Source: Nitrospirota bacterium (GTDB lineage Bacteria; Nitrospirota; UBA9217). From it: a stretch of 64,000 nt of DNA. Both the position numbers and the translations under genes were made by a program. Every line of letters starts with the position of its first letter. Position 1 is the first letter of the stretch. Below, piece after piece: positions 1-64,000 of this stretch. The stretch spans positions 96,001 through 160,000 of the forward strand of contig CAVTRN010000001.1 of NCBI GenBank assembly GCA_963737155.1, written 5' to 3'. Under the pieces are notes generated by a model, which was not told the origin of the DNA, did not search any database, and was given only the letters and a program-made list of their open reading frames with translations.

Positions 1-341
1 TCGAGGTCACCCCCGAACGGGCAAAAAATTCAAAGATCGGCATTACCCAGATGGAATGGGGGATTGCCAATACCGGCACGCTGGCGCAAAACGCCACAGC
101 AGCTGAACAGCGGTTGGCATCCACGCTGCCGTGGATCCATATCATGCTGCTCGCCACCGACAATATCGTGGCTGATCTGCCGTCGTTCATGACGAAAATG
201 CATCCAGGCAAGAGCAACTATCTCGCACTGATCACCGGACCGAGCAAGACCGCCGATATCGAACGCGTGCTTGTCATCGGCGTCCATGGTCCCGAACGTC
301 TTGTCATCGTGTGCGTCGACGAGTTGGGAGACATGAACTAG
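1..341 (+). CDS. Lactate utilization protein C (LutC/YkgG, LUD domain), 5'-truncated by the window edge
   Basis: Frame open from base 3 (EVTPERAKNSKIGITQMEWGIANTGTL). Carries the LUD motif ITGPSKTADIERVLVIGVHGP. TAG stop overlaps the next GTG start. Confidence 0.85.
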   Translation, partial: EVTPERAKNSKIGITQMEWGIANTGTLAQNATAAEQRLASTLPWIHIMLLATDNIVADLPSFMTKMHPGKSNYLALITGPSKTADIERVLVIGVHGPERLVIVCVDELGDMN

Positions 342-2467
342 TGAATAAAGAATTCTCGGAATCCATACAAAAGGCCCTTCAGAACCGCAACCTTGCCGGC
401 ATCCTGGACCGGTGGAATTACCCGGCCACTCGTGCCGCGGCGTACGAGGGCGTCGATTTTGAGGCGCTGAGAAACCGGATAGCAAAGATAAAGAGTGATG
501 CCGCCGGACGACTCGACGAGCTTGCCGAAACATTCAAGAAGGCGGCCGAAGCCCGCGGCACCAAGGTTTTCCGGGCAAACAGCCCGCAGGCGGCCAAGGA
601 CTACATCACGAATCTCTGCAAAGAGAAGGGCGTCAAGAATATCGTCAAATCCAAGTCCATGGCCACGGAAGAGATCCATCTGAACGAACATCTTGCCAAG
701 AACGGCATCCAGGCGCATGAGACCGACCTCGGCGAATGGATCATTCAGCTTGCTCACCAGAAGCCTTCGCACATGGTCTTGCCGGCCCTCCATCTGACCA
801 AGGAGGAGGTTGCGGACCTCTTCAGCAAAGAGACGAAGGAGGAACAGCCCAACGACATCCAGCACCTGGTCAAGGTGGCACGCCAGGCGCTTCGCGAGAA
901 ATACTTTGAGGCCGATATGGGCATTTCAGGTGCAAACATCGCCATTGCCGAGACAGGCACGGTCGTTATTTGCACCAATGAAGGCAATGCCCGCCTCGTA
1001 GGCACGCTGCCGAAAACCCATTTGATCCTCGTCGGCCTTGAAAAGCTCATTGAGAATTATGCCGACGCTGCCCCGATCCTGACGGCATTGCCCAAGAGCG
1101 CAACCAGTCAGCTGATAACCTGCTATGTTTCGATGATAAGCGGCCCGGCGCAGAATACAGACGGCTCGATGAAAGATTTACATATCGTTCTTATGGACAA
1201 TAAGCGGACCGCCATGGCAAAGGATCCCAAATTTAAAGAGTCCCTCCAGTGCATCCGTTGCGGTTCCTGCCTGAATGTCTGCCCGGTCTATCGCCTGGTA
1301 ACCGGCCATGTATTCGGCCATATTTACACCGGCGGCATCGGCACGATCCTGACCGCCTGGTTCGACGAACTTAAGAAGACTGAAGATATACAGGGCCTCT
1401 GTCTTCAGTGCGGGAGGTGCAAAGCCATCTGTCCGGCAAAGATCGACATCCCCGAGCTTATCGTGGAACTCCGGCGCCGGCTCGTCCAAGAGCAGGGACT
1501 GCCCGCAGTCCAGAGGGCCATCTACTCGGTGGTGAATAACCGCCGGCTTTTCCACGCCACGCTTCGCGCCGCCGCGATCACGCAAAAGCCCTTTGTCAAG
1601 GACGGATTCATCAGGCACTTGCCGATGTTCCTGTCGGACATCACCAAGGACCGCAGTCTTCCGGCAATTGCTAAGGTCCCCTTCAGAGACAGCGTCAAGC
1701 AGATCAAGCAGCCGGGAGCCTCCGAGAAGGTGTCCTTTTATGCAGGATGCCTCATCGATTTCTCCTATCCTCATATTGGAGAAGCGGTCATCAAGGTCCT
1801 GAACAAAGCCGGCATAGAGATCTCTTTTCCCGATGAGCAGACCTGCTGCGGCGCGCCGGCACGTTACAGCGGGGCCTTTGACGTCGCGGCCAACAACGCG
1901 ATCGACAACATCAAGGCGTTGCTCAACGATGATGTGAAATACGTGGTCTCCGCCTGCCCGACCTGCACGGTCGCCCTCAAGTACGAGTTCTATAATACGC
2001 TCGAAAGCGAGGGTAAGACCGGGTGGCTTCATAAGGCAAAGGAACTCGCGGCACTAACCATAGACTTTTCGACCTTCGTCACGAAGCTCGTCAAAGAGGG
2101 GCGGCTCTCCCTGCAAAAAGCAAAGGGCCTCGGAAAATTGACATACCACGACTCCTGCCATCTCAAGAGGACCCTTCATGTCTTCGAGGAACCGCGCACT
2201 CTTCTGGCGGGGTCCGGTTTCGAGCTGGCCGAGATGCTGGAATCCGACACGTGCTGCGGCATGGGAGGGACCTATACCCTCAAGCAGCCGGAGATATCCT
2301 CCCTCATTTTGAAGCGGAAACTCGAGAATATCAAGAATACCGCGGCTTCCTCCGTCGCGATGGACTGCCCGGGATGCATCATGCAGATAAAGGGCGGCCT
2401 TGACAAAGCAGGAAGCCCGATCAAGGTAAAACATACGGCGGAGCTGTTGGCCGGGAGACTGACCTGA
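341..2467 (+). CDS. L-lactate dehydrogenase large subunit (LutB/LldF LUD domain, 2x4Fe-4S, CCG domains)
   Basis: Motifs KSKSMATEEI, ETDLGEWIIQ, CIRCGSCLNVCPVY, CLQCGRCKAICP, TCCG and YHDSCH...CCGMGG. Likely GTG start at 341. Confidence 0.9.
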   Translation: MNKEFSESIQKALQNRNLAGILDRWNYPATRAAAYEGVDFEALRNRIAKIKSDAAGRLDELAETFKKAAEARGTKVFRANSPQAAKDYITNLCKEKGVKNIVKSKSMATEEIHLNEHLAKNGIQAHETDLGEWIIQLAHQKPSHMVLPALHLTKEEVADLFSKETKEEQPNDIQHLVKVARQALREKYFEADMGISGANIAIAETGTVVICTNEGNARLVGTLPKTHLILVGLEKLIENYADAAPILTALPKSATSQLITCYVSMISGPAQNTDGSMKDLHIVLMDNKRTAMAKDPKFKESLQCIRCGSCLNVCPVYRLVTGHVFGHIYTGGIGTILTAWFDELKKTEDIQGLCLQCGRCKAICPAKIDIPELIVELRRRLVQEQGLPAVQRAIYSVVNNRRLFHATLRAAAITQKPFVKDGFIRHLPMFLSDITKDRSLPAIAKVPFRDSVKQIKQPGASEKVSFYAGCLIDFSYPHIGEAVIKVLNKAGIEISFPDEQTCCGAPARYSGAFDVAANNAIDNIKALLNDDVKYVVSACPTCTVALKYEFYNTLESEGKTGWLHKAKELAALTIDFSTFVTKLVKEGRLSLQKAKGLGKLTYHDSCHLKRTLHVFEEPRTLLAGSGFELAEMLESDTCCGMGGTYTLKQPEISSLILKRKLENIKNTAASSVAMDCPGCIMQIKGGLDKAGSPIKVKHTAELLAGRLT

Positions 2468-2578
2468 ATGAGCGGGATGTATGAGTACGGATCAAAGGCG
2501 ATAACCGATTTACGAATGAAAAAGAACGCGGATGAACGGCCTGTTTCCGTGCCATCCGCGCGACCGTCAAGATGATCT

Positions 2579-5485
2579 ATGATTGGAAATAAGAAAAAAA
2601 ACGATTACAGGGCGCTGCCCGCCGATTACCGAAAATTCTACGATGCGGCCACCGCGTTCATCCCTGCATCCCGGCTTCTGATTGACCCCTTCAAGACCCT
2701 CGCGCTCGGAACCGATGCCAGCTTCTACCGGCTAATCCCGAAAATTGTGATCAAGACCGAAAGCAGGGATGAGGTATCGAATATCCTGCAAACCGCAAGC
2801 CGGCTCAAAATTCCAGTGACTTTCAGGGCGGCGGGCACGAGCCTCTCCGGCCAGGCAGTCACCGATTCCATCCTGCTCCTGCTCGCTGGGGCCTGGAAAA
2901 ATTATGTCATCCATGACAACGGGGAGCGGATAACTCTGGAGCCGGGCGTCATCGGGGCCGAGGCGAACAGCTATCTGGCGCCCTTCGGAAAAAAAATAGG
3001 GCCGGACCCGGCCTCGATCAACAGTTGCATGATCGGCGGCATCGCTGCAAACAACGCCAGCGGCATGTGCTGCGGAACGTCTCAGAACAGCTATAAAACC
3101 GTGGAGAGCATGAAGATCATCTTCGCCGACGGCGTGTTGCTTGATACAGCAGATCATGCGTCACGGCGATCTTTTATTGAATCCCACAAAGAATTGATCC
3201 GAGAGCTCGGAATTATTCGTAACGAAATTAACGGAGATCCATGGCTCCGGTCGCGGATCGGCCGCAAATACCTCATCAAGAACACGACTGGTTACAGCAT
3301 CAACGCATTCATCGATTATTCCGATCCCCTGGACATCATCCTCCATCTCCTGATCGGGTCCGAGGGCACCCTGGGATTCAGCGCAGAGATCACGTACAAG
3401 ACCGTTGCCGAACATCCCCATAAGGCCAGCGCCCTCATCATATTCCCCGACATAGCGGGCGCCTGCAAGGCAACGATTATACTGAAAAAACAGCCCGTCT
3501 CGGCCGTCGAGCTGATGGACAGGTCCTCCCTGCGGTCGGTCGAAAGCAAGTCGGGACTTCCCGCCTATCTCAAGTCCCTGTCCGGAGAAGCGGCAGCCCT
3601 CCTGGTAGAAACGAGGGCAGGCGATCACGCGACCCTGCGTGAACAGATGGGAACGGTGAAGAAATCGCTCGCGAACATACCCACGGTATTCCCCGTCTTT
3701 TTCACCGACAAAAAACCGGAATACGAGAACCTCTGGGATGTGAGGCGGGGGCTATTCCCGGCGGTCGGTGCCGCACGGAAGATTGGGACAACGGTCATCA
3801 TTGAAGACGTGGTTTTCCCTATCGAAACGTTGGCTGATGCGACTCTCGAGCTTACGCGCCTCATGAAGCGGCACGGCTATGCTGAGGGGATCATCTTCGG
3901 CCATGCCCTCGACGGGAACCTACACTTCGTATTTACGCAGGATTTCGGCTTGCCCGAAGAGGTGGGGCGCTACCAGGGATTTATGGATGAAGTGGCCGTT
4001 ATGGTCGTGAAAAAATTCGATGGCTCGCTCAAAGGGGAGCATGGAACAGGCAGGAACATGGCACCCTTCGTGGAACTGGAATGGGGCGAAAAGGCCTACG
4101 GCCTTATGCGGAGAATCAAGAAGGCCTTCGATCCGCTCAATATCTTGAACCCTGACGTGATGATAAGTGCAAACCCAACAATCCACCTCGAAAACCTGAA
4201 ACAGCTGCCACAAACCCACGATATCGTGGACCGGTGCATAGAGTGCGGCTTCTGCGAAGTAAAGTGCCCGTCAAGAAATATTACCACAACCCCGCGACAG
4301 CGCATCGTCATTCAGCGGGAGATTTCACGCCTGAAGGCTACGAAAGAAAACGCAATAAGGCTCGGCCGTCTCGAAGACGATTATGATTATCAGGGCGAGC
4401 GAACATGCGCCGTGGACGGTCTCTGTTCCACTGCGTGCCCGGTCTCGATCAACACCGGTGAACTTACCAAGCGCTTGCGCTCATTGAAGAACACCACCAC
4501 AGGCGTCCGTATCGCTCAAGGAATAGCGAGCCACTATCCCGCTGTCCTCGCCGGCGTGAGAACCGGACTGAAAACAGCTTATGCGGCGCATGCAATCCTC
4601 GGCACATCGCTCATGAGCGGGCTTGCAAAGGGGCTGAGGGCACTTTCATTTAATTCGGTCCCCCTCTGGAATCCCTCGATGCCGAAAGGAATCTCTTCAC
4701 CGGAGTTCACTAATATCATGAGAGGCTCTGACCGGAAGGTGGTGTATTTCCCGAGCTGTATCGTCAGAACCATGGGGCCCGCACAAGGCGATAAAGACGA
4801 GAGGCCGGTCTTCGAGGCAATGCTTTCGGTCCTCCGCAAGGCAAACTATGACGTGCTCTTTCCAAAAGCCATGGAGAGACTCTGCTGCGGCCTCACCTTT
4901 GAGAGTAAAGGTTTCTTCTCGCAGGCCGACACGATGTCGAAGGAGCTCGAGGAAGCGGTCCTTGAGTGCAGCAACAACGGCGAATATCCCGTCCTCTGTG
5001 ATACGAGCCCCTGTCTTTACCGGATGAGGACCGCCTTCAAGTCAAAATTGAAACTCTACGAACCCGTGGAGTTTATCCACGATTTCCTCATGGACCGTCT
5101 CGATTTCGCGATGACCCCTGAGACGGTGACAGTGCACGTGACCTGCAGTTCGACCAAGATGGGGCTCGCGGAAAAATTCAGGGCCGTCGCGCATGCTTGC
5201 GCCGAGAAAGTCGTAATGCCGCCAAAGATCGGGTGCTGTGGTTTTGCCGGTGACCGGGGCTTCACCTATCCCGAGCTCAACGCCTCGGCCCTCGCGGACT
5301 TGAACCGGTCGCTTCCCATGGAATGCGTCGCAGGATATTCGAACAGCCGCACGTGTGAGATCGGGTTGTCGCACCACAGCGGCATTTCGTATCAATCCAT
5401 CGTTCACCTCGTGGACAAATGCACGTCCAAAAGATTGCAACTTACTGCCAGGCTTCCTCTTCCGGATATAAAGCCAATCATCTGA
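2579..5485 (+). CDS. FAD-binding Fe-S oxidoreductase, D-lactate dehydrogenase (Dld-II type)
   Basis: Motifs FRAAGTSLSGQA, GPDPAS, GSEGTLG, LKGEHGTGRNM, CIECGFCEVKCP and C-terminal CCG domains. Lies next to the lut genes. Confidence 0.88.
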   Translation: MIGNKKKNDYRALPADYRKFYDAATAFIPASRLLIDPFKTLALGTDASFYRLIPKIVIKTESRDEVSNILQTASRLKIPVTFRAAGTSLSGQAVTDSILLLLAGAWKNYVIHDNGERITLEPGVIGAEANSYLAPFGKKIGPDPASINSCMIGGIAANNASGMCCGTSQNSYKTVESMKIIFADGVLLDTADHASRRSFIESHKELIRELGIIRNEINGDPWLRSRIGRKYLIKNTTGYSINAFIDYSDPLDIILHLLIGSEGTLGFSAEITYKTVAEHPHKASALIIFPDIAGACKATIILKKQPVSAVELMDRSSLRSVESKSGLPAYLKSLSGEAAALLVETRAGDHATLREQMGTVKKSLANIPTVFPVFFTDKKPEYENLWDVRRGLFPAVGAARKIGTTVIIEDVVFPIETLADATLELTRLMKRHGYAEGIIFGHALDGNLHFVFTQDFGLPEEVGRYQGFMDEVAVMVVKKFDGSLKGEHGTGRNMAPFVELEWGEKAYGLMRRIKKAFDPLNILNPDVMISANPTIHLENLKQLPQTHDIVDRCIECGFCEVKCPSRNITTTPRQRIVIQREISRLKATKENAIRLGRLEDDYDYQGERTCAVDGLCSTACPVSINTGELTKRLRSLKNTTTGVRIAQGIASHYPAVLAGVRTGLKTAYAAHAILGTSLMSGLAKGLRALSFNSVPLWNPSMPKGISSPEFTNIMRGSDRKVVYFPSCIVRTMGPAQGDKDERPVFEAMLSVLRKANYDVLFPKAMERLCCGLTFESKGFFSQADTMSKELEEAVLECSNNGEYPVLCDTSPCLYRMRTAFKSKLKLYEPVEFIHDFLMDRLDFAMTPETVTVHVTCSSTKMGLAEKFRAVAHACAEKVVMPPKIGCCGFAGDRGFTYPELNASALADLNRSLPMECVAGYSNSRTCEIGLSHHSGISYQSIVHLVDKCTSKRLQLTARLPLPDIKPII

Positions 5486-5790
5486 GTCACCATGCTACGA
5501 TATCGCCTTGATAATCTAAATCACATCGTTTATCACCAGCTACACGTTGCTGTGGAGCATTCGTACGTTCCCTGAACCGGGACAACCCGAACCCGTATGG
5601 AATGAACAAATACTCATAGAATCTCAAATGGGCAAGGAAAGCTTTTTTGTTCCATCGTTTTAGAAAAATTTACCGATGAAAATGTTATAATGTGGAATGG
5701 CGCGGAAAGTTGAAATGTTGAATAAAGGCTCTTGATGGCTATACGCATTCCATCCCTATTATCCAGGATACGGTAACATACAGGTGGCGC

Positions 5791-7398
5791 ATGCATAATT
5801 ACCGTCTATCAGATTTATTGGACATATCGCTCATCCAGAAACTGGCGGACTCGAATTTTCTTGCAAGCGGTTTACCCCTGAGCATTATCGACGCGCATGA
5901 CACCTCCGTTCTTCTCCGAGCCGGCTGGACTGATATCTGCATGAATTTCCACCGCGCTTGCACTGCTTCCCACCAGCGATGTATTGAGAGCGATTCTTCG
6001 ATAAGTGATTTTCGTCTCACGGGCGACGCGGAGGCGAGGCGGTATAAATGTAAAAACGGCCTCTGGCACGTGGCCATCCCGATTGTTGTCGCCGGCAAAC
6101 ACTTGGCAACAATGTTTCTGGCGCAATTTATTTTCGAGGGTGAAATCCTGGATCGGGAATACTTTAGCCGGCAGGCGCTGGAATTCGGCTATGATCAGCA
6201 GGCTTATCTTGCCGCGCTCGGCAAGCTGCCCGTTTTCAGTGTCGAGAAAGTGGACTATATAGTTGCCTATGACAAAGCTCTGGTGCGTTTTATTGCGGAC
6301 CTGGCGGAGCAATCGCTGAGGATCATCGAGACAAAGAAGTCGCTTACCGAAAGTGAAGAGAAATACCGCACGCTGGTGAACAATATTCGCATTGGTGTCT
6401 TCCGGAATACGCCCGGTAAGGGGCGGCACATTTACGCCAACCCGGCCATGGCGGAAATGTTCGGTTATGATTCCCTCGAAGAGTTCATGGGGCACCGGAT
6501 AATCGACGAATACGAGAAACCCCATGAGCGGGCGCGTCTTCTTGAAGCAATCAAACGTCATGGTTTCGTTAAAGATATGGAATTGGCAATGCGCAAAAAG
6601 GATGGGACGCTTATCTTGTGTTCATGCACCGCCACCGCGCACATCGACGAACTGGGGAAAATTGAGTGGCTGGACGGCATCATCGAAGATATTACCGAGC
6701 GCAAGCGGGTCGAGATGGAATTACGGCGGTCCCGTGAGGAGTTAAGAAGCCTTTCGGCGCACATTCAGTCTGCTCGTGAAGAAGAGCGGGGGCGTATCGC
6801 TCGGGAGATCCACGATGAGCTCGGCCAAATGCTGTCAAAACTGAAGCTTGACATAGCGTGGCTCAAAAAAAGGCTGTCGAACGAACAGGGGCAGCTCGTT
6901 GAAAAGAGTGACAAGATGTCGGACCTCGTCGACAGCACCATTCGGGCCGTACAGAGAATATCGTCAGAATTAAGGCCGGGGGTGCTGGATTACCTGGGAC
7001 TCCCGGACGCGATCGAGTGGCAGGCAAAGGAATTCAAAGAGCAGACCGGGATCGGATGCACGACCTCAATCCCATCCGACCTCGTGGTAGAGGACAAAGA
7101 TATTTCCACGGCCGTGTTCAGGATATTTCAGGAAACGCTGACCAACATCATCCGTCACTCGAAGGCGAGCCGTGTTGACGTCGTCCTGAAACAGGAAGAT
7201 AATATCCTCGAACTCGACGTGCAGGATAACGGCATGGGCATTCTCAACGAAAAGGTCGTGCACCATGCCTCGTTCGGGCTCTTGGGGATGCGGGAGCGCG
7301 CACGCTTTCTTGGCGGAAAAGTCAGTATCACGGGCGTTCCAGGCAAGGGGACCGCGGTCGTGGTGAGCATACCGCTCGATGGCAAGGTGAACAGATGA
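5791..7398 (+). CDS. Sensor histidine kinase (PocR ligand-binding, PAS, HisKA_3/HATPase)
   Basis: PocR-like N-terminus (ICMNFHR...RCIESD...YKCKNGLWHVAIPI). Also EEERGRIAREIHDELGQ, QETLTNIIRHS and GLLGMRER. Confidence 0.9.
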   Translation: MHNYRLSDLLDISLIQKLADSNFLASGLPLSIIDAHDTSVLLRAGWTDICMNFHRACTASHQRCIESDSSISDFRLTGDAEARRYKCKNGLWHVAIPIVVAGKHLATMFLAQFIFEGEILDREYFSRQALEFGYDQQAYLAALGKLPVFSVEKVDYIVAYDKALVRFIADLAEQSLRIIETKKSLTESEEKYRTLVNNIRIGVFRNTPGKGRHIYANPAMAEMFGYDSLEEFMGHRIIDEYEKPHERARLLEAIKRHGFVKDMELAMRKKDGTLILCSCTATAHIDELGKIEWLDGIIEDITERKRVEMELRRSREELRSLSAHIQSAREEERGRIAREIHDELGQMLSKLKLDIAWLKKRLSNEQGQLVEKSDKMSDLVDSTIRAVQRISSELRPGVLDYLGLPDAIEWQAKEFKEQTGIGCTTSIPSDLVVEDKDISTAVFRIFQETLTNIIRHSKASRVDVVLKQEDNILELDVQDNGMGILNEKVVHHASFGLLGMRERARFLGGKVSITGVPGKGTAVVVSIPLDGKVNR

Positions 7399-8036
7399 CG
7401 CGGATACTTGTGGCAGACGATCATGCTATCTTCAGGGAGGGATTGAGGCAGATCCTCGAGGAAGTCCCCGATCTGGTTGTCGTTGATGAAGCAAGCCACG
7501 GACAGGAGGTTCTTGATAAAGTTTCCAGGAAAGACTATGACCTTCTCCTCCTCGATATAGCCATGCCCGGCCTAAGCGGGCTTGATACGTTAAAGCTCCT
7601 GAAAAGCCAGAAACCCAATCTGCGGGTTCTGATCTTGAGCATGTATCCCGAAGAGCAATATGCCATTCGCGCGATGAAGGCGGGTGCCTACGGTTATATC
7701 ACAAAAGCAAGCGCCTCGGAAGAGCTGATCCAGGCGATCCGCAAGGTTTCGAGGGGGGAGAAATACTTCAGCCCATCCGTCGCAAAAAAATTGCTTTTCG
7801 ATTTCCAGCCGGATCCCGAACAGCCGCTGCATGAACGGCTTTCCGACCGAGAGTACCAGATCATCTGCATGATCGGACGCGGAAAAACCGTGAGCGAGAT
7901 CGCCGAAACGCTGAGCTTGAGCGTCAAGACCGTGAGTACCCACAGAATGCATATCCTGGGAAAAATGCAGATGAAAACGAATGCAGAACTGACAAATTAT
8001 GCCATCAAGCACAACCTTGTGTGTATGACCGATTAG
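7395..8036 (+). CDS. NarL/UvrY-family response regulator (REC plus LuxR HTH)
   Basis: Motifs ADDHAIFREG, LDIAMPG and LSDREYQI...LSVKTVSTH. ATGA overlap with the kinase gene. Confidence 0.93.
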   Translation: MTRILVADDHAIFREGLRQILEEVPDLVVVDEASHGQEVLDKVSRKDYDLLLLDIAMPGLSGLDTLKLLKSQKPNLRVLILSMYPEEQYAIRAMKAGAYGYITKASASEELIQAIRKVSRGEKYFSPSVAKKLLFDFQPDPEQPLHERLSDREYQIICMIGRGKTVSEIAETLSLSVKTVSTHRMHILGKMQMKTNAELTNYAIKHNLVCMTD

Positions 8037-8542
8037 CGTTACTATGATTTCACGTGATTTCTGCCGCTTGGTTCGGAGTTACGATTTTTTGGAACCGCAC
8101 AATTCATGATGAAATTGTGACGTTCTTACATAGCAGGTTTTGCATCTGTCTCGATTCTAAGCCGCATCTTATTAAATGGAACTTCCCCCCTCGCTATTTA
8201 TCTTTTAGATTGTCCCGCAATAGTTCTACGCAATACACCTGCAAGCTTGCCTTAATAACAGTCGAAAACGTGAAAATCAGATGAAAAACATTTAATGGCC
8301 TCAATTTTGGAGATAACGCTTGTCTTGGCTAAATCGAGTTAAAGAGCGGTGAAATTGCCGAAAAATGGTCATTTCCCACATGCTTTCTTAGAAATAGAAG
8401 TTCCAATTATCCATTAAATAACAATTATAATTTTATAAGAAAAATTTATCTGATCAAGATGGATGCTTAACGAGCTGTTTCTAAAGCCTATTTTATTCGT
8501 GCTTATTTTTATAACACGTATGAAACATTAAAATAAGAATAA

Positions 8543-8558
8543 TGGTGCGGTACTTGCT
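8543..8558 (+). promoter_or_regulatory. Putative sigma-54 (-24/-12) promoter
   Basis: TGGTGCGGTACTTGCT has exact GG-N10-GC spacing, about 90 bp upstream of the exosortase-substrate remnant. Confidence 0.55.
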
Positions 8559-8649
8559 TGTATCTTTTGAATTACAATGCGAATAACGGTTTTAAATGGC
8601 TAAATTTGGTGTTTTCACTTGTTAGTAGTATAGACCATGGGGCAATGAA

Positions 8650-8846
8650 ATGTGGAACCATCGTAGGGGCTGGAAATTTTCAAAAATAGTAAAGTTGGCG
8701 GTTCTGCTGCTTTGCTCGGTATTGACATTGCCGATAACTTCCTGGGCTGCGGTGGGAGATATCGTAATGCGCAGTGACTTGCGGCAACCTTTGCCATCCT
8801 GATGATTGCAGGTGGATATTTGCTGAGAAGAAGGCAGAAAACATAG
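8650..8846 (+). pseudogene. Broken exosortase substrate: signal peptide plus C-terminal sorting tail in different frames
   Basis: ATG 8650 gives MWNHRRGWKFSKIVKLAVLLLCSVLTLPITSWAA (stop 8802). Another frame at 8778-8846 gives LAATFAILMIAGGYLLRRRQKT*, a hydrophobic helix plus basic cluster. Confidence 0.6.
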
Positions 8847-8866
8847 ACAGGAAAAATAAAAATCTG

Positions 8867-9424
8867 ATGTCTAAAATTCAAACTGATTCGGACAAAAAGC
8901 AAAAGGGGCATTTGTCTAGAGATCTGAAATATCTCAAGATGCCCCTTTTGTTCTGTTTTACGGTTCTTTTCTTAAACCTGCTATCCTATGTCTCTTATCA
9001 GCAAGGATACCACTCATTTCTTCAGATGCTCACTGCACAAGCGGCAACGGGAGTCATCAATCTTTTCGGCATAGCAGCCACGCGGGAAAACACGTTCATT
9101 CATCTTACGAACGCCGTGTGGGTAGTAAACAGCTCATGTACGGCTATCACTGTCATGATAATATTTGCTGCCTTCATAGCGGTCTATAAGGCATCTTTCA
9201 AGGCTAAGGGCATAGGACTTCTTTTGGGGCTTCCTGTCATTTTCACGGCCAATATAGCGAGACTGCTTCTTATGGCTGTTATCGATAAGTACAAGCCCGC
9301 GTATTCCGCGTATTTTCACGATTATCTATGGCAGGTGGCATTCATCATTATGATAGTTTTCATGTGGATAGTATGGACAGAGATGGTGATGAAGCATGAA
9401 GTTAAAGCTGATATTCCTGGTTAA
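8867..9424 (+). CDS. Exosortase/archaeosortase family protein, exosortase H-like
   Basis: Multi-TM protein with Cys (NSSCTA), N-x-x-R (ANIARL) and His (FHDYLWQ) at exosortase catalytic positions. Start placed at ATG 8867. Confidence 0.8.
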   Translation: MSKIQTDSDKKQKGHLSRDLKYLKMPLLFCFTVLFLNLLSYVSYQQGYHSFLQMLTAQAATGVINLFGIAATRENTFIHLTNAVWVVNSSCTAITVMIIFAAFIAVYKASFKAKGIGLLLGLPVIFTANIARLLLMAVIDKYKPAYSAYFHDYLWQVAFIIMIVFMWIVWTEMVMKHEVKADIPG

Positions 9425-9830
9425 AGTTCTCCTCTGCTCCATAGGACTCTATGCCATTTGGAGCCCAATTTCACAAGGATATGAGTTCATACTGAAAGAA
9501 CTCATGACGCTTTTCACGACACCCCGGGATTTATTAAATAATATCCTTGCCTACCTATCCATAACATCACGCTGGATGATTCCTTTTTTCTCGCTTATGA
9601 TTGCGACTCCCAATATCCCGATCATGAAAAGAGCAGAGGTCACTGGTATCGGCATAGCAGTTTTTTTTATAATTGACTGCATCTTTATTTTATACGTTGT
9701 CAATTTACGAAATAGAATCAATATAGATCTGCAAACCGTGGATTGTCTGCATCAATGCCTAAAGCTACTGGCGTCCTTGATGCTCTGGATAATTGCAAAC
9801 CCTACCTTTTTAATATCGCAGGTGGAATAA
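9396..9830 (+). CDS. Exosortase-associated membrane protein
   Basis: Hydrophobic protein with PFFSLMIATP...KR motif. Overlaps the exosortase gene. Confidence 0.6.
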   Translation: MKLKLIFLVKVLLCSIGLYAIWSPISQGYEFILKELMTLFTTPRDLLNNILAYLSITSRWMIPFFSLMIATPNIPIMKRAEVTGIGIAVFFIIDCIFILYVVNLRNRINIDLQTVDCLHQCLKLLASLMLWIIANPTFLISQVE

Positions 9831-10286
9831 AGTCCTGGACATAATATCGGTTTCGAGTTAGCTAATCGTTTCGATTAACGAATCCTCATGTTGATGTCTT
9901 GCATGCAAGTTTGAACAGGACGTTGATAATCGCTTCACTTAATCGAAATCACCGCTGGGAGGCGGAGGCGAGTTTTCGTACAATATTAGTAGAGTTGCAC
10001 AATTGACATTGAAGTATACAACACCCCGCATCCTGTATTTGATGAATTTGCCAATTTTTGCACTGCTTAAAGCTCGAACCTGTCCTATATGGATTGAGCA
10101 TGAGGTATTCTGCATGATCTCTAGCCATTTTTCCCCCATACGAAGGATAGACAGGTGTTTGTTCAACGGGCCGTATGTTCCAAAGCCACGATAGCGGGGA
10201 AAAATCGATGTCCAGCTTATACAAATAAAAAATACCTTTTTTAAGAAATAAGAATGAGTCATGCGAGATGAAAATCACATTTATGC

Positions 10287-10877
10287 TTACTTTGACATAA
10301 TTGAAGTAAGGATTTGTCGTGCTTTATAATCGTCCGGCTTAATTTTTAGCCCTAATTCAAATTCTACTCGCGCCCTGTCTTGGGAGCCATTGTTCAGGTA
10401 GATGAGTCCAAGATTATAATGGGCCTCTGCGTTATTCGGATTCTGCACTAATGCGTTTTGGTATTGTTCTATGGCCATATCGAATATCCCTTTAGATGCA
10501 TATGCATTCCCGAGATTATAATGAGCCGCCGCGTAATTTGTCTTCAATATTAATGCGGTTCTGTATTGTTCTATTGCCATGTCGAATAGGTCTTCAGATA
10601 AGTATACATTGCCAAGATTATTATGCGCGAGAGGACTTGATGGGCTCTTATCAGCGACGTAATCCCAGAATACGGTGCTATCCTTCCATATGCCAATTTG
10701 CTTTATCGTGGCATATGACCGGGATGCAAGCATGATCAAGGCGACAAAAAGACTTGCCATGTGTGAAATCGCTCTCCACCGTTTTAATAATTTCGCCTTT
10801 TCGTAAAGTTTTGCTGCGCCTAACCCAATAATAAAAAATAATCCAAGACTAGGTAAATAAGTATGCCTGTCTGCCAT
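10287..10877 (-). pseudogene. 3' fragment of a TMTC-like membrane glycosyltransferase/TPR protein
   Basis: Starts at the internal motif (QS)MADRHTYLPS, followed by a TM segment, W-x-D-S-x-x-FW and three TPRs (AHNNLG, AHYNLG twice). The long N-terminal membrane region is absent. Confidence 0.7.
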
Positions 10878-11312
10878 TGATTGTTACGAACGACCAATCA
10901 TCGGGTCGGAACTATATTGCACCTGCGCGTCGCCAACCACAGTGCGTAAGTTTCACCTGATATACCACGGATTATTGCGAAGGCCGCGATTCCAAACTAG
11001 GAGGCGGTATCGATATGGACATATTTTCTGAAGAGGTGTAGAATTGCAGTTGAAGCATGTGGAGTGGACTCCTCCCGAAGTTGCGACTCTTGTTTGACAA
11101 GAGGCCCATGTATGCTTCAAGGGATGGTACGGGTGCAATTTGAAGTTTTTTTCGCCCTCGGCAGTTAAGAAAAGCTGGCGTCCCAACGCGAGACGCGACT
11201 CATAAGACGTGGTTTTCACTTCAGTGATCCGATAAAAACGGTTGAATCTTACGCGGGAGAGACCCGCTGCGCTATGAGATCCATTTGTGCATTCTGCATG
11301 CGGAGGTAACGA

Positions 11313-12146
11313 GTGGCACAAGTCGAACTAATTAATTTTCAGAAACCTTGGTTTCTGTTCCGAGTGATGGTTAGTCTGTCACTCGGGTATATGGCCTTCG
11401 CATTCTTCCGAAAATGGCTCGGCTGGTCCCGCGGACTGCGCGAGTCTACGGCGGCTCCGCGCGATTATAGAATGTCTTCATCGATCTGGCTTACCGAAGT
11501 CCTCTTCCAACGTCAATTGTTTACGCTTTCTTTCCCCCGCTGGTTCATCCACCTGCTGATATTTTATGGTTTCATCGGTCTGGCCCTTCTCTCGGTTGCG
11601 TCCTTTATCCTGAGGGTTGCAGGCTACTTTGCAATGAGCAGTACACTCCCGAGCTTCTACCTTCACCCTGAAGGATATTTCTTCATGAAGATATGGGGCG
11701 ACAGTTTCGGCCTGCTCCTGCTCCTCGGGCTTGTAATGGCCGGCATACGCCGTCTTGCACAGTTAAGGGTACGGCAAACCAGCAATCAAATGGACGTCAT
11801 ACTCCTGGGTTTGCTCCTGTCAGTGACCCTGTCGGGGTTTATCCTTGAGGGGTTGCGCCTGACGCTTATGCCTGCTGAAATTGCCCGCTATTCTTATGTC
11901 GGTCGTTTTTTTTCGCCTCCGGGAACGTATGTGTTGGAGCAACTCCAGCCGTGGCTCACGGCCTGCTGGACGTTTCACACTATGCTGGTTTTTACACTCT
12001 TCGTCTACCTGCCGCACAGCAAACTGATGCACAGCCTGCTTGCCCCCGTCATTATCGTCATGAACGCAGCCGAGGAACATAAAAGAGAGGACCTCTATTG
12101 GCCCGAGATGAAAAAATACAGGGAAACAAGATCGCCGCGGGTCTAA
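11313..12146 (+). CDS. NarI/HdrE-like membrane cytochrome b subunit
   Basis: Multi-TM protein with RWFIHLLIFYGF, LSGFILEGLR and FH...LPHSKLMH heme-ligand pattern. Confidence 0.8.
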   Translation: MAQVELINFQKPWFLFRVMVSLSLGYMAFAFFRKWLGWSRGLRESTAAPRDYRMSSSIWLTEVLFQRQLFTLSFPRWFIHLLIFYGFIGLALLSVASFILRVAGYFAMSSTLPSFYLHPEGYFFMKIWGDSFGLLLLLGLVMAGIRRLAQLRVRQTSNQMDVILLGLLLSVTLSGFILEGLRLTLMPAEIARYSYVGRFFSPPGTYVLEQLQPWLTACWTFHTMLVFTLFVYLPHSKLMHSLLAPVIIVMNAAEEHKREDLYWPEMKKYRETRSPRV

Positions 12147-13357
12147 CCCGCCGGCAGCTTATTGAGTTGAATGCATGCACCCGGTGTGGTGAGTGCAAAG
12201 TGTGGTGTCCCGTGTATGCCCAGGACAAGCGCGAGGAGATCACTGCACGCGGCAAGCTCGATTCTTTGCGCCGTTTTGTCGATGGCTTGTTGCCTGAAAC
12301 CAAGCGCGATGTTTTCATCGAAGCTCTTTATGAATGCTCGGCTTGCGGACAATGTCATGTTGTCTGCCCCGTGAGAATTAATACGCACGAGCTGTGGGAG
12401 CAGGCGAGACTGTCACTCGTGAGCGCAGGCATTCCCCAGCCGGAAGGCCAGGTCAAACAGCTGGCCGCGATCAAGGAGTTCAACAATCCTTTCGGCAAAA
12501 GCCAGAACGAGCGTTCCCTCTGGGCCACGGCTGCCTGGAAAGCCGGTTTGCTGAAATCGCCCGTGCCGGTTTGGAGAGAGCAACCCGTTCCGGTGGTCTA
12601 TTTCGCGGGATGCATGGCAAGCTACGATCCGGCATTGCAGCCCGTCGCTGTGCAATCGGCACGTCTGTTGCAGGAAGCAGGAGTAGATTTCGCGATCCTG
12701 GGTGAGGATGAACCGTGCTGTATGAGCAAACTGAGGAGAATGGGCGACAGTGCATTCCCCGAGGAAGCGCGAAAAAGGGCCGATCAATTCACCCGTATGG
12801 GAATAGACACGATCATTGTCTCCTGCGCCGGTTGCTATAAGGGGTTGCATTCAGACTATGCGGGGTTATGGCGAGGTGCACCGAAGGTCGTGCATCTCAG
12901 CCAGTACCTGGACCAATTAATCACAGCGGGACGCCTTACGTTCAAGTGGAAAACACCCCTTCTCACCACCTATCATGATCCCTGCCATTTAGGCCGGCAC
13001 AATCAGGTCTATGATCAACCCCGCCGGGTACTGAGGTCCGTTCCCGGAGTTGAGCTGGTGGAGATGCCGCGCCACCGGGCCTTTTCGTCTTGCTGCGGGA
13101 TGGGAGGCGGACTGAAAACGGTCAATCCCGAGATCCAGCATAAGATGGCCGCAGCGCGTGTCCGCGAAGCGGAATCAACCGGAGCCAGTGCGATCGTGAC
13201 ACCCTGCCAGACGTGCTATCTGGGGCTGCTTATTGGAGAAAAGGAAGCAGGCTCCGGCATGAAAATTTTACACCTGAACGAGTTGCTGGCGCGATCCATT
13301 TGTCCGGACGTTACTCATGAATCAGTGAAAACCGCACTCGCACGCACAATACCCTGA
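12098..13357 (+). CDS. HdrD/GlcF-like Fe-S oxidoreductase (2x4Fe-4S plus two CCG domains)
   Basis: Motifs CTRCGECKVWCP, CSACGQCHVVCP, YFAGC, YHDPCHLGRH and CCGMGGG. Confidence 0.88.
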   Translation: MARDEKIQGNKIAAGLTRRQLIELNACTRCGECKVWCPVYAQDKREEITARGKLDSLRRFVDGLLPETKRDVFIEALYECSACGQCHVVCPVRINTHELWEQARLSLVSAGIPQPEGQVKQLAAIKEFNNPFGKSQNERSLWATAAWKAGLLKSPVPVWREQPVPVVYFAGCMASYDPALQPVAVQSARLLQEAGVDFAILGEDEPCCMSKLRRMGDSAFPEEARKRADQFTRMGIDTIIVSCAGCYKGLHSDYAGLWRGAPKVVHLSQYLDQLITAGRLTFKWKTPLLTTYHDPCHLGRHNQVYDQPRRVLRSVPGVELVEMPRHRAFSSCCGMGGGLKTVNPEIQHKMAAARVREAESTGASAIVTPCQTCYLGLLIGEKEAGSGMKILHLNELLARSICPDVTHESVKTALARTIP

Positions 13358-13644
13358 CACGATTGAGTGACTGGGCTCGGACTTGCCGTAAAGAGAGAAA
13401 TTACAGGAGCGATTGACGCGACGGCTCATCCTGAGTATTGTGTGCAAGATTCAACGTGTATTTTGCATCCCTTTTTATTCAGCGGCATTGCAAACTTGCG
13501 GGTAGAGCCCGGAGAACCAGGACCGCAAATAAAATAAAAATTCCATTTGCAGTTTTCAGTCAACTGCTCTTCCTGTGCTAAACGACAATCTACGCGGAGA
13601 CGTATCATATCGATCCAGTCAGACATCCTCAGGAGGCGTATTTT

Positions 13645-14658
13645 ATGGCGATAATGAAAGCGGTACAGGTGAGTTCAGCAGGAGGCAAGTTTGAACTAGT
13701 ACGCAAAGAGGTACCCGAACCACAGGAAAACGAAGTCCTCATTAAAGTTGCGGCCTGCGGCATCTGTCACGGGGATTCTGTAACAAAGGAAGGACACTTC
13801 CCCGGGATAGTCTATCCGAGGATCCCGGGACATGAAGTAATCGGCACAATCGAAAAAACGGGCCCGGGAGTCCTGCACTGGAAATCGGGTCAGAGGGCCG
13901 GTGTAGGATGGCGAGCAGGACATTGTAATCAGTGCGCCTCCTGCAAATTAGGTGATTACCGGTCGTGCGAAAATTCTCCGGTCACCGGAATTTCACGGGA
14001 TGGAGGGTACGCGGAATATATGACCTCCCGCGCTGAGGCGTTGGTCAGTATTCCGGAAGAGCTCGATTCGATCAAGGCAGCACCCCTTCTCTGCGCAGGC
14101 AGGACCACCTTCGGCGCATTTAAAGACAGCATTGCGCAGGGTGGCGACCTGGTGGCTGTCCATGGCCTCGGAGGACTGGGACACCTCGCGGTACAATACG
14201 CAGCCAGGCTCGGCTTGAAAACCGCGGTTTTGTCCCGTGGAAAAGACAAGGAAAAGCTTGCATACGATCTTGGGGCCTACGCTTATTTTGATACCACGTC
14301 TACCGATGCTGCAAAGGAACTTGCCAAAATGGGTGGAGCGAAAGTCATCCTCTGTACCGCCCCGAGCAGCAAGGCCATCTCTGATCTGGTGAGCGGTCTC
14401 AGCAGAAACGGTCAACTCATCATTGTTACATTTGCGCCGGAGCCCATGCAGATCTCCCCGGCCCTTCTCCTCCGGGGCGGCCGCTCCATCCGCGGCTACG
14501 TGGGCGGAGACATTGCAGAAGCAGTGCGGTTCAGCTTCCTCTGGAAGATCGTGCCTATGGTCGAAACATTTCCTCTTGAGCAGGCGGAGGCGGCTTATGA
14601 TAAAATGATCTCGTCGAAAGTGCACTTTCGCGCGGTTCTGACAATGGGCAACTCATAA
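13645..14658 (+). CDS. Zinc-dependent alcohol dehydrogenase
   Basis: Motifs CGICHGD, PGHEVIG, CNQCASC...C and GLGGLG. AGGAGG RBS upstream. Confidence 0.93.
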   Translation: MAIMKAVQVSSAGGKFELVRKEVPEPQENEVLIKVAACGICHGDSVTKEGHFPGIVYPRIPGHEVIGTIEKTGPGVLHWKSGQRAGVGWRAGHCNQCASCKLGDYRSCENSPVTGISRDGGYAEYMTSRAEALVSIPEELDSIKAAPLLCAGRTTFGAFKDSIAQGGDLVAVHGLGGLGHLAVQYAARLGLKTAVLSRGKDKEKLAYDLGAYAYFDTTSTDAAKELAKMGGAKVILCTAPSSKAISDLVSGLSRNGQLIIVTFAPEPMQISPALLLRGGRSIRGYVGGDIAEAVRFSFLWKIVPMVETFPLEQAEAAYDKMISSKVHFRAVLTMGNS

Positions 14659-14781
14659 CCGAAGGGAGGAAGCAGCATGCAGAACCTCTTGCACCTACTC
14701 CCTCCATAAAATTGTTTCATTGCCTGATTTAATGTCTTTGGAACAGGAAAGTCATGCCGAGTATCAAGGTGATCTGAATAA

Positions 14782-14893
14782 TGCAGATTCCGGAGGACAG
14801 CTACCAGACGTTCCGATTGAATCTTTCCACCTGATCCCATCCATTCCTTCCACCCCATCCGGTAAATCTACCAGTCATTCCGGCCATCCTTCC
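14782..14893 (+). repeat. IS21-type left end with about 5 internal repeats
   Basis: Units include GTTCCGATTGAATCTTTCCACC, CATTCCTTCCACC, GTAAATCTACCA and CATTCCGGCCATCCTTCCA. Confidence 0.75.
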
Positions 14894-15519
14894 AGAGAGA
14901 ATAGCTTCTGTAGGTGATCACGTAATGTTGTTTGTATTGCGCATTTAATCATATAGCTTCAGTTAACAGATTCTTTTTGTAGCTCACGACAGTTGCATCT
15001 TTTAGAAATTACACCATACTTCCTGGAGCAAACAGCGGTTGCTATATTTGGAAATTATAATCTTCATTTGCAATTCTGGAATTTCAAGAAATGGAAACGA
15101 TTATCGACTTCTTTCTGTAGTTGTTGAAGTTGCATTTCTTTGAAACATATCATTTTACATTCTGAATTCGTTGCCGACTCCCCACTAGAACATATCACTT
15201 TCCATGTCGAAATTGCCCATAAAAAAGGGTGGAATATACGAGTAAATATTTCTCATTTCTCAAAATAAGGTTGTCCGATAATTAACACCAGACAAATAAA
15301 TTTGACTGAAACGATGTGTAGTTTGTGAAAATTCCATTGACTGTATATAGCCCTTTTGCCATAATCTGCCCATATTTGTTCGTTCCTCAAATAATATTTA
15401 TACCTGACTATACCTGACGACATGGTTTGCACAAAAGCTCGATCAGAAAAGCAAGCGGCTGGCTCTAAAATCGCATAAGGGCATCTGTATAATCAAAGTA
15501 GTACGGAGGTAACATACAA

Positions 15520-18500
15520 ATGACAATTAAATTATATGCCCCCGTTCTGATTTTCCTATCAGGCATGATTGCTTATTCTTCGATCTACCCTTTCACCATT
15601 GGGCAACACCGGCTACAACGCCACGTCCATCTATTATTTGCTGGTATGTCTCTTGTAATGGCGCTGATTATCCTGTCTACTGTACAGACTTTCCTGGCAC
15701 CGACCATAAACGATTTCATCCAGGCGAACCGCTTAAATCTCGCCCTCTACTTCTTGTTTATGGCCGTACTTCCCTGGTTCTTCGCTGGGTATACCGGCGT
15801 GAGACCAAGGGCAGTGCTGGTCGGACTCACTGGACTGACTGCCGTTTTGTTCCTCGTCAATCTGTTGCAGCCATACACTATCTTGTATAAGGAAATCCAT
15901 GGGCTTGCACACATGACTCTACCCTGGGGAGAGGAACTTATATTTCCGCTGGCTATCGCCAGCATTTGGGCTTACATCGCGGTAACAGCTCACTTCCTTA
16001 ATATCGCCTTTGGGTTTTATACCCTGGTTGTTCGCTTCTACCGTGACCGCAGGCGCACGGCCTTGTTCATGATGCTTGCATTGGGGTTGTTCATGGCTGG
16101 CACCGTAACGGGTATTTTATTCAGACTGGGAATTCCTTACGCCCCCCCCTTGGGGCCGTTCGGATTTCTGAGCATGATTATTGTGATGGGGTTGACGCTG
16201 AATTACGAAATCCAGGAAAATCGCTTGCACATGCAGGCAATACTGGATCATGTTCCCGCACATATCTCTATGAAAGATCCCAAAGGGCAATACATAATGG
16301 TCAACCGCCATTTCGAAGACTTATTCCGTGTCTCCAACGCGAAGATATACGGCAGGACGGATCACGTTTTATACTCTAGTGAGCAGGCCGATGCAATGTA
16401 TGCCGACGAACAGCAGGTGCTCGCCACGCGTCACCCCCTGAAACGTGAGGAAACTGTTACTTTGAAAGGAGAACCTCGCACCTATTTTTCCGTTAAATTC
16501 CCGCTCTTTCATGCCGATGGCACACCTTTTGCCGTATGTGGCATTTCCACAGATATTACCGAACGCAAGATGTCTGAACTGGCCTTAAAACAGAGCGAAG
16601 AAAAATATCGGCGTCTTTACAATGAAACACCCATACTACTCCATTCCATAGACCGGGAAGAACGATTGGTCGATGTAAATGACTACTGGCTGAAAATAAT
16701 GGGCTATGATCGAAATGAAGTTATTGGCAGAAAAATAACAGATTTCTATACGGAGGCATCACGAAAGTACGCCAAAGAGGTCACTATCCCGACATTTTTC
16801 CGGGACGGCTTCGTTCATAATATATTCTATCAGTTTGTAAAAAAAAACGGTGATTTGGTGGATGTGCTTCTTTCGGCGACTGCTGAACGAGATGCCGCGG
16901 GCAACGTTGTCCGTTCCCAGTCTGTGATCGAGGACATCACCGAGCGCAAGCGGGCGGAGGAGTTACTCAAAAAATCAGAAGAGAAGTTTTCTAAGTTCTT
17001 TATGGCAGCACCTGCCGGGATATCTGTCAGTAGCGTCAACGAAGGACGTATTATTGACGTCAATAAGGAATTTGAGCGGTCGTTGGGATATAGCCGAGAT
17101 GAGATAATTGGTCGTACGTCATTCGAACTCGGGCTCTGGGTTGATAGCAAAGATCGGGATCAAATCGTGCGGCTTTTACGTACCGAAGGGAAGGTGAAAG
17201 ACCTAGAGCTGCGGCTTCGTACAAAAAACGGCAATGTATTAACGCATCGATATTTTGCAGATCTAATAGAAATAGATAATGTAACCTACCTCCTGTCCGC
17301 ATTTATTGATATAACCGAACAAAAGAAAGCAGAAGAGGCGCTGCGAGAAAGTGAACGGAAGTATCGTGAACTCGTTGAGAATGCAAACAGTATAATCCTT
17401 CGTTGGGGAAGGGACGGGAAAATCACATTCATGAATGAGTTTGGCCTGAATTATTTCGGCTTTTCCGAAAAAGAAATTATTGGGCATCATTGGCTTGACA
17501 CTATTGTCCCGGCAACAGAAAGCACAGGAAGGGACTTGAATACATTGATAGAGCAAATTCGCGTCAACCCAAAGGCCTTTGAGCAAAATATTAATGAGAA
17601 CATACGGCGAAACGGTGAGCGGGTATGGATTTCCTGGACAAACAAGCCAGTGCTTGATCAGCAGGGGCGTTTAGTGGAAGTTTTCAGCATTGGATCAGAT
17701 ATCACCAAGCGCAAACTGGCTGAAGAGGCACTACGAGAAAGCGATATGAAGTTTCGCGCAGTATTCGAAAACTCCAGAGACGCCATCGGTATTGCAAAAA
17801 AGGGAATGCATTTTTTTGCTAATCCTGCATATTTGAGATTATTTGGGTACGAGAGCAATGAAGAAATCGTTGGCACTTCGATACTTGAGAACATTGCAAC
17901 GAGCCATCGTCAACAGGTAATAGAGAACATACAAAGAAGAACTGCTGGAGAACCGATCCCACCACTCTACGTAGCACGCGGCAGGAAGACAGATGGTACT
18001 GAATTTTTCATGGAGATCAGCGCTTCAACCTTTGAGTTGCAAGGCGAGATCTATACAGTAGCGAACATCCGAGACATCACCGAACAACTTCGTGCGGTGG
18101 AAGAGAAGGCTATGCTGGAGAACCAACTCCGCCAAGCCCAGAAAATGGAAGCGATTGGCCAGGTGGCTGGCGGCATTGCTCATGATTTCAATAACTTACT
18201 CACCATTTTTGGTACCTATGGGAGCATTCTGAGTAGAAAATTAAAGAACGATGATGTGCTCCGAACCTATGCCGAGCGTATAATGGAAGCAACGGAAAAA
18301 GCCGCCGGCCTGACCCAAAGTCTTCTCGCCTTCAGCAGGAAACAGACTATAACCCTCAAACCAGTCGATCTGAATAAGATTATTAGAAAAGTAGAGCACT
18401 TTCTGTACAGAATAATCGGTGAAGACATCGAGTTGAGAACATCTCTCGCCGGTACGGAATTAGCAGTCATGGCGGACCCCGGCCAGATAGAACAAGTCTT

Positions 18501-19269
18501 GATGAACCTTGCCACGAACGCGCGCGATGCAATGCCTCAGGGAGGACTGCTAACCATCCATTCAGAAACTATGCAACTCGCCGATGCTGACGTAAAGGCC
18601 GGCGACGTTGAGAAAGCCGGCATATATGCCCGTATCAGTGTTGCGGATACCGGACAGGGCATGGACAAAGCAACTGTAGAGAAAATATTCGAACCTTTTT
18701 TCACAACGAAGGAAGTGGGCAAAGGGACTGGCCTCGGTCTCGCGATAGTTTATGGTATTATCAAGCAGCACAGCGGAACCATCAGAGTTTACAGCGAGCC
18801 AGGCAAAGGAACGATTTTTAAGATTTACCTGCCCCTAACGCAATCAGCAATCGCCAAGTCTGGGAGGGATGCTCTCCCGGGCCCCCGGGGCGGGCATGAA
18901 ACGATACTTTTAGTTGAAGACAATACGGCAGTGAGAGCATCAATTAAAGTCATCCTTGAAGACGGCGGTTATAAAGTTATCGAGGCAGTCGATGGAGACG
19001 ATGCCATTGCTGAATTTTATCGACATCGAGACGAAATTATGCTTTTACTGACCGATGTGATAATGCCGAAAAAGAACGGCAAGGAAGTGTACGAAGCGAT
19101 CAAAAGTATAAGGCCGGACATTAAGGCGCTTTTCATAAGCGGTTATACGGCTGATATAATTAACTCAAAGGGACTGTTGGATGAAGGATTGCAGCTTATG
19201 CACAAGCCGCCCGCACCCGATGCCCTTCAACGTAAGATACGGGAAATATTGGATAACAGAGAGGAATAA
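15520..19269 (+). CDS. Hybrid sensor kinase (7TM input, five PAS, HisKA, HATPase, REC)
   Basis: Repeated DITERK PAS caps, [25 protein letters not shown] and C-terminal REC ([10 protein letters not shown]). Confidence 0.93.
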
Positions 19270-19270
19270 T

Positions 19271-20641
19271 ATGGTAAAAATACTTGTAATCGACGACGAT
19301 AAAATGGAAAGAATTGCATTCAGCGATGCTCTTGCCGACGGGGGCTTTTCACCTGCAACGGCATTCAACTGGAGAGAGGCGCTCGAACTTATCAGGCGGG
19401 AAGACTACGATGCCGTATTAATAGACCTCGTGATGCCTGAGAAAAACGGCATAAATACGATGCTGGAACTGAAAAAGATAAAACCGGCCCTTCCTATGAT
19501 CATTGTAACCGGGCACGGCGATATCGCGACAGCGGTAGAGGCCATCAAGCTTGGAGCTTATGATTACGTAACGAAGCCTCCTGATTATCAGCGATTGTTC
19601 CTGACAATTCAGAAGGCTATTGAGCATTGTGACGCCCTTCAGAAAATCAACGCCCTGAACACAGCTGTTGAGGTATCCTTTGAAGGATTCCATGGCACTG
19701 AAAAAGTCATGAAGGACATTATCAACAAAATTTCGAAAGTCGCACAAAGTGATTTTTCCGTGATTATCGAAGGCGAGACAGGAACAGGCAAGACTACGAT
19801 CGCCCGTGCTATTCACCGCCTGAGTAAAAGGGCGGGCGGACCCTTTCTCGTCGTTGACATGGGAACGCTTCCCGAGACCCTTGTCGAGCGTGAACTTTTT
19901 GGCCATGAGAAAGGCGCATTCACCGGCGCGGATAAGCGAAAACGGGGCTATTTCGAGGCGGCACAGGGGGGAACGATCCTTATCGATGAGCTGCAGAATA
20001 TGAGTACCTATACACAGGCTAAATTGCTGAGGGTCGTTGAAGAGAAAAAAATATATGCTCTTGGCAGCACAGTGCCTCTGGATGTCGATGTGCGAATCAT
20101 ATGCGCTTCCAATGCTGACTTGAAAAAAGAAATTTTGGAAAAGCGTTTTCGGGAGGACCTGTATTACCGGCTGAACGAATTCACCATCACGCTACCGCCC
20201 CTGAGGGAAAGACCGGATGATATTCTGTTTCTCACGAGAAAATTTATGGAGGAAGCCTGCGCCGAACTCAACAAGACAGGTTGCGAGCTTTCAATAGACG
20301 CTGCCGCTGTCCTGAAGAATTACCGCTGGCCCGGCAATGTGCGTGAGCTGAAAAATGTTATACGCCGAACAGTCCTATTGGCCTGCGAAGATGTCATACA
20401 GCCCGAGGAGATTCAGTTCATGTTCACCGACAAGGAGGAGGACAGAAAACTGATGTCCGCGCAAATGCCGCTCAGGGAACTTACGACCATTGCCGTTCGG
20501 GAAGTTGAACGAAAAGTGATTAAAAAAGCTCTTGACGCCACAGGAGGAAATAAGAGCAAGGCCGCAGCAATGCTGCAGATCGATTATAAGACTCTTCTAA
20601 CCAAAATTAAGGAGTACGGTATACAATACTCCAGTGATTGA
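19271..20641 (+). CDS. Sigma-54-dependent response regulator (NtrC/AtoC family)
   Basis: REC domain, [32 protein letters not shown] and Fis-type HTH. ATG 19271 follows GAGGA. Confidence 0.93.
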
Positions 20642-20720
20642 TATTCTTGATATTTTCTGACGTTGGCTGTTTACCTTCCCTGTAAATAAATCATATTCTC
20701 CCTTGTCTCACTCCCTCTTG

Positions 20721-20900
20721 GTATGGTACAGATTCCATACACTTGATTAGTCGCGGAAAATCAATGCATTACCTCGTTTATCCCACGCACAAAGGCTTTT
20801 TCCCTCAGCGAATGATATGGTCTGCATTCCCTATCCAAAATTTCTACTAATTAAAATTCCTTTGTATTTCGGCTAGTTTGGGATTGGCATGGTTGTTGAA
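20721..20900 (+). promoter_or_regulatory. Putative enhancer sites plus variant sigma-54 promoter
   Basis: Dyads GTATGG-N8-CCATAC (20721-20740) and GATATGG-N8-CCCTATC (20814-20835), then TTGGCATGGTTGTTGAA (20884-20900, GG-N10-GA). Confidence 0.4.
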
Positions 20901-20951
20901 ATGTATTGTACTGACATCAGGCAATTGTGCTGATCAAAGAAGGCGTGAGTC

Positions 20952-21317
20952 GTGAAAAAAACAATATTATGCATTTGTGATTCAGCATCCATGAGACTGT
21001 TGCTTGCACATGCCCTGCGGGATGAAAGATATAACATTATAACTGCCCCTGATGGCAATAAAGCACTAGCTCGGGTCGAAACTACGCAGGTTGACCTGGT
21101 TCTAACAGACTTCATCCAGCCGGGGACAGATGGAGTAGAGTTTACGAGAAAATTTCGTGCGAAGCAAAGATATAAGTTCACGCCCGTCCTGATCATGACC
21201 ACGGAATCACAGGACAGCAGCAAGGATGAGGGGGAAAAGGCTGGCGTGTCAGGTTGGATCGCAAAGCCTTTTACGGCAGAAAAACTGAAAACAATCGTAA
21301 AACAGTTTGTATGTTAA
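20952..21317 (+). CDS. CheY-like single-domain response regulator
   Basis: DLVLTD...PGTDG, YKFTPVLIMTTES and GWIAKPF. The acidic pocket is degenerate (CICDS). Confidence 0.85.
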   Translation: MKKTILCICDSASMRLLLAHALRDERYNIITAPDGNKALARVETTQVDLVLTDFIQPGTDGVEFTRKFRAKQRYKFTPVLIMTTESQDSSKDEGEKAGVSGWIAKPFTAEKLKTIVKQFVC

Positions 21318-21433
21318 CTCGGACATGTGCACGGGAAATATCTTTTCAGGCTCATAGTTGTCAGCAAGGCGGCAGAAGCGTATCGGGGCCTTTCGATGAT
21401 GTCAGAGCATAACCCATGCGGAGGACGTTGACT

Positions 21434-21829
21434 ATGACAAATTCAGAAACAGGAGTCAAGACAAAACGCATGCTTGTTGTTGATTCTGCTGCCGCCATAT
21501 TATTTGCCTATAGGATACAGCTCGAAAGGCAGGGAGTAATGATTGATGCATGTGAAACCTATGAAGAAGCAGTAGAGCTGCTGAAAATGCACCGCTACGA
21601 TGTCGCGCTTCTAGATGTCAGTCAGACAGGAGTTCGGCAAAAAAATGGTCTCAATCTGACATCTATTCTCCGAGAACGGCAACCAGATGTGAAAATTATT
21701 CTTATGACTGGTGTCAATGATGATGCCAAGAAAAAAGCAGAGGAACTGGGGTTCTCATACTGTTTTGAGAAGCCCGTATTGAGTTCGACGATATTCTGGG
21801 CACTGAGAAAGTTGGAAATAACTAAATAA
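21434..21829 (+). CDS. Single-domain response regulator (atypical)
   Basis: LVVDS, YDVALLDV, IILMTG and FEKP. GGAGG RBS before ATG 21434. Confidence 0.8.
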   Translation: MTNSETGVKTKRMLVVDSAAAILFAYRIQLERQGVMIDACETYEEAVELLKMHRYDVALLDVSQTGVRQKNGLNLTSILRERQPDVKIILMTGVNDDAKKKAEELGFSYCFEKPVLSSTIFWALRKLEITK

Positions 21830-21848
21830 AGGATAAGGAAAAACTATT

Positions 21849-23552
21849 ATGAAAGAGTTATTCAAGAACATGAAGATCGGAAGAAAACTGGCCGTATTGG
21901 TGGGACTCATGTCACTACTGCTCGTGGCTACGGGAATCTATTTGCTCCATGGGATTTCCGAGACCAACAAGCGGTTGAATACAAACATGGCCATGGCCGA
22001 GGCATACACAAAGGCGGCGGGAGACGCCGACGACGCCGAAATAGCGTTCAAGAAGCAAGTGCAGGAGTGGAAAGACATGCTCCTGAGGGGCAACGATCCT
22101 AAACTGTTCTCCAAATACCATGATAATTTCCTGAAAACGGAAGCCGAGGTGCAGTCTCGGGGGAAGGATCTGAAGGTTTCTCTTGCAAAGCTCAACGTCG
22201 ACACGGCAAGGCTGGACGATTTTTTAAAAGCCCATACTCTCCTGGGAGAGAAATACCACGAGGCCCTGAAGAACTATCGGTCAGACAATATAAGGAGCTT
22301 CAGTATCGTGGACGTTATGGTAAGGGGAATCGACCGGGAGCCGACGGAAATCATCGATTCTGTCGCCGAAAAAACGCGGAAGCAGGAATCAGAGATGTTC
22401 GCAGAAGTGGCGAGAAAATCCGCTGAGTCTTATAACTCCGTTTTCAGAAACTCCCTCATTTTCATGGTGTTCGGGATCGGGCTGGGTATTTTCCTCTCCC
22501 TGGTGATCATTCAAGCCATCACGAGACCGCTTAACGATATCGTTATTGTGGCAAACAAGACGAGTCAGGGGGACCTGTCTCATGACGATACGGCCCACGC
22601 GATCCCTACTAATGACGAAATCGGTGAGATGACAGTAAGCTTCAATCGGATGATTGAAAAACTACGCCATATTGTGGGCGAGATCAACTCGGGCACGAAT
22701 ACCTTGGCTTCTAGCTCCGAGGAACTTTCGGCCACATCAGAAGATCTAAACAAAGGGACGCAGGAACTTTCCACCCAGACATCTCAAGTTGTTACAGCTA
22801 TGACCGAGGTTTCCCAGACCATCATGGACATGGCCAAAAACGCATCGAATGCAGCAGATGCAAGCAGAAACGCCTCGGAAACAGCATCCAAAGGGAAGCA
22901 GATTGTTGATACCACGGCAGATGACATGATAAGGATTGCGCAGACCGTACAAAGCGCAGCAGGTACCATAGAAGAACTGGGGAGAAGTTCCGCTCAGATC
23001 GGGGAAATAGTGACCGTTATTAACGGCATCGCCGAACAAACAAACCTTCTCGCCTTGAATGCTGCCATCGAGGCCGCCCGAGCAGGTGAGCAGGGCCGCG
23101 GTTTCGCCGTAGTGGCCGACGAAGTGAGAAAACTTGCGGAGCGGACTGGCCAGGCTACCAAAGACATTACCCACAGGATTACAACGATTCAGCAGTCCGC
23201 AGCAGATTCCGTGAAGGCGATGAAGAAGGGGAGTGATGAGGTGGATAAGGGAGTTGCTCTGGCGAAGGAAGCGAGCGCGTCGCTTGAGGTAATCGTACAG
23301 GCATCGAATAATGCCATGGACATGGTTCAGCGGATTGCTGCCGCCACCGAGCAGCAATCATCTGCATCGGAAGAAGTTACACAAAGCATGGAGGGCATCG
23401 CAGGCATTGCGAACAGTACGTCAACATCCACAGAACAGATTAAGGGTGCAGCTGCGGACCTCGCACGCCTGGCAACCGAATTAAAGGAAACCGCTGCCTG
23501 GTTTCGTTTAAATGGCAATCAGCCTCCGTACATGAACCGGCGAAGCCAGTAG
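21849..23552 (+). CDS. Methyl-accepting chemotaxis protein
   Basis: Two TMs, HAMP domain and [40 protein letters not shown]. Confidence 0.96.
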
Positions 23553-23669
23553 AGAAACGACGACTTGAGCTGAAAAAACTTCCTGGATGATGCCAACGCG
23601 ATGATAGCGGCTTCAGATACATGAAATAATCTGTGGAAACTGATGAACAGGGATAGAGAAGGAGATCAT

Positions 23670-24152
23670 ATGCAGACAGCCGCATTACACGCAGATACAC
23701 TCCAGCTTGTCAGTTTCAGGCTCGGAACGCAGAGATACGCAGTAGATATCCTAAGGGTTCAGGAAATCGATAATATGAAAGAGATCACCTGTATCCCGAA
23801 TGCGCTGCCTTATCTCGCCGGAGCGATCAATCTCCGGGGCAAAGTGATTCCCGTGCTTAGTTTGAGAACAAAGTTCGCCATGGAAAAAAACGGCGACAAC
23901 GAAAAGGAAAAAATCGTCATTATCGATATTAAGGGCACGGTAATGGGGATCATAGTGGACTCAGTTTCGGATGTATTACGAATCCCCTCGGATGTGATAG
24001 AGCCGCCGCCGCAGGTATCATCACGTTTGAACTCGGGATTAATCCGTGGGATCGCGAAGCTGCAGGAGGGGTTGGTCCTCATACTGGATATGGACAAGCT
24101 GCTGGACTCTGATGAACACGATGCCATTATTAATGTGGAACAGCTTGCATAG
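23670..24152 (+). CDS. cheW: Chemotaxis coupling protein CheW
   Basis: LVSFRLG...VQEI, GAINLRGKVIPV and GIIVDSVSDV. AAGGAG RBS. Confidence 0.93.
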   Translation: MQTAALHADTLQLVSFRLGTQRYAVDILRVQEIDNMKEITCIPNALPYLAGAINLRGKVIPVLSLRTKFAMEKNGDNEKEKIVIIDIKGTVMGIIVDSVSDVLRIPSDVIEPPPQVSSRLNSGLIRGIAKLQEGLVLILDMDKLLDSDEHDAIINVEQLA

Positions 24153-24429
24153 GAAAGGAGCATTCAGTGTTCTAACGGTTGCTGAACATCCGCTGAATGA
24201 TTCAGGGTTGGAAGGCCCCCTGGCGTATAACTTTTGTTGGAAAGAAAGGGTGTATCGCAGCTGATGTTATTTAATACAAACGTAAAATATTTTGTATCAG
24301 TCAAAACAGTGAAGTTATTGATTTTATAGTGTTACTTTTGCAACATTGTCACAATATTCTGTGCGTTTATATTAGTAGCAATACTACCATTTATTCTATC
24401 AATTTTACATGTTTGCATTGGGGACGGAT

Positions 24430-24786
24430 ATGAACAAGCAAACAGTACTCGTTATTGATGATGATGTAAATACCAGAGAATGCCTAAGCATACTACTGGA
24501 AGGTGACGGTTTTGAGGTTACAGGCTGCGAAAACGGCGTTGTCGCCCTTGAGTTGATTAAAGAAAACTGCTTTGAAACGATAATCATTGATTATCATATG
24601 CCCCAAATTAAAGGCGATGAGGTTGTAAAGCGATTACGGGTGCAGTGCTCTCAAGCTTACATAATCGGGATCAGCGTGGAGGACAAGCGCCGGGTTTTTA
24701 TGGATGCTGGCGCAAATACATTTGTAGCCAAAAGCGACATCATTCATGCATTAGCGTCGTTGATAAAAAACAAAAAGGGTTTATAG
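24430..24786 (+). CDS. Single-domain response regulator
   Basis: VLVIDDD, IIDYHMP and GANTFVAK. Confidence 0.85.
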   Translation: MNKQTVLVIDDDVNTRECLSILLEGDGFEVTGCENGVVALELIKENCFETIIIDYHMPQIKGDEVVKRLRVQCSQAYIIGISVEDKRRVFMDAGANTFVAKSDIIHALASLIKNKKGL

Positions 24787-24872
24787 CAATATAATCAAAC
24801 AACACTATTGAACTCAAGATTTTACTGCAAACCCGACAACGACGATGAAAGGTCTGACACTGACTCACAACT

Positions 24873-27800
24873 ATGAAAATCTTCAGGATGACCATAGATT
24901 CCAAAAAGACCATCGTTTCAATTGCGCTGGGGCTAGCAGGCACTGCGGGGAGCCTCCTCTCTTTCAACTTTGCATTCCCACCCCACAGGGTTACGATAGT
25001 CTGGGGTCTTTTTCTGCCGATGCTTGCGGCTCTGGCGTATGGATGGCGCCATGCTCTCATAGCGGTAACATTGGGCGGTGCCGGCTTTATTTCGTTTATT
25101 CTCTGGCCTACGAGCGGGTGGGCAAATGTAGTGACTGTCGTTCTTTATGTGGGGTGGTATCTCTGGCAGGGCTATTGTGCTGACCTAAGGCGCAGAAAAA
25201 CAGCATGGTGGAATAACATTTACGGCGCTCAGGCACTGTACGCAGTTTTTTATAATGTTCTGCTGTTTGGAACTTTTCCTTGGATATTCCGGTTCAATCC
25301 TCCCTTCTGGTATCCGGCTGCAGCAACCTCTATGCCGTACGAGATCATTGCTGGCATTGCAGTAAAAGAAACCTTCATGATGTTTCTCAGCGTTTATGCG
25401 AGCGACCTGCTCCTGCATCTGCCCGCGATCCGCCGGATCGTAGGTCTCCCTGTCTCCTCATCAATGCGTATTTATTCAAAGATCCTCCTCTCGACGGTCC
25501 TGATCAGCTTTACGGTCATGGTATTCTTTTCCGCTCTAGAAGGATTTCTTTTCGAACATGATTTTGCAAAAGCCCTGACGCAACTTGCTGTTGACGATAT
25601 TAAACGACTCGTGATTCTAATCGTTCTTCTCAGTACGGCCGCTGGATTACAGTTGGCAAAGTCTATGGAAAAACGCATTGATGCTGAAGATGCTTTGCGT
25701 GCCAGCGAAGAACGGTTCTTCACAATCTTCAATTCTGTCAATGATGCTATTTTTATCCATGATGCAGACACCGGAGTTATCCTGGATGTGAATAAAAAAA
25801 TGTGCGAAATGTTCGGCTATTCACGCAAGGAAGCATTGATGGCTGATATCGGCAAACTCAGTTCCGGCATTTCACCATATACTCTGGAAGACGCCGTTAC
25901 CAAAGTGAGGAGGGCGGCGTCCGGAGAGCCACAGCTAGTCGAATGGCACTGCAAACATAAGGATGGACGACTCTTCTGGGGAGAGATCAATATGAAGCGC
26001 GCCTCAATCGGAGGAACGGATCGTGTGCTGGTAACGGTGCGTGATGTTACGGAGCGCAAACTGGCCGCAGAGAAACTGCAGGAGAGTGAGCGCCGCTACC
26101 GCACGCTTTTTGAGTCGGCAAATGACGCCATCCTTCTGATGCGATATGACCGCTTTGTCGCTTGCAACACGAAAGCGCTTGATATGTTCGGATGCACCCG
26201 CGGACAGATACTCGGGAAGGCTCCCTATAGCTTCTCTCCTCCCACCCAGCCCGATTTAAAAGGCTCCATGGAGAAGGCCATCGAGAAAATGAACACTGTG
26301 TTGCTGGGACATCCCCAGATTTTTGAATGGGTCTATAACAAAAGAGACGGAACGCCTTTTACCGCCGAAGTTAGCTTGAACAGTGTTGAACTGGGCACGA
26401 GGACATTTATCCAGGCCATTGTGCGCGATATTACCGAACGCAAGCGTGTCGAACAGGCACTAATGCGCGAGAAAGTGTTTTCCAATGTTGTTATCGACAG
26501 CCTGCCCGGAGTGTTTTATATCTGCGATGAGGAAGGGAAACTTCTCCGTTGGAACAATAACGAAAAAGAAACAACCGGATATTCCATCGCGGAACTCTCA
26601 GAAATGAACGTGCTGAAGCTGTTCCACAAAGATCGGCAACTTGTCGCGACCAAAATGCACGAGGTGCTGGATTCCGGACGCTCCTCTTTGGAGGCATCGC
26701 TTATTACAAAAAGCGGGACGCCCATCCCGTTCTACTTGACAGGGTGCCGTATGGTCCTGGATGGGAAACGATATGTAGTCGGAATCGGCATCGATATATC
26801 GGAGCGCAAAAAGCTCGAAGGTCAGCTTCATCAAGCGCAGAAATTGGAGGCTATCGGTGCGTTGGCAGGAGGCATCGCCCATGACTTCAATAATATCCTG
26901 TCGGCTATAATAGGATATGCCTCAATTCTTCAAATGAAAATGAAGCCGCATGACGCTTTACGTCATCATGTCGAGCAATCCTCGCTTCTTCAGAACGGGC
27001 GGCGGGATTAACAAAGAGCTTGCTCGCATTCACCAGAAAGCAGCCGATAGAGTTAAAGCCCGTTAATATCAATGAAATGATATGCGGATTTCAAAAGATC
27101 TTGACTAGGCTAATTGGCGAGGATATTGATTTCAGGGTGAATACCGCTCTTGGCGATCTCGTGGTGGAATCGGACAAAGGCCAACTTGAGCAGGTGCTGA
27201 TGAATCTCGTCATGAACTCTAGAGACGCCATGCCCCTTGGCGGCAAACTGATTGTAACTACGGATAGAGTGGCCATAACCGATAATCATGGCGAAATACC
27301 CCGCGGGTCGTATGCGGTTATAACAGTGACGGATACCGGCTGCGGTATGGATAAGATCATTCAGGAGCATATTTTCGAACCCTTCTTCACGACGAAAGAG
27401 GTAGGAAAAGGAACCGGTCTGGGTTTGGCAATCGTCTATGGTGTTATTAAGAAACATAATGGTTTTATCCACGTTTACAGCGAGCCGGGAATGGGAACGA
27501 CATTCAAAATCTACCTTCCTCGCATATCCCGAATCGAGCAGGCAGAAAGCTCGCAACAGCAGGCTCCTTTACTGCACGGAACGGAAACAATCCTTCTGAT
27601 AGAAGATGATTCAACCGTGAGGAATGTTACGAAGGATATTCTTAAGGAGTTTGGTTATACAGTTTTGGAAGCGGTTAATGGAGAGAATGCGGTAAAGGTT
27701 TTTCGCGAAAATCAAGAACGAGTGCAGATTGTCCTCTGCGACCTAATCATGCCAAAAATGAACGGGCAGAAGACCTATGAGGAATTGTTAAAAATCTGCC

Positions 27801-27946
27801 CCGGCCTCAAGGTAATCTTTATGAGCGGTTATACAGCGGATATCATCAATCAGAAAGGAATCTTGGGTCAAGGGACAAATTTCATTTCAAAACCGATGAG
27901 TTTGACCGACTTATTAAACAAAGTGAGAACAGTTCTGGATTCGTAA
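24873..27946 (+). pseudogene. Hybrid PAS sensor kinase split by a 1-bp deletion near 26977
   Basis: ORF 24873-27011 ends after AHDFNN...RHHVEQ. Restoring one A (CAA ATC) gives EQILASSERAAGLTKSLLAF, in frame with the 27020-27946 HATPase-REC part. Confidence 0.85.
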
Positions 27947-28317
27947 ATGAGCTTTATGTCAGAGAAATCATGGATACGCATCGCGCTCCCAATCGACATC
28001 CCCAGTTCTCAGGAAAATATATATACACGCAAGATACACCAAGGATTCTTTGCCCTTGTCACAATATTGACATGACACATTTGTAGATAAAACCTACAAT
28101 TTCAGAAAGAAGTAACTCTCGCGAACTTCAGGATGAAGTTGATGATTGTTTTCACTTTTTGAAATTACGAGATCGTAGGTTGAAGTGTTGGACTCTATCC
28201 GATTATTATATACTCATCTATGGGTTGAAACATGCAACACCACAATATGATTTTCTTGCCTAAATATTATTTGCGCGATAAATTTACCTAATTCACTGGT
28301 AGGAAAGAACCGAAATT

Positions 28318-28460
28318 GGTGGATGATTTCAATCGGAATCAACATCTGGTAAAAATGAATCGGAATGATTGGAAGGAATCATTTGTAGCGTGTGGTAGAT
28401 TTACTGGATTGACCGGAAGGAATCACCCGGAATAAGTGGAAGGATTCATCGGAATGTGCA
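28318..28460 (-). repeat. IS21-type right end with about 6 internal repeats
   Basis: Reverse complement reads TGCACATTCCGATGAATCCTTCCAC-TTATTCCGGGTGATTCCTTCC...GTAAATCTACCA...ATTCCGATTGAAATCATCCACC. Confidence 0.75.
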
Positions 28461-28490
28461 AATAAACAGCGATTCAGCACAGATATGGAT

Positions 28491-28949
28491 TTATTCCTCG
28501 TCTTTCAGCTGATCTTTCAGTGCCCGATCAAAAGTGATAATCCTGCCGCCGTGCTTCTTTTGAAAGGTCGCGGCCAGCGTTTTGGAGGAAAATGCAACCC
28601 TGCTGGTGTAGCTCATCACGCCGGGAATATCGCTCCCTTCGAGAAAGTATGCCTTGTCTGCATCGAGCAATTTCCCGGTCAGAAAATCAGCCACTTTTAC
28701 TCCTTTGATTCTGCCCTCGTTCTGATTGATGAGCCTGGCCGCGCAGGCCAGGCTGCAAGTCGATTTTGTCGTATCGTCATTGAAGAGAATTACAAGGCGA
28801 GTTTTTCCATACAGGTCCAGATACATGCCGCAGACGGCACAACTCTCCCTTTCAGTCGCGTGCGCACTGGCATAGATTCCGGTTACAAAAAAAGCTGTAA
28901 TAATCAGGGATGCTGTCTTTCGGATGATAGCGTTCAAATGTTTTCCCAC
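28491..28949 (-). CDS. NosL-family periplasmic metal-binding protein
   Basis: Signal peptide, CAVCGM, CSLAC, VADF...DADKAYFLEGSDIPGVM and AF...F...HGG. Confidence 0.85.
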   Translation of the reverse strand: MGKHLNAIIRKTASLIITAFFVTGIYASAHATERESCAVCGMYLDLYGKTRLVILFNDDTTKSTCSLACAARLINQNEGRIKGVKVADFLTGKLLDADKAYFLEGSDIPGVMSYTSRVAFSSKTLAATFQKKHGGRIITFDRALKDQLKDEE

Positions 28950-28970
28950 ACGCTCCTGGTACCCATATTT

Positions 28971-29438
28971 CTACATCGTCCCCATTGGTTGCTCCATGCC
29001 TTCCGGATCCTTTGCCCTTCTCTTGAGTGCGGCCTCATAACTAAAGATTGTTCCACCAAAACCCTTCTTGAACATCTCGGCCTGTTTCTTCGACTTGAAA
29101 GCGATCCAGCTCGGAGCACAGGAAGGCACTGCCTTGCTCTTGTACAGATACACCGCCTTCTCAGCGCCCATCCACTCTCCGGTTATGAAGTCCCTTGTTT
29201 TCGCCGACTGAACCTTGCCCATATCAGTAGCCAGGACCCAGAGCCCGCAGTGCGCGCAACAATAGTGGACCTCCTCTCCCGTCTTCATGGTAACGACAAA
29301 TGCGGTATTCTGATGCTCGGAAATCGACATCCCGCAGGTCGGGCATTTATCCTGCGCTGTCTGCGCTGTCACTGCTACTGCGGAAACAAGGACGAGCAAC
29401 ACTGCGAGTGCAAGCACAACTGTTTTAACGTTTTTCAT
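28971..29438 (-). CDS. NosL-family periplasmic metal-binding protein
   Basis: Signal peptide, CPTCGM, CCAHC, RDFITGEW...A.KAVY and IAFKSKKQAEMF...FGG. AAGGAGG RBS. Confidence 0.82.
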   Translation of the reverse strand: MKNVKTVVLALAVLLVLVSAVAVTAQTAQDKCPTCGMSISEHQNTAFVVTMKTGEEVHYCCAHCGLWVLATDMGKVQSAKTRDFITGEWMGAEKAVYLYKSKAVPSCAPSWIAFKSKKQAEMFKKGFGGTIFSYEAALKRRAKDPEGMEQPMGTM

Positions 29439-29507
29439 GAACCCTCCTTTTAGATTAAGACAGCATCCCTGACTGACTAAGCATATCACAATTTCAGCAA
29501 AAGCGTT

Positions 29508-29975
29508 TTAACGGGCTTCTTTGGCCAGATCTTCCCGCGCAGCAGCAAGGGCTTCGTCCCAGGAAACGATTTTTCCGCCATAAGATGCAATAAATTTGTC
29601 GGCGGCATTCTTTGATGCGAAGGCCCACTTGGCGCGTATTGTCATCACGCCGGCTTTTTTACCGCCCAAAACCCAGACCGCCTTTTCAGTGTCGATGAGC
29701 GTACGAGTATTGCGGTCGGCAACGAGAAGAGCCTTCACTTTGCGTCCTTGATGCGCATTAATTTCGATGAGTGCGCAGTGGAGGCTGCAGACCCCGACCT
29801 CCGACCCATCCTCGTACTGGATCAGCATTCTGCTGAATCCATAGGCTTTTCTGTCCATGCCGCAGTTGGCACAATTGCGGTTAACCTCGATGTCGGACTG
29901 GGCCAATACGGACATTCCGGTAATACCAAACAGGATCACGATAAGGAGGGTTGATGCAGCATGTTTTAGCTTCAT
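29508..29975 (-). CDS. NosL-family periplasmic metal-binding protein
   Basis: Signal peptide, CANCGM, CSLHC, GVMT.RAKWAF and F...YGG. Confidence 0.85.
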   Translation of the reverse strand: MKLKHAASTLLIVILFGITGMSVLAQSDIEVNRNCANCGMDRKAYGFSRMLIQYEDGSEVGVCSLHCALIEINAHQGRKVKALLVADRNTRTLIDTEKAVWVLGGKKAGVMTIRAKWAFASKNAADKFIASYGGKIVSWDEALAAAREDLAKEAR

Positions 29976-30010
29976 TGATCTGAACTCCTTCAGAAATAAA
30001 TTTCATCAGA

Positions 30011-30562
30011 TTACGTCAGGCTTGCAAGTATGGCCTGGAGCCGTGTACCATCATTGTACTCCTCGTTCATCTGTACCACGCCATTCTTATCTATGACAAC
30101 CGTGATTCCCATCGTGGCCTGGTACAGATTCAGAACGGTTTGCTGGGTGTCCGCCAGCACGTCGAATCCCGCTCCGGTATATCCGGCCGCTGTTTCCCAG
30201 GAGAGTGCCTCAGCAACGGATGCGCAGGTGTAGTCTACGACATAAAAACGAACATTTGGAAAGGCGGGAATCACGGTAGAGCGCAGGCTGTCAAGATTGC
30301 CTTCGCATATGGGGCACCACTCCATGGCGAAGTATAAGACAACTCCCTGAGTGGTCGGGATCACGGATGAAAGCGTGATAGTGTTTCCCAAAGTGTCGGA
30401 AAGTGTAAAATTCGGTGCATTCTGACCGACAGCGGGCCCGGTTGTTCCCGCCTGTTCAGTGGGAACTTTGTTTCTGTCTGATGGATCGAGATCGCTCAAG
30501 TTGCCGCATCCGGCAAAGAGCACCAAACTCAGCAGGAACACACACATCTTACCTGAACCCAT
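30011..30562 (-). CDS. Redoxin/peroxiredoxin-like lipoprotein (thioredoxin fold)
   Basis: Lipobox FAGC, APNFTLSD, WCPIC and VVIDKNGVV. Confidence 0.8.
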   Translation of the reverse strand: MGSGKMCVFLLSLVLFAGCGNLSDLDPSDRNKVPTEQAGTTGPAVGQNAPNFTLSDTLGNTITLSSVIPTTQGVVLYFAMEWCPICEGNLDSLRSTVIPAFPNVRFYVVDYTCASVAEALSWETAAGYTGAGFDVLADTQQTVLNLYQATMGITVVIDKNGVVQMNEEYNDGTRLQAILASLT

Positions 30563-31520
30563 AGCTGACTCCTACTGTATAAATTTCAGTTGCCGGAAAG
30601 TTACTGCCCCACCCATTACGCGGTATGGCATTGCTACACGAAACACGGACGACCCAATCACGGTCGGTGCTGGAATAAGCGATAGTTCCTCCGTACGCAT
30701 CCTTCTGGAAACCGCTTTCAGGCTCACTCCTGCCGTTAATGGTCACATTCTCTTCCCGAAGGGTCGATAGCGAGACGGTCCCTGTCAGTGTGTCTCCCGC
30801 CGTACCGATATAATAAATATACCCCAGGGACGCAGCGGCTAATGTGCGGTCCCCCAGTTTTTCCTCGAATGGCTGCACGTACCTATCATACTCGCGGTCA
30901 ACCGGTCGCTGAAGATAAGTCCCGTACGAGAGAGTAACGGAAGCAGTCCAGGGATGTATTGTCTTCGAGATCAGAACATTTCCGTCAAACCGATAGAAAC
31001 CGCGGCCGGTAATATCATAACTGCTCGTTTTATAGTCATAGGGAGATATCCCCGTCGGGATGAGGACCGACGGGCCAATCGTAACTGAGGGCACCAGGTC
31101 CTTCAAGCCCCGAATTTTCCATGCTGATTTGTCCTCCAGGGCTTCATACCAGAGGTTCATCGTCGTGTCGCCTATATTGCTGTAATAGGCAGAACCATTC
31201 GAATATTGGTTGTTATTCCAGACATAAGGAACGCTTATGCTGGCCTGCCAGTTTTGAGCGAGGCGGTGCGCATAGCCGGCATTCAGGCGGTACTGATATC
31301 CTACCGGTGCATACGTGTATACACCCTGTGGGCTCCAAAAACCTTCGTACTTTTCCGAATCAAAAGAAACATCGATCATGCTTTGATATATCTTCGGCAA
31401 CACCAAGGCCGCACCGCCACCGCCACCGCAGCAGGAACCTGCAAAGGCAGGCATTGACAGTAAACATGCGGCCCCCGTTAAGAGGGCCGCATAAATAACA
31501 GTAGAGATATATTTGTTCAT
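30549..31520 (-). CDS. Outer-membrane beta-barrel (transporter-like) with N-terminal SCCGGG motif
   Basis: Signal peptide (AFA), mature N-terminus GSCCGGGGG, GD-x-x-x-x-L and PTG motifs, alternating strands ending in VGVSYGFR. Confidence 0.7.
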   Translation of the reverse strand: MNKYISTVIYAALLTGAACLLSMPAFAGSCCGGGGGAALVLPKIYQSMIDVSFDSEKYEGFWSPQGVYTYAPVGYQYRLNAGYAHRLAQNWQASISVPYVWNNNQYSNGSAYYSNIGDTTMNLWYEALEDKSAWKIRGLKDLVPSVTIGPSVLIPTGISPYDYKTSSYDITGRGFYRFDGNVLISKTIHPWTASVTLSYGTYLQRPVDREYDRYVQPFEEKLGDRTLAAASLGYIYYIGTAGDTLTGTVSLSTLREENVTINGRSEPESGFQKDAYGGTIAYSSTDRDWVVRVSCSNAIPRNGWGSNFPATEIYTVGVSYGFR

Positions 31521-31532
31521 TATAAATTGAGA

Positions 31533-33131
31533 TTACATGCCCGGAGTAACCAGGAACGTAGCATACGCATTCGATCCCGATGGAGCGTTGCCATCCGTGG
31601 TTTTGTTCTGGCCGTTGACATTCAATTTGATGTAGATCGTTGCTGTCTGGCCGGAAACGAGTCCGGTCAAGCCTGACAGGGACCAGTGGCCGTTTCCATT
31701 ATCCACACCCGTCACGGAGGGCGAGAAGCTGCTGCTCATCGATGCCTGAAGCGTCGTCGGTTGGCTAACCGTAACCGTTCCAGTAGCGTCGCTGATTACC
31801 GAACCGATGGAAACGGGTACGAAATTCATAAACATGTTTTCACTGTACGAGATGTACAGATTAAGCGTTGGTGTGGCAGCGCTGACCGGTCCGTCATTAA
31901 ACAGGATGTAGTCATTCGTTTGGGTTCCGGACATGGAGGAGACGATATCGTCGGGACCAGACAACGTTGTCCAGATCGTATCGGTACCCATTCCCATGCT
32001 GACGGACGGATAGAAGATAGCCGATTCCATGTCCGTTCCACTTGTGACCGTAAGCGCCCAATATCCCATTCCCGGACCGCTACCCATGAGGTAATAAATT
32101 GTACAATCGTATACTCCCGGAGTAGTGTCTTCCGTGACGATATCCACAGGGGTGCTCATGAACCCACTTGTCCCCATGTTCATCACGGGCATCAAAGATA
32201 CGGTCAATCCAGTTGAAGGAGAACCATCGCTTCTATTGGTGATGTGAATTTGGAAGGATGTCTTTCCTGTTGTTGCCGCCATCATGCCGGGAATATATTG
32301 CACCACGTACGTATTGGTGAGTGCTACTTTTGAGAATGGCAGTTCTCCTCCTATGTCGGATCCTGTCAGGCCGGTGAGGTTTGAAGTCGTATTTGAGAGA
32401 TAGCTGATCATAGCCTGCTCATATCTGTTTTGAATATCCTCGGGAAGGCTCACTGATCCGGCAAAAGCAGTCAAAATCCCATTATTGCCTGCGAGATCTT
32501 TAGCGAGGGTATTAAGCAGCTCTCCCTGTTCGTCAGGACTGAATCCCAAGGATGCGTTAAGCTGGCTGAAAACGCCCGCATTGAAGGCAGCGAGCTGCGG
32601 ACCATTGGAACCGTTCGATGGCGTATTTGATGGCGCTACAGATATATCAGGAGTATATCCGAAAGCGTTGCTGAAATAAGCCTGAGCCCCGATAAATGTC
32701 AAGGTGCTATTCGTTGCGAGTTCATTATTAATGATTGTTGTGGCAGGGCTGATATTCACGTCGGCAGGTCCGGCCATGAGCGTTCCTCCCGGGACATAGG
32801 CCGCAAAGACGCCCGCCGTGGTCGTCAACCCGGTGGCTTCATCGGTATACGTTCCTCCAATTGCCTCAACTCTTAAATCCGATGTAAGAGCAGTTGACGG
32901 GATGTTCACATTGTAGGTACCGTTAGACGCTGTGTTCACAGGGCCAGCAATAGGATTCCCTGATGTGTTTAAAACTACTACGGAAGCACCTGCTACAGGA
33001 GCTGCATACAGCGATCCGGCTGTCGTCGTCATTGTTGCTGCGGGTGTACTACTGGAACTGCTGCAGGATGTGATAAATGTCGATACCGCTAAAAGAACCA
33101 TCATAAAAATAAAGTATGCCATTTTTTTCAT
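31533..33131 (-). CDS. Large lipoprotein with carboxypeptidase-regulatory-like domain and Met-rich YtkA/FixH-like domain
   Basis: Lipobox ITSC and Ser/Thr-rich Ig-like segments. Met-rich LMPVMNMG...STP...GVY...YYLMGSGPGMGYW segment. Confidence 0.65.
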   Translation of the reverse strand: MKKMAYFIFMMVLLAVSTFITSCSSSSSTPAATMTTTAGSLYAAPVAGASVVVLNTSGNPIAGPVNTASNGTYNVNIPSTALTSDLRVEAIGGTYTDEATGLTTTAGVFAAYVPGGTLMAGPADVNISPATTIINNELATNSTLTFIGAQAYFSNAFGYTPDISVAPSNTPSNGSNGPQLAAFNAGVFSQLNASLGFSPDEQGELLNTLAKDLAGNNGILTAFAGSVSLPEDIQNRYEQAMISYLSNTTSNLTGLTGSDIGGELPFSKVALTNTYVVQYIPGMMAATTGKTSFQIHITNRSDGSPSTGLTVSLMPVMNMGTSGFMSTPVDIVTEDTTPGVYDCTIYYLMGSGPGMGYWALTVTSGTDMESAIFYPSVSMGMGTDTIWTTLSGPDDIVSSMSGTQTNDYILFNDGPVSAATPTLNLYISYSENMFMNFVPVSIGSVISDATGTVTVSQPTTLQASMSSSFSPSVTGVDNGNGHWSLSGLTGLVSGQTATIYIKLNVNGQNKTTDGNAPSGSNAYATFLVTPGM

Positions 33132-33164
33132 TTTCCACCCTCCCCCTTGCGAAGTAAATAACTT

Positions 33165-33656
33165 CTATCTTAGCATTTCCTCAATTTCTTTTTCGTACAT
33201 CGGCAGAAACTCCTTGCCGAAACCCCGGTGTACATGTTGTATGATGCCGTTTTTGCCTATAAGGAACCCGGTGGGCAGACCGGAAACACGATAGGCGTCA
33301 TTGACACTGCCTCGTTTATCGAGCAATACGGGAAAGTTTACGGGGAATTTGCGAAGAAAATTCTTTACATCCGATTCAGAAGCATCGACGCTGACGGCGA
33401 TGACTTCGAAGCCCTCATGGTTGAACTTTTTATAGAGACGGTCAAGTTCCGGCAGCTCTTCCCGGCAGGGTGCACACCACGCAGCCCAGAAGGCGAGAAA
33501 AACGATTTTTCCCCTAAAGTCGTCGAGACTCACGGTTTTACCGATTGAATCCGTGAGGGTGAAAGATGGCGCGGTTACGAGAAATTGACCGGCATGGACG
33601 GATGCAGGCATTATCATGAGTATAATCATAATCAACAGAAAAGAATATTTGATCAC
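33165..33656 (-). CDS. TlpA-family disulfide reductase
   Basis: FWAAWCAPCREELP, AVSVD, FPVLLD and GLPTGFLI. Confidence 0.92.
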   Translation of the reverse strand: MIKYSFLLIMIILMIMPASVHAGQFLVTAPSFTLTDSIGKTVSLDDFRGKIVFLAFWAAWCAPCREELPELDRLYKKFNHEGFEVIAVSVDASESDVKNFLRKFPVNFPVLLDKRGSVNDAYRVSGLPTGFLIGKNGIIQHVHRGFGKEFLPMYEKEIEEMLR

Positions 33657-33892
33657 AACAATCCTCGGTAAAAATAAGAGATAATTATGACAGCAGGATT
33701 AGCTCTCGCCCATATGTCCTACTGTCAGGAACAAGACTGTAATCGCGTGAATAGGGAGCCTGTCTATGTGCGTCACGGCCGTCGTCACTGTGTCGATTAC
33801 GGACGGAACAAAATTTCTCCAGCCTACGTTCATCTCTTTTTAAGGGATGTGATGCATTTACCCGAACATCCACCCTGTTAATTTTATAATTA

Positions 33893-34039
33893 GTCGTTCA
33901 GGTTTTATAACCATTGTCCCTGTTCTTCGCACATCGAACAAATAAATTATTCCACAGTGATGTCTTGAACTGACGCAATGGCATATGTGCATGCCTCTTA
34001 CGAAAAAACACGGCAACTTTGAACTTTGGTTTTAACGAC
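33893..34039 (-). ncRNA. Structured leader element, copy A (internally deleted)
   Basis: Both ends align to copies B and C, but the ~95-nt hairpin/terminator core is missing. Confidence 0.55.
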
Positions 34040-34041
34040 AA

Positions 34042-34326
34042 TTAAGATTTTGGAGGATGTTCGTCTTGAAAGGCAATTAAGAGAGGTTTAATATGTGGAT
34101 TTACGAATATAGCGCTTTTATCCTGAACAAGAGGCAGATGGCCATAGGGGCATTGATGTAAACAAGGCATGTTCCCGTTGGCAGACAGGGCTGGAGCGGC
34201 TTGATGGCAGACGTCGAGATTGCCGATCATAGCATGATTGCCGTGATCGCTGGGAACCGGGAAAGAGAGTTGAACGGCGATGCTGAGCCCTATTGCTATG
34301 AGCACTATGACAGCTTGCCATTTCAT
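34042..34326 (-). CDS. CutF/CruR(DUF2946)-like leader peptide, copy 1
   Basis: Hydrophobic N-terminus, DVCH, CLHQC (CxxxC) and C-terminal EHPPKS. Paralog at 39008. Confidence 0.75.
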   Translation of the reverse strand: MKWQAVIVLIAIGLSIAVQLSFPVPSDHGNHAMIGNLDVCHQAAPALSANGNMPCLHQCPYGHLPLVQDKSAIFVNPHIKPLLIAFQDEHPPKS

Positions 34327-34332
34327 AGGACC

Positions 34333-34361
34333 ACTATAGATGTTTTCCTGGATGGTGTCAA
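34333..34361 (-). promoter_or_regulatory. Sigma-70 promoter giving a leaderless transcript
   Basis: TTGACA-17 nt-TATAGT-6 nt-ATG, with no Shine-Dalgarno. Confidence 0.75.
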
Positions 34362-34615
34362 TGTAATACTAAAATTTAAATAATAGAAGGCTGAGCGTCG
34401 TTCGGTCGGAGAATTGCGATAACGTTACATATTGGCATATGTGCACGCTCATTAGTAGATAATGTTTTCGATGCGTAAAATTATATACGAAAAACTTTAA
34501 TTTTTATGCCATGTTTAAGATATTTCAGCCAAATGCAATTATGTAATTTTTTTGATATGGGCTATCAACAAATCAGGCCATAACCCACATTTACTACTGT
34601 GCACCGTCCTGCGCA

Positions 34616-35230
34616 TCATGTGCCAGTGCTGGTCGTCTCTCTGATAACCTTGACCATTTTTTCGGGACTGTCATCCTGATGGAACAAGTAACTCACTTTC
34701 CCCTCTTTGTCGATGAGATAGACGATATCGGTGCGGTTGATAATGTACCCCGCAGCTGATTTGATGGGTATCTTTTGATAAGAAGCATTATAGGCGTGAA
34801 CCACTTTATCGATTTCTGTTTTGTTTCCGGTCAGACCCACGGCGTTGATGTCGAAATATCTCAAATACTCCTTCAGCCTGGCAGAGGTATCGCGTTGTGG
34901 ATCGACCGTTACGAAAACGGTCATTACCTCTTGACTGGCCGCGCCGAGGAGGGTTCGGACCCTGGCCAACTTGTCCAGTGTCAATGGATAAACGCCCGGA
35001 CAAGAGGTATAACCGAAAAACAAAAGAACGACTTTGCCCCGGTGATCCCTGAGATGGAAAATCTGTCCGTTATCCTCTGTAAGGGTAAAATCCCCGCTAG
35101 GATTAAACGCCTGTTCAAGCCTGGTTGGAACTGGCTTTATGGTAGAATAAGCCCAATAGAGACCCAAAATGACCAATAGGATTGTGCCAGTAGCGAACAA
35201 AGATAATGTAAGTTTTTGTTTTGTCCGCAC
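34616..35230 (-). CDS. SCO1/SenC-family protein with degenerate copper ligands
   Basis: FFGYTSCPGVYP (second Cys is Tyr), VTVDPQRDT, and YIINRTD (His is Arg). GTG 35230 follows GGAGG. Confidence 0.85.
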   Translation of the reverse strand: MRTKQKLTLSLFATGTILLVILGLYWAYSTIKPVPTRLEQAFNPSGDFTLTEDNGQIFHLRDHRGKVVLLFFGYTSCPGVYPLTLDKLARVRTLLGAASQEVMTVFVTVDPQRDTSARLKEYLRYFDINAVGLTGNKTEIDKVVHAYNASYQKIPIKSAAGYIINRTDIVYLIDKEGKVSYLFHQDDSPEKMVKVIRETTSTGT

Positions 35231-35259
35231 GTTTCCTCCGTTTCCCAGCAATCATTCTA

Positions 35260-35670
35260 GAAGATTATCCATCCTCATCCCATTTATGTACATCAGTTTT
35301 TTGGTCACACGACTCCAGCCCTCTAAATAGAGATCGGGATGGAGTCGCCTTCTTCCAGCGATCTCAGCAGATGTATCATCATGAGATGAAAACCGTTCTG
35401 TTTCAAAAGAAGGCGCCATCCCACGATCCGGAGGCTGTCGACCTTCTTTATTACGATTATGTCGCCGACCTTTTCCTTCCAGTATAGCTTCACGTTTGCT
35501 ACTTGTGTGTATCCGAGTGGAGGAACCAGTTCGAGGAAGAGCTGGAGACGGCCTCGATGCCATGTCATATGCAGATTTCACCTGCACATCTTTGATGGGT
35601 TCTTCATAGATTAATAACCTACGGCTTTTAAAATTAATCGTTGACAATAATATCACTCTTTCCTGTTCAT
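35260..35670 (-). pseudogene. PCu(A)C copper chaperone remnant
   Basis: KKVDSLRI...LKQNGFHLMMIHLLRSLEEGDSIPISI matches the PCuAC C-terminal pattern. Frames are broken. Directly upstream of the SCO gene. Confidence 0.65.
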
Positions 35671-35696
35671 AGGTAAAGGGCGCATGGATATTTCCA

Positions 35697-36122
35697 CTAA
35701 AACGAAAATATTTCCCTTGCCCAGCCGGATTCGGTATTTCTGTAGGTTATTTCTCCATCTATGAGGAACATGTCTCCCTTTCGAATGACACGCGGATCAG
35801 GAGAAGCTTTGATCTCCCAGCGAAACTTCCCATGAAACAATTTATCAATACATACGTCTCCGCAACAGGTTGTCATACAGCCTTGTTCGTTTTGTAAAAA
35901 CCGAGCTTTTGCCCGATACCTGACGGTATACTTCCCGTCATCTCCTGCGACGCCTGTGTTTGCAAACTCCACGATCGCCAGTTCACCGGGCCATCGATTC
36001 TTGAGCCAATTTTGCAGATCCGCCCGGGCCCATTTTTCAGAAGGATGATTTGAACAGCCGATGAAAAGCGTTAAAAGGAGGAAGGAGCTTATTATAATAA
36101 TGAGAACTTTATAACGCGACAT
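35697..36122 (-). CDS. Hypothetical lipoprotein with CMTTCCGDVC cluster
   Basis: Lipobox FIGC and GAGGT RBS. Confidence 0.7.
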   Translation of the reverse strand: MSRYKVLIIIISSFLLLTLFIGCSNHPSEKWARADLQNWLKNRWPGELAIVEFANTGVAGDDGKYTVRYRAKARFLQNEQGCMTTCCGDVCIDKLFHGKFRWEIKASPDPRVIRKGDMFLIDGEITYRNTESGWAREIFSF

Positions 36123-36324
36123 TAAGCATACCTCAACATAATTTTCCTTTCCGACTGAGTGATCTGGTTTATTCCCAGAATGCCCATTCTGGGAAATGGT
36201 GTTTACACAGATTATAGAATAGTGAATCCAGTATCATGTATTAATCGAATATTAATCATCATATCTCTTCTGGATTTTTTTTATCGTAAATAATGTTCAT
36301 GGAGGGCCTCTTGGGCTTTATTTA

Positions 36325-36565
36325 ATCGTTAGGTTTTATAACCAACATGCCTGTTCTTCGCACTTGAAACAGTAAAAAAATGGCTCCACTTCAGTAATAT
36401 TCCGGTCTTTAATAGTGAGGTCCGGATATGCTCGAAGTGGAGCCAAGCTTAAAGGGGAGGACAGGCTATGAGTCCCGTCCTCGATGATGCCTTGAGTTGA
36501 TGCATGACCCGCACACATGTCTCTCATGGAGAATAACGTCGGTTCTGTCGTTTGGTTTTAACGAC
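36325..36565 (-). ncRNA. Structured leader/attenuator element, copy B
   Basis: Perfect 12-bp stem 36381-36392/36434-36445 followed by U7 on the minus strand. 9-bp stem at 36457-36482. GTCGTT/AACGAY termini. Confidence 0.65.
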
Positions 36566-36657
36566 GAGAGGAACCAGTATAATACCATGCAGTGACTGAA
36601 TGCCTGTTCAGAATCCCTTTTGGAATGATGATGATAAGTTTCAAAGCAGCGTTATGA

Positions 36658-37380
36658 TTACGGCTTTCCCAGGTTTTCCGCAGCAAAATTCCAGTTAAGG
36701 AGTTTGTCAATAACTGCGTTCACGTAATCAGCGCGCCGGTTCTGATAGTCGAGATAATAGGCATGCTCCCATACATCGATCGTGAGCAGCGGTTTCTTTC
36801 CCTGAGTGATGGGGGTGTCCGCATTGCCTGTCTTGATGACCTTGAGTTTGTCTTGATCCTTCACCAGCCAAGCCCATCCGCTGCCGAATTGGGTTATTGC
36901 CGCGGTCGCCAGCTCTTTCTTGAATGCATCCATACTGCCGAATGATTCCTCGATTATTTTCTTGAGCGCAGCAGGAGGCTCGCCACCGCCACTAGGTTGC
37001 ATGCTCTTCCAATAAAACGCATGGTTCCATGCCTGAGCCGCGTTGTTGAAAATCGCAACTCTGTCCGCTTTGCCGGCTACAGCGGCCACGATCTTCTCAA
37101 GAGGCATCTCAGCAAGATCGGTCCCCGCAATAAGTTTATTCAAGTTGTCGACATAGGCTTTGTGATGTTTTCCATAATGGAATGAAATCGTTTTCGCTGA
37201 AATCACTGGTTCCAGAGCATTCTCTGCATAGGGAAGCGGCGGCAACGCCAGTGGTGCAGATGCATTCGCAATGTGCGGAAATCCCGCAACTGCTGCGGTT
37301 ATAGTCACTCCTGCTGCACCGGCAAGAAAATCTCTTCGGGTGACGCCACTATTGTTCTCTCTATGATCTTGTTGTTCCAT
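36658..37380 (-). CDS. sodB: Fe-type superoxide dismutase with Tat signal
   Basis: TRRDFL Tat motif, [27 protein letters not shown] and DVWEHAYY. Confidence 0.92.
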
Positions 37381-37601
37381 CGTGCCTCCTAGTGTTTACA
37401 CAGATGATTATCGTCATTTTTTCACCGGAATGCCCATTCAAGGAAATAGAACCTATTCAGCCTATGGATTGGTGCGTTCCGTGTCGTATATCAAACAGAA
37501 ATGCGCCAGAAAACCACTACGAATCAAAAGAAGTGCAGCAATAGTCAACATACGGTAAATCTGAACACAATTATTTTCGTTAAAAATTAGTGATAATTAT
37601 A

Positions 37602-37631
37602 ACGGGCGGGATAAGCTCCCGCCCGTCTTTT
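37602..37631. terminator. Hairpin terminator after tatA
   Basis: ACGGGCGGGA-TAAGC-TCCCGCCCGT, a perfect 10-bp stem. Confidence 0.7.
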
Positions 37632-37646
37632 CTACAACTTAGGATA

Positions 37647-37874
37647 CTAATTGCCTGAAGGCGGTGCCGTCACGCGAGTGATCTGCTCATCGGTACTTTT
37701 TTGATCGAGGGTAAGTGCGGAATCCTCCTTACCTTCTTTCATAGCCTTTTTAAAGGATTTGATGCTTTTGCCCAAACCTTCACCTAGCTCAGGAAGCTTC
37801 CCGGGACCGAACACGATCAGAACGATCCCCAGGATGATAAGAAGGTGCAGGGGCTGAAATAAGCCTTCGAACAT
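37647..37874 (-). CDS. tatA: Twin-arginine translocase subunit TatA
   Basis: [36 protein letters not shown]. Confidence 0.95.
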
Positions 37875-37937
37875 GATATTCTCCTTCCCCGTCGATCAGG
37901 ATGCAGTCAAAAGACACGCGGATCGACCTCCGGGCTT

Positions 37938-38735
37938 TTATGTGCTAGGTATCGAATCGTAAGTCTGCATTGGCGACGGTGGATTCTGGCCGTGGCAGTC
38001 CGCGCAATTGTTCTGAGAGGTAATGCCGTTAGTGAGAACGTTGTAGAGCGGTTTGTGCTTCGGCTTGTACGTGCCGTCCACATAGGCATTCAGCATCGTC
38101 GTCGCTTCCGCGGCCACATTCGCGGCAAGGCGGGCGCACCGTTCCTGTCTTTCGTTGGAAAGGAATGCCGCACCTTCCGCACGCATCCATTTGCCTACGG
38201 AAATGTGGCATACGGGGGTACCCGCCAAGGTCATATGTTTGATTTGCGCTTTCAGCACCTTGGTCGGCGTGAAGCTCGGCAGCTCCGTATAGGAATAATA
38301 GAATGCAAGGTCGTTGACCATAGCTTCAGCAATGTCGGTGTCTTTGGTCACGAGGCCGATAACCACACCAGCTCCTGGCATGGTTCCGCACAGTGCGCCC
38401 CAGCCCGCCATGCCGCCGTGGGCCCAACGGTAGGCATCGATCGGGAAATTACTCCATCCGGCCGCGCCTTTTTTCTTAAGGTTCTCGGCAAAGCCCGCAA
38501 TGACTGATGAGGTGCACCATTTCGCGAAATAGTTTTCATAGGTTGTCTGTGCCACATCCTGCGGGTTGAGCTTTATATACTTATATGAGGCTGCCCCGGA
38601 ATTTTCATAGGCATCGGATTTTTTTACGGCTTGAAGAACACCCATGGTCGCGATTGCGGTCGCAGCGGCAATTTTGCCGCCATTGACCAACATATCTCTT
38701 CTGGACATTTCTTTTTTATCGTCTAAAGGGTTCAT
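37938..38735 (-). CDS. Split-Soret cytochrome c-like / C-GCAxxG-C-C family protein with Tat signal
   Basis: MSRRDML, GWGALCG, PVCHISV.KW, ERCARL and C-terminal CADCH. AGGAGG before ATG 38735. Confidence 0.8.
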   Translation of the reverse strand: MNPLDDKKEMSRRDMLVNGGKIAAATAIATMGVLQAVKKSDAYENSGAASYKYIKLNPQDVAQTTYENYFAKWCTSSVIAGFAENLKKKGAAGWSNFPIDAYRWAHGGMAGWGALCGTMPGAGVVIGLVTKDTDIAEAMVNDLAFYYSYTELPSFTPTKVLKAQIKHMTLAGTPVCHISVGKWMRAEGAAFLSNERQERCARLAANVAAEATTMLNAYVDGTYKPKHKPLYNVLTNGITSQNNCADCHGQNPPSPMQTYDSIPST

Positions 38736-38762
38736 GAAGGCCTCCTGATAAATTTTTAATTT

Positions 38763-39005
38763 GTCGTTTAGGTTTAATGACCAATGTCTCTGTTCATCGC
38801 ACCTCGAGCTAAAAAATGACTCCACTCCAGAAATATTCTGGTCTTTGAATAGTGAAGGTCGGATATCCCCGAAGTGGAGTCGAGCTTTAAAGGGGAGGAC
38901 AGGCTATGAGTCCTGTCCTCAGTGATGCCTTGAACAGACGCATGAGTATGCGCACATGCTTCTTTTGAAGAAACACGTTAGCTCTGAACTTCGGTTTTTA
39001 AAGAT
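38763..39005 (-). ncRNA. Structured leader/attenuator element, copy C
   Basis: Homologous to copy B with a compensatory change in the long stem (GACTCC/GGAGTC) and a perfect 9-bp stem at 38895-38920. U6 tail on the minus strand. Confidence 0.65.
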
Positions 39006-39007
39006 GA

Positions 39008-39292
39008 TTAGGACTTCGGAGGACGTTCGTCTTGAAAGGCAATTAAGAGAGGTTTAATACGTATATTTACGATTTCAGCGGTTTTATCTTGAACAACAGG
39101 CAGATGGCCGTAGAGGCATTGATGTAAACAAGGCATGTTCCCGTTGGCAGACAGGGCTGGAACTGCTTGATGGCAGACGTCGAGATTGCCGATCATAGCA
39201 TGCTTGCCGTGATCGCCGGGAACCGAGAAAGAGGGAGGAACGGCGATGCTGATCCCTATTGCCAAGAGCACAATGACAGCCTGCCATTTCAT
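39008..39292 (-). CDS. CutF/CruR(DUF2946)-like leader peptide, copy 2
   Basis: 94 aa and colinear with 34042-34326. CLHQC and C-terminal ERPPKS. Confidence 0.75.
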   Translation of the reverse strand: MKWQAVIVLLAIGISIAVPPSFSVPGDHGKHAMIGNLDVCHQAVPALSANGNMPCLHQCLYGHLPVVQDKTAEIVNIRIKPLLIAFQDERPPKS

Positions 39293-39298
39293 GATAAA

Positions 39299-39327
39299 AC
39301 TATAAATACTTTCCTATCGGTTGTCAA
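39299..39327 (-). promoter_or_regulatory. Sigma-70 promoter giving a leaderless transcript
   Basis: TTGACA-17 nt-TATAGT-6 nt-ATG. The hexamers are conserved relative to copy 1 while the spacers differ. Confidence 0.75.
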
Positions 39328-39377
39328 CGTAAAGTTGTAATTTTAGAGGGTATTCGTAATTTGGTGTGGGTGGGAGG

Positions 39378-40688
39378 TCAAAAGGCTCCGGACTCAATCA
39401 GTTCTGTTAGTGTGGATATATCCACCCCGTAATTAATTTCCGGCTGATTGTCCAATGTGGATTCCGTCCGGAAACACATTAAGTTATCTGCTGGCCATTT
39501 TTTAAACGCAGATCTTTTAATCTTGTGCATAGATTCTGTGAAGAGAATTTTTGCTCTAAGGGCGTCAAAGGAATAACCACGGCCCAATCGATTCATGACC
39601 CTTATTAAATTGTTGAGAGACTCGGTATAAGCGTTCGTGATTTTATGATCAAAGTACGCAAAAATTTCCTCCTGCCAGTTTTCTGTTGCAGTAATTAATG
39701 GATGGTAGGCTTCGAGAAGATTTTGAGGTATGCTCTGCTGCCATCCGTTATATAAGCCAAGCGCTTCGTTTTTGTCTTTTGCATCCCATATATTGAAGAA
39801 TTGCTCTTTAACCTCGTAAACCTCTTTAATATCCTGATAATTGGCGAACCATGTCGCTAGTATAAGTATTTCTTTTGCAGACAAGTCTTTTTGTCTCTTC
39901 AACAAGACGAATCGATCGTGCATGAGTGTTCGACGTTGGGCTGGCGTGAGAGATTGCCGAATTGATTTACGCACTTTTTCAACCGCCTCGTTTGCCATTC
40001 TGACAACATGAAACTTGTCTATGACTATGGTAGCGTCTGGGAATACTGTATTGACAGCATCTCGATAGGGCTTCCACATATCCATTGCGACATATCGAAC
40101 ACGATCTTTACCATCAAGACCGTTTAGATATTTGATGACAGTCTTTTTATTCCGATCAGGTAAGATATTTACGATTGTGTTGTTCTCGATATTGCTGATG
40201 ACAGCTCTGGGTTTCTTAATAATATGAATCTCATCGATACCCATCCACTGTGGTATCTCGAATCGGACTGTTTTTTCAAGTTCGTTCACATAGTCACGAA
40301 AAATGTTCCGTATAGTACCTTCTGCGACTCCAATCTCATCTGCTATGCTTGTGAAAGTACGGCTAAGTGCCTGGCCGCCGACATATTGAACAAGTCGATC
40401 TGTCATTAGTCTTTTGCTATTTATATGAGGCAGTGCTTCAGTAAAGGTTTTACCGCAGCCCCGGCATTTATACCTACGTACGCCGATATACACGCCTACT
40501 CGCTTGCCATGTATCGTCATATCTTTTACAGTGATGTCATCGGACCCATGCCCTACGACATTATTTGATCCGCAGTGAGGGCATATGGTTGACGGTACCT
40601 TGGTCCTCGCATATATATGATAATCATGCTCTGTTTCTTTGAAATTTATGATCTCATAGGCGTTTAGATTGAGAATATTGATAGGCAT
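39378..40688 (-). CDS. ISL3-family transposase
   Basis: Zinc finger CPHCG...CRGCG, GIDE, AMDMWKPY, DKFHVV and TNAYTESLN. Confidence 0.95.
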   Translation of the reverse strand: MPINILNLNAYEIINFKETEHDYHIYARTKVPSTICPHCGSNNVVGHGSDDITVKDMTIHGKRVGVYIGVRRYKCRGCGKTFTEALPHINSKRLMTDRLVQYVGGQALSRTFTSIADEIGVAEGTIRNIFRDYVNELEKTVRFEIPQWMGIDEIHIIKKPRAVISNIENNTIVNILPDRNKKTVIKYLNGLDGKDRVRYVAMDMWKPYRDAVNTVFPDATIVIDKFHVVRMANEAVEKVRKSIRQSLTPAQRRTLMHDRFVLLKRQKDLSAKEILILATWFANYQDIKEVYEVKEQFFNIWDAKDKNEALGLYNGWQQSIPQNLLEAYHPLITATENWQEEIFAYFDHKITNAYTESLNNLIRVMNRLGRGYSFDALRAKILFTESMHKIKRSAFKKWPADNLMCFRTESTLDNQPEINYGVDISTLTELIESGAF

Positions 40689-41050
40689 TAGGATTCGACC
40701 TCCGGCGGCGTGGGAGGTATCAACGGCGCAAGATTCTCTATCAGGTTTGGTACATGAAACGTCACCACACTCCACATTTCATCCACACCAATCTTATCGT
40801 ACTCGTGAACTAGCACGTTGCGCTGGGCAATTATCTTGCGCCAAGGAATTTCAGGATGATGCTTTTTAAACGCCTCCGTCACTTTGCGAGCGGCCTCTCC
40901 GATGATCTCGATATTGCGTTCGATGGCATCACGTAGCACCTCGTTTTCAGCAAACTCCTCCTGTTTTATCCCGTTAACAAAACGGCGGACCTTCTCTGCT
41001 GCCTGAAGCATGTCCAGGAGATATGCGGCATCCCGTTCATTAGGCCGCAT
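40688..41050 (-). CDS. HepT-like HEPN ribonuclease toxin (DUF86)
   Basis: IIGEA, PEIPW and RNVLVHEY (RX4HXY). Stop overlaps the transposase ATG. Confidence 0.92.
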   Translation of the reverse strand: MRPNERDAAYLLDMLQAAEKVRRFVNGIKQEEFAENEVLRDAIERNIEIIGEAARKVTEAFKKHHPEIPWRKIIAQRNVLVHEYDKIGVDEMWSVVTFHVPNLIENLAPLIPPTPPEVES

Positions 41051-41345
41051 ACAGGACCTCCTTTGTCGTGAGGATCGAGTGCCTGCGGAAAGGATTGCTG
41101 ATGGCCTTTTTCTCGACAAGGTCAACTTCTCTTCCAAATATTGCCTTCAGCTCGTCCAGCATGTCCACGCGATTGTCAAACGTAATACTGCCACCCCGCT
41201 CGAACGTCACCAGCACATCCACGTCGCTGTCGGGACGAAAATCTTCCGTGAGTACCGAACCGAACAAAGAAAATTCCTTGATTTTCCATTTGAGGCAGAA
41301 CTCTTCGATTTTTATCATCGGGATTTGAATATTAGTTTTTAACAT
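41040..41345 (-). CDS. MntA-like minimal nucleotidyltransferase antitoxin
   Basis: LFGS-X10-DVD and GREVDLV. GGAGG RBS. Confidence 0.92.
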   Translation of the reverse strand: MLKTNIQIPMIKIEEFCLKWKIKEFSLFGSVLTEDFRPDSDVDVLVTFERGGSITFDNRVDMLDELKAIFGREVDLVEKKAISNPFRRHSILTTKEVLYAA

Positions 41346-41567
41346 AAGTGCCTCCCACACTAGATTACGATTTGAGTATACATTGTCAATTTGTGAATTT
41401 CAACACTATTTTACGATTTTGCCACGATGTGCACAGGGCATTAAACCAGAGGGAATCCACACTACGTTACGAATACCCATTTTAGATAAGTCTGTTCAGA
41501 ATGACATCCGGTTGGAGAAAATCAACTTGTATTCGTGGTTATTGAACTTCTTCTGAACTCGTTTGTT

Positions 41568-41669
41568 TGTAGATGTAGTCGAGTAAAATATAATATTAGC
41601 GAAGGTGCTGAATTCATTTTGTATCATTGTATTTTGTGACATGGTTTTTTGTCAACGACTCCATCCTGA
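41568..41669 (+). repeat. Dispersed ~100-bp repeat, copy 1
   Basis: TAATATTAGCGAAGGTGCTGAATTCATTTTGTATCATTGTATTTTGTGACATGGTTTT. Confidence 0.8.
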
Positions 41670-42089
41670 GCTAGTACTCGGCATGAATGGGCCAAGAGTG
41701 TAACCTTCACTCTGATTTGTTGATATGCCAGTAACATACCGCCGCTCCATCTCTCGTTGACATCATCGTAAATCGGGCTCGTATTCGTGAAAACAAATAC
41801 AGATGGCTTAATTTCCGCTCCATTTTACTCCGTAATTTAATGCTAATTTCATACTCTTGTAATATTCATCGAATATACTATCGTATATTTACAGGGAAGC
41901 TGGTAGTAAGGTCAGTCCGATAACAGACAATCTGTTAAGATGGCAGGTATTAATGTACGTCCGTCCTCTAAAGATGTGACTAGTGCAGATGCCATTATAT
42001 AACAAACGGTGCCTTGTTATCAAAAAGTCAGGAGATGATATTTGGTTGTGCCGCGGAGTCAAAAATTGTTTTTCAAAGGGTTAATCGTT

Positions 42090-42680
42090 GTGAGGACGTG
42101 GATTTATATCGTTTTTATTCTATGCTGCCTGCTATGGAGTCCAGCAATTGCAGAGGAAAAACCACTGGACTGGACTAAACTCTTTGCGCGCGATGTGGTC
42201 ACCGAGGTAATTAAAACTGTAGACGACGTTCCCGGCGTTAAAGCGAGTTTCTGCGTAAAATCTACGCCCGAGCGTATCTGGTCGGTGCTTACGGGCTATA
42301 GCCATTTCCCCAAAATCTACAAAGGCTTAAAAAAAGTGAATGTTCGTATAAGGAGTAACGTTGGAGCCGAGGTGGAATACGTATATTTAGTTAATTTCCT
42401 GGGTATCTTCAACAAAGAACTGGACTATGTAATAAGCGATCAATATGCCCCGTCTCACCGTCGAATAGTGTGGGAACGCGTATCAGGCGACCTGGACCGA
42501 ATTGAAGGAAGCTGGGAGATCATTGATACCCAGAGGGACGGCACCTATCTTCTTGAGTACTGCTCGTACGTCAAACCGCCTTGGTATATCCCTGAAAGTT
42601 TGGTACAGTCAAAGGCAATGAACAAGGTCAAAGAAATGGCTAATGCTGTTCGCACCTGGGCAGAAAGAAGCGGACAGTAA
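42090..42680 (+). CDS. SRPBCC/polyketide cyclase-family protein, probably secreted
   Basis: PERIWSVLTGY..FP, W..VSGDL..IEGSW and signal peptide (PAIA). Start uncertain (42042 or 42090). Confidence 0.75.
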   Translation: MRTWIYIVFILCCLLWSPAIAEEKPLDWTKLFARDVVTEVIKTVDDVPGVKASFCVKSTPERIWSVLTGYSHFPKIYKGLKKVNVRIRSNVGAEVEYVYLVNFLGIFNKELDYVISDQYAPSHRRIVWERVSGDLDRIEGSWEIIDTQRDGTYLLEYCSYVKPPWYIPESLVQSKAMNKVKEMANAVRTWAERSGQ

Positions 42681-42790
42681 AATCATGCCGGTCTAGGCTC
42701 ATCTCAAACGCTAAAGAGACATAAGTTCTTCCTGTGGCTATGCTTCAACCGGAATCCATTAAAATTTCAATGCATCGAAGCTCCAACAGT

Positions 42791-42890
42791 TGTAAATGAA
42801 GTCATGCTTCATATATTATTAGCGAAGGTGCAGAACTCATTTTGCATCATTGCATTTCGTGATATGGTTTTCTGTCAATGACTACATCCT
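42791..42890 (+). repeat. Dispersed ~100-bp repeat, copy 2
   Basis: TATTAGCGAAGGTGCAGAACTCATTTTGCATCATTGCATTTCGTGATATGGTTTTCTGTCAA. Confidence 0.8.
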
Positions 42891-42949
42891 ATACTCCTCC
42901 TGCCAGAATTAATTGATAAAATCATAAGGCATTCATTTCTTTAGAATTC

Positions 42950-43438
42950 GGACAATCTATTTTACTGCGCAAACCTCCCCTCTGCATTCATTGCGGATGT
43001 TCTCGCTTTGTTTGACGAAGCTCTCTTACAAGTAACGAAACTTGGCCTCTAAGAGTTATTGCTAATCCGGCGTGCAGTGCCGCCTTGCATCCCTTATCCA
43101 GAATATCAGGTTTCGTGCGGGGCCCTGATCTGCAGCGAGACGAGGTCATAGGCCTCAACCTTCCTGATATGGCTCTCTTCGTCAATGTCTTTCTTTGGGT
43201 TGCCTTTCAAAAATGATCGTGCAGAAAGCCCGCATATGAGATCTTTTGGACCAGCCTATACTTGAGGATCCCCCAGATTGAGATGATCCTGGTCAAAAAT
43301 CTCATCCTTCTTCTTCACCGTCCATACTTTGATCAAAAACTTTGCAGCGAGCTTCACCCCCAGTTTGGTACCAATCCCCTGCTCTTGCCGTCGGCGAAAG
43401 AAATTTCTACAGTAATACATAATGAAATAATAGCTCAT
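42950..43438 (-). mobile_element. IS110-family remnant (transposase C-terminus plus 3' non-coding end)
   Basis: GIGTKLGVKLAAKFLIKVWTVKKKDEIFD resembles the IS110 terminal helix. Followed by ~300 nt of non-coding sequence with hairpins. Confidence 0.5.
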
Positions 43439-43675
43439 GCCGGTAAATTATCGGTAGCCCGACAGGAACCAGGTTCGAATGAAAATAACGTAAAAAATTG
43501 AACTTGGATAAATCTACATGAATCCTCATATAAAACAATCATCTATCGATGAAGTAGAGACGCCCAATCTTTTTTTTCTGCACTACTAAAGTTTTGATGA
43601 GTTTATGCCGACAAGAAGTGTAAGTATGAATAGGTCTAATACAACTATTTGCATTTTATAAGGAGGAAACAAAAT

Positions 43676-44275
43676 ATGAAGAAGGTATTTGTGGTTTTGG
43701 CAGGTTCAGTCGGGCTGTTAATGGTTTCATTGTTATTTTACGGATGCGCGGCTAACCAGCAGGAGTATCAAAAAGCATTCGATAGCCAGCATTCGCTTAC
43801 CCAAAATCAGAGTGCGTTCACACAGTCGCCTGACAGTATTTTCAAGATCGCAAAACAAACCTTTATTCAGCAAGGCTTCACTATTGAAAGCGCAGACTTA
43901 AATTCAGGAATAATAAAAGCGGTACGGGACATGCAAGATAAAAAAGATTCTGAGATTTCTTACAATATTCATGTATCAACAGATATTTCAGAAGTGACAG
44001 GCTCCGAAACAAACGTCTCTGTGGCTGCAAGCCAGCAGACAATTCTCCACCGCGCCACTACTACCTGGTGGCACCTTCTTTGGATAGTACCGATTATTCC
44101 TACTGGGACCGAATATCAAACATTAGTTATCAAGGAAGGTGATGTTACAGACCCAGTTTTTTATTCCGATTTCTTTAATTCTTTGAGAATCGCAGTTACA
44201 AAGTACAATTTGGCTGCAAAGGCTGCCGCTGCAAAGGCCGTCGCTGCAAAGGCCGCCGAAACACCGCAAAAATAA
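43676..44275 (+). CDS. Hypothetical lipoprotein with AAKA tail
   Basis: AGGAGG RBS, lipobox FYGC, and three 15-bp GCTGCAAAGGC repeats near the end. Confidence 0.8.
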   Translation: MKKVFVVLAGSVGLLMVSLLFYGCAANQQEYQKAFDSQHSLTQNQSAFTQSPDSIFKIAKQTFIQQGFTIESADLNSGIIKAVRDMQDKKDSEISYNIHVSTDISEVTGSETNVSVAASQQTILHRATTTWWHLLWIVPIIPTGTEYQTLVIKEGDVTDPVFYSDFFNSLRIAVTKYNLAAKAAAAKAVAAKAAETPQK

Positions 44276-44585
44276 AGGCGGACGCAATAGCTGCTAAAAA
44301 CATCTGGGCGGCGTAGTTGCATACGGTGCCAAGATAGATACACGCGGATTTATTGAGTTGGCCAACACAAAGGATTAGGAATGTAATGCACCATGCTTAT
44401 GGTTATCGGGATTGCCAATCCAGAAATCAAGTCCTGCAGAACTAAGGAGTGTTTATCGTATGGGTTTGAGGATGTGAACAGGCACGATGTTAACTCCAGA
44501 TAACATGCGGAAGACAGACAGCCTTTCCTCAAGAAATTATATCGCAGGCTCCTCATGGATTATATCTTACAATAAAGGAGATTTT

Positions 44586-45611
44586 ATGCTAAGGAAAAAC
44601 TGGTTGAGCATTTTGGGGCTACTGCTGTTTGTGATGGTCATTGCATCGGGTTGCGGGTCAATTAATAAGGACATAAATGAGTTAAAAAGCGACACAACTA
44701 CACCGTTAGCGCCCACGGGGGTTACCGCTACACCGGGGAATGGCGACGTAACAATTGCCTGGACGGCAGTTTCAGGTGCGATTTCTTATAACATTTACTG
44801 GTCAAATACTAGCGGCGTTAATCTGTCCAACGGCAACATGATACCCCTTGTGACTAGTCCTTATATCCAAACGGGGTTGACCAACTCAACACCATATTAC
44901 TACGTGGTAACCGCAGTAAATGGTTTTGGCGAATCTAATCCCTCGACTCAGGTGATGGCAACACCATCAGCGTCAGTTGCTCCATTTATCAATGCCACAG
45001 TATTAAGCGTGACCGGAGGGACGAATCCTCTCAGTCAGCTCCAACAGGTTTGGGTTTATACCGATATTTCACAATCAACTCCAGTAGAGAATGCCACCGT
45101 AACCGTAAATGGGACCACTCTCACCTACAATACTGCAAACTCTTCGTATCAGGGGACTGCGGCAATAGCCACGGGCGCTACCGTCAGCCTCAGTGTGGCC
45201 ATACCTGGAGGCTCAACCTACACCGCAACAGGCACTCAATATACCACATTCCCGGACGTCACTGCTCCTACGTCGGACGCTACATGGCAGCCTGGCAATG
45301 CCAATACCATCACGTGGAGTGCCGGTGCGCCGACCGCAGGTGCAACGTATTTTGTCGGAGTTACTGACATTAACGGAAATTTAGTCTATCCTGCAGGGAA
45401 TAATGGGTCTAGTAATGTCTCTACAAGCTCTACCTCGTATCCTATTCCTGCGAACAGTTTAACAGCGGGAAGTTACTTTGTTTATGTTGGAATCGGAACA
45501 ACGGGTATAGCAGATGAAATTTCGGGAGGAATACCAATAGCCAACGCAGCTACCGGTTCGGATTTATGGATTGGCGGGATTGCATCCTTTGTTCCCATCA
45601 CTGTTCAGTAG
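44586..45611 (+). CDS. Fibronectin type III-domain lipoprotein
   Basis: Lipobox ASGC and APTGVTATPGNGDVTIAW...YNIYW...YYYVVTAVN.GES. Confidence 0.85.
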   Translation: MLRKNWLSILGLLLFVMVIASGCGSINKDINELKSDTTTPLAPTGVTATPGNGDVTIAWTAVSGAISYNIYWSNTSGVNLSNGNMIPLVTSPYIQTGLTNSTPYYYVVTAVNGFGESNPSTQVMATPSASVAPFINATVLSVTGGTNPLSQLQQVWVYTDISQSTPVENATVTVNGTTLTYNTANSSYQGTAAIATGATVSLSVAIPGGSTYTATGTQYTTFPDVTAPTSDATWQPGNANTITWSAGAPTAGATYFVGVTDINGNLVYPAGNNGSSNVSTSSTSYPIPANSLTAGSYFVYVGIGTTGIADEISGGIPIANAATGSDLWIGGIASFVPITVQ

Positions 45612-45687
45612 GATCACCTCTAAAAAAAGGCGGAGACGTTTCCTAACGCTCCTGTTTTTAACACAGTGAAATATTTCTCTTGTATAC

Positions 45688-45717
45688 ATCCCCAGCCGCA
45701 AGGTTGGGGATTTTTTT
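45688..45717 (+). terminator. Intrinsic terminator
   Basis: ATCCCCAGCC-GCAA-GGTTGGGGAT followed by T6. Confidence 0.8.
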
Positions 45718-46365
45718 ATCCGAAAACGCGGAAACGAAGAACACGGCACTCAATTGCTGTGTAAAAGACAGACAGCTCAGTGCTGATGTAGTAAAGAAAG
45801 ATGCTCTTGCCAGTGCCCACTTTTGTCTAGTTTGAGGGCCAGGAAAGGCTCGAACTGCGTTTACGAATTGTATAATTCCATCAGCTCTTACGCCATCGTC
45901 ATAATATTGGCGTTCCAGCTTTGTAGGTGGAACCCGGAACAACAAAGAAGAAAAATAATTCCGCTTGAAGATTTTAGTCAATGATCCTTTTTGAATCCGT
46001 TGAAGCTGTCAATTGCCGCGCTTTATCAACTTTCGACTCGAAATTCGCAACGTCTAACTGCTCAAAATATCCATTCGGCGACATTGACATAAATTTAAAT
46101 CAGGCATATATTCATAATCAGGTTGATGACGTGGTATGTCCTTTGTGGGATGACATTGGCTTCAGGATTCCCTCATTAACATTCTGTCTGGAATCAGATA
46201 GAAATTGCTATGAAAAACATTGATGAATACGTTAAAAAATGGCGTTTCGGGTATTGGCGGGCAGCATGGCAAAGAACATTGTTGAAATAACTGCGGAATA
46301 TGACTATACAACAAATAGCTCACTCGATAGGCAGGTTAGCTCATCGATACCCTTAGAGGTGAAGC

Positions 46366-46824
46366 ATGCGTCGCATATCCTCTCGCATGACGTTTGTAAA
46401 TAAACGCCTGTTCCCTTTAGTTTGGTTCGGGTTCCTATCATTCTTTGTCGTGATTTCGGCTTATGCCATGATTAAGAGGGGACGTTTTCAAATAGTATTT
46501 TTTATCATTCCCGTCTTCATGTCAGTCTTCGGATATGTGATAATGAAAAAGCTTGTCCTTGATCTTGTAGACGAGGCTTGGGACGCTGGTGATGCCCTGA
46601 TTGTCAAAAATAAAAATCAAGAAGTGCGTATCCCGTTATCGGACATTATGAATATAAGCTATTCTTATATTACTAATCCACCGAGAGTTACCCTAATGCT
46701 TCGAAACCAGTCCCCTTTTGGCACAGAAATTACGTTTATGCCACCGACAAGCTTTATACCATTCAAGAAGAGCCCAATCGTGACTGAATTAATCGAGCGA
46801 GTTGATGCGTTGCGAAAAAGATAG
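46366..46824 (+). CDS. Hypothetical 2-TM membrane protein
   Basis: GAGGTG RBS, two TMs, and DLVDEAWDAGDAL...NPPRVTL. Confidence 0.75.
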   Translation: MRRISSRMTFVNKRLFPLVWFGFLSFFVVISAYAMIKRGRFQIVFFIIPVFMSVFGYVIMKKLVLDLVDEAWDAGDALIVKNKNQEVRIPLSDIMNISYSYITNPPRVTLMLRNQSPFGTEITFMPPTSFIPFKKSPIVTELIERVDALRKR

Positions 46825-46910
46825 CCACTCGACTCGATCGATTAAACTGCTCACCCGGACCGTTCATACGCAAGTTGCAATCCGCATATTCTGAAAATGG
46901 AGAAATGATC

Positions 46911-47366
46911 ATGGAGCCGATTGGTATCATCTATACACCCTTTGAGGCGAAGGATAAATGTCCTATCCAGCCTCTATACGCATCTGACGCGGTAGGCCGT
47001 GTGGAGATAATCAATAAATTCGCTGAGGGATTACAAGATATAGAGACCTTTTCTCACATATATCTGATTTATCAATTTGATAGAGCGGGAAAACTGGAGT
47101 TAATCAGAAAAGCTTTTTTGGATGATGAGCCCCATGGAATATTTGCGACGAGGCACCCATGCAGGCCAAACGGTATTGGGATGTCTATTGTAAGATTAAA
47201 GCAAAGGTCGAATAATATTCTTATGGTGGAAGGTATTGACGTATTAAACATGACCCCATTGCTCGACATAAAGCCATACATACCCAGGTTCGACCGCATT
47301 GAAACGGCAACGGAAGGATGGATGGCTAACAAACAATGGCGGCCAAAGCCAGAGGGAAGAGAGTAA
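46911..47366 (+). CDS. tsaA: tRNA m6t6A37 methyltransferase TrmO/TsaA family
   Basis: PIGIIYTPF, GIFATRHPCRPNGIG and TPLLDIKPY. Confidence 0.9.
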   Translation: MEPIGIIYTPFEAKDKCPIQPLYASDAVGRVEIINKFAEGLQDIETFSHIYLIYQFDRAGKLELIRKAFLDDEPHGIFATRHPCRPNGIGMSIVRLKQRSNNILMVEGIDVLNMTPLLDIKPYIPRFDRIETATEGWMANKQWRPKPEGRE

Positions 47367-47421
47367 AGAAGTGCAAACAGGTAGAGATAATCGCAAGAAA
47401 TTACTGCAAGTTGAGTTCGAA

Positions 47422-48390
47422 ATGAATACGACATCGGCATCAACACTATTATCTGCCTCGAATACACGCCTCAATGAAGGCTGCGAGTACCGCGAGCGAC
47501 TCGGCCCTGATGCTGACGGACTGACGTTGCTGGCGTATCTCAGCCGACGCTATGCCCACTCCTCCGTGGAGGAGTGGGCGGAGCGCATTGCGTTCGGTCA
47601 TGTGCTCATTGATTCCAAGCCCGGGCATTCCGAAACCGTATTGCAGGGGGGACGCGAACTTGTCTGGCAGCGGCCCCCATGGATCGAACCCGAAGCGCCC
47701 ACGTCGTTTTCCGTTCTTTACGAAGATGAAGATTTGCTTGCAGTGGCCAAGCCTGCCGGATTGCCAACGCTTCCTGGCGCTAACTTCCTGCAGACAACGC
47801 TCCTGTATCAGGTACGCGCTTATGCGCCTGACGCCGCCCCGCTTCATCGGTTGGGAAGATGGACATCCGGCCTGGTATTGTGCTCCCGAAACCGTCAAAG
47901 CAGAACGGTATTGATGCAGCAGTGGTCAGCGAACAAAGTGGGGAAACGCTACCGCGCACTTGCCTGTGGACTTCCCGATCGGGATGAGATGACGATCTCC
48001 ACGCCCATAGGCCCTGTGCCGCACACCCTTCTCGGTTCGCTTCATGCCGCAAGTCCGAAAGGCAAGCCCTCCCTGTCTCAGGTGACTGTCCTCGAACGCC
48101 GGACGGATTCGTTCCTTTGTGACGTGCGCATTGCGACAGGACGGCCTCATCAGATCCGAATTCATCTGGCTGCACTAGGATACCCTCTGGTAGGCGATCC
48201 GCTTTATGGTGAGGGCGGTCTCCCCGCGCCTGATACGCGTGCTTTGCCCGGCGACCCGGGCTACCATCTTCATTCCGCAGAAGTGAGTTTTCGCCATCCG
48301 ACCATTGGGCGCGAGTTGATCATCGAATGCGGGCCGCCGCAGCTCTTACGTCTTTCAACTGATGCGCACCGAGATCTCGTTTTTCCTTAA
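47422..48390 (+). CDS. RluA-family pseudouridine synthase
   Basis: KPAGLP, LHRLGRWTSG, TGRPHQIRIH and GYPLVGDPLYG. Confidence 0.9.
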   Translation: MNTTSASTLLSASNTRLNEGCEYRERLGPDADGLTLLAYLSRRYAHSSVEEWAERIAFGHVLIDSKPGHSETVLQGGRELVWQRPPWIEPEAPTSFSVLYEDEDLLAVAKPAGLPTLPGANFLQTTLLYQVRAYAPDAAPLHRLGRWTSGLVLCSRNRQSRTVLMQQWSANKVGKRYRALACGLPDRDEMTISTPIGPVPHTLLGSLHAASPKGKPSLSQVTVLERRTDSFLCDVRIATGRPHQIRIHLAALGYPLVGDPLYGEGGLPAPDTRALPGDPGYHLHSAEVSFRHPTIGRELIIECGPPQLLRLSTDAHRDLVFP

Positions 48391-48435
48391 ATAGTTTAAC
48401 AGCTGAACTGTGATAAATCTGAAAGAGAGGGTCAC

Positions 48436-49005
48436 ATGAAAAAGAAGATCGGGAACCAGAATGTGCTCTATCCCACGCCGGTAACTATCGTGGGAGCGCT
48501 TGTGAACGGCAAGGTAAACTTCCTGAATGTCGCCCACGTCGGGATCCTGAACGCAGGCGCGCCTCACCTGATTTCGCTCGGCATGGGAAAACCACACTAT
48601 ACCAATATCGGCATCCGGGCTAACAAGACCTTCAGCGTGAACATCCTATCGCACGATCGGATCATCGAGGCCGATTATGTGGGACTCGTCACCGGCAGTA
48701 AAGTGGATAAGTCCGAGGTGTTCGATACCTTTTTTGGAGAATTAGAGACCGCTCCGCTCATACGGAATTGCCCGCTGTCCATGGAATGCAGGCTTTACGA
48801 TACGTATGAACTTAAAACGCACGATGTGTTTATCGGAGAGATCGCTGCCACCTATGCCGACGAGTCCGTACTCACGGACGGCAAGGTCGACATCGCAAAG
48901 GTCAAACCATTGCTTTTCGACATGAGCAGCATGAAATACTGGTCACTGGGGCAGCCTGTGGGTAACTGCTGGAATGCGGGTAAGCAGTATGGAAAACCAC
49001 GGTAG
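48436..49005 (+). CDS. Flavin reductase family protein
   Basis: LYPTPVTIVG, FSVNI, APLIRNCPLSMEC and THDVFIGEI. Confidence 0.92.
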   Translation: MKKKIGNQNVLYPTPVTIVGALVNGKVNFLNVAHVGILNAGAPHLISLGMGKPHYTNIGIRANKTFSVNILSHDRIIEADYVGLVTGSKVDKSEVFDTFFGELETAPLIRNCPLSMECRLYDTYELKTHDVFIGEIAATYADESVLTDGKVDIAKVKPLLFDMSSMKYWSLGQPVGNCWNAGKQYGKPR

Positions 49006-49745
49006 TGTTGAGATCTGTCTTCCACTTTTACAAAATATCCCGTTTTTGACACATCAATTGCAACCATTCGTAACGCACCAGTCTCAAAGGGACAGGCAAT
49101 AGCAGTATCGAGAGGCTGCTGCAGCATTTCCGCACTCTGGACAGCATATCAGGTTCAACAAACTTGGGCATTAACGAATGCGCAACCTGGGTACGATTCG
49201 AAAAGAAAGGCAATATGGACTCGGAAGCCGGGACCCTTGGCGCATCGGCGTAATTCTACACAACTATGCACCCATGTTGCGTTGCCCAGTATGGGGTCTA
49301 CTCAAACATGGTTATCTTGACATATCTTACGCCAACCACAAACTCCAGACGGTCAAGCCGCTGCGCAGCTTACAGTCAAAAGAAAGGAGCATCGCCCATT
49401 TGAGGATTGCGAATAAGAGGTTTTTATGGGCTATTTCCCAATATACAGATAATTATTGTGGCTCTATCTAGCCAGTTCAATCACTACCGTTGAAAGTCTC
49501 TATGATTGTGCCTTCCGCATTATGGCGCTGGATGGATATACTTTCAAAACAAGGCCGTGCTCGCAAAAGCGGGAAGTATAGAATAGATTCTAAACTAGTT
49601 ACTCAAGCTGAGTTATACACCGTGATCTCGATCGGCCCGCGTTACTAAAATAATATTTACAAGCGTTTTATATTTTGCTATTCTTTAAACTTCTGCGCCG
49701 ATTGCGGCGGGGAAGTCAACCCGGAGTTACAATTAAGGAGGATTC

Positions 49746-50057
49746 ATGAAGACGTTATTTAATACTCTCATTGTTTTTACAGTTATAGTATTTGCGACCA
49801 ATGTTTATGCTGCAAAATTGTCATGCGAAGGAACCGCCTGTGGTGTGGTGCGTCTTATTTTTCTGGGGGCGGGGAAGGGTTACATGGTTAAGAATTTTAG
49901 TAAAAAAAGGTCGGTAGTTGTCGGCATTAACTGGAGGACTGACCTCCAATGTACTGGCGTGGAGAATTTTCAGATTGCACCGCTTAATTATGCTAAACGA
50001 AATAGCAGGGGTATTTGCGGCCCATTATGGACGGCAAATTATAAAAAAATAAAATAG
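49746..50057 (+). CDS. Small secreted basic protein with 4 Cys
   Basis: AAGGAGG RBS and signal peptide (VYA). Confidence 0.7.
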   Translation: MKTLFNTLIVFTVIVFATNVYAAKLSCEGTACGVVRLIFLGAGKGYMVKNFSKKRSVVVGINWRTDLQCTGVENFQIAPLNYAKRNSRGICGPLWTANYKKIK

Positions 50058-50303
50058 CGCTGGCCCATTTTCTTCCACAGACAAGCCTGCGATATTACAA
50101 CATGATAGAGCACCCGTCCTAGAATTTTATATTATTTGCTGTGTTTTATCGCTAATAGTCGTATTATTTCAGGTAGTGGATTCAAGGTATTCCAGGAGAA
50201 GGAAGAGGACTGTTGACTGCATGCGTGTAAATGGTCTCACCAAGGGATGCGCAGATTCAACCTGTATTTTCACGCATATTTCTAGCGCACGTGAGTGCAG
50301 GAT

Positions 50304-50381
50304 TTCAGGTGAAGTTTGAGTTTCATGTAATATTAGCGAATGTACAAAATTCATTTTGTATCATTGCATTTTGTAGCGTGG
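50304..50381 (+). repeat. Dispersed repeat, copy 3 (3'-truncated)
   Basis: TAATATTAGCGAATGTACAAAATTCATTTTGTATCATTGCATTTTGT. Confidence 0.75.
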
Positions 50382-50594
50382 CCAAGCCCAAGGACGGTGA
50401 TGCATGGGCATGTGTTGCAGTAGTCGACATAACATTGAAGGAGGTTGATACAAAGTTTATTTGTGTATCATACGACTTGGGAAAAGTGGCATGCGCCATA
50501 ATCAATAGTGGCTTGCCTGCTTATTTCGTCGACAAGCTGAGGCATAGGCATGATGGCATTAGCGGATGAAACGGTGCGGTAATAGGGGCAGCTT

Positions 50595-51023
50595 ATGGGA
50601 AAGACAAAAGTGTTATTTGTCGATGTTCACAACAGCGCTCGAAGTCAGATGGCAGAGACGTTTCTCAACGCCTTGGAAGAAGAGAAATACGTCGCAGAAA
50701 GCGCGGGATTGCAGCCTGAAGAGTTGAATCTGATTGTCGTTGAGGTCATGAAGGAAGTCGGGTTTGATATCTCCGGGAAGAAAACGCAAAGCGCCTTTGA
50801 CTGCTTCAAGGCGGGCAAGCGATATAACTACGTGATTACGGTCTGTGATGAAACAAATGCCGAACAATGCCCCATATTTCCGGGATTTACGAAGAGGCTT
50901 CACTGGAGCTTTTCTGATCCCTCACGGTTGCAAGGAAGCCATGAAGAAAAGATCAAGGGGACAAGAATAATCAGAGATCAAATAAGGGCCAGAATAGAGG
51001 AATGGCTCTCGCAGGAACAATAA
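50595..51023 (+). CDS. arsC: Arsenate reductase ArsC (LMW-PTP fold) with Cys-to-Asp at the P-loop
   Basis: FVDVHNSARSQMAE, SAG, ITVCDETNAEQCPIFPG and HWSFSDP. Confidence 0.85.
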   Translation: MGKTKVLFVDVHNSARSQMAETFLNALEEEKYVAESAGLQPEELNLIVVEVMKEVGFDISGKKTQSAFDCFKAGKRYNYVITVCDETNAEQCPIFPGFTKRLHWSFSDPSRLQGSHEEKIKGTRIIRDQIRARIEEWLSQEQ

Positions 51024-51209
51024 AAAAAGGGAAAAGTGGTAGATTGATTATGGGCACCACTATGACCACACGGCTTTCCTTCAAGACGACACATGTTCGC
51101 ACGGATCTTGAACAGAAAAAAGGTTGCTGAGAATCGCGCTCCTCATGCACTTGTTACAATTATCATCCACTATTGTGAATAGATATTTCGTCAACACGGT
51201 TGCAGACCG

Positions 51210-51309
51210 GTAGGTGTATGTGATTTTTGTATAATATTTGCGAAAATGCAAATGCCATATTGTATCATTGCATTTTGTGATAAGGTTTTCTCTCATAGCA
51301 GCTTCCTGA
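51210..51309 (+). repeat. Dispersed repeat, copy 4
   Basis: TATAATATTTGCGAAAATGCA...TTGTATCATTGCATTTTGTGATAAGGTTTTCT...CTTCCTGA. Confidence 0.7.
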
Positions 51310-51591
51310 AGCAAACGAATTTCCACTCTTTGCATTAATGTAAGTACAACTTGAAATTCTCATACTTCCGTCCTTAAAATGCCACCTGAACTAACCCTCT
51401 GGAATCATTGCAATGATTGCGCATAAGGTATATATTCGTAAATAAGCATAGCTATTAATGTGCCATATTCATTGCTAAATTGAATAACATCGGATTTATA
51501 ATATAATCGAATCCGTTCAATCAACCGAGTTGGTAATCTATGCGCTGATGTTCAAGTAAAATGGACAATTATATCAAAGGAGAGATTTGCC

Positions 51592-52437
51592 ATGACTGAC
51601 CAATTAGGGGAAAATATCATTACACCAACTTGACCGCCATCAGGCGGCACTGGTAGTTGCCGACTAGATAACGTCAAGAAACTGTCTCTGGAATCATCCG
51701 CAGATTTGCAGGAGATCAGGAAAGCAGTACGCTATAAATACGCCGAAGTATCTATTTCGGCAGAGGGGAAGTTCCAATATCTCACAGGTAAGGACGGAGC
51801 AAAGGCCTTGGGATATGATCCCGCCATGATTGAAAGCGCCCACGCTCGGTTCTTTGAATCATCGTGCGGCGTCGGCAATCCATTCTCTTTAGGCAATATC
51901 AGACTGGGAGACGTCATTATGGATTTTGGGTGCGGCGCGGGTTTTGACCTCTTTGTTGCGAGAAAGCTGGTTGGTGAAAGCGGTCGGGTCTACGGAATAG
52001 ATTTAACGGAAAACATGGTATTGAGGGCACGAGAGAATCTCACCCTCGCGGGCATTACGAACTTTGAGATCAAGAAAGTTGATTCAGAAACCATACCCTA
52101 TGATGATAATTCCTTCGATGTCGTGATATCAAACGGTGTCATCAACCTTTCACCGAATAAAGAAACTACTTTCGCGGAGATATATCGAGTTCTTAAGCCA
52201 GGCGGAAAACTTCAGTTTGCCGATGTTGTCCTGGACAAAGAGCTGCCTGCGTCTTTCGCAGGAAGTGCTGATGCGTGGTCGCAGTGAATCGGCGGCGCGG
52301 TCCCGGTCCGGGATCAAATTAGATTACTGGAAGGAGCAGGTTTCAAAGAAATTGAATGGATGGGAATGACAGGCTTCCGTACATCACAATATACAGTCGG
52401 AGCATTGTTTAGGGCAAACAAGACACGTATAGTATAG
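51592..52437 (+). CDS. ArsM-like SAM methyltransferase, putative double selenoprotein (281 aa)
   Basis: AAGGAG RBS and ATG 51592. In-frame TGAs at 51631 and 52285, each with a hairpin 11 nt downstream. Motifs CGVGNP, DFGCGAGFD, SNGVINL and WSQ-U-IGGA. Confidence 0.8.
51645..51662 (+). promoter_or_regulatory. SECIS-like hairpin 1
   Basis: CGGCACT-GGT-AG(T)TGCCG, starting after an 11-nt spacer from the TGA. Confidence 0.65.
52299..52315 (+). promoter_or_regulatory. SECIS-like hairpin 2
   Basis: 17-nt GGTCCC-GGTCC-GGGATC, starting after an 11-nt spacer from the TGA. Confidence 0.75.
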
Positions 52438-52764
52438 CTGTCGTGATTATAAGATATATTATGACTCTCCGCTCGCTGTATCAAGTGCATATTCCAACTT
52501 GTGTTCGTTGTTATTGCACTTCGCCGAAACTCGTTTGCTTGTAGGTGCAACTCGGAGAAACGTGGTTTGTAAAAGCGATGAATGCATTTAAAGTATGTGA
52601 TCAAACGTCCTTCCTGAGCTCAACGATATCCGTATTGGTTTTCAGAGAACATTTTGAATTCGTTAGCCTCTACCATAAATGTGTGTTCATTAATAGTTAC
52701 GTAGGTTTATACTCCGGGTAAACACTTATTTCACTCTTCTTCAAGTATAAGGGAGGCATATCAC

Positions 52765-55596
52765 ATGACTTGGCAACAGATGACTTCACGGATATGGAAA
52801 AGGTATTTAATTGCCATACTTATCGTTGCTGCGGCCAGTGCAATACGTGAAATGCTTTTCGAAAGTTTTGGGAGAGGAACTGCCTACCTGACATATTATC
52901 CGGCCATTCTGATCGCTTCTGTCTTCGGAGGCTTGATTGCTGGTTTACTTGCAACAGCCCTTTCAGCGGTGTTTTCTTATTTTTGGATCCTAAAGGGATT
53001 TCAGTCTCTCACTGAAGAGCTAGGAATGGGGTTCTTCATAATCAACTGTCTGATGATCTGCAGTATTGCCGAGTTCATGCGGCGTTCGAATGTCCGGGCA
53101 AAGGAGTTACAGTTGAAAGCCGAAGCTTCGGAAAAAGCCAAAAGCTCGTTCCTCCTGGAATTAGAGAGACTTAATATAGAGCTCAAGAAAAAGACGATGG
53201 ATATGGAGGATGCACAACGCCTGTCGGGCATCGGAAGTTGGATGTATGATCCAGTTATCAAGCAGCTTGAATGGTCAGACGAAATGTTTGACATTTGGAG
53301 ATTGGATCCCGCACTTGGCCCACCCGACTTTCGTGATCTCCAGAAATATATTCATTCTGAGGATTTCCCAAGGTTTGATGAAGCGGTAAAAGAAGCCGTC
53401 GAGCACGGTAAACCATATAATATAGAACTTGGTATCAGTCGTCCCGATGGTGTCGAAAAGATGATTAGCGCTATCTGTGAACCGCAGTATGACGCGGCCG
53501 GTAAATTAATGGGGCTAAGGGGCACCAATCAGGACATTACAGAGCGCAAGCAGGCTGAAGAGGAAATTAACCGAAACTATAATACGCAAGTAGTTATAAA
53601 TTCATTACTGCGCCTCTCCCTAGAAAGGATCCCGCTTGAGGATATTCTTAGCCGCGCCCTGGAACTTATCCTCTCGATCCCCTGGCTTGTCTCTCAATCG
53701 AGAGGTAGTATATTTCTTATTGAAAATGACCCTGAATTATTGATTTTAAAAGCCCAGAGGAATCTTGACGAGAGAATTCAAAAAGTGTGTGCACTTCTCC
53801 CCATAGGCAAATGTCTTTGCGGACGGGCTGCCTTAACACAAAACATAGTATTTGCCGATAGCATTGATGAGCGCCATGAAATCAGTTACGACGGCATCTA
53901 TCCACATGGCCATTACTGTGTCCCTATTATCTTCGCCAAGAAGGTACTCGGGGTGATAAATGTCTATGTGAACAGTGGGCATAAACGTAATGAACGAGAA
54001 GAAGAATTGCTCATAACAATCGCGAACACATTGGCAGGGATCATCGTACGCAGGCAGGCGGAAGATTCGCTCGTAGAAAGCGAACAAAAATTACAGGCCA
54101 TCACCGATACGGCCTCCGATGCCATTATCTTGATCGATCATGACGAAAAGATCATCTATTGGAATACGTCTGCAACCAGAATGCTCGGTTATGAGCCAGA
54201 GGAGATCATGGGGAAAAACATCATGATCATCATGCCTCTCCGGTACAGAGAAACGCATGCGCGGGCGTTTAAGAAATTCATAGAAACCGGCCAGGGTACC
54301 TTGTTTGGGAAGACGTATGAAGTTTTTACAGTCAAGAAAGACGGCACCGAAATTCCGGTCGAGCTGGCCGTTTCGGGCATCAGCCTCAATGGTGAGTGGC
54401 ATGCGGCAGGGATCATCCGTGATATCTCGGAGCGGAAAATACTTGAGGGCCAGCTAATGCAAGCTCAGAAAATGGAGGCGGTTGGCCAGCTTTCAGGAGG
54501 AATCGCCCACGATTTCAACAATATTCTTACGGTCATTATAGGCTATGGAAACATCCTCCAGATCAAGATGAAAGAAGATGATCAGCTTCGTTCCCATGTC
54601 GGGCATATACTCGAAGCAGCCGGCCGTGCGGCCAGCTTGACCCAAAGCCTTCTGGCGTTTAGCAGACAACAGATTTTAAACCCTCGCCCACATGATCTGA
54701 ATGAGATTATTCGACGTGTGGAAAATCTTTTACGGAGAGTCATCGGAGAGGACATTGATCTCCATACTACCCTCAAACATGTAACCTTGACGGTTAACGC
54801 GGACAGCGGTCAAATCGAACAGGCTTTGATGAACCTCGCAACCAATGCAAGGGATGCAATGCCACATGGAGGCTCCTTAGCTGTAGAGACCGATGTAACA
54901 GAGCTGGACAATGCCTTTATCCGGGGATATGGTTATGGTGAGGTGGGAACGTATGCTGTTGTATCGGTAAAAGATACAGGGACAGGAATGGACAGCGTTA
55001 CTCAGAAGCGGATTTTTGAACCTTTCTTTACAACCAAAGAGTTGGGGAAAGGAACCGGCCTCGGGCTTGCGATGGTATACGGAATCGTAAAGCAGCATCA
55101 CGGGTTCATCAATGTTTACAGTGAACCTGGTAAAGGAACCACATTTAAAATATATTTGCCCCTCATTGATACAAAGCTTGAAGAACTGAAGCTTCCGACT
55201 AATATTCCCGAGGATAAACTGCCACATGGCTCGGAAACCGTACTTATCGCAGAGGATGATGAAACACTCCGGCTGCTTTTTAGATCTGTGCTTACCGAGT
55301 CTGGTTACCATGTGATCGAGGCAGAGAATGGTATTGAGGCTGTAATAAAATTTATGAATAACAAGAACATGATTAAGATCGTCCTCCTGGATATTATTAT
55401 GCCTAAGAAAGGCGGAAAAGAAGCGTATGAAGAGATAATAAAAGTTCGGCCTGACGTTAAATTTCTCTTAATGAGCGGCTATACCGCTGACATTAAGATT
55501 GCCGAGGAACTCCGTCGGAAAGGTGTCGAATTCATGTTAAAACCCATTTCACCAAGGGACCTCCTTAAACGCGTCAGAGCATGTCTTGATTCATAG
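52765..55596 (+). CDS. Hybrid sensor kinase (DUF4118-like TM, PAS, GAF, PAS, HisKA, HATPase, REC)
   Basis: YLTYYPAI, GKCLCGRAA...[22 protein letters not shown] and REC domain. Confidence 0.93.
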   Translation: MTWQQMTSRIWKRYLIAILIVAAASAIREMLFESFGRGTAYLTYYPAILIASVFGGLIAGLLATALSAVFSYFWILKGFQSLTEELGMGFFIINCLMICSIAEFMRRSNVRAKELQLKAEASEKAKSSFLLELERLNIELKKKTMDMEDAQRLSGIGSWMYDPVIKQLEWSDEMFDIWRLDPALGPPDFRDLQKYIHSEDFPRFDEAVKEAVEHGKPYNIELGISRPDGVEKMISAICEPQYDAAGKLMGLRGTNQDITERKQAEEEINRNYNTQVVINSLLRLSLERIPLEDILSRALELILSIPWLVSQSRGSIFLIENDPELLILKAQRNLDERIQKVCALLPIGKCLCGRAALTQNIVFADSIDERHEISYDGIYPHGHYCVPIIFAKKVLGVINVYVNSGHKRNEREEELLITIANTLAGIIVRRQAEDSLVESEQKLQAITDTASDAIILIDHDEKIIYWNTSATRMLGYEPEEIMGKNIMIIMPLRYRETHARAFKKFIETGQGTLFGKTYEVFTVKKDGTEIPVELAVSGISLNGEWHAAGIIRDISERKILEGQLMQAQKMEAVGQLSGGIAHDFNNILTVIIGYGNILQIKMKEDDQLRSHVGHILEAAGRAASLTQSLLAFSRQQILNPRPHDLNEIIRRVENLLRRVIGEDIDLHTTLKHVTLTVNADSGQIEQALMNLATNARDAMPHGGSLAVETDVTELDNAFIRGYGYGEVGTYAVVSVKDTGTGMDSVTQKRIFEPFFTTKELGKGTGLGLAMVYGIVKQHHGFINVYSEPGKGTTFKIYLPLIDTKLEELKLPTNIPEDKLPHGSETVLIAEDDETLRLLFRSVLTESGYHVIEAENGIEAVIKFMNNKNMIKIVLLDIIMPKKGGKEAYEEIIKVRPDVKFLLMSGYTADIKIAEELRRKGVEFMLKPISPRDLLKRVRACLDS

Positions 55597-55816
55597 TATC
55601 CGCAGAATAACCTGTTCAAGAAGTTTGGTTAATAGTGAAATTAGGAAAACAATATCCTGTTAGCAGCACGGGTTGCCAACGCGTTGATGGTGATAAATCC
55701 AACTATCACTCATGGCTATTTCAGCATTGATAAGATTATGCCATCTACCCCGTCTTTCCCTTGCAGGGTACTACTGGTGGTTTTTGCCCTCATCAAGATG
55801 TTGGCAGTGCAAGCCA

Positions 55817-55913
55817 GTAGGTGGAATAGAGTTTCGTATCAAATTAGCGGGGGTGCAGAATTATTTTTATGTTAGTGCATTTTGTGATAAAGTTTTCTAT
55901 CATCAACTTCCTG
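55817..55913 (+). repeat. Dispersed repeat, copy 5
   Basis: GTAGGTG...ATTAGCGGGGGTGCAGAATT...TGCATTTTGTGATAAAGTTTTCT...CTTCCTG. Confidence 0.65.
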
Positions 55914-56385
55914 GAGTCTATGGCAGTTGCACTTTTTGGAAATTGAGGACTTCACGTTGAAATGGTCAGCATAGGGTTAAACTCGAACCCATCCGATCGT
56001 AACCTTCCCCGCGGAGTACATCCCCTTGGCGAACAGATTTCTTTTATCGCATCTTATCTAATATTCGCACAAGATATTAGTATTGCTCATCGTGCTGGAT
56101 TTTGAGTTTCAACAATAACTGTGTAGGGGAGTTTCAGGTAAAGCAATACTCCAGAAAATCGGCGTATCAAGGACGTGTGGCTGCCGAAACGTCGCATTGA
56201 TGTATATTAACTAAAGTGTGTGGGACTAGAGATCGAGGCGTATTTGCAATAGTGACACTGCTACAACGACCGGGCATTGCGGGTGGCAATAAGAAGTTCC
56301 ATAATTAAAAAGAGGCAATGGTCGGAGCCTAGAAAATACATAAGTAGCCTGATCATGAAGTATACCTTATTACAATTGTGAAACC

Positions 56386-57033
56386 ATGCAGATAATCGAG
56401 TGTGAATCCGGAATTCAGGCTACGATCATGCCGGGTGAATATTATGCCACCGACAGGAACGTGATGATACGTACATTGCTCGGATCGTGCGTGGCAGCCT
56501 GTCTGTTTGATCCGGAGAGCGGAGTCATCGGGATGAATCATTTTCTCCTGAGCAACCGCCGGTATGCCAAGAACCTGCCGGTTTGCCTGAGTGAAGCGGG
56601 GAAATACGGCATCCATGCCATGGAACTGCTTATTAACGAGATGCTGCAAAAAGGTGCGAAGCGGCGAAACTTACGCGCCAAGGCTTTTGGTGGCAGCACG
56701 ATGTACCGGGTGTCGGCGACGCGAGATAATTTTTTCTGTGTCGGCGAAGTCAACGTCCGCTTTATCCGCGAGTTTCTAAAAAACGAGGATATACCGCTGA
56801 TTGCGGAGGACCTTGGCGGTGAGATCACGCGGGTCATCCATTTTATGCCCGAAGATTATTCGGTCCATGTGAGAATAACCCGCAAAGCATCTGCGTCCAC
56901 CATCAACCAGGAAGAATGGCAGTTCTGGAAAAAAGAGCATAAATGCCCAGGAAAGCTCCAAACCGCAAGTCGACCTCTGGGAGTAGTTTTCAACAGGCCT
57001 TTAAAAAAGACTCCATATATCCTGCGTTATTGA
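56386..57033 (+). CDS. cheD: Chemoreceptor glutamine deamidase CheD, C-terminal tail probably frameshifted
   Basis: PGEYY, TLLGSCVAACL, GMNHFLL, YGIHAMELLIN, AKAFGG and EDLGG. Confidence 0.9.
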   Translation: MQIIECESGIQATIMPGEYYATDRNVMIRTLLGSCVAACLFDPESGVIGMNHFLLSNRRYAKNLPVCLSEAGKYGIHAMELLINEMLQKGAKRRNLRAKAFGGSTMYRVSATRDNFFCVGEVNVRFIREFLKNEDIPLIAEDLGGEITRVIHFMPEDYSVHVRITRKASASTINQEEWQFWKKEHKCPGKLQTASRPLGVVFNRPLKKTPYILRY

Positions 57034-57547
57034 ATGGCAAGCTCATATGCATTCGGAGAAATGGTTGTTTATTGTAGGCAGTGTGATAATTCTCGTTCCA
57101 TCTCGCATTATAGATAGCAAAACCATAAAATCCTTGACTGGCAGATATTTTTTCGTGATAATGTACTGCTACCCTGCGACTCCCTTACCTGCGATTTAAA
57201 ATCCAAGCCTGGACATTGCAGGCGTGCGAATATGTTACTGAACGTTAGCAGGGTGATCAAGGTTTTACACTACACGTGGTTTGGCAAGACCTGATGCTTA
57301 TGCACGACAGTCTGCAACATTCGACAGTTGCTTGATTACCCAATGCTTTTGCCTGCATGCTATACTCTCGCTTGCTTCTTTCCTGCTCTTGATCCGAGGG
57401 AATATGAAAGTTGCTTGATAAAATAATCAGCATGCCTGAAATGGCGGGTACAAGAGCATGATAAAACTCTGAGAAGCATATGACCTTGCACCAATCTAGG
57501 CGATTTTTCCTGGACCTTGTTCATGAGAAGAGGAATCGGAATTAACA

Positions 57548-58383
57548 TGCCACTCGTGCTCAATACAAACATCGATGCGCTGGTGAATAAGAAAATAAAG
57601 GGGAAAATTGCGCGGATCGGCGGCACCGTAAATCAACTCCTGCAATATGAAGGATGCACTGTGGAAGATATTAATCTTCTAGACGGAGGGTATGGCATCA
57701 TAGCGGAAATACAGAATGCCGGTAATCTTTACCAGATGTACAGATCGATTAAAAAAATTATGAAACAGGAGGTCAGATTTTTTAAGAAAGGGCATCGTAT
57801 GCCGCGAGACAGGAAGACGCTTATTTTAGATCTGCATAAAGCGTATCTGCAAAGCGGTCTTTCAGCCAAATATGACTGCTCCATTTCGAGTAATTTAATT
57901 GAACATTCGCCGAATCCCATTCTTCTCCTATTGAATTTTTATTACATAACGAAAGAGGGCGGATATCAGTATCATGCGATTCCCCATTATAAATATACAT
58001 TCGACATGTACAGAAATCCGACAACTATTGAGCATTTAATCGCGGATTTTGAAAGCATGACGACTGACGCGGATTCATCGCATCGGGAAGACTATAGACA
58101 GTCGGCTGTGGTCAAACACGGATGGCAAAGAGATTTTCACAAAAAATATCCAATGTCCTATCCTTATATGCATTATCATGTCTTTGATGAAGTGAATGTA
58201 AGGCAACTGGCTGACTTCATGTTTGAAGATGTTTGCAATGATATCCTTACGGATGACGAATTTTCCGATAATGTCGTGATCTTTCGTAACACATTAAACG
58301 ATAACTTTTGCAGACGATTTGCAAAACTTATTGACTTTTATCTGGGCAAACAACGAGTCTCGCATGATGCACCAAACGCCTAG
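57548..58383 (+). CDS. Class I SAM methyltransferase-like protein
   Basis: YDCSISSNLIEHSPNPI...KEGG...IPH..YTFD..R. The SAM motif I is weak and the start is uncertain. Confidence 0.6.
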
Positions 58384-58739
58384 ATTTACAAAAGACGCGT
58401 TTTAAAGTAACCCTATTCTCATCGACGTCGATAAGCTACCTAGTGCACATGCTCTGGTCCGCACGGATGTAAATATTTTCTCGCATCCATCATTGACCTT
58501 ATTCCACTTAGTGAGCAAAGTGAATAATTCGGCTCAAGGAATCCCGCGGTTTCACTAAAATTGATCCGGCCAAAGTGGAATTTATGACAAGGTTTTCTAT
58601 TAATTTCTCCTTCCTGGTAGCAAACGAGTTTACATTCCTTGCAAGAGTGTGATTTACAACTTGAAATTTTCATAGCTCCCCCCGGAAAGAAGTGACGAGA
58701 ATCACATCCTATAGAAGTTGACTCTGATACACTTCCAAT

Positions 58740-60080
58740 ATGAAACGGATGCTAACAGATCAATTCTATGAAGAGACTACATCTACCTCACCGCATGGCG
58801 AAGATATGGTCAGGTGTTCAGAGATCTTCTATTCCTTAATACTCGTACTTCTCGTTTTAGCTCCATCCGCCTGCAAGGGTAGCGGTTCCAACGGGACCAT
58901 GCCAGCCACCGCGACCATGACGGTGCCTGTAATCTCTGCCTTTACTGCCTCTCCCTCGGTCATTGCATCAGGACAGTCCACCCAATTGGCTTGGAACGTG
59001 AACAATGCCGATAGTCTCCTGTTGAATGGTATTGCAATTACAGGCGTGGTCACGAACATCAGTCCAGCGACAACCACCACCTATACCCTCGTAGCCTCAA
59101 ACAGCGCTGGCAGTACTTCCGCCTCAGCAACGGTCACAGTTGGCACTCTAACGTTGACCTATGGAAACATGAGTGCTGCGGACCTCGGCGCTGGGGCCAA
59201 CTTGAATGGCACCATTCCCTTTCCTGCAAACAATGCTTGGAATACAGACATATCAACAGCCCCCGTGGACACTAATTCAGGAACTCTTATCAGCAGTATC
59301 GGCCTTGGGACTGGGCTCCATCCTGATTTCGGATCGGGGTTGTACTCTGGTGCGCCAATTGGGATCCCCTACGTTGTTGTTTCAGATAGCCAACCTCTGG
59401 TTACCGTGCTATTCGTCTCCTATGCGGACGAAAGCGATCCTGGTCCATATCCCGTGCCGATGGACGCACCGATCGAAGGCCAGCAGGCTGACGGCTCAGC
59501 CTTCGGTGGCGACCGTCATGTGCTGGTAATTGATCGCGATGCAAATCTCCTGTATGAGTTGGCTAATGCCTACCCGCAGAGCAACGGGACCTGGCAGGCC
59601 AGCTGCGGAGCGGTGTTTCACATGGATTCAAACAATGTCCGTCCCAACGCACAGCCGGGTTGGACAAGCGCCGATGCAGCTGGCCTGCCCATCTTCCCGG
59701 GCCTTGTCCGTTATGAAGAAGCATCAAGCGGTGCGATAAGCCATGCCCTTCGTTTCACAGTTGACACTACCCGGCAAGCTTACGTGCCTCCTGCCACGCA
59801 CTGGGCTTCCAGCAACACGAGTCCTGATTTGCCTCCCATGGGGATGCGCGTGCGTCTGAAATCCGACTTTGTTATCCCTAATGGATTCAGCACGGAATCT
59901 AAAGCAATTCTCCAAGCGCTAAAGACCTATGGCATGTTTGTAGCCGACAATGGCTCCAATTGGTATATTAGCGGCGCTCCAGATTCCCGATGGAACAATG
60001 ATACCCTGGTTAACGAACTTGGCAGTGTGGAAGGGTCCAATTTCGAGGTCGTTCGCATGGATGGGTTGGTGACTCCTTAA
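58740..60080 (+). CDS. Exported protein with Ig-like domain plus conserved uncharacterised domain
   Basis: Hydrophobic segment ending in PSAC, ISAFTASP...LAW...TTYTL, GDRHVLVID, WTSADAAGLPIFPGL and HALRFT. Start may be 58806. Confidence 0.75.
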   Translation: MKRMLTDQFYEETTSTSPHGEDMVRCSEIFYSLILVLLVLAPSACKGSGSNGTMPATATMTVPVISAFTASPSVIASGQSTQLAWNVNNADSLLLNGIAITGVVTNISPATTTTYTLVASNSAGSTSASATVTVGTLTLTYGNMSAADLGAGANLNGTIPFPANNAWNTDISTAPVDTNSGTLISSIGLGTGLHPDFGSGLYSGAPIGIPYVVVSDSQPLVTVLFVSYADESDPGPYPVPMDAPIEGQQADGSAFGGDRHVLVIDRDANLLYELANAYPQSNGTWQASCGAVFHMDSNNVRPNAQPGWTSADAAGLPIFPGLVRYEEASSGAISHALRFTVDTTRQAYVPPATHWASSNTSPDLPPMGMRVRLKSDFVIPNGFSTESKAILQALKTYGMFVADNGSNWYISGAPDSRWNNDTLVNELGSVEGSNFEVVRMDGLVTP

Positions 60081-60340
60081 TTTATGTTGAATTTGGATTT
60101 CTAAACATAACAGATTCATCCCGAAGCGTCGAAGCTTCTATTCTCTGCAGGACATAAAATTACAACCCGTATCCATTAACATTATACTCAGAAAATACCC
60201 TACCATAATCAGCACAAAATCCCCAAAAACCCTTGACTGAAAATGTTCATTCTGAGATACTCTTCCCACCCACGTCGTTAATAAATTGCTTTATGCTGAA
60301 TAAAGGCTATTCGAAATAAAGAATACCAAAATGCATTAAT

Positions 60341-61081
60341 ATGAGTGACCCTAATCAATTAAAATGGAGAGCAGCTAAAAAATTCCTTCAGAGTAATTAT
60401 CGTTGTTGCTTTAGATGGATGGTTGGGCTATGTATAGCACTATTTGCACTCTTACCGCACCTAGGCCACGCGTTTGACTGGCAATCTGTTGACAACACGA
60501 CTGACGGGATCCAGATTTTCAGGAAGGAAGCAAAAGGCAGCGGGCTGATTGCGATTCGGGGTATCGGCGTCGTCGACGCGCCATTACCCTTAGTAGCGAC
60601 GGTCATCTTCGATACCGACAGGCGGCGAAAGTGGGTAGCGGGCCTCGTCGACTCTAGGATCATCCGTTGGGGCAACAAGGACAATTTCATTGAGTACGAC
60701 CATATTCGAATGCCACCATTCCTCAAGGATCGTGATTTTGTATCGACAGGCAAAATGAGCTTCGATCTGTCCAAGAAGGAGATGGTCTTCCATTATCAGC
60801 CGTCAGACGATCCCTCTGCTCCGCGTACCGACTACATTCGTGGCGAAATTCTCGACACGACCTTTATCCTGAGTTCTATAGATAACGATAAGAAGACCAG
60901 AGTCGATGCGGAGTTCCTTTGCGATCCGAAAGGGTGGATTCCGAAATGGGCCGTTAATTTTTACCTTAAGGCCTGGCCGAAGACGACTTTTAGAAATTTG
61001 CGGAAGGAGGTCCTGCAAGACCTCTCGGTCGACACACGGTTCTCCCGGCTGCTTAAAGGCGGGAGTATCCGCCAGAAATAA
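60341..61081 (+). CDS. START-domain lipid-binding protein
   Basis: W...DGIQIF, PPFLKDRDFV and DPKGWIPKWAVN. Confidence 0.85.
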   Translation: MSDPNQLKWRAAKKFLQSNYRCCFRWMVGLCIALFALLPHLGHAFDWQSVDNTTDGIQIFRKEAKGSGLIAIRGIGVVDAPLPLVATVIFDTDRRRKWVAGLVDSRIIRWGNKDNFIEYDHIRMPPFLKDRDFVSTGKMSFDLSKKEMVFHYQPSDDPSAPRTDYIRGEILDTTFILSSIDNDKKTRVDAEFLCDPKGWIPKWAVNFYLKAWPKTTFRNLRKEVLQDLSVDTRFSRLLKGGSIRQK

Positions 61082-61395
61082 CCTATGTGATTAAAATCGG
61101 TTACATCCTGCAGCCAGCGATAGTTGTATCACATTGAACTTTCAACATTCTTCCTGTAGCCACACTTGTTGCGTAATATCAAAATTGCGCAAAAATTAAA
61201 AATCTTCACGCAAAAAAGCGGCATCCCTGAAAATACGTCCTTTTGAAACGGGTTATCTTTGCTTTACAAATTAGATTTTTGTTTATATACTTCATATTAT
61301 TTTCTCGTCAACAGAAGAGGCGTTCTGTAAGTGGATAGCAAAGATGGCCAGTGGACACGCTAGCAGTAGCAAACATCCATTCGATCGGGGGAACT

Positions 61396-62076
61396 ATGAA
61401 AATCAACTCTTTCTTTAACCGAATCTGCCATTCTCCAATTCCTCGCCGCGCCGTCATGATGGTTGCGCTGATTACGCTGGCTTGGAGTAGCCTCGCCTTC
61501 TGCGGCGAGGTTCATGACGCGGCTCGGGGTGGTGACTTGGGAAAGGTCAAAGCGCTCCTCAAAAACAGTCCTGATCTGGTTTTCAGCAAAGACAACAACG
61601 GGGCGACGCCTTTGGACTATGCAGCCCAATATGGCCAGAAGGACGTGGCGGAATTACTGCTGGCCGACAAAGCCGATGTCAATGCCAAGGACAACTTCGG
61701 CAAGATGCCTTTGCACTATGCGGCGCAATATGGCCGGAAGGACGTGGCGGAATTACTGCTGGCCAACAAAGCCGATGTCAATGCCAAGGACAACGTCGGC
61801 CAGACGCCTTTGCACTATGCGGCGCAATATGGCCAGAAGGACGTGGCGGAATTACTACTGGCCAACAAAGCCGATGTCAATGCCAAGACCAAACAACGTG
61901 TGACACCTCTGCACTTGGCAGCGCAACAGGGTTACCAGGAGATGGTGGAATTGCTGCTGGCGAATAAGGCCGACGTCAATGCCAAGACCAGCTTCGGATG
62001 GACACCTTTGTACGTGGCGGCCCAAAACGGCCACAAGGAGGTGGCAACATTGCTGAGTCAGCATGGTGGCCATTAA
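61396..62076 (+). CDS. Secreted ankyrin-repeat protein
   Basis: Signal peptide and TPLHYAAQYGQKDVAELLLANKADVNAKD repeats. Confidence 0.95.
   Translation: MKINSFFNRICHSPIPRRAVMMVALITLAWSSLAFCGEVHDAARGGDLGKVKALLKNSPDLVFSKDNNGATPLDYAAQYGQKDVAELLLADKADVNAKDNFGKMPLHYAAQYGRKDVAELLLANKADVNAKDNVGQTPLHYAAQYGQKDVAELLLANKADVNAKTKQRVTPLHLAAQQGYQEMVELLLANKADVNAKTSFGWTPLYVAAQNGHKEVATLLSQHGGH
61606..61902 (+). repeat. Three near-identical 99-bp tandem units (ankyrin repeats)
   Basis: GAAGGACGTGGCGGAATTACT...CAAAGCCGATGTCAATGCCAAG repeats with a 99-bp period. Confidence 0.9.
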
Positions 62077-62524
62077 TAAACTGTAGCGAAACATAAAAGC
62101 AAGCTAACATTTTCAAGCTGGATTTCAAGAAATCTGATCTCCGCCGAGATGCATGCTGCAACTAGGAATCCTTATAAGTTTCAGTTTTATTCAATTGCGG
62201 GCTTGTATGTGAAGCCCGGAAATCCAGGACCACAAGAAAAATGAATAAATTCGTTTGACGTTTTAAGTCAATGATCCTACTTGTGGCTGGTTTAGTTTTT
62301 TCTGTTCGAAGACTAAGGATTTTGAGAATGGATGTCCACTCGCATGCTGTCGTTCGCCTTATACTTCTTATGAATGTGTTAATGGTACCTCGGATGCCGA
62401 GAGTCGAACAGGACGGATCCAAAGGTAAATGAGATGCCAAACCACCAGTTACACACGGACGGTTTGTGCCCGTCGCCGCCCCATCGTAACCGTGGCAGGA
62501 ACCGAATCTTAGTTTGAAACCGAT

Positions 62525-62561
62525 AAAAAAAACGCGGACAGCGTGACCTGTTTCCGCGTTT
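62525..62561 (-). terminator. Intrinsic terminator
   Basis: On the minus strand, ACGCGGA(AA)CAG-loop-CTGTCCGCG followed by T8. Confidence 0.75.
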
Positions 62562-62614
62562 GGTGTTCTCATCATACCGGCTGCTTAAACTTCCGTTTAT
62601 CCTTAGAGATATCT

Positions 62615-63421
62615 TTACCGTCTTTCACCACGAAATGCGGGCCGATGGAGTCGTCCACCATAGTGCGCTCTATCGCGATTATATCGGCCGAACTCTACGT
62701 CACGAAAATGCCGGATTTGTCCAATTCGGTACATGAGTAAAGCTGGTGGTAAATATCTCCTGCCGGCAAACGACCACGGGCCGTTGTAATATGGCCCCCG
62801 AAACCAATGCCCACCATAGAAGTATAAATATTCACTCCCCGTGAAAAAAAGGTCATAAGGAATTCCGACTGCAACATACAAACCGAGTTCAGGCGAATAA
62901 ACGAACTGCGGTGCTTCGTCAAGATAAAACCCTGGCGGAGGCGTGACAACATCGGGTTGGGGAGACGCGGCTGCTACGGGGCCATATCCAGGCACCTGAT
63001 TCCCGTAGGCATACATGCATTGGACATACGCATTGTCATATCTGCGCTGGGCCGCCCTGCCAGAGACCTGGCCGGCGTTTGAACCGGCTGCCGTCCCAAC
63101 GAGAAGCCCCCCTACGGCACCAATGAGGGCGCCTTGTCCAGCATGGCCGGAGGCTGAACCTAAGGCTGCACCCACCCCTGCTCCTACTGCTGTTCCGGCA
63201 ACTGCTCCTGTGGCAACGTCACTTTCATAGGTCTGTCCAGGTGACATATTAAGATGTTGCTGCGCCCACTGTCTACACGTCGCATCTTCGGTTCGGAATA
63301 CGTCAAAAGGCTTTCCTGGGGCCGGCAAGACCGTGACGCTCGGCCCCGTGGGGACAGTGGCACATCCACCCACGACCAGAAGAGCAAAAGATATCAAGAT
63401 GCCTTGTTTGAATGTTAACAT
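62615..63421 (-). CDS. Glycine-zipper lipoprotein
   Basis: Lipobox VGGC, PTGPSV..LP..GKPF..F..ED..C, Gly zipper and QRRYDNAYVQCMYA.G. Confidence 0.85.
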   Translation of the reverse strand: MLTFKQGILISFALLVVGGCATVPTGPSVTVLPAPGKPFDVFRTEDATCRQWAQQHLNMSPGQTYESDVATGAVAGTAVGAGVGAALGSASGHAGQGALIGAVGGLLVGTAAGSNAGQVSGRAAQRRYDNAYVQCMYAYGNQVPGYGPVAAASPQPDVVTPPPGFYLDEAPQFVYSPELGLYVAVGIPYDLFFTGSEYLYFYGGHWFRGPYYNGPWSFAGRRYLPPALLMYRIGQIRHFRDVEFGRYNRDRAHYGGRLHRPAFRGERR

Positions 63422-63427
63422 TAGACT

Positions 63428-63781
63428 TCACTCCTTTCCCTTTGGCGGACCCGGGGTTGGAACAACCTTAATCCATCCGCTGGGACATTGTTTCACATAT
63501 GGGTAATAGGCCTTGGATTCCTGACAGTAATACCAGTAATACTGCTGTTCCTTCACCTGAGGAGCCTGTTGTTCATATATGGGGGATTGTTGCTGTATAA
63601 CAATGGGCGGCTCCGAGTAATAGTAAGGGGAGTAATAATAAGGATAGTAAGGCGCCCCCCACCACGGCCATACCGGTCCTATCCCAATGCCTACCCTCAC
63701 ACCTCCATATGTAGAACCAGGTAAGACACTTGCAAGGAGGAGTATACTGAAGGCCACAAATATATAAATTTTTGCTTTCAT
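63428..63781 (-). CDS. Secreted Tyr/Pro-rich protein
   Basis: Signal peptide and YWYYC...AYYPYVKQCPSGW. Confidence 0.8.
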   Translation of the reverse strand: MKAKIYIFVAFSILLLASVLPGSTYGGVRVGIGIGPVWPWWGAPYYPYYYSPYYYSEPPIVIQQQSPIYEQQAPQVKEQQYYWYYCQESKAYYPYVKQCPSGWIKVVPTPGPPKGKE

Positions 63782-64000
63782 GCCTTATCCCCCCTTCTTT
63801 CTTGACTCCTATAAATCAAGACACCGGTTCTGATAAAAGGTTTAACGAAATGATACGTTAAACCGGAAATCCGAATGCTACGTGATAGATTTCAGGCTTT
63901 CCGGCCGGGTTGCAAAACTTCAGACAGAAATACACGAACCAAGCGTGAATCAAATATGCAGGTGTTTGGTAACCTTAGACGTTCGTATGGCAAAATATTC

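Follow-up and report, generated by a model that had tools for sequence, protein, structure and literature searches.

A conserved RNA element shaped like a terminator with a competing antiterminator follows a small leader gene in Nitrospirota

Background

A structured sequence of about 240 nt occurs three times in 64,000 nt of DNA from a Nitrospirota bacterium (GenBank assembly GCA_963737155.1, contig CAVTRN010000001.1, positions 96,001 to 160,000 of the forward strand; the whole stretch is called the window here, and coordinates are positions in it unless otherwise given), which raises the question of what this element does and how its copies arose. The initial annotation placed it on the minus strand and proposed a new attenuator or riboswitch, or alternatively a MITE. 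Judged by its sequence across relatives, as detailed below, the element is a real conserved cis-regulatory RNA and neither a MITE nor a recognised riboswitch. Among the records returned by our literature search, there was no paper on an antiterminator, riboswitch or uORF in Nitrospirota (Nitrospirae), and the element described here would be an RNA switch with a defined S1, S2, S3 and U-tract in this barely cultured phylum.

Results and discussion

Copies of the element and their origin

The three copies (A, B and C, at 33893-34039, 36325-36565 and 38763-39005, respectively) were confirmed by both repeat families and alignment. Repeat families D3 and D4 had three members each and D5 and D6 linked B with C; the mean column identity of the A/B/C alignment was 74%, and B and C, both of full length, were about 77% identical. 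A BLAST search of the whole 4.84-Mb genome added a fourth copy, D, on another contig (G000:C2:2911951-2912062, minus strand; 74% identity over 141 nt), and the other 11 matches spanned 15-44 nt, each with E > 1. The full copies in the genome were B, C, and D (n = 3), and copy A retained both flanks while about 95 nt (alignment columns) with both hairpins were missing. In the features below, S1 is the candidate antiterminator 5' strand, and S2 and S3 are the 5' and 3' arms of the terminator hairpin.

33893..34039, minus strand: copy A, with an S1-like CCAAAGU at 34023-34029; local hairpin and terminator deleted; no match to the covariance model
36325..36565, minus strand: copy B, with a degenerate S1 (CCAAAC, about 36549-36556), local hairpin (36457-36482), terminator hairpin (36382-36444) and U7 (36374-36380)
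36251..36305, minus strand: remnant of the ribosome-binding site and first codons of the gene downstream of C (families D12 and D14; 79-81% identity to 38682-38740)

The copies share flanking sequence, i.e., the start of the downstream gene for B and C, and 300 nt upstream (89% identity) for A and C, and this points to segmental duplication rather than transposition as their origin. An ISL3-family transposase gene (39378-40775) lies directly upstream of locus C, and beyond it is a toxin-antitoxin type pair encoding a HepT-like RNase and a nucleotidyltransferase (40688-41137 and 41040-41360). Mobile DNA beside the duplicated loci may have helped the duplications.

Strand and terminator hairpin

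The placement of the element on the minus strand was borne out by its wobble pairs, model scores, and the side of its U-tract. The compensatory change reported between copies was found again (GGCUCC/GGAGCC in B and GACUCC/GGAGUC in C, a G-C pair becoming A-U), and the minus-strand G-U wobbles were genuine, with four G.U pairs in the stem of C. Across 46 distinct relatives, the long helix contained 123 G.U vs 28 A.C cells and was 86.2% paired on the sense strand vs 75.6% on the antisense strand. Covariance model R1 scored the three full copies of the genome at 91.6, 83.7 (copy B), and 75.6 bits in the sense direction, compared to 20.6-28.8 bits on the opposite strand. Fold energy did not separate the strands (copy B z = -4.25 for minus vs -4.87 for plus). 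The U-tract lies 3' of the helix on the minus strand only, and the neighbouring genes are all on that strand. The following features of copy C served as reference:

38818..38881, minus strand: terminator hairpin (5' arm S2, 3' arm S3), about 20 bp
38811..38816, minus strand: U6 tract, 3' of the hairpin
38895..38920, minus strand: local hairpin (GAGGACAGG / CCUGUCCUC), running into the C-rich CCUCCCC at 38892-38898
38980..38994, minus strand: S1 (CCGAAGU ... GAGCU), starting 13 nt past the leader stop codon

The run of six to seven U residues reported after the stem was present as U7 in B and U6 in C, and the hairpins had predicted energies of -29.0 and -27.4 kcal/mol, respectively. We assessed the helices on two sets of relatives: A8, an unfitted MAFFT alignment of 39 distinct sequences, and a second set of 46 model-aligned sequences. 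On A8, S2:S3 was 89.8% paired vs 41-51% when the partner was slid, double changes occurred in 9 of 19 pairs, and the covariation score was 0.265 vs 0.210 ± 0.010 in shuffled alignments, with none of 500 shuffles reaching 0.265; on the second set, the 86.2% pairing was accompanied by double changes in 11 of 20 pairs. The support was weaker on a first alignment of 23 sequences, where 35 of 500 shuffles equalled the observed score. Much of the helix sequence is plainly conserved rather than varying, and the shuffle counts overstate the support because the sequences are related. At least five U residues within 8 nt past the helix were found in 42 of 46 elements, with a weak U-tract in the other four. 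S2:S3 together with its tract of five to seven U residues has the shape of a conserved intrinsic (Rho-independent) terminator. In two loci, extra sequence is inserted into the apical part of the hairpin (roughly 80 nt in L042 and roughly 150 nt in L025), and the basal helix and U-tract are kept.

A putative competing antiterminator helix

The motif of S1 is CCGAAG(U) or UUCCGAAA, and its core begins 11-25 nt past the leader stop codon. By its conserved complementarity, S1 is the predicted 5' strand of an antiterminator, pairing and covarying with S2. On A8, S1:S2 was 73.5% paired (27-41% when slid), double changes were present in 8 of 17 pairs (equalled in 2 of 500 shuffles), and the covariation score of 0.124 exceeded the shuffled value (0.095 ± 0.007) in all cases (0/500). 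Alignment column 162 (G or A) covaries with both its S1 partner (C-G 15, U-G 12, U-A 6) and its S3 partner. The pairing is kept with other letters in distant loci, including ones from other families, such as CUGAAGU/ACUUCAG in L130 and AUUCCCG/CGGGAAU in L032. Similarly, S1 paired with the S2 of its own locus at -17.8 kcal/mol vs -16.1 ± 0.30 kcal/mol with the S2 of other loci (0 of 5000 permutations), though the rank of the own S2 among 41 partners was broad (0 to 36). Compared to dinucleotide shuffles of the first 50 nt, the S1 pairing was significant (p ≤ 0.05) in 23 of 41 loci, with a median z of -2.07. S1:S2 and S2:S3 exclude each other, so the RNA could switch between stop and read-through.

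How a leader ribosome might be coupled to this choice is less direct. At 11-25 nt past the stop codon, S1 is outside the expected footprint of a ribosome paused on the PP codons or on the stop codon, and simple steric masking therefore does not explain the coupling. We searched the final 48 nt of the leader gene for an anti-antiterminator pairing with S1 and found none (median z +0.89, with no locus out of 41 below -1.65), nor did we find that the leader ribosome would mask an RNA segment through 1:2-type pairing or overlap. In minimum-energy folds, the PP codons paired with the Shine-Dalgarno sequence of the next gene in 21 of 30 loci; selected pairing was rejected as a candidate, as synonymous recodings matched its energy (-9.95 vs -9.84 kcal/mol; 4 of 30 loci at or below the 10th percentile), which indicates no selection on it beyond that on the amino acids.

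Between S1 and the terminator there are one or two local hairpins, one of them formed from an alternating purine-pyrimidine tract, and the unpaired stretch CCUCCCCUUUAAGCUCG is highly conserved. The second hairpin of the initial annotation, reported to keep an identical loop, does so in B (36457-36482) and C (38895-38920), and this part of the claim stands; copy D and most relatives have other hairpins in its place. At least two module orders were recognised in this region, and the number and order of the modules differ between clades. The distance from the stop codon to the model region, which starts about 30 nt before the terminator 5' arm, fell into two classes (37-42 nt and 57-92 nt, with one locus at 247 nt), and in the short-spacer class the C-rich tract lies in the loop of a covarying hairpin, YUUCC-UCCCC-GGAAR. 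A Cys/His mini-ORF in the purine-pyrimidine tract of A, B, and C was also considered and dropped, since inspection by eye found no conserved frame or start in relatives.

The leader gene and its promoter

Upstream of A, C, and D is a 94-codon ORF, which is thus present in three copies in the genome:

39008..39292, minus strand: leader gene of copy C, 94 codons; hydrophobic N-terminus, D-V-C-H motif, ends in ERPPKS-stop
39299..39327, minus strand: promoter of locus C, TTGACA-17-TATAGT, 11/12 consensus matches; start codon 6 nt past the -10
34042..34326, minus strand: leader gene of copy A, 94 codons, 83% identical to that of C; promoter TTGACA-17-TATAGT at 34333-34361

The leader protein had no Pfam or NCBIfam match, and its homologs in public sources are annotated only as "hypothetical protein". 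A hydrophobic N-terminus is common to all homologs, as are D38, C40, P54, and P91-P92, and H41 is nearly invariant (D-x-C-H). The C-terminal motif is [RHQD]PP, and exactly two codons separate PP from the stop in all 50 homologs; the Cys-to-PP distance is 51 residues in 44 of these and 49-50 in the others. The prolines are encoded by differing synonymous codons (CCU, CCC, CCG, and CCA), from which it follows that the constraint acts on the peptide. In an AlphaFold model of the leader (mean pLDDT 55.4), helix 2-17 was the only confident part.

A TTGACA-like box, a spacer of 16-18 nt and TAnnnT, followed by the start codon after 5-9 nt (mostly 6), were found at 47 of 52 leader loci, and a Shine-Dalgarno-like tetramer preceded the leader gene at only 2 of 52. 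A promoter scan of the window ranked the sites at 39327-39299 and 34361-34333 on top (11/12 matches). Because the start codon adjoins the -10 and Shine-Dalgarno sequences are rare, the leader mRNA is probably leaderless. The promoters belong to a conserved block, AAAATTAGAACTTTAC-GTTGACA-N17-TATAGT (39299-39327, 34333-34361 and loci L016-L066), and its A/T part upstream of the -35 could be a UP element or an operator.

Distribution, linkage to the leader gene, and decayed copies

The initial annotation did not recognise the element as a known riboswitch, and Rfam likewise gave no match at gathering score over the window and nothing relevant at E ≤ 5. A generic scan of downstream regions for a hairpin plus T residues was too noisy, and we used the covariance model instead. 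Model R1 matched 37 of the 64 genomes of the family. A sample of the phylum gave 18 matching genomes out of 151, among them 14 of 27 in the same family, with 2 of 8 and 1 of 1 in two further Nitrospirota families and none in the remaining 19 families of the sample. For 41 of the 42 sense matches examined, a homolog of the 94-codon gene lay upstream on the same strand at 37-92 nt (247 nt in one case), the exception being copy B. Conversely, among 48 leader-gene loci from other genomes, 30 had a model match (two of them weak) and 18 had none, suggesting that the leader gene also works without the RNA element. Leader homologs were found in 31 of 61 related genomes searched (the window's own included) and in 28 of 36 within the family (own genome left out). 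Sequence comparison shows the conservation, the strand, both covarying helices, and the link to the leader gene.

The model distinguishes complete from decayed units, which can be used in annotation. Copies C and D are complete units, and copy A, with its terminator and local hairpin lost, would read through. As for B, the initial annotation had correctly noted that it has no leader ORF, in that no leader gene was found upstream, and had proposed on this basis a stand-alone 5' UTR behind an extended -10. We did not recover this -10 in the promoter scan of the window, and the 5' UTR reading is not supported, B being a partial duplicate of locus C, with a remnant of the downstream gene, no leader gene, and a mutated S1. 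The terminator hairpin of B is intact with its U7; S1 is mutated to CCAAAC, and the best upstream pairing is -12.9 kcal/mol vs -17.7 kcal/mol in C. Judged from these features, copy B is most likely a truncated duplicate without an antiterminator that would just terminate the transcript of the superoxide dismutase (SOD) gene. The pairing of the termini described at first (GUCGUU/AACGAY) is found in A and B only and is missing from C and the relatives, and hence does not hold as a feature of the element.

Comparison with known leader systems

The closest precedents are two small exported leaders with a Cys motif, a C-terminal proline stall motif, and downstream copper genes, CruR and CutF (PMC9426467, PMC9973294), and such copper-sensing leader peptides acting during export were described only recently. 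CruR (Bp2923, DUF2946) is the leader of cruR-bfrG-bp2921 in Bordetella pertussis, where copper-responsive, Rho-dependent termination occurs before the TonB receptor gene, and operons of its family include genes for Sco, PCuAC, AhpC/TSA, and TonB-receptor proteins (PMC9426467). Like CruR, the gene studied here is a small gene in first position with a putative export signal, a fixed spacing between its Cys motif and a proline motif near the C-terminus, a poorly structured prediction, and a long structured intergenic region on its 3' side. CruR controls transcription termination before the next gene, and the predicted terminator/antiterminator likewise precedes it here. The two differ in that CruR is Rho-dependent, while here a hairpin and U-tract are accompanied by a competing antiterminator; that CruR has CXXC and an RAPP three residues from the end, both absent from the leader family, which has D-x-C-H and a PP two residues from the end; and that the arrangement here is leaderless, occurs in Nitrospirota, and mainly targets split-Soret-like C_GCAxxG_C_C proteins. 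The DUF2946 model (PF11162) matched none of 21 leader family members at E ≤ 10 and gave no hit for the window protein. Language-model look-alikes of the leader were DUF2946, DUF6660, and DUF6769 (0.93, with 91-114 of 256 features in common), which are weak leads.

CutF of Rhodobacter capsulatus (cutFOG) and the "CutF-like proteins" (PMC9973294; bioRxiv 10.1101/2025.02.05.636593) have a published definition that covers size, a PP at the C-terminus, a signal peptide, and a downstream gene close by (PMC9973294). In size, PP position, and distance the leader compares well, being 94 aa long, with the PP of all 50 homologs two residues from the end and well under 1000 nt from its stop to the next gene; as to a signal peptide, it has a hydrophobic N-terminus modelled as helix 2-17. 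Like CutO, the protein encoded downstream frequently has a Tat signal. When CutF stalls, a stem-loop that covers the ribosome-binding site of the next gene is melted, i.e., translational control (PMC9973294), whereas here an RNA shaped like a terminator and antiterminator lies 120-190 nt past the stop codon. Nitrospirota are not mentioned in the main text or the two small supplementary text files of PMC9973294. By analogy, the 94-codon gene would work like the CruR and CutF leaders, to which it is likened by this rule set and not as a member of a sequence family. A sequence-unrelated leader family with a terminator/antiterminator RNA would represent a third read-out mechanism, beside Rho and the unmasking of a ribosome-binding site.

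Two further groups of systems share part of this layout. Ribosome-mediated attenuators, i.e., the trp/his type, BmrB-bmrCD (PMC4191407), and the proline-codon leaders mgtP/mgtL (PMC3641672, PMC5299641), have a translated leader ORF followed by mutually exclusive antiterminator and terminator hairpins, as predicted here; in the mgt leaders the proline codons are the sensed step, and the present leader also has conserved prolines. In all of these, the regulatory codons overlap the first RNA segment and the ribosome masks the RNA directly, while S1 here is situated past the expected footprint and pairing of the 1:2 type was not found; moreover, the leader, with 94 residues and putative export, is no short cytoplasmic peptide. 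The RAPP-type arrest peptides (SecM, ApdA/ApdP, and the RQH family; PMC10987492, PMC12992588) resemble the leader as small secretory or membrane proteins with an R/H/Q-x-PP-like extreme C-terminus upstream of a regulated gene. They differ from it in that the leader has no Ala/Gly between R/H/Q and PP, in that its targets are not Sec or YidC, and in that arrest is putative here.

A proposed mechanism and its alternatives

From these lines of evidence, we propose that the element is a terminator/antiterminator attenuator serving a CruR/CutF-like stalling leader peptide, a reading that we hold to be somewhat probable. Of the two possibilities raised initially, the attenuator is thus retained in view of the conserved terminator shape and S1:S2, and the riboswitch is not, given the Rfam result, the varied modules, and the tie to the leader gene. 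Mechanistically, transcription would start from the near-consensus promoter at or beside the leader AUG, and the leader would encode a small exported Cys/His peptide ending in PP-x-x-stop. After the stop codon, the RNA would present in order S1, one or two local hairpins, the C-rich CCUCCCC, the S2:S3 hairpin of about 20 bp, and the U-tract. If S1:S2 forms, RNA polymerase would read into genes for exported proteins of redox or copper type; if S2:S3 forms, transcription would end after the leader gene. A ribosome pause on PP might set this choice, as proposed by analogy with CruR and CutF, and the copper or redox state encountered by the nascent Cys/His segment on its export might modulate this pause. 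We infer termination and switching, the role of the ribosome, and the signal sensed; that the leader ribosome sets the switch is suggested by the fixed PP-x-x-stop ending together with the CruR and CutF precedents.

A stronger version of this attenuator, which we consider possible and rather doubtful, is a nascent-chain sensor of the envelope, in which a leaderless Cys/His peptide, exported during its translation, would pause at PP according to the copper or thiol-redox state of the periplasm, and the pause would act on S1:S2 just beyond the ribosome and gate split-Soret-type cytochromes, TlpA-like redoxins, TatA, and superoxide dismutase. If true, Rho-independent termination would here be coupled to an arrest peptide for the first time, the leader family would be new, and the target genes would form a redox-defence regulon of anaerobic Nitrospirota.

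Other explanations account for parts of the same data. The hairpin might be an unregulated terminator of a small gene, whose 3' UTR acts as a small RNA or as a cis anti-Shine-Dalgarno sequence, with CCUCCCC pairing to GGAGG sites. Small RNAs derived from 3' UTRs have a precedent in the CpxQ type, the C-rich tract lies just upstream of a U-tailed terminator hairpin and, in the short-spacer class, in the loop of the covarying hairpin described above, and all downstream genes have strong GGAGG sites. We nevertheless regard this as unlikely, because it leaves unexplained the conservation of S1 and its covariation with the terminator 5' arm, and when the read-through RNA was folded to minimum energy, only 3 of 30 loci had the Shine-Dalgarno sequence and the C-rich region paired. 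A more improbable alternative still is a ligand- or metal-binding riboswitch, in which S1:S2 would be a P1 helix closing a junction with internal hairpins, and a ligand would stabilise P1 and prevent termination. Hairpins enclosed by a long-range helix in competition with a terminator are indeed the usual layout of an ON switch, and the high conservation of the unpaired CCUCCCCUUUAAGCUCG would suit a riboswitch. The lack of an Rfam match even at E ≤ 5, the variation in module number, module order, and spacing class, unlike a fixed ligand pocket, and the near-constant company of the leader gene (41/42) speak against it, and the authors of the CruR study considered riboswitches ill-suited to copper (PMC9426467).

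The same low probability applies, in our judgement, to a terminator/antiterminator worked by an RNA-binding protein, Rho or another factor and not by the leader ribosome. With S1 outside the expected ribosome footprint and no anti-antiterminator found, such a trans factor might bind S1, the hairpin of alternating purines and pyrimidines, or the C-rich tract; the genes next to the loci examined include no candidate RNA-binding regulator, however, and the fixed PP-x-x-stop and fixed Cys-to-PP spacing point to a translational role. Finally, the presence of three to four similar copies in one genome would suit a MITE, and a plus-strand feature, such as a small ORF (MSPVL...) behind the plus-strand GGGGAGGA, might be read from the plus-strand GGAGG and ATG in B, C, and D. 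Both are highly improbable. R1 had only three matches in 4.84 Mb, in the same context and orientation; 41 of 42 matches examined follow one gene family in one orientation; and the flanking gene sequence common to B and C indicates segmental duplication. The plus-strand ORF was rejected, as an opposite-strand GGAGG with a start codon occurs in only 11 of 48 elements and the wobbles and scores favour the minus strand.

Genes downstream of the element

The genes that the switch would gate were compiled. In locus C, they include:

37938..38735, minus strand: first gene, encoding a Tat-signal C_GCAxxG_C_C / split-Soret-cytochrome-like protein
37647-37874, minus strand: tatA, after the split-Soret-like gene
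36658-37380, minus strand: Tat-signal Fe/Mn SOD, after tatA

Locus A is followed by genes for a TlpA-like redoxin, a lipoprotein, an outer-membrane protein, and another redoxin, a SCO1/SenC gene lies between the downstream sets of loci A and C, and the gene downstream of D encodes a redoxin. Over all loci, 43 first downstream ORFs were found, of which 33 were scanned after leaving out the two window copies, near-duplicates, and doubtful starts. These comprised 18 C_GCAxxG_C_C proteins, five AhpC/TSA-redoxins, two beta-propellers, one TonB plug, one Phenol_MetA_deg outer-membrane channel, and six with no family. The distance from the end of the element to the next start codon was 17-123 nt (30 loci), and up to 345 nt among doubtful starts. 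The potentially co-regulated set, with its Tat-exported split-Soret-like cytochromes, thiol-disulfide oxidoreductases, Sco, SOD, and outer-membrane channels, points to a regulon for copper or oxidative stress in the periplasm. In Nitrospirota, the genes under the predicted switch are probably those that handle redox and copper in this compartment.

Several smaller features were seen among these genes. A 45-nt A/T-rich repeat (78% identical) occurs at 33647-33691, before the TlpA-like redoxin gene, and at 37559-37603, before the Tat-signal SOD gene; with its GATAATTAT-like dyads, it could be a Fur/PerR-type operator or a promoter common to both genes. Between tatA and the SOD gene, a scan detected a 10-bp GC-rich hairpin (37602-37626) that is flanked on either side by T-rich sequence and resembles a terminator on the plus strand; it may split the C operon before SOD. 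In some outer-membrane-type proteins encoded downstream of leader units, the signal peptide is directly followed by a Cys cluster (GSCCGGGGG, CASCGC, or GLCCQ), and one of them matches Phenol_MetA_deg:

30549-31520 in the window; 2-862 in locus L003; 216-1229 in locus L039: outer-membrane-type proteins with a Cys cluster

Given their Cys clusters, these proteins may be metal-binding channels of the same regulon. At one leader locus without the terminator element (L028), a small exported protein with a C-K-Y-C-G-M motif is encoded about 100 nt downstream, a motif that resembles that of NosL-type copper chaperones.
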